From assembly GCA_051362555.1 (NCBI GenBank), contig CM120645.1, positions 22,444,001-22,508,000 of the forward strand: a stretch of DNA of 64,000 bases. Direction: 5' to 3'. Each line of letters opens with the position of its first letter. The stretch's first letter is position 1. The notes under the pieces are model-generated. The model was not told the DNA's origin. It did not search any database and was given only the letters and a program-made list of their open reading frames with translations. Made by a program: the position numbers and the translations under genes. The DNA is from Lingula anatina (Eukaryota > Animalia > Brachiopoda). Positions 1 to 64,000 of the stretch are shown piece after piece.

Positions 1-280
1 ATTTTTTTCTTCAGAACAGTTCAGAAAGTATCAGTATAAATGCATGTACTATCAGATCTCAAGTGGATGACAAAGTGTTCTTAAAGCTTCAGCATTGTAC
101 CAAAACGGAAGACAAATCCTATTTTAACCTCACTTGAGTAATTTAGTACTTAGAACTTGGAAGTGCAGTGGTGCTTAGCCCACGACATCTAACAAAGTCT
201 GACTCACGTCAGCACAAGTGAAAGCAACAAGATAAACCTTTTCATAAGTACAGTACAGTCCACTATCAACACAAACTGAC

Positions 281-339
281 CTGTCCAGTCCCTGTCGACC
301 CGCCAAATCTTGAAATTCTTGGTCTTGTTTGTTTAACAC
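281..339 (-). CDS. Candidate small downstream exon of the LEM-like gene (VLNKQDQEFQDLAGRQGLD.. in phase 0, or GVKQTRPRISRFGGSTGTGQ in phase 1)
   Basis: Minus strand has an aatag acceptor and a CAG|gtcagt donor around a 59-nt open segment. No family match recognised, so weak. Confidence 0.25.
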
Positions 340-1066
340 CTATTTATTTGTGCAGTAAACGCTGCCCAAGCATTACTCACAATGCTGCATTCATTACCTG
401 AAATTGTCTACCCCCAACCAGCCAATGAGAGGCCCTGTTACAAATCGGGGTAATTTTAACCAATCAAATTTTGTGGCAGCATTTGGTGCATTTTTATAAA
501 CTTCCTACAAAAACATTCACACGTGCTCTCTCATGTCTTGGGGTTGAACTTTTATTTGGCGGTTTTCAATTTGGACTAGGCAGTGTGCAAATGAAGTAGG
601 CTTCTTCTACTATTTCTAAATGTAAACAGAGATACTTTTTGAAATAAAAATCTGACATAAGAGTAATGACTATAAATAAATGTTTTGAAATGAATGAATG
701 TTTAATAATCCTTAATAAATTTCAGCGTCTATAGTTGTAGAAAATATGAGGTAAGGTATAGTAAAAAAAAATTAGGAGTAATAGTTATCCTGCACAATTT
801 CTACAAATAATACTTACATGGAAACTACAAAATGTCAGAAAATTAACAGACAACATTCTTGTAACAGGAGACAGATTAAATAAATAAATAAATAAATAAA
901 TAGCATAATCCATAAACCATAATTGTCAGAGGTCCTAAATTATGGACAGCCCTACATTTTAAACAAGTACCCTGCTTTCCCAATAAAACATTTTGAGCAT
1001 CCACTGTAAATGGTAACTAATACTGCAAGTTGGGTCATTACCCTCCGCCTAGAACCACGGAGACAA

Positions 1067-1293
1067 AGGGTGCTTTCCCAGAGATTTAGATCGATCTAAA
1101 GATTAAGTTTTAGATCGACCTAACTACCTGGGGGTTCACGCTAAATTGCAGTCAGCCGAGCGGGCACCATAGTTAATTACCCCCTTACAGCTTTTAGTAG
1201 GCAGGACAGACGCTTAAGCCGGCCAAGCTGACAGTAATCTAGTGAGACTCCCCACAGGGATAGACCGATCTAAAAATCTATGGAAATGGGGTG
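1067..1293. mobile_element. Short non-autonomous TIR element (MITE), copy 1
   Basis: Imperfect inverted ends (gggtgctttcccagagatttagatcgatct...accgatctaaaaatctatggaaatggggt). The interior matches 4079-4268 in the opposite orientation. Confidence 0.65.
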
Positions 1294-4035
1294 AAAGTCA
1301 TGATCAACAGGGTGCACAATACCCATTCTACCTGTGGATGCAGTAGTCAATAAGCAACCCACCCCCTGGGTTTCTGTCAGAAGAAATATGATCACCTTAC
1401 ATAAATTGAGGTCATTTACAATACCCATATACAGTGACATACTGACAGGAGGATTATTTTCCTTAATCCTAAGTAACTAAATCCATTTATACATCTGAAA
1501 TTCAATAGTAGACATTTCATCCTGAACACACTTCAAATCTGTATTCAGATATTGTGCTCCATATAGTTTAAGCATAAATGGGTCTCCAGTAAGTACTGTG
1601 CCATGTTACCACACCAATGATCATTAGACCGTATCAATAGAAATGCCAGTGTAACCTGACAAGCTAGCAAGGCAGGCTAGGTAACAACGTCAGGTTGTTC
1701 ACCAGGATCAACTTACCTAACTTAGGATTAACTGAAGGAAATACATATAAATATAATTTTTTGTGTAAATTACAATGTAGAGATTACATACCTGAGCACA
1801 TGATGTCAGGTTATAGCCTTGTAAAAAATCCCTTGAACTAATTTGAATGATATTTTTAAATCTAAAGCAGTACATAGTTTATAATCAAAACCCTGGGATC
1901 TGACTACATAGGTCACATTCACAACAGATGATCAGCTGTTTATTGGTTTGTGGCAAAGAAATTGACAGGATGTAAAGTAACATAACAGACTTTTTCGTTG
2001 CAATAGTATTGTTGAGATGCTTTCAGAAAGCATTTAACATTCATTTATTTCATTAATCTTATTTGTATAATTTTTCAAGGTTAACATGGCTTAAGTTGAC
2101 TCTGGTATGAACTTGCCAACAGAGCCGAGAAGATCAGTTTAAAGTTACCATTATCAGTGACCAGTTGTTTGGGCTCCTGGTCGTGTTTACACAGCATTTA
2201 CCCTCCTCTTTAAACCAGATGAGGAGTTATCTCAGGTTTCTAAAGTGCAAACACCAAGTCACTGGCAACTTCACTATCCATAAATATATACGTAAGCATA
2301 GATCACGTACACATTCCAATAAACAGATCAGTTGCCCAGTCTCTATCTGGGTTACTGGGCAAAATCTTATAATTACAGTGATGTCAGGGGTTGGAACAAA
2401 TTAAACCTTCATCCTGGTAAATTGGTACACGGATTAAAACAGCTTCATTTGTCTTGTTGAGTTGTTATAATGCATTATAAACAACTGATCCTTGAAATTA
2501 TCTATGATGAACTTTGTGTCTTCTTCACTCACAAGAGGGGCCTATTATGTTATATCTACCAGCATGATGACAGAGAGAATTTCCCTAAATTACTATACTC
2601 AATACAAAGTCTAACGTTCTAGTTTTCCAATATCCCAATTTCTATAACGTATTGAACTTTAGAGATGAAAAGATGCTATGTATATACAGAGACAAAGCTG
2701 CTACTTGTAAGTCAACAGTATGTCTTACTTTTTTTCATCAATGTTAAAACATCAAAGTAAAATCCATACATGCACAGTGTGCACAAACAAAGAAGAATCA
2801 ATACAAAGACAACTCAAAAAGAGATGTAAAATTTTGTCACAATCAAGAAAAAGAATGCCAAGTTGACTCCAACATATTGATTGCTAATACCAATTTGCAA
2901 GTGACATTCATGGTATTATAAAAAGAAAAAGGTCAATAACCTACAAGAGGAGTTCCGCACTGGCTAAAGCCCATTTTTAATGATCACCCTACTAGGCATC
3001 ATCATTTGACCTTCTCTGAAGACATTTGCTCTACTGTCTTGATAAATACCAGAAAGCCATTCTGACTGACATTTGTGTTACAAATCACCATAGCGATGGG
3101 GTGTGACTCTACAGTTGCCATGACCCCCAGTTTATAGATTTAGAAACCTATTTCAGATCTGCACTTTATTTAATTGACTGGAAATATCTAAATATGGTGT
3201 GTTTATAGTGGCTTAAAACAAACAGAAAGGACAGGTGTTCAGTATAATATTGTGTTTGTGTAAATAGTGCAGTATAATATTGTTTCAGGTGAGGCAAATG
3301 GACCATTCCAGTTTTACCAATATTTCTGACCTAGTGTCTTTTTTATCCTGTAATCATTGTTCAAGTACGTAAAGTAATCCAAATGCAGTTCTCAACAGAA
3401 AGGGGCAGGGTTCAGACATGTGTCATGTATCTGGTCCATCTTGCAACATCATGCACCGATAAAAATATATATATATTCTGATGGGTTAAGGGTGAGGGAA
3501 TTTTTTTTTTTACTGTGGAGATACAAACAGTGAACTAGCTTTAAGCTTCTGGGCCATATTTTTATTTATAGATAATTATTTGTTGCTGTTGTTGTTCTTG
3601 GAATGAAACATATATAGTACTCTCTTCAGCCTTGTAGGAATTCCATTAATAAAAAAGTTTTAAAACAAAAAATGGACATGGAAAATTTTTAAAACAGAAT
3701 CTTAAAACAGATTCTTAAAACAGAATTATTATCTGACTGATCGTCTTATCATTCCAGCCTCACTAGTGCTGTGACACAGGTTGAAGGGTAAAAGACACAG
3801 AGAACACAGCCAAATGCTTCAGTTCACCTGGTACATATGACCTGGCCTACATATAGTTTCATCACAGCTGATAATATAAACTGACCCCAGAGAGATGAAA
3901 TATATATTGACTTAACATTGCATTTAATCAGAATGGGTACAATTTTGATGCTATGTCTGATATTTGGATTTATATCATAATAATAATAATAATAAACAGT
4001 AAAATACACAGAAAATTACAAAAGCTAAACTGAAA

Positions 4036-4038
<3 letters not shown>

Positions 4039-4073
<35 letters not shown>
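4039..4073. repeat. (TG)n microsatellite
   Basis: Pure dinucleotide run. Confidence 0.95.
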
Positions 4074-4076
<3 letters not shown>

Positions 4077-4078
4077 GT

Positions 4079-4268
4079 AGGGCTGTATTCCCAGAGCTTT
4101 TAGATCGATCTATCCCCGCGTGGAGCCTCACTAGATTACTGTCAGATAATCGGGCTTAAATGTCTGTCCCGCCTACTACAAGCTAAAAGGGGGTAGCTAT
4201 TTAGCGTGAACCCCCAGGGAGTTAGGTCGATCTAAAGTAGATCGATGTAATCTCTGGAAATGGGGTCT
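4079..4268. mobile_element. MITE, copy 2 (inverted relative to copy 1)
   Basis: Shared blocks such as cactagattactgtcag, cctgcctacta and agcgtgaacccccagg are reverse complements of segments of 1067-1293. Confidence 0.65.
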
Positions 4269-7200
4269 AAGAGAGGTACTAGTAAACAAATGACCTACCT
4301 ACTGATTTCCTTAGTGTTATATGTGGTACATACATCAGTTGGTGCAAACTTGGACATAATAACGTTATTATGGGGGTCTAGGGAGCTGATGTTACAATTT
4401 TCCCTTTTACTGTTATCAGAGTTCTAAAGAAGGTGCTCTTGGCAGGTGCTCTGAGTGGGGGATAGTTCTGTCAAAAGGTTATTGTTGCAGTTTTAATAGC
4501 ATCACCACAGTCAGACCAGACACCTGATCTTTCTTTTATTTCTTTGATTGTGGAAATCAATAAAAGAATACAGGACCGTGAAGAAAGGCACAAGAAGGCA
4601 TTCTTTTGTATTCTAGACCCACGAGGAAGCCTATCTTGACCTAGTTTCTTATCTTTTTTCAACAGGTTGTTCTTGGCTGTGTATTGTGTACATAATATGA
4701 TTCATAGCTTGTAGTAACAAATGAATTTATAATACTGTTTGTTCCTGTCTATATCATGTGTCTCACCATAATTTCCCTGCCCCTCTTTCAGCAGACAGCT
4801 CTTCAAAATATTTAAATGTTGTTCAGTGGTGTCTGATACATTTGGGCAGCTGGAAACAGACCAAAGCAAGTTTTTCTAATGATGGTGGCGTTTATCAAAC
4901 CAGAATAATAAGACAATGCAACCAAACCTCTGTGAAAATAAAAAAAAATTGAAGAAGATTTGATAAATCTGGTTGATGACATTGACATCTCTATCTGGTA
5001 ATGTACTGTAAAAAAATTCTCTCAACAGTTCTTTTGCTACAAAACAAATCAGACTTTGGGCAGTGGCAACCAATCATTTTTATAAATTTACAAAACTATT
5101 ATATATATTATATATATCTTCTTTGACAATCTGTTTTAAAGAAAAATGACATCTAACTTCAACAAGTTTCTTTCCATTTTAATTTGATTGAAAATGTTAG
5201 CCAGATCCTTCAAACCATATAAATGGTCACTCTGCTCCTCTTAAAGACTGAAAATAATAAGTGCAACCAACCATATCCTGCCACTGCAAAGTTTTTTCCA
5301 TTAAGTACGACCCACTCTTTTAATAACCAAGTTAGCTGACAAGTAAAGGTCAAAAGTTAACGTGGACACATTAGACTGTAACATGCATCCCAAAATCTGG
5401 GTCTCATTTTACAGAGAAATGTGGTTCATTTTTTTTTTCTGACAGAGAATATGCGTGGAATGCAGACATGTTATATCATTGATTGAATGGTGCATACACA
5501 CTTTGTCCCTTTTCCAGTCAATTGTGCATTCAAATAAAACGGTCAACTACACCTTCTACATATAACAATCTTTATTCTATTTTTTTTTCTTTTTTTGTTT
5601 TTTTTTTTTGGGGGGGGGGAGGGGTATACATTCAAATTTTGAAAATTTTAAAAATATCAAATAAAGGAATGGCAAGATATTTTACTTTACACTGCTAAAA
5701 ATATCTCGATTCATTGATAAAAATTTTGCAATACTAACATTAAGCCCAGCAAGTGATTGTAGCAATTGCCAAACTTCCCCATGGCTTTAATGGCTTTATT
5801 TTTGGAACTTTTTCATGCTATATTGCAGTCTCCACAGTCTCCATGGTCACAATGGCCCCTTATATACACCCCAAATTAAATGCTACTTTGTTCAAAAGAT
5901 TGCAATTACAAGTCTATATGTGCTTTGTGATGTAGACCTGAAACTTGCACGTCTGCTGCTCAGTCCCTTTGAATTTGAATCTCCAGTCAAAATCATTACA
6001 TTAGGAGTCTGTTTTTGTAAGTTTATTAAAAGAACATAGTATCTCCATCATTAATGCATTCAATGGTAAGTAGCAAGGTTTTCATTGATGAAAAGAAGAA
6101 GGGAGATTCAAATTTAAAACTATTGGTACCATCATTGAACTTATGTCTGCTTTTGGAGGTTAATGGTGCAGACAAATCACTCCATCAATTACCCATTCAA
6201 AAGTGCTCAGCAAGGTCTTCCAAAGCAGCAAATGGCAAAACCAACCTACAAATTTGTTCCTACTGGTCAATTTAATAAACTTTGGCTGTTTGTTTTGGCA
6301 GGTTAACGGAGTTGAACAAAATCCAGGCCAATAGATTTCATATGACTTGGTGCATAATAAACCATACACAAACAGTAATAATGATCTACCTCTGATATTG
6401 GATTATTCAATACCTTATTATGAAGTTTATTAATAATTAAAAGATTTACTAGTTATGCATGATGATAACTCCTTAAGCCTTTATAATAATTGAGCTACTG
6501 ATGCAATAGTAAATCATTGGGGTAATGACTATATGGAAACACTATGCCTCACACTGTTACATGTACCATAATTTTTTTTTTAACTGAACAAATGTTACAT
6601 ATTAAACTCACAAGTTAATTAAACACTCCATTTAAGTGAACAGCTCCTCCCCAAAGCGACTACTTAACAATTAACAACAAGATGAGGGCAATTTGTAACA
6701 CAAACATTCCTGACAGTTTTACCTGATAGACTGCTTATCTCAACACCAAGGCACACTTAGCTGATAAGCTAATAGTCTCATGCTCTAGCACCGACCTAGG
6801 TACAGTTACAGTATACATGTACCTCTACAAATGAAAGAACTTTTTAAAAGATTTAACAGTTTATGCTACCTTTCTATAGGTTTTACACAAATGTTATCAC
6901 ACATTAGGTAATATACCCTATTTTTTTAAAACCCTAATACTATCAGGATATCAATAGTTTGGTAAAGTAAGATAGAAATATATAGCAACCCGACAGGGAG
7001 AAAAAAATGACTGCTCACATTTTATCGCTTTTACACACAATTTACTCCTGGGAGAATTTTAATTGAAACAGACTAGCTGTGGTAACAATTGGATATTCTT
7101 GCCTACTGCTTACAACAATTTTCCCTTTTGCCTGAATTACCTATAGTCCGGCTCAACTCTATAATTCTGGCTATTATAAGGGTTGCAAGCAAAGTCACCC

Positions 7201-8651
7201 AGCATTAAATTGAAATGCAACCCATTATGTACATACTACAAAAGACTGTTGGCTTTCTCAACAGTAATGGCTTCCATTTAACCCCAGTAGAAAGTTTATG
7301 CTGGGCCGTGGCAAGAGTTATATAAACAATAAACAAAAGTTCTCCTCAAAGCAAAGAAATGAACAGCAGAAATGTCTCAAAAGGCTTTAAAAAGTCGTTT
7401 AAAACATAAACACCTTTTAATTGCCCAGAAAAATCCAGTTTATAGCCCTGTATCTTTCTTGAGGTGGAATATCTACACATGTGTTTAATATACAGATACT
7501 GAGGTGTGCTGACATGATACTAGAAATTTCTCAAAACTGAAAGCTGAAGTGCAAACGCCTTATGTCAACATGAGATCTTGACTGGAACACATGATCTACC
7601 ATTTCATTACTCTGGGCCACACTTGAGGCTGACTTTACTTATAACACCTGTGATTATGTCAAAAGAAATATTTTTAAATCATTAAAACAACTTGCCCTAG
7701 TTCAAAGTAATTTTCTAATATGTCAAGAAAATACAAAATTAATTTTAAAAATGCAGTTAATTTTTAGTCCCTTGCTTAACACACATCATTTATCAAATGC
7801 TGATTTCTCTGCAACTTTTAATTCACATATATACATATGTACTATATTTTCACAACAACTAGGCATTCTTATTCCCACAAGTTTCCATGGCATCATGAGA
7901 GTGTATCAATACTAGTAAACAGCCCAGGCAACAGAGACAAGTTGGGAATGATTGACACCATACCAGTGCCCTTCTCTGCCATGTGTATTGTTCATCCAGC
8001 ACCTGTTCAATCTTATCTGGACATTTCTTCTGAATAACTGCATTACTCACAGTCTATATTTGCTGTGTTCTTATTGCAATGTGCAAAGTAAACACAAGTG
8101 TTTTATATACTGCTCTACTGCCTTTTTAATGAATTAGAGTCTACACAAAGGCCACTTTCACTTTAAACTTCTCCACACTACTTAGTGTTTGATGCCAAAC
8201 AGTACACATTAAAGTAATGCTAACAGGTGAAAATTCTGAAAAACAGGTGGAGATAAATGCCAACCTACAGTACAAGTAGTACGTAGTACTCTGGACATTT
8301 CCACGATATTCTGGTATCATGAGCTTTCAAGCGCGTTTTCTAACCTAATGCATCTCAAAAGTGTACATTTATTTGCAAGCTGACATATCGACTGCATCAT
8401 GTGACTATAATGCTTTGTGCTGGACTGATGCATATTCAAAAACGAAAGAAGAAGTTACTTCTGCTAAAATAGGATTATTGGGATATTTTTGTTTGAAATT
8501 AATAAATTTCGAAATTAATAAATTTCGAAATTAATAAATTTCAGATAAGATTGCATATAACAAGAATCAGAACACTAGGTAAACAGGCCGTATCAAATAT
8601 TTCACTTGCTGACATGTGCTCAATTTCTAAATGCAAGAAAGTACTACTCAC

Positions 8652-8855
8652 ATTGATTTTCAGTTTCTGATTGACAATTTCGAACTCCTCATCGCTGGAA
8701 AACTCGGTTAACGGCGAGTCCTGCACCGTTTTTAACAGATGCTTGCGGTACAATTCCACGTAGACATCCTTTTTAGCGTCCGGTCCAGGAAGTTCTATGT
8801 CATTCAGCTTCAATTCTTGCCTCAGTTTCTCTTTTGTTAATGAATTAGGATCCAT
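8652..8855 (-). CDS. TMPO: First coding exon of a LAP2/thymopoietin-like nuclear envelope protein (LEM-like domain); the gene continues leftward, probably beyond the window
   Basis: MDPNSLTKEKLRQELKLNDIELPGPDAKKDVYVELYRKHL...EFSSDEE parallels the human LAP2 N-terminus ([38 protein letters not shown]). GTGAGT donor at 8651, phase 0, 68 codons. Confidence 0.8.
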
Positions 8856-9079
8856 TTTTTTCTAAATTTCCGCGCAAACTCGTCTGGAATCCACCGGTAG
8901 ATTTATGTTACTCAACTACAACACGTTGTGTACACTTTACGGGCGGAATAAATTGCTAGACAGTCATTGGCTGAATCTCAGACGATTGATTTCAGAAGCC
9001 CAATCAAATTCCTTGTTACAAAAATGGGTTTTTCCCACACTTTCGTTCTGCTTTTCAATCTCCGAGCCATAAAGAAGAC
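8856..9079. promoter_or_regulatory. Probable bidirectional promoter between the LEM-like gene and APEX2
   Basis: Divergent ATGs separated by 224 bp. GGGCGGAA at 8941, ATTGG at 8966, CCAAT at 9000. Confidence 0.6.
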
Positions 9080-9250
9080 ATGAAGATCATAACGTGGAAC
9101 ATCAATGGTATTCGAGCAACGAAATCCCCCCTGAAGAAAGTGATAGATGATTTAGATGCTGACATCGTGTGCTTCCAAGAGACCAAAGTTACTCGTATGT
9201 GTCAAAGTGTTATTTTATAATCGTCCCTCCCCTCATCTTTTTCTTAGTTC

Positions 9251-9286
<36 letters not shown>

Positions 9287-12200
9287 GGTCTGCTGGGGTT
9301 TAATGGAAGGAAAACCACCCTTTTCATCCTCTTGTCTATTTTACCTCTGAGTTGATGAGCTCTCTCACGCACACAATTTTACACTGAGAACCAGATGTAA
9401 GGTAGAAATATGCACCCCTCAAACTGAAGAGTTTAAATGCATTTTTTTCATTCGTGACTGAATACTTATAAAGAACCAAGCTGATTATTTACAACACTTG
9501 ACTCTAATATTTGATGCTTTGATTAAAATTAAGCCTAATCCAAAACACTCATGTTGCTTGTTATTTGATCCCTATTTGGCTCAGTTGTGAACTTAACGGG
9601 GTACATACTACAATCAGGCCAATGTACTGTACAATTTTATTTTTGTCCAGGTGACCAGTTGGATGAGCCCACTGCAATAGTTGAAGGTTACAGTTCTTAT
9701 TATAGTTTCTCTAAAGTGAGAAGTGGATATTCAGGTAAGCTCCATATGAATCTTTCACACACAGAAGCATCCCAACAGTGCATGCACGTGCACACACACA
9801 CACATGCACACGCTGGATCTCTGAAGTTATTGCCATACACAAGGTCTGAGGGATAGGCAGCGTCTTGAACTATAATACGTACGGTAAAGTCTTGAAAATT
9901 TCGTCGTTCTTAAAAATTTCGTCGACATACGATTTTCCGCCGACGTAATTTTTTTCCCTTTGAAAACTTCGTCGACCTTGAAAATGAGGTACTCGATAAT
10001 TTTTGAAAAGTTCGTCACCAAATATGGCCGCGTTGTCCAGCTCAAACATGAAGGTAATGCGTCAGTTGATTCAAGACAATGATACGATCAGGATATCATT
10101 GCCGATAACACTCTCAATGGGAGATAGGAACAATAGTGCGCCCCTGCGAGCGGTTACTCACAATATAGATGGTTTAGATGTGAATTCCCGTTCTCAATTG
10201 CGGGAACGTCGGCCTTTTGTCTTTAGTTGCATTACTATTACCTGGCTTAAGGTGCGTTATCAAGCCGGCAAATAGAAGTCACAGGCCGCGGCTTTGTCAT
10301 TTGTAACGCCGTTATTGTTATCGGCGGCTGTCCTAAATGAGGAAGACGCAATGAAAAAATCAAGATATTATCTCGAAGTGAAATGTACCCGTCACTTCTA
10401 TTCATGTCCATGTTCAATTTAGGACCATTTAACGATTACCTGGCTCGTACATGGAGAGCGTTCGCAATGCGAATGGGACGAGATGGCAATTTTCATATCT
10501 TCAGCGGAGAATCGTTCGCGTAATATCGTCAACAGATCGTTCGCGATCCAAACGAGACGAGAAGATAATTTTCATATTTGTAGCGGACTCCGTTCGCATA
10601 AGATCATCAGCGGGAGATCGTTTGCGATTCGAGAGAGACGAAAAAGCAATCTTCATATCTTCAGCGGGAGATCGTTCGCAATGTAAGTGAGAATAAAATG
10701 CACTTTTCATATTTGTTCAAGGGAACTTCGTTCGTGGAAGATCATCAACAGGAGATCATTATTTTAACCCCCCCCCCCCCCTTTGAATTTTATAAATAAT
10801 ATATATTTTTCATTATATCTTTAACCCCCCCTTCCCCCGCTCACGGCATATCTTCAGCGGAAAATCGTTCGCGTAATATCGTCAAGACTGTTCGCGTAAG
10901 ATCGTCAGAGGGAGATCGTTCGCGATCCGAGCGAGACGAAAGGGCAATTTTCATATCATCATCGGGAGATCGTTCGCGATGTAAGCAAGAATGAAATGCA
11001 ATTTTCATATTAGTTCAAGGGATTTAGGGAACTTCGTTGGCGGAAGATCGTCAGCGGGAGATTATTTAAACCCCCCCATACACACACACTTTGGATTTTT
11101 AAAAAACATTCGTTTTCATTTGATCTTTAATCCGCCCCCCCCCCCCCCCTTCCCCCGCTCACGGTATATCTTCGGCGGAGAATTGTTCGCATAATATCCT
11201 CAGGACTTCGTTCGCGTAAGATCATATCAGAGGGAGATCGTTCGCAATCCTACATGTAGCTTGACGTAAAGGCAATTTTCATATCTTCATCGGGAGATTG
11301 TTCGCGATGTAAGCAATAATAAAGTGTAGTTTTCATATTAGTTCAAGGAACTTAGTTTGCGAACGATCGTCAGCGGGAGATCATTATTTTAACCCCGCCT
11401 CCCCCTTTGAATATTATAAATAATATATATATTTAGTTTTATCTTTAACCTGCCTTCCCCGCTCACTATGAGGGACAGTCGGTCATCCGGGCACTTTACC
11501 TTAGCAACCAACATCTGGGGTAAAACAAATCGGGAAACATGGCGGATCGCATTGACTTTTATGAAAAAGTTGGCAGACTTTGTCCGAAGATATCATACTT
11601 CACAGTTCCTGATCACTTGTGTCAGTGAAGTTGAGTTATTTACCTGGTTGATTTCCGTTACAGGCTTTTGTAATTAGCCGCTGCACACCTGGTTAAGAGA
11701 TAAAATCGGCCTTAACATAACTGCCTATCGTTATCTGTGATCGGGACTCTTACAGTGGTAGATTGCAAAGACTCATTTGCTTACCTGGATGAGCATATTA
11801 TTGACATCTCTTTGAAAAGAAAACCATATGGAAGCAACTGATAATATCAAGGAAGCTTTCAAATGTACTAATAACTGTTGACGTTGCATATTGCTGACAC
11901 ATATATGACGGGTAGATTTTCAAGCTTACTGAATTGAACCGGTACCTTTTAACTCTCAGGCACGCGTACAAAAGTGAAATGGTGGAAGCTTGCTGTGCAC
12001 CAGGTGACACTACCAACACATTAATAAAATCTTATGGGATTTGTTAAATTTCAAAATCAACGGAAAAGTAAACGACTGTTGCAGGAAATAAGTCGTGCAA
12101 ACGTGACTAAAGACGGGATTGTTGATCGAAACAAGATTTGGTTATAGCTATACATGCACTACGAGATTTGTGTATGTATGTAAAGTTCACTTTATTATAG

Positions 12201-15200
12201 ATAAAGAGAAAGTCATTGTACCTTGTTTGGTATTTATGTTTGTCATTTGTTACATGAATTAATAAGTAGTATTTACAAGAAATTGAGATTGCATCTTGTG
12301 TTGGCGTGTGTGACGGTATATCAATTCTTTTAGTTAAAATTAATGGACTCTAACGTCGAACTTTTTTTGTTGTAAGTTAATTGAGGGCGTTATAAAGATA
12401 AGAAAAAAAATATATACGTCAATATATTGACAAACCTGTGAGTTAATGCCTAAATCTTTAAGTTATCAAGTAAAATATATAAAAAAAAAAGTTGCCATAA
12501 ATAAAGCGACCTTAACTGGTAAAATAACATACAGCTTTATTACCGTGTTTGTTATTCAATTTAATTTTAACCTAGGCTTGTACGTTTTGAAACTTAATGT
12601 TCTGTCTTCCGTGATATTTCGCCAATTTTCGTACCAGAAAAGTGCACAATAAGATTGTAAACACTCAAAGACGCATAGCTGCAAATATTAAAACAGGTAA
12701 CACCACGTGCCTTCTCTTCCAAAAAGTTAGCAAGGAACTGTTTATGCTGTCCTTCCAGGCTTGCATTAATATACATGTACATGTACTGTATACAGACCAA
12801 AGAGGCCATGGGACCGATGACATTGCCCCTATCCCGTTCCCCTGGCTATTGCAGCAGCAGGTTATTTAATCATAATTTGTAGAAATCTTATTCTAATAAC
12901 TTCTCAGTGTTGCACATTTTCCAGGCCTTTCTTACGATCCACGTTCTAAGAAGCCATTCCTATATCACCAACTTATGTACATGTATATACTTAGGGTGGA
13001 CATTTGCGTATGCAGTTAAGACCAATTAAATTTTATCCTGTAACAAGTTAAACAGTAGCTTATTACAAAGGCCTGCTAACTCAATAGTCCAGGTAAATGA
13101 TTCAACCCGCCAGACACAAAAGGTCAAGCACTGCCTTTACAAAATCTTCTGCTGTAAACTTCCCGATCACAGATAACGATCGGCAGTTATGTTAAGGCCG
13201 ATTTTATCTCTTAACCAGGTGTGTAGCGGCTAATTACTAAGGCCTGTAAAAGAAATCGACCAGGTAAATAACCCATCCTCACTGACACAAATGTTCAGGA
13301 ACTGTGAAGTATGATATCTTCGGACAAAGTCTGCCAACTTTTACATAGAAGGCAATGCGATCCGCCATGTTGCCCGATTTGTTTTACCCCAGATGCCGGT
13401 TGCTAAGGCGCGTGACGTCAGCCCGACTGTCCCTCTTCGGCGGAGAATCGTTTGCGTAATATCGTCAGGACTTTGTTCGCGTAAAATCGTCAGAGGGAGA
13501 TCGTTCGCGATCCGAGCGAGACGAAAAAGCAATTTTCATATCATCATTGGGAGATCGTCCGCGATGTAAGCAAGAATGAAATGCAATTTTCATATTAGTT
13601 CAAGGGATTTAGGGAACTTCGTTAGCGGAAGATCGTCAGCGGGAGATCGTTCGCAATCCTTGCTTAACTTACTGTACCCGAAAAGGCAGTTTTCACATCT
13701 TCATCGGGAGATTGTTCGCGATGTAAGCAATAATAAAATGCAGTTTTCATACTAGTTCAAGGAACTTAAATTGCGGAAGATCGTCAACGGGAGATCATTA
13801 TTTTAACTCCCTGTAAATTTTTAGGAAGTTACAGATGGTAATTTTAGAAGGCCTGACACTCAATCCTGGGAAAAGCCCTGCATGCAACAAACGTTCCCAA
13901 GTGCGTAATTTTTTTTTAACATGTCGCGTCCAGGTTATGATGCAAGGTTGCAATTAGGCTTATCTTCATCCTTCTGATCTCCTCTATCAGGAGGTATGTT
14001 TCTTACCGAGAAAATAATTCTCAACATGTTTTCGGGTACAGTAAGTTAAATATAACTTAATCGAGATACACTAATAAATTGATTATTATTTACCACCAGA
14101 AAATGACTTAGGAAGTAGTAATAAATATCCCACCATATAGGAGGGTCAAAGATAACAGTCGCTAAGGATAAAAGCCCAAAGGCCGGATTTTTGAAAATTT
14201 CGTCATACCCAGGAGTCGGGGAGAGGTAATTTTGAAAAATTAGTCGGATTTACACAATTAAAAATATTAATTAATTTTTAAGCGGCGAAATTTTCAAGAC
14301 TTTACCGTACACAGTAGATTTTAAGTCCAGAAATACATTTGAAGAAGTTCATTCACAGTGCTGATGTTGATTGTTGGTTTCAGGTGTGGCAACGTACTGC
14401 AAAACACATGCAACCCCAGTGAAGGCAGAGGAGGGTCTGACTGGTCTCTTAGCAACCACAGGGGATGATAGTGCTTTGATTGGTTGCTATGGTAACCATG
14501 CTGATTTCACTGATGAAGAACTACAGAGTCTGGACAATGAGGGACGTGTTGTCATCACCCAACATAAAATCAGGTAGCATATGTTGGTGATTCTTTTAAA
14601 AAAGTGCACAAGTAATTTTCATTTTTGTTTTATTAAAAAAAATAAAATGTTTATTTTATTTTAATTCACATTCCAAATGAACTTGAAAATTTTTAATAAG
14701 TAATCCCCGATTTGGTAGTGGAGTGTTTTTCTTGACTGGAATTTAAACAGCTCTGAAGCTGATTTTTAGCATTTTTCATAATAAAATTCCATTTACTTGC
14801 ATTTGCAAAATATCAAGTTTACAAAAGTGTTTTTCTTGGACATGTCTAATACTGATATACCTATTATTATACCACAGGGCAGAAGAAAGCAAGGAAGAGC
14901 TACTGACTATCATCAATGTGTATGTCCCCCGTGCTGACCCAGAGAGGGAAGACAGACAGGTGTTCAAACAGAGGTTCTGTCAGCTTCTTCAGACTAGAGC
15001 CGAGGCTCTCGTCCACGCGGGCAGGTGGGTAGGACTCTAACACATACTTTATAGAGCATTTACACATCTATTTATGTATATTCATTATTGTCAGGACATT
15101 ACGCATCTAGTAGTGTCATGTTTTAGATTAAGACTATTTTATTCCTCATTATTCTGAAGTCACATCTATTCATTTTTTTTCATGGGCTAGCTTTTAAATG

Positions 15201-18200
15201 TATTCATATTAGTCGAATTCAGAATAAGTTCTAATTTATGCTTTTTCTTAAAAGTATGAAATTTTGTTGCATTTGAAAAAGTAATTTCTCTGAGTTAGGA
15301 GCAATTTGTTTGGTGCACATATAATAATTATTGCAATGGAAGGCAAGTGATGCACATATGAATTTAGTACTGGTACTTTTATTAATATATACTGGAATTA
15401 TTGTAATTTATTTATTGCATGTATCTCTCTTCCCAGCCATGTCATCATACTTGGAGACCTGAACATCTCTCACAAACAGATAGACCACTGTGACCCTGTG
15501 GAGAAGGAGGTAGGTGTGTCTTGCAGGCTATATTACTACAGCAGACATCAAATGCTTTCTGGTAATGTAAATTAAGATTCCACTTTGTTGATTCCCATAT
15601 TTATTTTAGCCAAATAACTAAGATAATATTACAGTAACTGTGTCACTCCGTCGTGTATGTGTGTCTGAGTGTTTGCTTATTTACATTCACAACTTAAATG
15701 CAGTTCAATAACTATAATAATCTTGAGAAAATCAAATTATTGTACCACCAGCGTTAGCGCTGGCGGTACACATGGTTTCGGTCCCGTCCGGATCGTTCCG
15801 CCGGCTCCGCCGGTTCCGCCGGCTCCGCCGGCTCCGCCGGACGGCTACCGTTACCGCTTCTCCTCCTAGACGGTAAGGGCCCCCGTACCCATCTCTTGGA
15901 TTTAGGTCACCTATAATCTCAACTCGTTCCACGTAAAATTTGGGCTTTGTCGGTATTGGGGTCTAGGTGTGGCACTCATTGCAATGCACCCTTGTCTAAA
16001 AATGGCAAAATTAAATGCTAATTATCTACCCTACGGAAGGAATTATGGGAAAAATTTCTACAGACGGCTTTCCAAAAGTCATATGTGTAGATTTCAAATA
16101 TGCCCTTGGATTTGACCTTTGACCTTTATTTCAAGGTCAAACGGGCCAAAATTTTCAAAAAAATTAATTTTTTTACGAAAAAAAAATTATTTGCCCTGTT
16201 ATTCAGACACCACACAGACTTAACCAAAAATATTATTGGAAGTTGTTACCCTTCAGGTCATCTTTCATCTCCGTGAATTTGGGGTCAATCGGTGCATTTT
16301 CACGGGAGTAGCGGCCATAAGATACTGAAACTAAAAACTGTCTCTAATTCGGGAACCGTTAATGCTAGAGACCCATTCTTTTTTGCATTTTGTAGAGCAT
16401 GTAAAGCCCAACACTGGAGGTGGTCTCCGTTTTTTTGTATTCCATACGGTTTTCGAGTTACGCTGTATCAAAAAGTACATATTGGTGGTGAAAGCAAAAT
16501 GTGCAGTACGGTAATGGATAATAAATTTTGAACTCCAGAAAAAAATATATATAAGGCTTGGCAAAGCAGACAACTCATAGTCAAAAATAACATTATTTCA
16601 TCAAATTTGAACTTCTGGAACTTCAGAGCACCTCCCATTTCAAGAATTTTGACCAAAATTACCTTTTCTTTATTTTAATTAATTTTTTTCTGTAGGAAAT
16701 TTATGGCACATTATGGTAACTCCAAAATTATAACATTTAGTCCCTTATATCTCCAAAACTGGCAGAGATAGGTCCATAGTTACTATTGAAGTTGAATAGG
16801 AAGTCATATACTGGCAATCTTACTGTGACCTTGAAATTGACCTTTGACCTACTTTTCACTATGAACTGAACTTTGCAAATTTTGCTTCCCTTTTATCTAC
16901 AAAACTGGCAGAGATATGTCCATAGTTACTATTGAACTTGAATAGGAAGTCATATACTGGCAATCTAAATGTGTCCTTAAAATTGACCTTTGACCTACTT
17001 TTCACCATGAACTGAACTTTGCAAATTTTGCTTCCCTTTTATCTCCAAAACTGGCAGAGATAGGTCCATAGTTACTATTGAACTTGAAAAGGAAGTCATA
17101 TACTGGCAATCTAAATGTGACCTTGAAATTGACCTTTGACCTACTATTCACCATGAACTGAACTTTGCAAATTTTGCTTCCCTTTTATCTCCAAAACTGG
17201 CAGAGATAGGTCCATAGTTACTATTGAAGTTGAATAGGAAGTCATATACTGGCAATCTTACTGTGACCTTGAAATTGACCTTTGACCTACTTTTCACCAT
17301 GAACTGAACTTTGTAAATTTTGCTTCCCTTTTATCTCCAAACCTGGCAGAGATATGTCCATGGTTACTATTGAACTTGAATAGGAAGTCATATACTGGCA
17401 ATCTTACTGTGACCTTGAAATTGACCTTTGACCTACTTTTCACCATGAACTGAACTTTGCAAATTTTGATTCCCTTTTATCTCCAAAACTGGCAGAGATA
17501 TGTTGATAGTTACCATTGAAGTTGAATAGGAAGTCATATACTGGCAATCTTACTGTGACCTTGAAATTGACCTTTGACCTACTTTTCACCATGAACTGAA
17601 CTTTGCAAATTTTGCTTCCCTTTTTTCTCCAGCACTGGCTGAGATAGGTCCATAATTACTATAGAACTTGAATAGGAAGTCATATACTGGCAATCTAAAT
17701 GTGACCTTAAAATTGACCTTTTACCTACTTTTCACCATGAACTGAACTTTGCAAATTTTGCTTCCCTTTTATCTCCAAAGTTATGCTGTATCAAAAAGTA
17801 CATATTGGTGGTGAAAGCAAAATGTGCAGTACGGTAATGGATAATAAATTTTGAACTCCAGAAAAATAAAACATAAGGCTTGGCGAAGCAGACAACTTGT
17901 GGTCAAAAAAAAATAACATTATTTCATCAAATTTGAACATCTCGAACTTCAGAGCACCTCCCATTTCAAGAATTTTGACCAAAATGACCTTTTCTTTATT
18001 TTAATTATTTTTTTCTGTAGGAAATTTATGGCACATTATGGTAACTCCAAAATTATAACATTTAGTCCCTTATATCTCCAAAACTGGCAGAGATAGGTCC
18101 ATAGTTACTATTGAAGTTGAATAGGAAGTCATATACTGGCAATCTTACTGTGATCTTTAAATTGATCTTTGACCTACTTTTCACTATGAACTGAACTTTG

Positions 18201-20598
18201 CAAATTTTGCTTCCCTTTTATCTCTAAAACTGGCAGAGATATGTCCATAGTTACTATTGAAGTTGAATAGGAAGTCATATACTGGCAATCTTACTGTGTC
18301 CTTAAAATTGACCTTTGACCTACTTTTCACCATAAACTGAACTTTGTAAATTTTGCTTCCCTTTTATCTCCAAAACTGGCAGAGATAGGTCCATAGTTAC
18401 TATTGAAGTTGAATAGGAAGTCATATACTGGCAATCTAAATGTGACCTTAAAATTGACCTTTGACCTACTTTCCACCATGAACTGAACTTGCAAATTTTG
18501 CTTCCCTTCTATCTCCAAAGTTACGCTGTATCAAAAAGTATATATTGGTGGTGAAAGCAAAATGCGCAGTACGGTAATGGATAATAAATTTTGAACTCCA
18601 GAAAAATAAAACATAAGGCTTGGCAAAGCAGACAACTCATGGTCAAAAATGACATTATATCATCCAATTTGAACATCTCGAACTTCAAGACACTTCCCAT
18701 TTCAAGAATTTTGACCAAAATTACCTTTTCTTTATTTTAATTAATTTTTTCTATAGGAAATTTATGGCACATTATGGTAACTCCAAAATTATAACATTTA
18801 GTCCCTTATATCTCCAAAACTGGCAGAGATAGGTCCATAGTTACTATTGAAGTTGAATAGGAAGTCATATACTGGCAATCTTACTGTGACCTTGAAATTG
18901 ACCTTTGACCTACTTTTCACCATGAACTGAACTTTGTAAATTTTGCTTCTATTTTATCTCCAAAACTGGCAGAGATAGGTCCATAGTTACTATTGAAGTT
19001 GAATAGGAAGTCATATACTGGCAATCTTACTGTGACCTTGAAATTGACCTTTGACCTACTTTTCACCATGAACTGAACTTTGCAAATTTTGATTCCCTTT
19101 TATCTCCAAAACTGGCAGAGATAGGTCCATAGTTACTATTAAACTTGAAAAGGAAGTCATATACTGGCAATTTACTGTGACCTTGAAATTGACCTTTGAC
19201 CTATCTTACGATGAATTAACTTTGATTGTACCATTTTAAATTATATATATTTTTTGCATATTTTGAAAATTCTTGTTGATTGCATTTTTACAGCTTGTCA
19301 AGCACAAGACTGGTGGCTGTGTCCCTTACTTTGTGTATGTTGGGGTCTATACGAATGCGCTTGCTCCAGCTGGTGGTACAATATTCGGAGGCGGTATCGC
19401 CTCTCTGATCCTCTAGTTGTTCTTGACATGAAAATGAATCATACTTTAAAACTCATGAGATCAGTATTTTTACTTTAAGGAATTTGATGCCCGTCCAAGC
19501 CGCAAATGGCTCAATGCATTCCTGAAGCCAATAGGCACAGCAGCAGAACCAGCTCAGGATGTGGAAGCAGACACAGACTCTATTGTCACAGGGGGCATAT
19601 TCATTGACACATTTCGTTATTTCCGTCCCAATGAAAAAAGTGCTTTCACGTGTTGGAACACCTCCACAGGAGCCAGACAGACCAACTACGGAACCAGGAT
19701 AGACTACATTCTGGCCAGTGCTGACCTCTGTGAAGGGCTGGTCAGGGACTGTGTAATCCGTCCAGATATAGAGGGAAGTGACCACTGCCCAGTTAAGGCA
19801 GAGTTGACCTGTGATATTGTACAGTCTGCAAAATATCCACCCATTTGTACGAAATTTATGCCAGAATTTTCAGGGAAGCAGCAAAAGCTGTCGGAATTTT
19901 TTAGTAAGTCTGCTAAGGAGCCAAAGCATACTTCAGGGGAATTAGTTAAATCAGAGGCCGCCATTTTCAAAGAAGAATTTAATGGTAATGATAAATCTAC
20001 CATTACAGGCGTCAAACACAAAACAGAAACAAGACTCCTTTCCAAAAGAGCTGCACCTCTGTTAATGAAGCAGACGTCCAAAAAATCCAAATTGGATGAT
20101 AGGAAAGGCAAACAGTCCAGTTTAAAGAATTTTTTTATTTCAAAAACAATTACTCCGGCCAAAGAAAAAGGTTCTCTTGACTCTGGGATTGAAAACAGAA
20201 CTTGCGTTGAAGATGGGATATTTCTTTCCCAGAACAGCGACGGAGAGGGAACTTATTCTTCACAAGAGAGCAATGAGACCTCATCAGTCACATACAGTGA
20301 ATCGATATCACTACACTCCTCACAGGAAAGCAACGAAACTCCATCATCCCAGGAGACGATCAACAAAAGCCAAAACCTAAAAGACGCTTGGAAAACGATG
20401 TTGAAAGGACCACCCAAACCGCCATCTTGCAAGGGGCATAAAGAGCCGTGTGTTCTGAGAACGGTTAAGAAAGAGGGCGTGAATTTTGGCAGACAGTTCT
20501 GGTGTTGTGCCCGGCCCCAGGGACATGCTTCTAACCCACTGGCAAGGTGTGAACACTTTGAATGGCTGCCTAAGAAAAAGAAGGGCAGTTTAAAGTAG
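9080..20598 (+). CDS. APEX2: AP endonuclease 2 (APE2); exons 9080-9194, 9651-9734, 14384-14573, 14878-15024, 15437-15509, 19480-20598
   Basis: EEP motifs MKIITWNINGIR, CFQETK, SGYSGVAT, LDNEGR, NVYVP, ILGDLN, FTCW..GARQTNYGTRIDY, GSDHCP; PIP box QSSLKNFF; C-terminal GRF zinc finger (CKGHKEPC...GRQFWCC...C.HFEW). GT-AG boundaries with compatible phases. Confidence 0.95.
10490..13810 (+). repeat. CpG-rich tandem array (about four units of 300-360 bp built from GGGAGATCGTTCGCG sub-repeats), interrupted at 11470-13435
   Basis: The unit start atcttc(a/g)gcgga(g/a)aat(c/t)gttcgc recurs near 10497, 10850 and 11168, and resumes at about 13435. Confidence 0.8.
11470..13435. mobile_element. Nested non-autonomous element with about 290-bp TIRs and GAG...CTC termini (Sola-like)
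   Basis: 11470 to about 11755 is an imperfect inverted repeat of about 13150-13435 (GAGGGACAGTCGG...CCGACTGTCCCTC). It splits one unit of the host tandem array. TSD unclear, so the superfamily is tentative. Confidence 0.7.
15737..19418 (+). mobile_element. Helentron-associated non-autonomous element (HINE/DINE-1/pearl-like) in APEX2 intron 5
   Basis: 5' subTIR TTGTACCACCAGC with adjacent inverted copy GCTGGCGGTACA; (CCGGCTCCG)n microsatellite; central tandem repeats; 3' subTIR GCTGGTGGTACAA at 19369; hairpin GAGGCGGTATCGCCTC; CTAGTT end. Confidence 0.85.
16457..19205 (+). repeat. Satellite-like array of about 13 monomers of 146 bp in three blocks (7, 3, about 2.7), each block preceded by a spacer of about 295 bp
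   Basis: Monomer starts at 16751, 16897, 17043, 17189, 17335, 17481, 17627; 18076, 18222, 18368; 18812, 18958, 19104. Spacer copies start at about 16457, 17780, 18520. Confidence 0.92.
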
Positions 20599-20626
20599 CA
20601 TGTGTGCATAAAATTTCATTTATCTC

Positions 20627-22844
20627 TTTTTATGTACAGACACAGATGTGTCTGTACATATTGCCATCACCTGCGTCTGTCGTCGCCGTCGCCGATCATG
20701 TCGCCGTCGCCGTCGCCGTCGCCGTGCACTTTCAGCGTTAACACCATAAGTGGAAGACAGTTTTACTTTTTGGCTTTATATTTACAGAGCTGACTAATAT
20801 TCATAAAACACAGGTCAAGTTCGAAAATCAGCATGATCGGGCCATTATTGTAGAATTTATGCTGTTTTTTCACTTTTTAGCATATATGCAATACTGTTAA
20901 CACATTTCAAGGAAAACCAATAGGCCTGTTGTCATGAAACTCACAGGAGTAATCAATCTTACTAAAACGCCGATCAAGTTCGAAAATCGGCATGATCGGG
21001 CCACTATTTTAGTAGTTATGCTGTTTTTTTCACTTTTCAGCATATGTGCAACACTGTTAACACATTTCAAGGAAAACCGATAGACCTGTTGTCATGAAAC
21101 TCACAGGAGTAATTTATCTTACTAAAACGCAGGTCAAGTTCGAAAATCAGCATAATCAGGCCATTATTTTATAAGTTGTGCTGTTTTTTCACATTTCCTC
21201 AGATTCAATTCTTAGGCATGTTAACAGTCTCATTATTTAACTAATAAGATTCGTAAAAGTGTTTGTTTGACATTTCCTGCATCTTTACAACATTGTTAGT
21301 TGATTATAAAAAAATGATGGTAAACTTGTTATCATGTATTGTATAATAGAGTTTCAAAAATGGAAATAAACTCATATCATTGCATTTTGTCAGATTCATT
21401 CATTCACTATGTTCAGAAACTCAGAATGGAGGAAATTGGACATTAAACACTGTTCTATTGATATTTTTCCCATCTCATCTATTTTCTTAGTTGATCATAT
21501 ATAAATGGCAGTAAATTGTTAATTTTGTTATATGTTAAAAAATTGTTAAAAATGGAAAAAAACACATTTCAGGACAGTGCTGTCTTGTCTACATTTTGGC
21601 ATTTTCAGGGTGTGACTTTGAAGTTCCTTGGGCCTGAAGACCTTTGCTAAGAACATTTTCTGAATATCCATGATACTAATATTTTATTATTAAAAATTGA
21701 TGGTAATTATCCTGTTAAACATTATGTAATATTGCATCAAAATTTGAAGACACCCCTATTTTGGACACTGCTCCCATGATGACCATTTAAGGAAAACCAT
21801 GTCACTTTGTTCTCAAACTTACAGGAAGAAACATGGGACTTAAATAAAGCTTCAGTGGGCAATGCAGTCTATTTGGTAAATTTTTTTGGCAGTTAAACTG
21901 TTTTTTGTTTTTTTTTTTTTTTGTGAAAATTTAATTTTTCACATATTGGCATTTTCAAGGTGTGACTTAAGAACCTCCACGAGCTTGAAGACCCATGCTA
22001 ATCACATTTTCTTAAAATCCATGATACGGATCTTTTATTATTAAAAACTGATGGTCATTATGCTGTTAAGCATTATGTAATATTGCATTAAAATAGAAGA
22101 AAACACAATTTTGGGTGCTGCTGCCATGATGACCATTATGGGAAAACCATGTTACTTATGATTGTCAAACCTTCAAAAAAGAAACAAAGCACTAAAATGC
22201 AGCCTGAGTTGGAAAAGCAGTCTAATTGGCTTCTTTTTCTGGAAGTTATACATTTTAGTGAAATATTCATTTTTATCATGTTGGCATATTCATTGTCTGA
22301 CTCGAAGCTCCCATGGACATGAAGCCAAATGGTAATCAAATTTTCTACATGTCCATGCTATTTGTAGTCAATAATCAAAAATTGGTGATAATTATTCTGT
22401 AGTTTATTATGTAATGTTACATCAAAATTGACAAAAATCTTTTTGCACTGCTACTACAAACATCATGAAAAGAAAACTGTGTTACTTATTATTATTTTCA
22501 ACTTACGAGTATGATTTGTAGGATTGGCATGCAGTTCAAATAAGAAAGCCAGCTCAAATGGGTTATCATTTATTATTGAATTTAAGCAGTTTTATGTGAA
22601 ATTTTCATTTTTCTTATTCTGGCATTTTCAAAGTGTGAACTTAAACTCCCATGGGCCTGAAGCCTTACGCTTGTTACACATTTCACTTACATTGGTATTA
22701 CCTGTTGAGCATAATTAAAATTTGATGTTGAATTTGCAGTTACACATAATGTACTTTTGCATCAGAATTGACAGTAGCCTGTTTTGTGCATTGTTATTGT
22801 CTGCTTTTTGTCTGTACATTTGACAGCTTTGCTGCCTTGTTTTT
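20627..22844 (+). mobile_element. Second Helentron-like (HINE) element, immediately downstream of the APEX2 stop
   Basis: 5' TTTTTATGTACAGACA plus inverted TGTCTGTACAT; (TCGCCG)n microsatellite; about 160-bp repeats near 20811, 20971, 21130; diverged about 350-bp repeats; 3' subTIR TGTCTGTACAT at 22809, small hairpin CAGCTTTGCTG and CTTGTTTT end. Confidence 0.75.
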
Positions 22845-23849
22845 GTAAAAGACAACATATTGAAACAGATATTATGTGAAACAATTTGAAAATATGCAAT
22901 TTAATGTGCAGTGGGATATGAAAGTTTATGCAAGAACTTTAAGACTTCACTGAAACTAACATAAAAATACCTTTTTAAAATTAAAGTGGCAATTTTATAT
23001 TAATGTTTTTGGGAAATTTGAAGAAAAAATTCAAAAGAACATTCAGGTAACAACATATGGGTAAATTATCCAGAAGATATTGAAGGATTACACTCTTGAT
23101 CAAAACTGTTCTATGCACAACTAAAACTTCATGTTGTAATTTTTTATTAAATAATTCATATCCTGTAAAAAGAAAGAAAGAAAAAATACACTTGTCTCAA
23201 TAATTTTTGTGTTGTTCTACCCGTCACTATAATACCATTTTTGGGCAATGTACTAAGTAAGTTGAATGAGGGAAGGTTTCTGCGTATACAGATAGTATTG
23301 TAGTATTGCCTCAGCTTTACACAGGAATGTCTATCAGTTCTGTAGGAAACATAGGAAGAAAAAACCAACATTTGAACATCTGATACTGTTGTGTGTTTCT
23401 TTGGAGTGAGAAATCTGGTGCAGGTAACCCCCGAATATGGCTTTAAGATCTGCAACCAGCTCTTGAAGGAAGTTTGCCTCAATATTGCTTGATGGGGAGG
23501 TGTCTGGGTGCAACCTCTATTCCATAGCTATAACCTGTTACACAGATGTTACCTTCTATTGTGCGACATAATGTTAACATGTTCAACAGTATCCAACACT
23601 GAACAATTACGTAAACCACAGCGACACAACTTCCTCCATGATATTTCGATACTGAAGATGACGAGAGCTTCTCAAAACTTCGACACCCACAACAAACATT
23701 CAGTTTTAATCAAATTATTGTGGCCCATGACATGAATAATTTATACTGTCTCTCTTTGTATATTAAATAAAAACAAATATCCCTGTGCATCAAAATGCAC
23801 ACACGCACAAAAGAAAATCAAAATCCCCACATATCAGCTGCAGCCGATG

Positions 23850-26800
23850 CTATACAAAAGTACTTTTTGCTCCTCGAATACCAACTTTTTCTGCAAAGTG
23901 GTCCAATAAACTAGTGAGTCCCCCTGAAGGGTCTGGTCCATTCTTAAAGCCTATAGTCACACTGTACACATTGTGGAATATTTTCCTCACTCTGTCCAGT
24001 TTTTGCATTCTTGGGGTGCCTTCATTGGATTCTGTCATCTCGGTGATCTCCGCACACCTGTGAAAGGAGCAAAAAATAAATAAAAAATGAACCATGCGAA
24101 AAACTTTCACGATGCACATTTCTTACCAGTCCAGCTATAAACAAATGACTTGTAGACTAAAATGACTTAAGTTCCAAATATACATTATGTTTGACTTCTT
24201 GGTATTATTCAGAGAAATCCACCACAAGTTATATAACGAATGAATTGAGTAAATTTACAAAAGAACATTCCTGTAGAAATCTGTCCGAATGTTGAATATC
24301 AAATGAAATAATATAAATATATATGAAAAAGGTACAATGAATCGATACTAAACAGACAGAGAGGCACCCACCAACTTGTCCTGCTGTCCATACTGATATT
24401 GTGATCAGAACCTGATGCCTTGGGAGAGTCCCTGAAGGTGGCCGCATCCTTGAGACTTCCTGTGGCCGAGATCACTTGCCAACTGAAAATAGTGGGTGTA
24501 TATACAAGTAAACTATGTATTCTGACAAGAAAGAAAGATGTGTAAAAAAATTTATGTAGTCTAATTAAAAAAAGAGATATAAGTTTGAAATTTATACTGT
24601 TTGTTAACGGAAAAAATATCTTTAAATGGTAGGAGAGATGCTACTTAAATTTGCAAAAAAAGCATTGTTGAAACTGAAGTAAAAATTTTCTATAAAATAT
24701 TTAAACAGTTTGATAATATATTGATATACTTAAGGAAAATTTAAGAAAACAATGATTGTATAAAATACCCCATAACTAACTTACTGCATTACACCTTGAG
24801 AGGCTTCAACCTGAAGAATTCAGTAACAAACACATCCACTCATCCATATACAGAAACAGTTCTTACCTTCCACAAGCTGGTGAATTGGCAGCCTCAGCTA
24901 AACTTTTCTCTCGTAGTCTGCTCCCGCTTGGCACTGGGACTGCCGTGGTACTCGCCGTGTACGCCACGCCATGGTAACTGCCTGGTGTGCTACTGGAAGA
25001 CTCGGAGCTCACCTGGTGACGACTAGTGGGCGATTTTCTGTGAAAACTGACTGAGGGCACGCCACTGCTGGGAATATGCAAGAGATTGGAATATAATAAA
25101 AACTTTGTCAAAATGTCAGCAAAGAATGACAAATGTATCATATATTTATCAGCGACAAAGCACTCATAGAGCATTTCTTGTCTGCATACGTATCTTTTCT
25201 TGAAAAGGTCGCAGTGCATTAAGCACTAGTCTAATACAGCAATATACTTCAACTGATAGCAACCAACTTCTATGACAAAGCTAAGAAATGCAAAGCAAGC
25301 ACACTGAGAGCCATTTTTTGTAAATATACTCGTTTACCTGTCTGACATACTTATACATGCCTTTTGTCTTCATTTCAATAAATTACAACTATATTTTTCA
25401 GTGTAAATCATACATAAACAAACCATCAGTCACCCATAAAATGCCCAGGTAACATCCCTCACCTGCTCTGTATGAAGGAGTCTTCCTCTGGACTCCCAGC
25501 TGTAAAGAACATTGGTGCATTGTCCACACTACTCCTATTGCTAGTGATACTGCTAACACTGTTAATACTGGTGGTACTGCCACACCGACCATAACGGATT
25601 GTGGTGTCAGAGGCATCTGGAATATGGCAGATATATTGTATATTCTTAATGATCTAAATAAGTAAATAAGTAAGCATACTGTACATAGCATTATTAAAAG
25701 GTGTAAAATATTGCACAGAGAAGAAAGGGATCATTTTAAATGATTAAATTATTATTTCTGGAGAAAGAGCTCAACATTATTTTCTTACAAGATACAATAC
25801 ATTAAAGATGTATTCCTCAACAGAGAATTGTAAAAAAAAAGAACTTGAATTCTTTATTCTTCTACATTTCTTTTGAGTGCAATTTACTTAGAATGGACCT
25901 CTTTCAAGCAGCACCGAGAACTAAAATGACAGATTTGAACTTTGCATACTATCCAACCTGACAAAATGACTTCATTACATGTGACATTCTGCAGCATGAT
26001 GGAGTCTGCCTGTGATACCATATTTATGGCATTAGTTCAATTACATCTAGCTCCAGACCAGATCAGAATTCTCTTTTTCAGTCTCTTACCTAATAGAACC
26101 CCTTCAATATTGCACTCAGAATCTGCCCTACTCACTGCCCTAGACCTAGGCCTGAAATAATGGAAATCATATATTTACTGCATAACAATCTCATAAGCTT
26201 CATTCACTCATACTGTTATTCAGTCAGCAATGTTTACACTCCTTATTCTTTTATTCCTATGGAAGAACATAAAAAGTGTTAATTTGTGAAAAAAAATATT
26301 TAAAACATGAGAGATTAACTTTTGTCATATATGTTTATTTACATACTAAACCATACACTTGGACATGATCTTATAAACATATATGATTATAATAGAGAAA
26401 ATGCTAATTGTTACAATAAGGCAAATGATCAACTCACTTTTTTGCTAAAGAAAATTCTTCTGACTGGATATACCCCAAGAAATAAAAACAAAAGAATAAA
26501 ATCTGAAAGAGAAAAGACAACATTATCAACTTCGATCAATAGAGATCAAATCATATATAAGTCTTAAGTATTATACAAGTGTTTATATCAATGTGTGATA
26601 TATACAATTTATAATGCCTTCAAGTTGTGTATTACAAGACATTCAATGAGTAAAAAATCTGAGAATTCCCATCAATCATTGATAAATGTAGCAGATCCTG
26701 GTCATCTTAGACCTCACTAAAATAACACGGTGAGCAGAGTGGGTGGACTCTGACCAATATACAGTGATATCTACCTCTTCTCCTCTGGCCAGTCTGTCAG

Positions 26801-28697
26801 GCAGGTTGTGACTGAAATAAAGACAGGGGAACTATAATTAATAACTATCCATCAAAAAATATGCATTTATGTAACAGACAAGTATCAAACTCTTCCCAGA
26901 GGGACATTAGTCAGTATTAAATTTTTAGTCCACTTTAATCTGTGAATGAAAAGTGGATAATATAAACTTTAATATAAAAGCTATTACTAGCTTAATTACG
27001 TACCCAAACAAATACCAGTCATAGGCCACTGTTAGGTAGAGTATTTCCATTGCACTAAGAGAGGAATGCACCAGACCATCTGCCCATAGAGACAGGCGGA
27101 GTAGAGATACAAACAGAGGGGTGCGGTCCCACCCTGATATACAGTGGACCAGGACACCACCCTCTACTGAAATATATAAATAATTTTGATAAACCCCTTT
27201 CTCAGATAAAAACGCATTTAAATTTAAGATACATAAACAAAATTATTCCACATATTTTTCCAATAATTACTTGTTTCCATAATCAATACTTACACACACA
27301 CATACACAGTTGTATTATAAGTCATCCCACTACTGCAATAAAACAGCCTAAAGGACCAGTCTGAATAAAGACTTCTGTAAGTAACTATATGACTAACTCA
27401 CTGTTGCTGAAAAAGTAGTAATACATTTACTTAAAACTTTACAGCATTTACCTTCTTTAACATAATGTAATAAGAGCTTCAGGTAGCTTCTTGTTAACAT
27501 TATTAGGTCCCATTTCTGAAAGAAAAATTAAATATTTTCATAAACAATTATTCCCACAGCCATCAATCAATTATACATTTACATGTGGAAAATCTAAAGC
27601 AATGTGGAAAGTCTTATCCACAAAACTTGAAATACTAATGATACAAACAATCAAAACAGTAGGGCAAATTCATATTTCAAGAAGAACATAAATCATCACC
27701 ATGAAATATTAGCTACAATCAAACAAAGTCTCTTCAAGATGAAAATTTAGCTAATTTGTTCATTAAAAACAAGTGCTGGTTCAAACAGTCCAAATATTAC
27801 TAACTAGTGGTCTTACTTTGTAATTATGCCAGTCTAGAGAACCCAGCTGTGGAGATATGCAGCCCATTGGGATGTCGAGGTGAGCATCTACAAAACTCTG
27901 TCCCCAGTCAAATATTAAATCCTCAGCTGAGTAATTGTGCTCTCTCCAGTCGTGGAAAAATTCACAGCCTGCAGTTCACCAAACGTGTATTTAATTTTAA
28001 ATTATAAGTTTTTTTGTGAATTCTACAAACTGTTCTAAAAGGTAGGCATGTGTTACATATTTTCTTATGATGCAAATAAGAGATAACTTATAAAATATAA
28101 ATTAAAATATATTAATAACCCTTTCAGTGTTAAGTCCTTTTTCTTTCACATAAATAGTATTCTATTTGCTCATTTTTTATTACCTGGGTAGGTACTGGGT
28201 CAGGTGTACCATTTTTTTTCTACTTATGTTCACATTATTTTCATTCATTTTTGCCCTTGTTTTTATGCATTCATTTACTGCATTCATTCATTTCTTTATT
28301 CATTCACTTAATCACTTACCTATTCATCTATTTAATATACATTAACTTACCTGGATAGGGTAGTGAAACTATCTTAAAATCTGCATATCTTTTTTCTTTG
28401 TCCACTTTTTCTGAAGATGTGATACTAAAAAAGGGAAACAGAATTTTTAAACAACATAATGAGTCAAATATTCAAGATGTTTTTAAAGTTTTAAAGTAAA
28501 TAAAGTTTTAAATTCTAAATCTGCATTTCAACTTGTGCTATAAATAACTGCTACAGAATGTCTTTATAAATTCTAATTTCTTCTTTTGCATTTTAATACA
28601 AAACGAAAGCAAGTTATTAACTTGAAAGAGAACAACAGAATCGTCATTTATCAAAATGTTTCTCCATTTCACCTGAGAAAATTCCATTCAATTTGCC

Positions 28698-28748
<51 letters not shown>

Positions 28749-31153
28749 CCCATACCTCATTCCAAACTTTTGTTTCTTCTTCTCCACCATCAGATCACAG
28801 ATATGGGAAACTTTCAGCATTTTCAATAGCCTGATATCCTGACCCCTGGTCTTGTTAAACAACTGCCAGTCACTGGAACCAGAACAATGAAAATATCTCC
28901 TTTATTCTTTCTCTCTCTCTCTTTCTCACACACACACACACAGCACAGCAAAGCAGTGCAGCTATACCATCATGCAGAAGAGGTAACTTTGGTTATATTT
29001 TATTAAAAGAGATTCTATTAATTGCAAATACTGAGAAATTTCATTCATGTAGTTTTTTAAACAGAACTTAACACAAACCATTCATATTCAGCAAAAAAAC
29101 AGAGAAAATAAAAATATTTCTTTTTTTTTTCAACAGCAGTAAAATGCAACCTACTTCATCATGTCTTTAAATGATTCTAATTTCTTTCAGGGAACAATGG
29201 TATTTTGAATGACTTAGTTCTTGGCTGTACACAATGAAAAATGTGTGCAGTCTTGTGTAAGCCCCATGCTTTACCTTCCATCGCGACTCTCTGTATTGGG
29301 AATACATTCCTCAACCTCCTCAGGAATACGCTCGCCACCTACAACATGAACAGAATAAACATTACTAGAAAACCACTTAGAGAGTGCAGACCTCTGCCAA
29401 TACAACTTATTTCTCATTATTAAATTATTCATGCATCAGCACCAAAATCTAATCATTTTGGAGCCCATTCTTGACCTATCCTGAAAATATAATCATACTC
29501 CATCCATTTTCTTTTTTTTTTTTTTTTTTTTGAGCAAGGAAAAACAGACTACAAAAGATGAGAAACTCCATCAGTTAAAAAATATCAACTGTCATCCTCA
29601 GGAGAAATTCCAAGAATTGCTGTAATTTCCTTTGCATTTTACTGTTTAATCAATTCCTGCAGCTTAATAGTCTACCTAATGGTATAGAGACAGACAGAAG
29701 CTATATGGAAAGACAACATTAAAGAGTGGACAGACAAGTGCTTTTTCCAGACCCAGGCATTGGCACACCAAGGCATAAGGAACAGAAAAGCTAATTTAGT
29801 ATGTGGAGTTTCATCATAGCTTCTCCATGATTCCAAGCCAGTGAGAGAGAGAGAGAGAGAGAGAGTCTACCTGTCATGAAGGCATCAAAGAAAGCTCTGC
29901 CGTAGATCTCGGCTCCTCCTGATATCGTGGCTGATCGACACACAGTCTAAAAGCAAAATGATCAATGCTCTTACTTCTGCTACATGTCATTACATTTAGT
30001 AGTTTTGCTTACAAACAAGAATCAAGTGGTTCATTTCGTTGACAAACTGAAATCATGTGTTGTCTGAATATAAAAGGCCTTCAACAATATTCAGGTGAAA
30101 AAGTGTATTATTTTCTTTTAAATTAACTGTTATTTATATACTGTCTTTTGTTCTGAATCTAGCTCAATATCTTGATAGTCTTAACTTTCAAACCCAAATG
30201 ACTACAATAAATCTCATTTCAATTGCTAGGTGTAACATCATTCATGTGACCACAGACACCTACTTTTCCCTGATAAAGTATGACTGGGGCCACAAATCTC
30301 CCCCTGCATCTGGCAAACCTTGTCTTCATGAACAATTCTCTCATCTTAGGGAGGTCGTAAATACTCTGTACACTAAAAGAACAGGACAGCATGTCAATTA
30401 TACAATAATTAATAAACATCTGCAGAAGATAAACTGTTGCTTCAAATTAATATCAGTTATCAGCATCTTCTTTTCAAGGTGATATAATATTTAAAATATG
30501 GTACATAATTCAGGGGCGTATTTATGCCGTCTTCTGGGTCTTCCGGAAGACAGTCAGATTTTCAAGTTTACATTGACGGGTATCTAATTTTTTATCTGCC
30601 GGCAGACGGTCAAAATGGAGGATGGATCAACAACGATAATTTGGAAGACTGTCAGAAAATAGCTCTGTATCCGCCCCTGTAATTTCCCAGACATGTAAAA
30701 AATTATTTCAAGGAGAGTTCCTTTTCCTTTTTCAAACTGTCCATGTGCCCAAACTTGAGAAGTGGTTTAGAACATTGTTTTAAATTTTGATTCAGAGAGG
30801 ACCCTTCCTGGCTAAAAGGGCAGTTATTTCAAACCCTGCCCCTATTCCAATTAAGGGCCGTTTCCCCCAAAACTTAAATTAACCTATACTAGGTATATAT
30901 TATACTCTTTTGGCAATCATAGCAATACAGGACATTACTCCACACATTTACAACAAAATAGTCACTTCTTAACTTGTAACTACATTGTACAGTAGCTGTC
31001 CTGTGATAATGTAAAACATACAAGCAACTTTAAATGGAGAGATAACTTACTTGTCTTGTCTCTGGTCCTCCTCCTTACTTCTCTCATACTCCAGGAGGAC
31101 TAATTTGGCAGGATAGTGACTGCATAGGTCACCTGTGTTGTTTATCACCTTAT

Positions 31154-31229
<76 letters not shown>

Positions 31230-34200
31230 CAACAACAACAAAGAATCTTTATTTTGAAGAAGTGTTTGATTTGGGGAATTTCCAATAAGAAAATGAATAT
31301 ACAGCCATCAAATCAAATCTCTTTTAGGGAAGAAATAGCTTTCACCATAATTTATTACTCTGACTCAGTCCACTGCAGCAGTATCACATACTATCAATAT
31401 CAATTATCTATCTCTTACATTACAATTGCTGTATATAAATTGTAAGTTGAATACAAAAAAGATGGATAGTAATCATCATCATATCAACAATATCAATTTT
31501 AATTTTCATAGTATGACTATGTGTAACTGACAAGTAGCTATTTTTAGACATAGTAGTGTCTTGAACATAATTGTATAATCGGTGTTGATTGTATTTAGTT
31601 TTTGCCGGCACGTGTTTGTTAGACAAGTCAGATTCTCGCAACGAGTTTCACGTTGATTCAGATGAAAGTTGTTACCAGTTGTTTCCAGTTGAAAGTTGAT
31701 GAAAGTTGATGTAAGTTGACATAAGTTGATGTTAGACAATAAACAGTACCATTTGTTACCAGTTGATGTTATATATCGTTGACAATTGAATAAAATTGGA
31801 CTGACACCCGCAACAGTGAAACTCGAGAGATCTAAAGGTCAAAGGTCAAAATGGACGTGCAACAAAAAATTGAAGACATAGAAACTGCCAGTTTATTTAG
31901 CAGTTTGAGCACGAGCTCAACTGAAGCTCGCTTGAAAGCGAAGGCAAAACGGATGGCCATTGAGGCAGAATTGGCATCTTTTGAAGTGAAGAAACATTTG
32001 GACGAACAGGAATTGAAATTGAAACAACAAAGGGAGAAACTCAAGTTGGACACTGAAAGAGCAAAATTGTTAGCAGAGGAAACTGCGTATGCTGAAGCTG
32101 AGATGGAGACCAGTGCCCCAATTTCATCTACGAAACTGGACATTCAGGTAAATTCCACCAACTTGACTCAAAACCAGAGTAGTCATGATGTGATTCATCA
32201 TTTAGTGAACTCTATACAAATTCCTAAAGTTGAAATAGACAAATTTGACGGAGATCCTCTTCAGTATTGGAATTTTATCAAAACTTTTGAAAATAGTGTG
32301 GAGAAAGAAACTGTGGACAGCGGCGCAAGATTAATTCGTTTGCTTCATTATACCAGTGGAAAAGCTCATGGTGTAATTCAGTGTTGTGCTGTAATGAACC
32401 CTGAAGATGGATATAAAAAGGCTAAAGCATTGCTTAAGGAAAGATTTGGTTCAGCCTACACTATTACAGAGACATGGGTTAAGAAAATCACGACAGGCCC
32501 AGCCATAAAGGCAAATGATGTTACAAAATTGAGGGATTATGCCGACGAGTTAAGAACATGTGCTGAAACGCTTGAAACAATGGGAAATTCCTCAGAGTTG
32601 AGCACACAAAGCTCACTGGTCAAAATCATTGAACGTCTCCCTGGTTATTTGCAGCACAAATGGAAACAAGAAGTACGTAAGATAAGAAAGGAAGAAAGGT
32701 GCCCAGATATTAAAGATGTCACTGCATTTGTTGTTGAAAATGCAGAAATAGCAAATGATCCAGTGTATGGTGGCCTAGCACATGTGAAAAGGAGTGACAG
32801 TCGCAGTGATTCACAGAGGCGACCCAACAACCGATGGAGTTACAGTATTACAGCTACCAGTTCACAGCCTAATGGTGACACCAGTTCACAGCCTAATGGT
32901 GACACAAGAAAATCTATTCAGTCACCATGCATTAAGTGTGGCAGCAGTCATTCATTATTTGGGTGTACAGAATTCAAAGCCATGAAATTGCCTGAGAGAC
33001 TCAAATTTGCCAATGACAACAAACTGTGTTACAACTGTTTAAAGCCAGGACATTTCTCTGAGATGTGTAGATTACAACGTACGTGCTCAGTGCAAGGGTG
33101 CAATCAAAAACACACTAAATTCTTGCACCAGGTGAAGCCAACTGTTACAAGGGAACCAGTTCATGAAGATTTATCTCACATTCAGACAGGGCTTAACACT
33201 TCTCTCAGTGCTGTAAATGAAGTTTCGTATGGAGCTCATGGGACCAGAAAGGAAAGTGGTATGCGAATTGCCTTGCCAATAGTACCAGTGAAAGTGAAAG
33301 TTCCAGGAAAAGCACAGTTTGTGCACACCTATGCGTTGCTGGACTCGGGATCCACCAGTACGTTTTGCTCAGAAGAGTTGAAGCAGTCTATTGGTGCACA
33401 GGGTGAAAATACAGTGTTAAAGCTTACGACCTTAGAAAAGGAACAAAGTGTCTCAGAGACTGTAGTGATCAGTTTACAGATTTCTGATTTAGAAGACAAA
33501 AATGTGATTGATTTGCCAGTTGTGTATACAAGACCATCATTACCTGTAAACATGGAAAACATGGGTCGTGCAGAGGACATCAGAAAGTGGAGTCACTTAC
33601 AAGATGTGAATTTTCCAGAAATAGATCACATGAATGCCAAGGTGAGCATAATAATTGGACAAGACAATCCAGAGGTGCTTATGCCTATTGATGTGAAGAG
33701 AGGTCAAAGTCCAAATGAGCCATATGCGACAAAAACTGTGTTGGGCTGGACATTAAATGGACCGCTTGGTGGCAAGCGTAGACATGTTGCCACGGCAACA
33801 TTTATTCAGGCAGATCGTGAGCTGAATGAGCAATTGGAGCAGTTTTGGAAAATAGAAGGCCATGGAACATTGATATCTGATAAAAAGGGTTTATCAATTG
33901 AAGACAAGCGGGTCCTCGCTTTATGGGAAGATAAGATTCAACATGACGAGCATTACAGTTTGCCGATACCATTTAAAGACAGGCAGCCTCATTTTCCGCC
34001 AAACAAGCAGATGGCCGAGCAACGCCTAGACAGCTTAAAGCGAAGATTGTCACATGATCCCAACTTACATCAAGCGTACACAGAATTCATGGAGGACTTA
34101 ATTGACAAAGGTTATGCAGAACAAGTCAGCCCTGAGGAAGTTGACAAAGAAGACGGCAGGGTATGGTACCTACCCCACCATAATGTTGTGAACCTCAAAA

Positions 34201-37200
34201 AACCAGACAAAGTAAGGGTAGTATTTGACTGTAAAGCTAGCCATCAGGGTGTCTCATTGAATAGTCAAGTTCTACAGGGGCCAGACATTGTGAATTCTTT
34301 ATTAGGCGTATTGTTACGCTTTAGACAGCACCCCATAGCCATCATGTCTGACATAGAAGCCATGTATCATCAAGTGAAGGTACCAGAAGTGCAGAGAGAT
34401 TCTCTTCGTTTTTTATGGTGGCCTAAAGGAGATCTGGAAGGAGAACAGAAAGTTTATCGAATGACAGTACATTTGTTTGGTGGCAGATGGAGTCCCAGTT
34501 GCTGTAATTTTGCATTGCAACGCACAGCAGAAGACAACAAAGGTCATTACGACACAGAAGTAGTCAATACTGTTTTACAGAATTTCTATGTAGATGACTG
34601 TTTAAAGTCAGTAATGAGTGAAACAGAGGCAATCACCATGGTCAGTCAATTACAGAGTCTGCTGCAAACAGGAGGTTTTCACCTGACGAAGTGGATTAGC
34701 AACAGCAGACAGGTGTTATCCAAGATACCAGACATAGACAAAGCCAAGCCTATTAAGAATCTTGATTTGAATTTACAGGCCTTGCCGACAGAGCGTGCTC
34801 TTGGTGTTTGCTGGGACATAGAAGTGGACAGCTTCACCTATAAAATGGATCTTGAGAAGAAACCACTGACCAAGAGAGGCCTTTTAAGTGTCATCAGTTC
34901 TATTTATGACCCCCTGGGCTTTATTTCTCCCTTCACTATCAGAGCGAAGAAGATGTTACAAGATTTAACACGTGATAAGATAGGTTGGGATGAAGCTGTG
35001 CCTTATAAAACCCAGGTAGAGTGGTCAGGTTGGAAGAACAGCTTGCCCAAGATGAAAGAAATGAAAGTACCAAGATGTGTACAGCCAGTACAGCCTGAGA
35101 ATATTGCCAGCATTCAGTTACACCATTTTTCTGATGCGTCTACCATGGCATATGGTGTTGTAAGTTACCTCCGTGTACAGGACATCTCAGGTCAGATACA
35201 TACTTCATTGTTGATGTCAAAGGCTCGGTTGGCACCGATCAAGCAGCTTACAATTCCGCGCCTCGAGCTTACAGCAGCTACTATGGCAGTTAGATTAGAT
35301 TACATGATACGACAGGAACTCACTTTTCCTGTGGACAGTTCAATATTTTGGACAGACAGCACGTGTACTTTGAGTTACATTCAAAGTGAAGATAAACGAT
35401 TTCAAACATACGTTGAAAACAGAGTCTCTGTCATCAGAGAAGGTTCAATTCCGTCACAGTGGCACTACATCGATTCAAAGAGGAACCCAGCTGACGATTG
35501 CACAAGGGGACTCACTGCCCATGAAATGGTTAACAGTGTCAGATGGATTGAAGGACCAGAATTTCTTAAGCAGAGTGAGTGCCACTGGCCAGAAACTCCA
35601 GATGTTAAGGGAGTGTCAGATGAAGATAAAGAGTTAAAGAGACCCAAGACATGTCTAGCACAAAGAAGTGAGTCAGTACAAGAATCAGTGATAGATAAGA
35701 TTCTAAAACGCCGATCTTCATGGAAAAAGCTGAAGAAAGATGTTGCTGTGATACTACGCTTCAAACAGTGGTTAATAGCAAGACATAGAAGAGAAAAGGT
35801 GAATGTACCCACAGGTCCACTTTCAGTGGAAGAAACAGAAAAGGCAGAGTTAGAAATCTTGAAGTATATCCAAGGGCAACACTTTGGGAAAGAGCTCTCA
35901 GAAATTAATCGAGCTGCGAACAGTCAGAGTGGTGTTAAACGTGCAAGTAAGTTGTTTAAGCTTGCACCAGTGATGCATTCTTCAGGTGTGTTAGTAGTTG
36001 GTGGTAGATTGAACAATTCAGCTATTTCAGAAGGGATAAAAAATCCAGTGATTTTACCACAGCACCATGTTGTAGATTTGATTATTGACGAGCAACACAA
36101 AGCCTTAGGACATAGTGGACGGGAATATGTGCTTTCTGAATTGAGACAGAAGTATTGGATTATAGGAGCGAGGAAATCCATTCGCAGAGTGATCAGCAAG
36201 TGTGTCAAATGTAAGCGAAACAATGCATTACCATGTCAGCAAAGAATGGCTGATTTGCCAACAGCTAGAGTTACACCCAATGAACCATGTTTTACTTATG
36301 TGGGTGTGGACTATTTTGGTCCATTTTTGATTAAACGTGGAAGGTCAGAGGTTAAGAGGTATGGGTGTTTATTTTCATGTTTAGCATCAAGAGCAGTGCA
36401 TATTGAAATAGCGCAATCACTAGATACTTCATCATTTATTAATGCCCTGCAGCGTTTCATCAGTAGACGTGGAAAACCCAAGAAAATATTTTCAGACAAT
36501 GGAACTAACTTTGTTGGTGCAGAGCGTGAATTGAAGGCAGCTGTCACAGAATGGAATCAGAGTAAGATACATGATTATTTACACCAGAACCACATAGATT
36601 GGCATTTTAACCCACCTAGTGCTTCACATATGGGTGGTGTATGGGAAAGATCCATCAGAACTGTTAGAAAAGTATTAAGAGGTGTTGTGACAGAACAGGT
36701 TTTAGATGATGAGAATCTTGTCACTTTAATGTGTATTGTGGAAGCAATTGTGAATGGACGTCCGTTGACACCGGTGTCCAGTGATCCCAATGATTTGGAA
36801 GCGTTGACCCCAAACCACTTGTTATTGTTACGTTCTGGGTCTGTGCTCCCACCAGGTGATTTTGACAAGACAGACACATATAGCAAACGCAGATGGAGGC
36901 AGGTTCAGTATTTGGCAAACATTTTCTGGTGCAGGTGGATAAAAGAATACTTACCTACCTTGCAAAGTCGTCAAAAGTGGTTGGAGCCAAAGCGAAATTT
37001 GAATATTGGTGATATTGTGTTAGTGATTGATGAAGATGTTCCTAGAAATGTGTGGCCAATTGCTAGAGTGATAAATACTTACCCAGGAAAGGATGGACTT
37101 GTTCGCACAGTTCAGATTAAGACTAGGAATTCTATATTGATGCGACCAATACATAAACTGTGCTTGTTAGAGGAAGCGCAATAACTGAACAATCATTATA

Positions 37201-40195
37201 GTGTGTAACTGTAATTTTAAGGGGAATCCCCGTCAAGGAGCCATCAGTTGACTTGAGTGAACTTTTTATGTTTAGACTGGCGCATTGTATAAACACTGGA
37301 CTGGATTAATTTCAGTGTTATGGACTGTTAAATGTATAGAATCTTTAAAATTAAGACTATTTTCACATTTTGTTTAAAAGGAAAGGTTTTGTTTTCATGT
37401 GAATGGCAGGTTGACATATGTGTGAGAGAGATAGATATGCTTACAATGTTGGTTTATGTTATGTTCAGAAATTGCTCATAAACTTTGATGCATAATGCTT
37501 ATATACATACGATATTGGTTATTGAGTTTTAAAATTGTTTATTAAAGAAGGTAATTAAGGTAAAGTTAAATTGACAAAATTGTTTTGATATATGTATGTA
37601 TGTAGTATGGTAATGGATGTTAAGTTTTGGATTTATGTCAGAGTTTTGATATTTAATGATAGTTTAAGTAAATTGTGGGATTCACAATTTAAGGGAGCCA
37701 TGTAACTGACAAGTAGCTATTTTTAGACATAGTAGTGTCTTGAACATAATTGTATAATCGGTGTTGATTGTATTTAGTTTTTGCCGGCACGTGTTTGTTA
37801 GACAAGTCAGATTCTCGCAACGAGTTTCACGTTGATTCAGATGAAAGTTGTTACCAGTTGTTTCCAGTTGAAAGTTGATGAAAGTTGATGTAAGTTGACA
37901 TAAGTTGATGTTAGACAATAAACAGTACCATTTGTTACCAGTTGATGTTATATATCGTTGACAATTGAATAAAATTGGACTGACACCCGCAACACTATGA
38001 GTGTCACCAAAGGCAAATAAATGCAATTAGTAGAAAAAAACAATGAATAGCTATACATGATGACAGATTAATAGAGTTTACCCCCCCCCCCCAAAAAAAA
38101 AAAAAGAAAAAAAAAAAAAAGAAAGAAAGAAATTTAGTAAATTGAAGATTCCTAGACAACACTTATCCCAGCATGTGTCATATTGTTTAAATACTGTTGC
38201 TACGTCAATATTGATCTTTAAATTAGGAGTCAGGCTGTTTTAACAGTTTAGCAAAGTTGAAAGCAGCCAGGTCATGCTGATTCTTTCTTAATTTCAAAAA
38301 TGAAAGTAACAAAGATGCATGTTGTTTATCACCTGATTACTTGTTATTTCCTTTCATAGTTTTTGCTTTACTTTCAATTATAATAATTATAACAAAATAA
38401 ACACTCTAAATCCATTTAAAGAAAGGGAAAGACAGACCGAAAATCATGACACCATTACTTACGGAGAATTTGTAGTCTCTTCCAAAGAGCTGCAAACATT
38501 TATCCAGTGCATTATTGTTCTGAAAAGACAAGATTTATAACACAATGTGTATGGCATCATAAATCACCACAAGGCTATGATGTCTTGTGTATCAAATGCT
38601 GAATTACAGTCTTGAACATACCATACCAGTAAGCTCCAGGCCAGTCATTTCCCCCCTGGCAAGTAAAATAGTATATACTATGCTTGAGTATGACATCCCT
38701 TTGGTGTGTTAGAAATAAATAAATGCATCAACTAAATTAAGAACTTGTAGGTATCCTAATTTTCATGAGGAATTGTGCGGGTTCCTTTTTAATTAAAAAA
38801 GATCAAACTGTCCTTATTAAGAATAAAAAAATAGCAATAGGACTTCTAGTTTTTCAGACATGCTTTTTCAGGCTAGTAATACTTGAAATATACCAGCATG
38901 AACATGGATGACCGGTAATAAAAAATGGCAGTATTGGTATTCACTGTCACCTCTTCCTACTACGGCAATGTGCCATAAACAGATATAAATCATATAATAA
39001 CAATCATCTACACGCGTGTGTTTACACACGCACACACACACACACAATGCAGCTCAAACACTCTGAACTCATTTTTGTTAGTTTAACCAGCAGCCTACAA
39101 ATATAGAAAAATGAACATTTATCACTTATCTATAGTATCACAAACTATTATGACAGCTATTACATATCAATCTTATCTCTGACCCATACATAGCTTTGTA
39201 CATTAATATTTCAATAATATACTACACACTATTCTATTCCATTCCATTATATCTAAAGTGCCTCTAATGCAGACACTGAATATCAAGTCCTGCTGAGATT
39301 ACCATGCATCCGTAAATTTCAAGAAATAAAAATCAATATCTATAAGTATTTTTAGCACAAAAATGTAATTAGAGAATATTTTTATATGTGTTTCCAAAAA
39401 TAAATTCAAGATCAAGTAATCTTGCTGTAAAATTCCAAGGGAAAATAACCAATCTTCAACTTTCAGAGTAAGATACGGTCTAGCCCATTGAGTGCAGCAC
39501 TAAGTGTTATATATACTGGTATATCATGTACTAACCTATGCATTAAATGACCAATACAAAAGTCTTAATATGTAAATAAATTAGTATTATCAATTTTCAA
39601 AAACTATGAAAAAAGACTTTGAGTCATTTTTTACATCTACAAGTGTTGTATTTCATAAAAGAATTCAGATAAAAATCATGCATGTAAAAATGCTTGCCTG
39701 TGTCGTGTTGGCCTTTACATACTAAACTTAATTCATATAACCATACTCATATAAAATGTTCAGCATCGTCCCCTATGTCATAAGGTCTAAATAGCCGGCT
39801 TACACCGTATCATATGGATGCTGGCAAAGGTTCAGAAACTGTTCCAGAATAACTCTTTACTAGTATCTGTACTATTTTATAACCTTTACCCTCATTTTGT
39901 GGAAATTAAAACTGTGTCATTCAACTTCGACTTAGCCATATGTTTCTTTTCTGTGTCAAGAACATTTCAGGACCAGTAAAACAAATTACATCTGTTTCAA
40001 AAAACAAGAAACACCTGTCCTATTTAATACAACTCTGCTACAGTTTCTTTGAGCAATCAACGACAACATGGGTATTTTTCTCAATCACAGCCCTACCATT
40101 GGATCATTATCCTTTGCTCGATAAACGTTCTTCGACATGTGGTCGATCAGTCGTTTAATGTCGTCAAAACCGACCTCTTCTCTTAGCTCAGTCAT
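23850..40195 (-). CDS. MTMR14: Myotubularin-related protein 14 (Jumpy) phosphoinositide phosphatase, multi-exon (e.g. 40097-40195, 38463-38519, 31051-31148, 30264-30372, about 29871-29946, about 27005-27167, last exon 23850 to about 24057)
   Basis: Exons translate to YRAKD, CLQLFGRDY, GDLCSHYPAKLVLLEYE, ARCRGRFVAPVIL, CRSATISG, DLMVEKKK, PYPGCEFF, the catalytic CX5R motif VHCISGWDRT, YDWYLFGHNLPDRL, and the C-terminal GGLTSLLDHFAEKVGIR, all matching MTMR14. Confidence 0.95.
28703..28747. repeat. (TA)n microsatellite
   Basis: Pure TA run just after an MTMR14 splice donor. Confidence 0.95.
30511..30679. mobile_element. 169-bp MITE with CAGGGGCG termini and 5-bp TSD (TAATT)
   Basis: TAATT|CAGGGGCGTA...TCCGCCCCTG|TAATT; internal GGAAGAC/GTCTTCC repeats. 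Confidence 0.65.
31157..31241. repeat. (AAT)n(AAC)n compound microsatellite abutting an MTMR14 splice acceptor
   Basis: Direct observation. Confidence 0.95.
31522..31815 (+). repeat. 5' LTR
   Basis: TGTAAC...CAACA; identical by eye to 37701-37994; internal about 10-bp AAGTTGATG repeats and two AATAAA. Confidence 0.96.
31851..37184 (+). CDS. BEL/Pao Gag-Pol polyprotein (1777 aa)
   Basis: Gag (FDGDPLQYWNF), three Cys-His knuckles, protease ALLDSGS, RT (RVVFDC, DIEAMYHQV, FYVDD), RNase H (HHFSDAS, TIPRLEL, WTDS, NPAD), integrase (H..GH..C..C, VDYFGP, SDNGTNF, GGVWER), BEL-type C-terminus (GKDGLVR...RPIHKL). Confidence 0.97.
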   Translation: MDVQQKIEDIETASLFSSLSTSSTEARLKAKAKRMAIEAELASFEVKKHLDEQELKLKQQREKLKLDTERAKLLAEETAYAEAEMETSAPISSTKLDIQVNSTNLTQNQSSHDVIHHLVNSIQIPKVEIDKFDGDPLQYWNFIKTFENSVEKETVDSGARLIRLLHYTSGKAHGVIQCCAVMNPEDGYKKAKALLKERFGSAYTITETWVKKITTGPAIKANDVTKLRDYADELRTCAETLETMGNSSELSTQSSLVKIIERLPGYLQHKWKQEVRKIRKEERCPDIKDVTAFVVENAEIANDPVYGGLAHVKRSDSRSDSQRRPNNRWSYSITATSSQPNGDTSSQPNGDTRKSIQSPCIKCGSSHSLFGCTEFKAMKLPERLKFANDNKLCYNCLKPGHFSEMCRLQRTCSVQGCNQKHTKFLHQVKPTVTREPVHEDLSHIQTGLNTSLSAVNEVSYGAHGTRKESGMRIALPIVPVKVKVPGKAQFVHTYALLDSGSTSTFCSEELKQSIGAQGENTVLKLTTLEKEQSVSETVVISLQISDLEDKNVIDLPVVYTRPSLPVNMENMGRAEDIRKWSHLQDVNFPEIDHMNAKVSIIIGQDNPEVLMPIDVKRGQSPNEPYATKTVLGWTLNGPLGGKRRHVATATFIQADRELNEQLEQFWKIEGHGTLISDKKGLSIEDKRVLALWEDKIQHDEHYSLPIPFKDRQPHFPPNKQMAEQRLDSLKRRLSHDPNLHQAYTEFMEDLIDKGYAEQVSPEEVDKEDGRVWYLPHHNVVNLKKPDKVRVVFDCKASHQGVSLNSQVLQGPDIVNSLLGVLLRFRQHPIAIMSDIEAMYHQVKVPEVQRDSLRFLWWPKGDLEGEQKVYRMTVHLFGGRWSPSCCNFALQRTAEDNKGHYDTEVVNTVLQNFYVDDCLKSVMSETEAITMVSQLQSLLQTGGFHLTKWISNSRQVLSKIPDIDKAKPIKNLDLNLQALPTERALGVCWDIEVDSFTYKMDLEKKPLTKRGLLSVISSIYDPLGFISPFTIRAKKMLQDLTRDKIGWDEAVPYKTQVEWSGWKNSLPKMKEMKVPRCVQPVQPENIASIQLHHFSDASTMAYGVVSYLRVQDISGQIHTSLLMSKARLAPIKQLTIPRLELTAATMAVRLDYMIRQELTFPVDSSIFWTDSTCTLSYIQSEDKRFQTYVENRVSVIREGSIPSQWHYIDSKRNPADDCTRGLTAHEMVNSVRWIEGPEFLKQSECHWPETPDVKGVSDEDKELKRPKTCLAQRSESVQESVIDKILKRRSSWKKLKKDVAVILRFKQWLIARHRREKVNVPTGPLSVEETEKAELEILKYIQGQHFGKELSEINRAANSQSGVKRASKLFKLAPVMHSSGVLVVGGRLNNSAISEGIKNPVILPQHHVVDLIIDEQHKALGHSGREYVLSELRQKYWIIGARKSIRRVISKCVKCKRNNALPCQQRMADLPTARVTPNEPCFTYVGVDYFGPFLIKRGRSEVKRYGCLFSCLASRAVHIEIAQSLDTSSFINALQRFISRRGKPKKIFSDNGTNFVGAERELKAAVTEWNQSKIHDYLHQNHIDWHFNPPSASHMGGVWERSIRTVRKVLRGVVTEQVLDDENLVTLMCIVEAIVNGRPLTPVSSDPNDLEALTPNHLLLLRSGSVLPPGDFDKTDTYSKRRWRQVQYLANIFWCRWIKEYLPTLQSRQKWLEPKRNLNIGDIVLVIDEDVPRNVWPIARVINTYPGKDGLVRTVQIKTRNSILMRPIHKLCLLEEAQ
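37701..37994 (+). repeat. 3' LTR
   Basis: Direct repeat of 31522-31815. Confidence 0.96.
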
Positions 40196-40475
40196 TTTAA
40201 GTGGCCTTATCGTCTGTGCGCTTACAAATCGTTAAAGACGCCTCCACTTCCTCATCTTCCGCCGTCTGACATGATATTTCACTTACCGCGCATGCGTTTG
40301 TTTTGACATATGCATTGGAAGTTCTCATTGGTGATTTAGGGGAAACCACGTCCAATGAAAACAAGTGTAATAAATTTTAGTAAAATAAAATCTAGGTCAA
40401 TCAGTGTCGGGTTCAAGGTCAAAATAAGATGGCAACAACGTGTGTTCTGTAGTAAGCCTGGATTTACATAAAACC
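40196..40475. promoter_or_regulatory. Probable bidirectional promoter between MTMR14 and TRMU
   Basis: Divergent ATGs separated by 280 bp. NRF1-like GCGCATGCG at 40288, CCAAT boxes at 40314, 40327 and 40352, YY1-like AAGATGGC at 40426. Confidence 0.65.
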
Positions 40476-43618
<3,143 letters not shown>

Positions 43619-44338
43619 CACATTGATTTTCGATCTTAAATTTTTATATATGGAATTTTGTTTAACTGAGACGTTGGTTGTCAGACTTTTTTTATAGATC
43701 AATTTATTTAATATTTAAAAAATATGGATGCAAGATAGAAGGTTTTTCTTTCTCTCTATCAGGGTCTGTCTGGTATTTCATCATGTGGCGTTTATAAATT
43801 AAACGGATGAGAAAAATATCAAGGTATAATATCCATACCAAATAGAACCTGCAGGCAGCGGCTGAAATTACTTTGATTGCAAAATTTGAAAAAAAAAAGA
43901 AAAATAAAAAGTCTTATGGCCCATTTCAGTGCCAGTTACACTAATGCATTGTAATGACATTTGATTTAACAATAAACTGTTTTAAATCTCGTAACCATTA
44001 CGTACTGAATAATGGGTCCAAGATTAAATGGGATAATAAAAAAGAGCAGTTGTCATTAGATGGTTTATTTATCCTATACACTCGAAGGGCGTTTGTGAAA
44101 ACTTTAAAAAATTGCTCTGAATAATCTAGTGATTGCGAAAGGTCAACTGCATGGTGCACACTCATTAGTAACAAACGTTTCTCTGATGGAGAGTACAGTT
44201 AGATCTCGTGAATTTGTGCGTATTGCCAAACTTGGCGTACGCCGGTCAAAATCGTCCATGTTGCCTCTTGTAACACTGTACAAAACATGAACTGTGTATT
44301 GCACCTCGAAAACAACTTTTGATTGTAGGGCGGCAGTG

Positions 44339-47300
44339 TTAAATAATGCCGGCGGTGCAGTCGTCATTGGCGTTAATATTCCATGAATTCCCCATACCGG
44401 ACCTTAGTATCTGACTCCACCAGTAACGCGGCCCCGTTCTTGCTCTCGTCCTCGACCAGGTCAATGAATGCATTGGCCACAGTGGCGGGGCTGAAATAAA
44501 TTATAATGTAAATTATATTTATTTATTTATATTATAGTGTAAAACGTAAGGTGAGATTGTGTGAAAGAGATTTATTATTTATCACGGTACATGTTTCGGA
44601 CTCGTTGAGATAATAAGATTGATAAAACACCGTTTCTCAAGCGTCTATGCGTCAACATTGTTCATTAACAGATTGACACAATGTCAAGCGAGAAAACCGA
44701 TCGAATTTCAAACGTGTTTTAAAAAATCAGTAGCGCTTTTTAATCGATATTTACGGAAGTTTATTGAAGCTGCTAGTATTTCAGTCTCGTTGATATAGAT
44801 ACAGTATAGCCGTTAAAAAAATTAATCCAAATTAATCCAATATCAGGATCTAACTATTAAAGCGTTCATCGCATGCCATGGTTTCACCGAGTTTAGTTCC
44901 ACTCACTTTATAGACTTAATATGGGACAGGTCCTCGGCGAAGAGCTCTGGCTGAAGAACGCCCTTCTCTCTCAATGTTTCCAGGTTGAGTGACCGGATGA
45001 AGGGCGTGTCCGTCATGTCTGGACATAGACAGTTCATCCGTACCAGATGGTCATCATAGTCTAGACTGTACTGGATATAGGAAAAATACAGGTATATGGA
45101 AAATGCTGTTTGAACATCTCGAATAGCGAGAGGTGTGTTTATATTAACGGTGAATTATGACATATTTCATGGTGAATTCTCTTTTACACTAAATCAGTTT
45201 ATTTATTTACAAAATTATTTATTTATCTCTTTATTAATTGTGCTTGTTACCAATGTATTTATTAATTAACTCGGGAACAATCCAATCGACTAGTCAATTA
45301 CCCTGCACCTAACCACAGTTCAACACACTGTAACAAAACAGAAAGCATTCACAAAAAGTTGATCTGCGGAATAACTGGTCCGCGTATCAAATATGGCGAG
45401 CACTTGACAATGTCTCCCACACACACACACCGTCCCAGCAAGGGCAGAGCAATTAATCTTGGCACGCTTTCAAGTGGGTGGCGCCATATTTGATCCGCAG
45501 ATCTGTTAGTCAGCGGATCGACTTGCTCTGAATGAGCCCTCATAGACTGTAAAATACGGCATATCTGTACTAACCCCCCATGCTCTGGTGAATCCTACGA
45601 TGCCAGCTTTAGAAGCACTGTAGACGGGACTGTTGTCATTGGGATCCAAGCCTGCATAGAAAGGTAAAATTGTTTCTTAATATTCCAAGTAGTCAGTGTG
45701 CCGGGTAAGCATTTAGTTTACCAGTAAGTGCCTTAAACGCATTTTCCGTGATATCTTCCTAACGGAGGAACATTAAATATCAATCAAATGGTCGGAATTG
45801 ATTTTTAACGCAAACATCAAATGGACGCACCGCTTCGTCGTACTTGGGTCAATACCCAAGTATAATTAATTTAGGCTTCTAGTAACCAATATTTCATGTT
45901 TACTATGTTTACTATGATTACCTGCCATGGAAGCTGAGTTTATAATAACTCCTCCGTTTCCTCCTCTGTCTTTCCTCATGTATTTCATGGCCGTATTGGC
46001 GACTCGTATGATGCCCAACTGAACAAAGTGAAACATTTTGCAAATTTTCTTTTTGCACAAACTATTGAATTTTTGAGTTAGTCAGATATACGCGCACATG
46101 ACAATCCGACATCTTTTTCAGATCGTACTGACGTCACTAGGAATGTGTGACGTCACTTGGTGTGTGACGTCATGTAAAAAGATGACAGACTGACGTCAAA
46201 ACGTATCTTTGAGTACCTTTAAGATTTGCTATCTGCTATCTTTTGGAAACTGGCTAACTTCTTTCAACAAATGAAGTGAGGCATTTGACGAGATATGTAA
46301 CGGGAAAAGCTTCTCAGATGCAGATTAGTGTTTATATTCTCAATATGTAGAACTTCACTTGTCAATTTATCTCTTTCAATTTATGCTGTAAAATATTACC
46401 CAACTAACCTTTTGGTCTCGCGAATCAACCAATTGACCGTTACAACAAATACTCACCAGGTTGACGTTGATGCAGTATTCGTAATCTTTCTCATTGAGAA
46501 TCCCAACATTGTTACCAACAATGTCAATACGGCCATACCTGTCCACCGTATTTTTAATTGCATCTAAACAGAAACAGTTAAAAACTTGAAGATAAAACAC
46601 AAAATTTTGATTTACTGTATTTCTGCGTATTTTTGCTTTTTTTTTCTTCTAAATTTCGAATAGTGACATCGCAATCAATCTCCCCTTTGCTGTTCATATA
46701 CAGAGACTAAGTGAGATAAAACCATACTATAAGAATCCAGCACGTTGATAAATCACTATATCATTTAAATATTTTATGATATTTACTTATAGGGTGCGTT
46801 CACAATGAATCTATGGGACCGTTCACATGGAAAGTCTATTTTCTAAAAATCCATTTTCTATTTGCGGTATCTTGTGATCACGGTCTGTGCCCTGAATATC
46901 CCGCGGCGTAATTACTGGCAGCGCGAGCCGTGATCACAAGATACCGCGAATAGAAAATAGATTTTTAGAAAATAGACTTTCCATGTGAACGGTCCCTATG
47001 GCACCAGCTAGTGCGCACTTACGCCTCCTCCTGGAGTCGAGCAGAATACAGAAAAAGCTTGCGTTTATACGAGTACGACGGAAACAAGCGGGGGCGTGTT
47101 AGTCTGCTGATCCGGTTGCATTCAGCAGGAGTCCCCGTGGAGTTAGTGCGCAGTGGCTCGTACGATAGATTCATTGTGACCGCACCCGTATATTTATTAC
47201 CATGACGACAAAGGAAAATTGTTTCCCTTTTACTCACTTTCAACGCTATCTGTCAGAGTTACGTCGCATTTTGTAAATAATACATTTTCTTCGCCGTACA

Positions 47301-50040
47301 ATTTCGCAAAATCTACTTCGACTTCTTTTCCTCGATCAGAATCTCGTGCCGCTATTACAACCTATGATGAAACAGAATATTAAGAATAATAAAAGCAAGA
47401 AGTTAGATATCAAGGAACTTGACATTTTGTTTGTTTCTACTGGTACGCGTGAGCCGAGGGCAGTGTGCTCACGCACGCGGAGAGTTTGTGTGAAGATGAA
47501 TAATAAAAATAAAACAGAATATGAAATAAAAATTATAAAACATTCTGATGGGAGGATATTTATTTTTTTTTCTAACTTTTTTTTCCGAGCTGCATCTTTG
47601 TTACTCTTACATCCCGTGTTTAACAGTAATGACGATGACTACTCTACAGTGCACTTACGGTGCTCCGTAACAGTATTTAAAGGGATAATAACTCTTCGTA
47701 TGAGATCTATATTTCACAATAAAACATTGTGAACAACTCGTAGAAATATAATATATTCTGTTGTACCACAAAAACGGCAGTTATAGCTATTATTCTGATA
47801 CCTGTGCTTGTCTTTAGACCACGTGACCTCCATTGATGGCTATACTCTGTTATAATCTCTTAAGAGATTATAACAAAAAAGCATACTTTTTAGAAAAAAA
47901 ACAGGGACTAACTTTGAATGTAAAAATGGATTCATTAATCATATGTAAGTATGGGAAAATTGTTGTTTACTCCAGGAAAATTCATTTTTGGCCAAAATGA
48001 AGAGTTATTATCCCTTTAAAAATTTCGTCTAGGCAAGGAGATCGGAATGGCACAATTCGGGAGACGCGGAGGGCCCCTTACCTTTGCGCCCTTTTTCAGC
48101 AGCGCGTCCGCTATGGCGTGCCCTATACCCTGTGTACCACCTGTGACAAACGCTACCTTACCATGAATAAGGCCGGTATCTTTGCTGCAATATAACACAT
48201 TAAAACCTTGAAATTAATGCATCAATAAACAGACAATTATTTGTATCTAACATAAATGATGCGCAACGATATTTATCAAATAAACGGTTCCAGGCCTACC
48301 CAACTACCAGACTCGGCACCTAAGGATCCTGAATTAACCGGTATATCGGACCACGCTACCCGTTTTCAAGGTGTGTGTCAGATCGCATTTCGGAGAATCA
48401 TACCCCAGAATAAATTTTGTAGCACGACTACGGGCTCATCCACGCTCGGCTGAACAACCTGAAACTGTACTCTTACTTTAGAGTACTCTATTTTATTGTC
48501 TCTATGGGGGGTATATGGGGACTTTACGACATTCGGTTTGAATGTTTTAACCACTTTTGATAGGGCTTTTTTGCATTGTATTAGATTAATGTGGCAGTCT
48601 TAGGTTCATCTAGGTGGCTTTCAAATTTATGCGCCCGGTTCTAAAATCATATAGCGATTTTACGACAATCGTTTACTATCCAATCAAAGTGACAGCCGAG
48701 CATGCCAGGGCTCATCCTGTCGGTGTTCTGGCTGATACTCCGAAATGCGATCTGACACACACCTTGAAAACGGGTAGTATGGTCCGATATACCGGTTAAT
48801 TCAGGATCCTTAGGTGCCGAGTCTGGTAGTTGGGTAGGCCTGGGTTCTTATATGGGGTAAAAGATGACGTCCTGAATGGAGATTTCTAGAATTATACAGC
48901 CATCATATAATTGCCAAGTATGGACTCTCTCTCTCTTTCACGGTCCCATAATTTTCGTTCATTCCCATCTGTTAAGAGTACGTGCATTTACGCTCAGGTG
49001 ATGATGAATACGAAGCCTTAAGGAGAGCTTTAACAATGGCTGTTCACATAGCGGAAAGGAGGAACGACTCCCAGTCCTTAACTATAACACAAGTAGCAAA
49101 AAAAGTGCATTTTCAAACGTTTTCTTTTGTTGAACTATCGTCACAAAGAATAAAGATAAAAACATATCTAAATGTGTTGATAGCTGTATTTTATATTATA
49201 TACCGTCCACTACGGCCAATTAGAGAACTTTTTCACTAAAAGTTCACAGATATTTTACGCTGGCTATTCACTAGCTGTACATAATTGTGTTGGGTGACGA
49301 TTTTTTTTTTCAGTAGAGCTACGTCATCACAGACCTCAAGCATAGAGAGCATACTAAATTAACTGAGCGCAACGTTTCACCTACTTCCCATATAATATAA
49401 ACACCTTACCTGGCGTCCGTGTGACACACTTTATATGAAGGATGTTCCAGTCTAAACTAAGCAACCTATTTTCAAATGCGTAAAATGTCAACACTACATA
49501 TATTATTATGTACATATACATCGGGGTTGGGGATGCTGTGCTTATTTGTATGGGCCTCAATTGCACCCCACAATATCACTTTATAAAGAATTAGAGAGAT
49601 GAAGTGCACAACCTACAGCTGATCGTTGCTTTGGTGAGGAGAGTGAATGTGCAGATGTAGGTTGGGAGGTAAAATTGTATATTTAAATCTACCTCTCCGT
49701 GAAACCTCCCTATATATATGGGATTATGGAAGGTTTTAGAAACTCATTAAAGCAAATGGAATATCCCTAATACTGAGATATTAATTAATGTCTATGAATT
49801 ATAACACACGTGTGAATATGTGCATTCACTTACCGAGGTACCATATGCTGAAAACTGATCATAGAACACACACAGTGCAATTAACACGTGCCCCAGCCCC
49901 ACCCCACCCCCCCACGCATCCAAACCACCTCGCAATCTCCGACTCCAGTCTTACCTAGATTTTTGAGATATCAGGACGCCATATAATAAAGCAAAGATAA
50001 TCGGGGCGACAACCAGCAATACGTGATAGGAAGTCTTCAT
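44339..50040 (-). CDS. HPGD: 15-hydroxyprostaglandin dehydrogenase-like SDR with an N-terminal hydrophobic anchor; exons 49955-50040, 48082-48184, 47238-47361, 46457-46563, 45922-46018, 45575-45651, 44907-45070, 44339-44490
   Basis: TGGTQGIG, CDVT, DIVGNNVG, GGNGGVIINSASMAG, YSASK, NCLCP. Internal exon lengths 124/107/97/77/164 match my recollection of vertebrate HPGD. Orthologue versus paralogue cannot be resolved here. Confidence 0.85.
46815..46996. mobile_element. Palindromic PIF/Harbinger-like MITE
   Basis: TAT|GGGACCGTTCACATGG...CCATGTGAACGGTCCC|TAT; arms of about 65 bp; 3-bp TSD; a further partial TIR (GGGTGCGTTCACA) at about 46792. Confidence 0.8.
48291..48842. mobile_element. 552-bp non-autonomous TIR element with about 110-bp TIRs and 5-bp TSD (GGTTC)
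   Basis: GGTTC|CAGGCCTACCCAACTACCAGACTCGG...CCGAGTCTGGTAGTTGGGTAGGCCTG|GGTTC. Confidence 0.85.
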
Positions 50041-50622
50041 TCTGCCGAATGGTCGCCAGTCGCACTAAACACGTTTTGCATGATAATAACGACGATGATC
50101 CTAGTGTACACGGTTGGGGCTTAGTTTAAACTGGAGAAGATATATCCAATTAGAAATGAGTAAACGTGGTAGTGTAATCCTATTCAACTCCTCTCGTCTG
50201 AGAAATGACTGTTCCCCACTATATAGTGATTGTCCACAAATAATATGTAATATAATTATATGGTAATAATAATAATAATAATAGTGAATGTCTGGGACCA
50301 GGGCCCTCTTTCTCTGTCACTTTTACAATTTTGGCTCATTTTTCATCGCACGCTTGCTACCCGCATCCCTAAAGTCTTTGTTAAGTGTTAGATTGGAAGA
50401 TTTATTATACGGGGACGTGAATAGGCGTCTCCTTAACGTAATGGCGGGACAAAGTCTTCACCTGTCGTAAAAAATGAAATATATGCATGAATTATACAAA
50501 ACAATACGGATGATGCACTGGTATAAGTAAATGAAAAAAATAAAACGAAATGTATAAATGGTGGACAAATATTAGGCTTTTTGGAAGAATGAATGAATGA
50601 ACGAATCAATGAACGTGACGAA

Positions 50623-50661
<39 letters not shown>

Positions 50662-51124
50662 AAATACACTGGAAATGTCAGTGGCAGTTCATAGAACAAA
50701 AGGCATGCTTCCCAAAAAGTAACAAATGGCTACTTTTTGTCAACGGCGGTTGCTTCATATGCAAGTGTAATATATCTGTTTTATCCGTGATCAAAGTGCA
50801 CTGTCAAAAACAACTGGAGTCCTTTTGCGAACATTCATCAGTTCTCAATCTGAAATCTGAGGCCATCTGTGAAACGGTCACCAAACCGTTCATAGTATTG
50901 CGCTGTTGGTAGCTCAGCCGATTTTCCCTAGTGTGCGCCTGCCTTAGGGTGTGTCGTCACGCTTGACCACCGGTTTACTGGTGGACTGAACCAGAAATGA
51001 CCATCTGTTTGCGTCCCTACAGAGGACAGTACACTTCTTACTGAGGAGTAGGCCTTTGATTGGTGTGCGGTGAAATACGTGTGTGGAAACTTTTTTAAAT
51101 TGTGAGAATATAAACTTTATTTTG

Positions 51125-52903
51125 ATGGAGGAACACGGAGAAACGTGTTTGGAACAAACCCATTTAGTAAGTACGGATCCTTGTGTTTGGCTACAATGTG
51201 TAATAAGCCTATATCTATTGCACGGGATTTGATATAAATGACTGATTGACGCAGATTGACTGATTGTCGCAGTATAATAGATAAGGTGCGCCAAATAGAT
51301 AGTAGAAACATGCTCACTGTGTCTTTTGTACTCACTGTCGTCCTTATAGATAGAAATATGGCGAACGCATTGCTCCTATCAGCTTTTGGAATACCCCAGG
51401 TTTGTCCCTCGTTAAATTCGTTCAGTCGGTGGAAGCTGTTCGAATCTTATTCAGTCATTTGTAATTCCAAATTTATAAACAAGCTACAAAATTAACAATT
51501 CTCTCCAAGGTACATAAAGAAGACATTCCCGTGAAAAAAGTTTACTCGGGAGCAGATTATGATGTACTATTTGAGCCTGATGTGTATCTTAGCGATCAAT
51601 ATAGCGACTTCGTGACGTCATCATCCTCAGAGATCACAGCAATCATGAACCGTCTTCACGAAGTATATAGCACAGGTACGTCGTTTTCTTTCAGACGCTT
51701 ATGAAGCAAGTGCTCATGTCAAATCATTGCCGCCAAACTCAACCAAATGCCAACAGTATGTCAAATAATGTAATATAAATCATGTCCAGATAGTGTATTT
51801 GGAAAACTAAGAATGCAAAAAGTTCTTGGAAACTTCGACTTTCTAAATTACAATGAAATGCGCCCTTCGACCAATTTATTCCAATTCATAACTAAACCAG
51901 TGCAAATGCTTTATAAATACATTACATAATTTTAATTTTAAGTTAAAACTTCTGCACACAGAGATCGTGGTTAGTTTTCAAATAATACACGGTGTGTTTT
52001 CCCTCCAGGAAACATCAAGGGACAGAGACTACTGGACATTGGAACAGGACCTTCTCTTGTCAACTTGATAAGTGCTTCTAGATGCTTTGAAGAAATTTAT
52101 CTCTCAGATTTCTCCACCGCTAACCGGAATGCTCTGAAAAAATGGCAGAAGAAAGAGGAAAGAGAAACTTGGAGCTGGGAGTCTTTCTTTCGTCATGTGG
52201 CGAAGTTAGAGGGAAACGAGTGAGTGTAATTGTATATCTGAGATCTTTCTTGGATATCATGTCAGCAACTGATTTGAAGAATGTGATCTATGTCTGGTTT
52301 GAGGAAATGACACTACCAACAGGCCATTCGCCTTATCTTTAAAGTACGGTCACAGCCAAATGAGATTCAAGTAATACTAATTTAGCATCACTATATGCAT
52401 GTTTAAAGCAATGGCAGCATGCTTTATAAAACTGTAGAAGTGAACAGTTTTTTGTTCACATTTTCAGAGACAGTTGGAACTCGCTACAAGATGAATTCCG
52501 AGATAAAACAAAAGCCGTATATTTCTGCGATGTGAACAACGCCAACCCGTTAAGTCCCGTGGATACGGCCCCTTTTGATACAATCACCACCAGCTATTGC
52601 TTGGAGACTGCGTGTCAGAACGAGGGGGAGTATCGGCAAGCAATGAAAAACGTTGCGTCGCTTCTGAAACCAAGGGGGTATTTCATTATGCTGGCAGGGT
52701 TGAAGGAAACTTATTATCTGGTTGGAGGTAATAACTGGCGAACGCTGCCCCTGCAAGAGGAACAATACAGAGATGCTTTGCAAAAGGCAGATCTGGAAGT
52801 TGTTTCGTGGCATCCTATTAAACGCCAAGAGAATGTTTTGGATATTGAGTCCGACTATGTCGGTTGCTTTATTGTCGTTGCGAGAAAGAAGAATGGTCCT
52901 TAA
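51125..52903 (+). CDS. NNMT/INMT/PNMT-family small-molecule methyltransferase, copy 1; exons 51125-51166, 51510-51675, 52009-52219, 52468-52903
   Basis: FEPDVYL..Y, GQRLLDIGTGP SAM motif, EEIYLSDF..ANR, CDV..NPL, CLETAC, LLKPRG, YYLVG, FIVVARK. Phases are consistent. Confidence 0.9.
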
Positions 52904-54054
52904 AAAAAAGCTGTTAACCTGTTTAATGAACATTCAACTGCATTCCCTTTTAAAATATGAATGAATAAATGGATATTGAAACTAGATTATTATTATTATT
53001 GTTGTTGTTGTTGATGATGATGTTGTTGAATCGTAAAAAATCTGATAACAATTTTCACTTTTGTGTTGTTGGGCTCGTCTCTATCGAATTTATTATAAGT
53101 AATTTCAGATAATCATCAGCTTGATTTAAAAAGAAGAGACATTTTCAGTGTGGTTTGCCCAAATGTTTGATATTGTGACAAACTATTAAAAACATTTGCT
53201 GATAGAGCAAAACCTAAAATTACCTGCTTATTTTCCCCTCGGCGGCGCGCCATTCTTAAAATCTAAAATTGAGCTTTATTTCATAGGTTGTATTATGAGA
53301 TTATGAGTTATGCAGTTCTCTGAAATAGAAACTAATATGTGGCATTAATTTTAATTGGAAAAAGCCATCATAAAAAGTGATTTGGTAGGCAATATTATTT
53401 CATCTATAATATTCTGAGGTGCTATATTTATATTTTTGTGTTGACAAGTATGTGGGATAACACAACAAAGATGCATTCCAACCAAAATGGTCTTCATTCG
53501 GTGTGTAACACTACATCGTTAAAACCCCCAAATCTACCAGGGATGCTGTCGGCGCTTTTTTTTTCTAACAAATACATGTATATAAAACATTACTAGAGAA
53601 TTGATGAGATGAATATATCGATTGATTATTGATCATCACTTGAAGGGGAATTCCGATAGGCAATTCTTATACAGATTATAGAGAATACTCATATAAACAA
53701 TAGGCTTCATGCGTTACTTTGGGTTAATCTTATTACTTCAGTTAAGTGTTTTCAAATACCTACCAAATTTATGTGCTCTCCAACAAAATAAACAATTTTT
53801 CTCCTAAGCGTCAAGGGTCATTTCGTTACCTTTAACAAATAGTAGAAATTTAGTTTTCTCATTGAAGAATGCAGGCTTATCGAGCCCTCAAATCACTGAA
53901 AATAAGTGCTTTTCTTTTTCTTTCTTTTTTTTTTTTTGTTATGAATGTCGCAGTGTTAATACCAAACCGTGACCTATGTTTACGCGTATATGACACTCTA
54001 TATTTATCTTCGGCTGTCAAAGCCAAATTTATGTTTTTTAAGTATAAAACACTG

Positions 54055-54064
54055 TTATTATTAC

Positions 54065-54103
<39 letters not shown>
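54055..54103. repeat. (TTA)n microsatellite
   Basis: Direct observation. Confidence 0.9.
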
Positions 54104-54104
<1 letters not shown>

Positions 54105-54244
54105 GTACACGGTGTAAATATCTTTTTTGCTTAAAAATTTTACCCCTTTTTTGTGGAATTGGATGTCAATTATACAATCGTAAAATCACATGATACCCTT
54201 CCAACGTCGCCCTGTATTTGGAAGAAAGTGATCAGATCACTGTG

Positions 54245-56518
54245 ATGGAGGGACGCAGGGGTGTGCGTTTGGGAGAAACAAATTCGGTAAGTTCCGTTCT
54301 CTACAGAATTGTCATTAAAGAGATCACTGAAGAGAAACTCTTCTGTAATTTAGATATACTTTTACGCATATTTATATAAATAATACGACTTTTTCGAAGT
54401 AAAGTGTTATGTTAAGTAATGTCTATATGCTTGTCAAACTACAATTTCCTCATTACATATTTGCGCGTAAGTTAAAATAAACGTAAATACATAATAAACG
54501 TAAATCTAATTATGGTGGGAGTAAAAAAGATTTGTAACGACACAACAACTTCGGAAAATGTTCCATAATGTGCAGAAAACTTTTATAACATGTAAGTACA
54601 GAAACCATCACACATTGTGACATAAAGTGTATTGTGTCGCCGAGACGTTGGACGGATAATAACTACAAGTTTATTATAATCATTATTTTAAAGGCATATG
54701 AAAAAGACCATCCCGTGAAGAAATTTCACTCGGGGGCAGATTATGATAAGTTGTTTCAGCCAGAAGTGTACCTCAATAGCCTCTATCGTGACGTCATCGA
54801 GGGAGGGAAGACAGCCACGGACATTACCGAAATTATAGACTACTTACACAAAATCTACAGTACAGGTACCAGTAACTTAACACTTCTCGTAAAAATAAGC
54901 ATTAGATAAACTGTGGAAAGGGCAATCATTAAATTCACTAAAAACGTGTGAAGGGCCCTGTATAATATTGTTCCCCCCTTTTTTTTTTTAATCTTGACCT
55001 GGAGTTAAATGTAAAGCGAGCGTGGATTTACAGTTATGTACATAAAGCACTTCTACTTATTTCTCTTACAACCAAAATAAAGTCAACATACCAAGAGGTT
55101 AGCCAAATTAACCTGTCGTTCCGACCCCCCCCCCCTCCTCCGAAAAAATTCCTTTATAACTGTTCCTATCTGAAATTTTGGGCGTATTGTCCAGTGAGAA
55201 AGGGTGACTTGCTCACACTCACTCAAACTCGCGTAAATTAGATCTTTTTTTTTTTTTACAATTTCAGGAAACATCAAGGGGCAGAGACTCTTGGACGTTG
55301 GCACTGGACCTTCTCTTGTCAACCTGATTAGTGCTTCTAGATGTTTTGAAGAAATTTATCTCTCAGATTTCTCCACCGCTAACAGGGATGCTCTGGAAAA
55401 ATGGTGGAAAAAAGAGGAGAGTGAAGCTTGGAGCTGGGAATATTTCTTTCGTTATGTGGCAAAGTTAGAGGGAAACGAGTATGTAGATCTTTTTCGACTC
55501 GCAAAACCATATGCATGAAGTTACCTTGCAGAGAAGTGTAAAGGATTTGTTTTGTTATTTGGTTCTTTAGGGGACAGCAGAATGAACTTCTTGGGTGGAC
55601 CCCTTTAAACATGTTTGAACGTCACGTGTGTCTGTGCAAATATGTCAACGTCATTAAATAGCTTCGTTAAGTGGTTATGAGAGAAAAACTTCACATAGAA
55701 AATTAAGGACAGGTGACTTAACTTTTCTTTTCTCTTGTGTTAGCAGGTGTGTCGAAAAGTAAAATTTGGGATTCGCCAGTAGGCATGTCAAAGCATTCCA
55801 TGGCATTTCATGATTTACCAATTTTCATTACCTCATGAATGTGTATATGTGTGTGTGCGTGTGTGTTGATTTCTGTTTAAAACTAGTACCCAAGGAAAAG
55901 TTTGAAGAAGTAAAAGGTATAAGATTAGATTGGAAAACCAATTTTAAAACAACCAAACTACGATGTACTTACCTCGCTTTTGTAGTAGAACGATACACTG
56001 TTTTATTTTGTTCACCTATCGTTGTTATGTGTCTGTATTTAAAAGTAAAGAAATAAGGTTTTGGTTTGTATTACTTCAGAGACGGGTGGGATTCACTGCA
56101 AGATGAATTCCGAAGAAAATTAAAAGACATCTATTTCTGCGACGTGAACAACCGAAACCCATTGAGCCCTTTGGAAACGGATCCCTTTGATACCATAACG
56201 AGCGGCTTCTGCCTGGAGTATGCGTGTTTGAGTGAGAGTACATATCGACAGGCAATGAAAAATGTGACTTCATTACTGAAGTCAGGCGGTTATTTCATAA
56301 TGCATGGAGGCATCAATGAATCTTTCTATCAAGTGGGGACTAAGAGGTGGGGTGGTCTGGCCATGCAAGAGAACCAGTTTAGAGAAGCGATGACAGAAGC
56401 TGGTTTGGAGATCAGGGCCTGGTACCAGATCAAGCGCCCAGATTGTTATCCAGATTCCGAGTCCGATTACGAAGGCTGCTTCATTGTCGTTGCAGTAAAA
56501 AATCCCTTAGCAAAATGA
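54245..56518 (+). CDS. NNMT/INMT/PNMT-family methyltransferase, copy 2; exons 54245-54286, 54694-54865, 55268-55478, 56080-56518
   Basis: Same exon structure and motifs as copy 1; 42-nt first coding exon ends at GTAAGT. Confidence 0.9.
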
Positions 56519-58055
56519 AAAGGTTTGCAGCAATATTACATCATTATCATCAAAAGTTTCCCGCAACGAGTTTGCGAGAAAAATTTATTACTGCCAATTT
56601 GCATCCATATTGCAGCAAATTTGCAAGTAGGAATTGTAGTTTGCAGCAACATTGCAGCAAATTTGCTGAAAATTCACTGCAAATTTGCAGCAGGCCTGAT
56701 ATTTCGCTGAGGAGCACGAATATTAACAGCAAATTAATGCACCTTCGGAACGACTTCACCAACTTGTTAAATGCACTTGAACTTATGTAAAAACTAGAGT
56801 TTAAACTTTTTCTATGTTGCTTAAGCAGAACAGGAAAAGAAACTCTTATCATTGAACTAAAAGCCAATATTGCCAGTAGGCTTGGGTTTTCTGAGGTGCC
56901 AGGAAAATTGATGTTTTCCGCTTTACATTTTGAAGCGTATTATCGAATAAAGCATAATTTTTTCTTTCAATTATTGGGTGAATAATGCAAATGTCATCTC
57001 TTTTATGGAAATGTACATCTGGAATTATAAGTAAATACATGTAACTTTTGAATGGGAAACGAGTTTAGAGCCTTTGGGAGACAAAAACAACAGGGGGACT
57101 AAGAGCTTGACACATGGTTTCAAGGATATCATGTGTCTAAAATATGTTTGCTCATCCAAGATGCTGCCACCAGCCATCACAACGAATCTGTACACCATTC
57201 TTTACCTCAGTTTATCACAAACAGGGATCGATTTTGATAAGCTCTTATTGATAAAAAACATATATGATAAAAGATATATGACAAAAGATAGCATTACACA
57301 GCCAATGTCGGAGAACAAGCCACCAAACAAGAAAGAGACTTATAATGAGGTTCGAAACACACGTAGACCATCAAGTTGAAATAGACGCACCTTCAAGATG
57401 TAGGAAATAAAGAATTAAATATTAAGAGAAAATGGGCATTATGCTCCTAAGCAAAAATAGGAATTGTTTTAAAACAAAGATGACCTCCCAACTCCTCTAA
57501 AGCCACCCTGTCCACTCCACGTTTCTATTGACTTGTATGTACTTGTAGTAATAGCGTTGAGTGACTGATGTTCAAGTACTGTGACGTCATACACCGCTTG
57601 TCGTTTCGTCATAAATTCAGAAAGCTTTGATGAATTGACGGGTTCGCTGAAGCGTATGTCAGGATATGAACATGGCCCGTATCAGAACTGAATGCTAGCT
57701 GGCAATGAGAGTAAGTAAGATTAAACCATGTATTCAGTATTTAAAGAATAAACAAAGGAAGACAGATAACCAAGGCGATCCACTTACACGTAAGTAGCCT
57801 GCATCAGTGAAGACGTACAACTGATCGTTGAAACTGTTGGTCGCTCAGCCGAGTCTGTATCGTGTGCGCCAGCCTTTCAGACCTGAGGGTGTGACGTCAC
57901 GACTGACCACCCTACTGTCCACTTGGACAGGTCACTGGTGGACTGGGCCAGGAGTGACCCGGTTTACCACCCCCACTGTGAGTAGGTCAGCCGTATTGAG
58001 CGTGAAGGCCAAATTGGTGAGTAGGCCTCAGATTGCAGGCGAGGGAATACTCTTC

Positions 58056-59948
58056 ATGGAGGGACCCATTGGTGTACGTTTGGAATATATAAATTCAGTA
58101 AGTTCTGTCCTTTACAAAAATCTTTATACATATTAATTAAGGAAAACATTTTGCAAAGAGGCATGTGTTGCTATATTCTGTAGATTTATGAAGAATTTAT
58201 CATACTCTATTGCTTTCTTATTGAATATATACTTTTCAAACTGTACAATTTTCCCGGGACGTACTGGTGAATAAGTCGCAATAAACAGCTTATATGTGTA
58301 CATGTACCTTGAATAAAATCTGTAACACCACTATTCAATAATAGTGTGAAGAAAGTACCTATTAAGTATAGAAAACGCAATATTTTTACTTGTAATTGAA
58401 GGTATCGCCGAGGCGTCGGATAGATAATAGCTGCAAGTTTATTATATTTTAAAGGTACGTGAAAAATACCATCCCGTGAAGAAATTTCACTCGGGGGCAG
58501 ATTATGATAAGTTGTTTGATCCCGAGGTGTACCTCAATAGCCTGTACAGTGACTTCATCGAGGGAGCACCAACAGCTACAGAGACCACTGAAGTTATAGA
58601 CTACTTCCACAAACTTTACAGTACAGGTATTCTAACTTCCTTTATAAAACATGAACATTTATTAACTACCTGTACGGGACAGTCTTACAAAAATTTGTAT
58701 TGCAAAAATCGACTGAAGAGTTTTGGATGGTTCTTAATGTCAACACGCTATTTTCTGGGGGGGGGGGGGGGGGGGGGCGGAGAGAGGTGCCATGAATACT
58801 CCCCACCGCCTTTGTTTTACTACGAGTGTTTGACTCGACCTCCTGCAGAATGGACTTGACCGATGTTATTTCAATAGAAATGGTATTTTTTTGTTTGCAG
58901 GGAACATCAAGGGGCAGAGACTGCTGGACGTTGGAACAGGACCTTCTCTTATCAACCTGATAAGTGCTTCTAGATGCTTTGAAGAAATTTATCTCTCAGA
59001 TTTCTCCACCGCTAACCGGAATGCCCTGAAACAATGGTGGAACAAAGAAGAGAATGACAAATGGAGCTGGGAGTCATTCTTCCGTCATGTGGCAAAGTTA
59101 GAGGGAAACGAGTAAGTACATGTAGATAATCTCATCTTCTTCGACTCGCCGAACTATATTTCAACTACACAAATTACCTTTTGTTGAACTGTAAATGTAG
59201 TTGCGTTATTCGGTTTTAAATGGAAAACAGAATGAACTTTATGGGCTGGCAAATATGCTAAAAGATAAATTTGACAATAGGGCCAGTGGAGATGTCAAAG
59301 AAGATCATGCTTTCTTAATGATCAACACCATCAGCCATTGTGCGCGTGTTTTACATACAGTACGTACCACTCGAAAATTTCTGTTTCAAATGATTATCCG
59401 ACTCAAAAGGGGGTTGATTTAGAAGAGAGATAGTGTTTTATTTTTTTAATTCTTATTGTCACGTATTTGCAATTCCAAAAAGGATAGTAATAACGCATTA
59501 ATTTTTTTCCAGAGACGAGTGGAAGTCGCTGCAAGATGAATTCCGGAGTAGACTAAAAGACATCTATTTCTGCGACGTGAACAACCCAAACCCATTGAGC
59601 CCTTTGGAGACGGAACCCTTTGATACCATTACCAGTGGCTATTGCTTGGAGTTTGCGTGTTTGAGTGAGCGTGCATATCGACAGGCAATGAAAAATATGA
59701 CGTCATTACTGAAGCCAGGCGGTAATTTCATAATGCATGGAGGCATCAATGAATCTTTCTATCAAGTGGGGACAGACAGGTGGGGTGGGCTGTCCATGCA
59801 CGAGAACCAGTTTAGAGACGCAATGACAGAAGCTGGATTTGAAATCAAGTCCTGGTACCAGATAAAGCGTCCAGAAAATATTTCAGACTGCGAGTCCGAT
59901 TACGAGGGCTGCTTCATTGTCGTTGCGATGAAAAATAGCGATTGTTAA
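58056..59948 (+). CDS. NNMT/INMT/PNMT-family methyltransferase, copy 3; exons 58056-58097, 58455-58626, 58901-59111, 59513-59948
   Basis: Same exon structure and motifs; overall closest to copy 2. Confidence 0.9.
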
Positions 59949-60529
59949 CAGCGATGCAGAACGAACTGTACATATGATACGAACTCTCCTGCTCACAGTT
60001 ATATTTCATGTCACGTGACATAGGATTCCTGGTGTCGCGCAGGAACCATGAACGTTATGTCTCATTCTTGATATTAATTCATTTTCATTATTGTGCGCAT
60101 TACAGAAAATGCTTATCTAATAATATATAAAATAACTAATAAAACTTGAATCAGCAAAAGTTCAATTATACAAATACACAGTCTACTGCAAAATTAATTG
60201 TGCAAAAACTTCACTTCCCGAAAAATTTACATTAAGTTTGACAACTAAAAATGAAAAGTACCTTTCCCATATAGAGCCAATATTGTCACACAGTCGCGGT
60301 TTAAGTTTCATCTTTTCTTTTCGTCTTTTCTTTTCTTTTCAAATTCTTAATTCATTCCTGCTAAAAAAAAAAGTTCTATTAGATAAAAACAGCAGAGGGA
60401 TGATTTAAGTTGCAAAATGTGAAAAAAGAAAAATAAACAATAACCTCCTTATTGTTTTATTTTCTTAAAAATTTAAAGCCCCCACCCCCTTTTGTTGTAA
60501 AAAAGGTACATGACATGACGACGGAATTG

Positions 60530-60691
60530 TGATGTTGACCAATCAGTGAGAAGAACGGAAAACGACGTCGACTAGCACTTTGTGACGTCAGCGTACTGTG
60601 ACGTAGGCAGTATTGTATCTTTAACCAATCAGTGAATTGAACGGGTGCGTAGCAACCCGATAGTCTCAGAATTGCGGCAATTTGCGAATTG
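60530..60691 (+). promoter_or_regulatory. CpG-rich promoter and probable non-coding first exon of the orphan gene
   Basis: CCAAT at 60539 and 60625, palindromic CRE TGACGTCA at 60583, GTGAGT donor at 60692, acceptor at 60992. Confidence 0.55.
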
Positions 60692-61031
60692 GTGAGTTGC
60701 ACACATCGATTGAGATTTTTATATTCGAAAAAATGGAGATCAAGACAAAATGGAGTTATTTGATTCGAGTGTACCGAATTTAAACGTGTTGAATGCGTGT
60801 ACCTATCATGTTTATCTTGAGACGAAAAAAAATAAAAATAAAATAAAATCTTGTAAAGAAAAACTACTGAATCCCTCTAAATGTAAACATGCCAACTACG
60901 TCTTTATCGTTTATCCTAGATACGCAATTCTTCTTCTGCAAATATTTCGACGACTCAGTACGTATATAGTACGTTTATTGCTTTCTTTCTAGATTTCATA
61001 TCGAGATAAATTGCATAACAGAGTTCTAATA

Positions 61032-62119
61032 ATGTTTGATGAATGCGGAAAATTTATGTTAGAAGTAGAGAGGGGAGGTGAGTGATAATTTGTGGGCCCA
61101 CACGTTACACGTATTCTTTACTAGACTTGTTCACAATGACAGTGCTTTTTCTTCGAAATTTTGTCAAAGACATTTTAAAGACTCCTAAAGATTGAACTGT
61201 ATAAGACGTATAAATTCCTTACAATTTTTTCATTACTTGACGCATATATTGATCAAATAGTCTAACAGCATTTTAATAAAACACCATGTACATATCCATT
61301 CACACCCTATTATTTTTGATCTAGGGTATAATCACGGTGTTGAGGCTGAAAAGGTGTGTCCTCTTGACCGTCCAAACCACGCCTTTGCCCGCGTGATTGA
61401 CATGACATCTGGTACTGCGTGTGCCGGGATGTTTTGGGTCCCTATGATTGGCAGGCCCGTTGGGTGGCGCTTGGAGGATCTGCCCGGTCCTGAGGTCGCC
61501 ACCAAGGTCCTCTTCCTCAACAAACTACCCACGATTGAGGAGGACCCTCTAATATGGCCAGGTAGATAGAGAATTCAACCTCAGTACAGTCACAGTCTTT
61601 TTTCCTATTTCTTTTAATCCAGTTATCTTTGTTAGTGCTCTTATTTTTTTAGACCTTAAGTCATCGTAAGTCCAGAAATTGATTTTTAGAAAAATATATC
61701 TAATTTACCTTGGACATAGATGAGAACAAACGAACAGTAATCATTACATTTTTTATTATTATTTTAGATGTATACGCTCGTGAAGAAAACATTCCGAGCG
61801 TCAACATCAGAAAAGGCAAGAAATCTTTTTTGAAAAGAGTCAAGGCCAGAATATTGAAAGCACTGCCAAGATGCCTTAAGCAGGTAAGGATTTAAAATAT
61901 GTCATGATCCTAGTAAATATTGAAATATCGATTGTAATTTTAAGATATATGAAAAAGTGAAATGTTTTTTGCTTTCACACTTCACTTTTGTCATATTCAT
62001 AAATAAGAGATTTTGTGCATCCTCATCAATTACACATTCAATTATATTATTTATTTGAACAATATTTTTATATACAATATCATGCTTCTTTATATTTACA
62101 GTGTTTTACCAGCAATTAA
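61032..62119 (+). CDS. Uncharacterised 138-aa protein; exons 61032-61077, 61325-61561, 61768-61883, 62102-62119
   Basis: Four GT-AG-bounded exons join in frame (phases 1, 1, 0): 46+237+116+18 = 417 nt, ATG to TAA. No family recognised. Confidence 0.6.
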
Positions 62120-64000
62120 AACACGAACTCAGACCAACACGAATGAGCAGTCAGTCATCCAAGACCACGTCCATCTTAAAGACTGACGTCACCATGGTGC
62201 AGCCATCTCCACGCCCTTTTACATGTTAGGACACTGTGGCAGTGCTCAGTCAGTCTGTTCATAGTCCGGATGGTGGATGACAAAACAGCTCCGTGTCGTG
62301 CAATATCTATAGATGTGTTGATGAGGGGAGAGTGCAATAACTTACCTCACTGTTGAGTCCGAAATGAGTGAACAAGTGCCAAGTCTAGAGCAAGCGATTG
62401 ACTGTGGTTAGGACTTATATGGCAAAGTGACACCTTCATCAGCTCTTTGTTACAAGCTATTAGCAGTTGTGCTATTAATTTTTTTATTCCGTTCAGCTGT
62501 GCTGGCGGTTGTATATAGCTTACGTATATGTACAAAGAAAAATAATAAATAAAAGTGAAATAACAATAAACATCGGCAAATTCTTCAATGCAAACCATGC
62601 ATTGTCTTATTGTGTATATAGTAAAATTGTAAATATACCGGTATTTCATGATCTTTCATATGGCGTTTGTCTTGTTATTTTTTATACATCTTGCAAAAAC
62701 ACTAACAGCATGTGATTAGATGCGAATACAAAATTGTAGTTTTTTTTAACTGTTTCATAATATATATATTATAATTATATTTTCACAATTTTAATTGTTA
62801 AAGAAATCATTTAAACATTCCATATCTGAATCAGCACACCTAGAAACTTAAAGAACGAATTGTTTTTCAGAAAGCGCCTCTCACAGCACGTTTTCTTGTT
62901 AAAAAAAAAAACGTTAAAAGAGGCCGTTTCAAATGTGTTTCTCAAAGCTAATAGTGCGACGGCGAAATTGATTGTGCTAGTTGAGACTAGACAGATTAAC
63001 CAATCGCAATGTAATCAACAGTCCGCCATTGCGGCAAATTTAGCTGCGAAGTGAAATGAACAAGTGGGAAGATTTGAGAAAATGCGAACGGTTATGTTGT
63101 CCGCACAGCGAAAAGGTCTGTATAGTTATAAGTAACTTATAACCGAAAATATTGTCAGAGCTTAAAGCTCATTAAATATGTGCAGCTATTCAAGAAACTA
63201 AGGCGAATTACTGTAGACCTATCTGCCGAACTTGAAGTTGAGTAATTTACAGAGAAACACTGTTCTGAATGGAAGTATATGAAATCCCAAACACCTCGTT
63301 CTTCTGAACCTGTGTACTTTTACGGAACAGATAATAAGCACAAAGCTCAATGTTCAAGTTTAAAGAACTTTTAAGCACCCACTCTTCAACCCCGTGAAAC
63401 TGTCTATCAGTGTGCCGCTGTTAAATACCCCCTGCCACTTTGCGATATTTTTATTATATTTGGGTGAGGGGGAGGGGTCAAAGTAATTTCCAAATTTGTC
63501 ATAAAAAAATTTGAAAGTGTAAAATGAAATGTAAAATCAAACTTGATTTTCGCTTTTCCTTTTAAAAAAGAAAATAATTCCTCATTTTTCTGTTTTTACT
63601 TTGATGTACTAAAAATGAAAGTAGAACTGTCTTGGGCATACTGTACATGTATCTCTGTTTTCTGTTACAACTTCTAATGCCATTAAGTTAATGTGAAATC
63701 TTGCATTCAGTGGGATCTTTGGAGAGTTGGGTTGATCTTTGTAGAACAAGTTTCATTTGGAATAAACCTTTAGTTGTCAACATGTGAAATTAACTATTTA
63801 CTTTATGTGTTTTTTTTTCTATGTTCTTTCCCAATTCAAGGCCACATTTCCTCTCAACACAAAGTTAAACAATTGGGGGAATACTCCGAATATATGTCTT
63901 GGAATTGCATCAGCAATGTAAGAAAAAAAGATACCAGAGTCTGGCTGCCTTCTGTATGGAAATAGCAACCACTGGCTTAACAATCTTGTCTAGCAAGTAC

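Follow-up and report, generated by a model that had tools for sequence, protein, structure and literature searches.

An intact BEL/Pao retrotransposon of Lingula anatina with an LTR-complementary primer-binding site, a candidate for self-priming

The element and its surroundings

The stretch of Lingula anatina DNA that was analyzed, 64,000 nt in all and referred to here as the window, contains an intact BEL/Pao retrotransposon at positions 31522-37994, which was recently inserted. Its main parts are as follows.

31517..31521, + strand: left target-site duplication CTATG
31522..31815, + strand: 5' LTR, 294 nt, TG...CA, identical with the 3' LTR
31851..37184, + strand: single gag-pol open reading frame (1782 codons over 31836-37184, with the first ATG at 31851)
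37691..37700, + strand: polypurine tract (PPT) AAGGGAGCCA, adjoining the 3' LTR
37701..37994, + strand: 3' LTR, 294 nt, TG...CA, with the second copy of the candidate primer arm at 37821-37830
37995..37999, + strand: right target-site duplication CTATG

Because an identical 3' LTR is present and CTATG stands at both sides, the LTR boundary is fixed independently of the match, described below, at the primer-binding site (PBS). The open reading frame encodes DUF1759, three Cys-His motifs, an aspartic protease, a reverse transcriptase (RT) with the motif YVDD, a Pao peptidase A17/RNase H region, an integrase, and DUF5641. Pfam matches above the cut-off were obtained for Peptidase_A17 (1.9e-50), DUF5641 (1e-32), and DUF1759 (2.5e-10); the matches to RVT_1, rve, and the protease were weaker, and the order fits PR-RT-RH-IN. 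The motifs of RT, RNase H, and integrase are intact, those of RNase H being located at residues 1098, 1142, 1172, and 1217. Within gag, a short tandem duplication (32852-32905) carries TSSQPNGD twice.

Several features by which BEL/Pao elements are recognized were found together: LTRs in the range of 0.2-1.2 kb with a target-site duplication, a Pao-type pol order, and a PPT of about 10 nt. Membership in BEL/Pao rests on the protein; the 18-nt PBS for tRNA-Arg or tRNA-Gly described for this group is absent. Protein relatives with about 50-55% identity come from echinoderms, a mollusc, a brachiopod, cnidarians, and a priapulid, while the closest protein relatives share 60-69% identity. In a quick tree of 31 rows, the element groups with five ENA proteins (support 99) among elements of marine animals. 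No further copies were found within the 64,000-nt window.

Elsewhere in the window, an open reading frame at 19459-20598 has exonuclease-endonuclease-phosphatase and GRF zinc-finger matches, and we take it to be APE2-like. Two paralogous exons of the NNMT/PNMT/TEMT methyltransferase type are located at 52430-52903 and 56057-56518, and a dispersed repeat with a period of ~340 nt occupies 21567-22638. A (TAA)n/(CAA)n microsatellite at 31155-31240 is situated 280 nt before the insertion.

Complementarity between the primer-binding site and the LTR

The features of the LTR and leader that bear on priming are listed below.

31592..31597, + strand: TATA-like TATTTA, candidate promoter element with a putative function
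31628..31634, + strand: Inr-like TCAGATT, candidate start-site region
31630..31637, + strand: arm of a predicted second helix, pairing with 31827-31833 and not beyond chance
31642..31651, + strand: candidate self-primer arm CGAGTTTCAC
31652..31655, + strand: GTTG, predicted to pair with the U5 end at 31811-31814, with A31815 bulged
31738..31743, + strand: candidate poly(A) signal AATAAA, following the arm by 87 nt
31789..31794, + strand: another AATAAA, following the arm by 138 nt
31816..31825, + strand: candidate PBS GTGAAACTCG, at offset 0 from the LTR end and without TGG

Directly after the 5' LTR, positions 31816-31833 read GTGAAACTCGAGAGATCT. The original prediction held that the first 10 nt of this PBS are the exact reverse complement of 31642-31651, and this was confirmed, with all coordinates correct and an offset of 0 from the CA end. 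In line with a further claim, that TGG is absent after the LTR, none was found within 35 nt of the LTR end; the nearest is that of the start codon (31851), at a distance of 36 nt. A chance expectation of about 3e-4 had been given for the match, and dinucleotide shuffles of the LTR gave a value close to it, with 19/50,000 (3.8e-4) matching at offset 0. The same match at offsets 0-3 was obtained in 43/50,000 dinucleotide shuffles, and a duplex of equal stability in 1/2000 shuffles. In a looser search, with offsets 0-5 and spliced junctions permitted, 9 of 5676 interior decoy 24-mers did as well.

The core pairs between arm and PBS have a predicted probability of 0.8-1.0 for five trial start sites, and the helix is predicted at 0.83-0.9 in a 1000-nt context. 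Folding of the 5' leader, which had been proposed as a check, revealed that the whole 226-nt region is no stabler than shuffles (z 0.27). No intron junction within the element's own LTR yields a PBS match, no Rfam match was obtained over 31300-32200, and no tRNA gene was found within the 64,000-nt window.

Two additional pairings had been proposed to extend the duplex. The AGATTCTC:GAGATCT helix is present but is not beyond chance, with 299/1000 shuffles as good, and it was rejected (Fisher p 0.30) as a supported or conserved part of the structure. The GTTG:CAAC pairing is predicted at 0.96-0.98, but a counterpart directly after the arm was not seen in the eight relatives checked. The TATA-like motif proposed at 31574 was not supported: most host copies carry a change in it (31576 T>G at a depth of 918.9/1314.2 in sample X1 and 830.6/830.6 in X6). 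The TATTTA hexamer of 31592 is also found upstream of the arm in two relatives, L016 and L034, and is located 38 nt from A31630; the usual distance from TATA to start is about 30 nt, which is shorter.

The element family is present in several host samples. Over 31522-31850 of the host copies, none of 18 substitution sites (p about 0.06) and none of 10 indels among those listed (p about 0.012) fall in the two arms; for such conservation, the start site and the integrase end are another possible cause. In one X1 contig, both arms are retained and the intervening 144 nt are skipped, and a contig of run X10 diverges directly after 31657. Length variation among host copies was observed at tandem AAAGGTC units directly after the PBS (31834-31847), the number of which differs, and at short GTTGA-type repeats in the LTR between the arms (31660-31780). 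Four raw RNA runs contained only 17-82 reads each, with no start pile-up and no joints. In run X18, depth was zero in the bins flanking the element, and nearly all first mates mapped to the minus strand, consistent with transcription in the sense direction under the usual stranded protocol. The copy is intact and the family is transcribed, so the question of priming is testable on natural material.

Complements with different letters in related elements

Related elements were sought in metagenomes and bacterial assemblies, yielding 24 related loci, nine of which have a readable LTR and leader: L002, L010, L011, L012, L015, L016, L034, L035, and L036. These nine represent five sources, owing to shared assemblies (L011/L012/L036, L015/L034, and L016/L035). 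They are 38-55% identical to the element in RT/RNase H and are scattered over the quick tree. Eight loci without a 5' region (L001, L005-L009, L013, and L039) were left out. None of seven incomplete loci (L003, L004, L014, L017, L018, L037, and L038) rose above chance, their best matches being 7-10 nt among 11-49 candidate ends; an 18-nt match of L038 was rejected as a contig-end artefact, and L018 apparently no longer has the end of its 5' LTR or the PBS. No relatives were found in the viral contigs searched. Animal BEL/Pao contigs, some of them complete, were encountered as contamination within bacterial metagenome-assembled genomes (L010-L018 and L034-L039). In L004, a contig without an LTR, a stretch at ~214-224 in the leader of this fish-like relative has 9 letters in common with the element's PBS.

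The original prediction had set as its key test a complement between PBS and LTR that is kept with altered letters, and all nine readable relatives pass it: each has its own 11-13-nt complement starting 0-5 nt after the LTR end. The match of L002 needs offsets 0-5 and is missed by a search at offsets 0-3. The complement is contiguous in L010 (11 nt) and L002 (12 nt). In the other seven relatives it exists only once a predicted intron is taken out, the donor being GT and the acceptor a pyrimidine-rich AG; across the resulting junction it spans 11 nt in L011, L012, L015, L016, L034, and L036 and 13 nt in L035. The GT-AG introns within these LTRs, whose splicing is a prediction, would be 137-1022 nt long.

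Paired LTRs fix the ends of L010, L011, and L012, for which 0/6076, 12/5476, and 6/4876 decoys, respectively, did as well, and an LTR pair bounds the end of L036 (27/5600 decoys). The remaining five LTR ends are the best match among 6-32 candidates, with corrected p values of 0.002 for L002, 0.015 for L015, 0.075 for L016, 0.028 for L034, and 0.006 for L035; runner-up matches were 5-6 nt in these relatives, L035 excepted. The relatives with open ends are weaker evidence because the unrestricted search gave one false 12-nt match, its first pick in L036, which fell inside the LTR and was rejected.

Pairing of a PBS with the LTR of another element never exceeded 9 nt outside the sister pair L011 and L012 (10-11 nt), and the L036 row and column of this cross matrix rest on the false LTR end. 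The match between the sisters is probably made by a second shared donor. The GTGAGT donor of L011 and L012 has three bases that differ between the two on both sides of the pairing, with CAC/GTG in one and TAA/TTA in the other. The anchored PBS cores have 4-6 of 10 letters in common with the PBS of the element, and pairing is kept with varied letters, six of columns 3-10 having three or four pair types. In nine of the 10 elements, the PBS starts with GT. None of the 10 primer arms ends in CCA, and nine have the 3' end ...AC. For six of the seven predicted-spliced relatives, the nearest strong TATA-like motif precedes the arm by 93-240 nt or was not found at all. AATAAA starts 1 nt after the arm in L011 and L012. 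Neither AATAAA nor ATTAAA was found after the arm in L002, L010, L015, and L034, which leaves strand transfer of these four unexplained.

The comparison with relatives also brought out similarities in the 3' UTR that are separate from the PBS.

37227..37242, + strand: 16-nt motif of the 3' UTR, shared without any change by the distant relative L016 (2973-2988)

This motif is situated 43-67 nt after the pol stop in two elements whose RT/RNase H is only ~44% alike. Its end is like that of the PPT, and it is preceded by a PPT-like U-tract and AAGGGG. We presume that it resembles the 3' end of eukaryotic tRNA-Asp and that L016 2915-2990 resembles a decayed whole tRNA; these likenesses were unconfirmed by Rfam, ARAGORN, and two viral-contig scans. 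As a self-encoded primer the motif was rejected, its longest complement in the element being 7 nt and falling inside gag. The 3' UTRs of L016 (3117-3134) and L035 (~5370-5387) share an identical 18-mer that starts with TGG, ~75-105 nt before the PPT, which we take to resemble a PBS for tRNA-His, at a location where none would be expected. L016 has, in addition, an extra 239-codon open reading frame between LTR and gag (4231-4947), with no Pfam match above the cut-off.

A proposed priming route and its alternatives

In Tf1, self-priming has been demonstrated (PMC7175516, PMC4600332, PMC10085805, PMC5341516). According to the accessible parts of these sources, pairing involves its first 11 bases, and the RNase H cut falls between bases 11 and 12 (PMC7175516, PMC4600332), the primer complex being a three-duplex pretzel (PMC10085805). 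Like Tf1, Tf2, Tj1, and Tf1/sushi, the element described here has no tRNA PBS, and a PBS of ~11 nt by the 5' LTR complements LTR RNA. Unlike Tf1/sushi, which are Ty3/gypsy chromoviruses whose integrase bears a chromodomain, it has Pao domains and a C-terminal DUF5641, and no chromodomain family was detected at E<=0.001. Its proposed working is like Tf1 self-priming, yet it is not a Tf1/sushi member. In contrast to Tf1, its arm is predicted to lie at a distance of 12-20 nt from the transcript start, and at a far greater distance in the predicted-spliced relatives. The three-duplex pretzel, in which the LTR downstream of the primer is paired with both flanks of the PBS, is a further difference, as it was not found in the element: the downstream flank was equaled by 149/200 shuffles and the upstream flank by 18/200. 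Over the 10 elements, only two of 20 flank tests fell under 10/200 shuffles.

We consider it likely that the element is primed by its own RNA in a Tf1-like manner, cut at or near C31651. This reading of the letters is supported by the exact complement at offset 0, the lack of TGG, and the nine of nine relatives with complements of their own. The claim that the PBS is complementary to the LTR stands, but the primer need not consist, as the accompanying claim had it, of the first bases of the transcript, the TATA-like motifs of six predicted-spliced relatives being 93-240 nt upstream or not found. With these motifs so far upstream, a distant upstream start site would not speak against self-priming.

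Under this proposal, transcription would start near 31623-31630, upstream of the arm, and the arm would anneal to the PBS of the same or a partner genomic RNA. A cut in the RNA, at C31651/G31652 or directly before, would give a 3' end in ...AC; the enzyme responsible would probably be the RNase H of the element, in the manner of Tf1. The 3' end of the arm is opposite the first base after the LTR, and a primer ending there would be needed because the CA of the LTR must be copied. RT would extend the primer, copying from A31815 back to the cut, and the DNA would jump to the 3' end of the RNA via the portion of R after the cut, which would be usable for transfer because both AATAAA signals are downstream. 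The plus strand would be primed by the PPT, as usual. In the relatives, LTR introns could persist if the primer is discarded and not copied, provided that the 3' copy stays unspliced. More broadly, we lean slightly toward the view that a broad animal BEL/Pao branch abandoned tRNA priming independently of Tf1, with an internal ...AC primer cut without a pretzel, many of these primers being splice-built and the present element being the intronless form.

A primer from the element's own RNA might also be made otherwise, as a short LTR transcript (promoter-proximal, of the small-RNA type, or released by a host nuclease) that ends near C31651 and acts in trans. Such an RNA would suit the failure to find the pretzel that guides RNase H in Tf1, the presence of the arm in every LTR copy, and a start near 31630, which would place the 3' end ~22 nt into the transcript. 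However, the arm of seven relatives exists only after predicted splicing, which is not expected of promoter-proximal RNAs, and the common ...AC end (9/10) suggests one specific cut; we regard this route as unlikely.

It also seems improbable that the helix serves structure or regulation, for example by closing a domain of the 5' copy alone in which poly(A) signals are hidden, or by assisting packaging, with priming by something else. The helix could indeed form in the 5' copy only and encloses both AATAAA signals, and in L011 and L012 AATAAA is 1 nt past the arm. Against this, the predicted accessibility of both AATAAA signals is about equal in the 5' and 3' contexts, which lends no support to occlusion of poly(A) signals by the helix. 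Nor does a structural role give a reason why all 10 elements have the helix starting within 0-5 nt of the LTR end, and an alternative PBS is absent, the nearest TGG being 36 nt away.

Priming by a host tRNA half or another host small RNA, with the LTR match secondary, is more doubtful still. The last six bases of the arm presumably resemble the anticodon loop of tRNA-Glu(UUC), a point in favor of such a primer. Position 32 of tRNAs is nearly always a pyrimidine; a tRNA-Glu half would need G there, so the match ends at 6 nt. Furthermore, the ten PBS cores would need ten different host fragments, while each core matches its own LTR by 10-13 nt. Half-tRNA priming does exist in copia lineages, as described in the accessible parts of one source (PMC6317226). 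That the PBS is a decayed one and its complementarity to the LTR accidental is very improbable, since, even with a p value of about 4e-4 to 2e-3 for a single 10-mer match and very many stretches of DNA examined, the identical LTRs and intact open reading frame point to recent successful replication and the repetition of the pattern in nine relatives largely refutes it.

Self-priming of the element by its own RNA, as favored here, is predicted at the same evidence level as for the plant Tcn1 (gypsy) and TAR/Houba/Osr-1 (copia), where it was predicted from complementarity alone (PMC6317226). Unlike the present element, these belong to other superfamilies and hosts, and the accessible parts of that source describe no splice-built primer for them. 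The ICTV describes Belpaoviridae as having an 18-nt PBS complementary to tRNA-Arg or tRNA-Gly, with a replication that is poorly understood (PMC8742986). The element agrees with that description in LTR size, gag-pol organization, PR-RT-RH-IN order, and PPT (PMC8742986); in contrast, it and its nine relatives have no 18-nt tRNA PBS. Self-priming of BEL/Pao was not found in the literature searched, coverage of which was partial, so an earlier description is possible. In their accessible parts, four BEL/Pao surveys do not mention PBS or tRNA (PMC554778, PMC3118150, PMC6238403, PMC8556966), and no BEL/Pao self-priming was found in those of PMC3601003, PMC8220671, PMC3286476, PMC6934838, and PMC11042837.

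For Tf2, start-site choice is a host control point, according to the accessible part of one report (PMC5341516). If the proposal holds for BEL/Pao, self-priming would enter a third LTR superfamily, and the description of Belpaoviridae as tRNA-primed would be corrected. It would also explain why PBS searches based on tRNAs miss such elements, and we infer that tRNA fragments directed at the PBS would no longer control the elements. With a primer that is internal or built by splicing, the question would arise of how RT/RNase H finds the cut without the Tf1 fold, and start-site choice and splicing would become possible points of control by the host.
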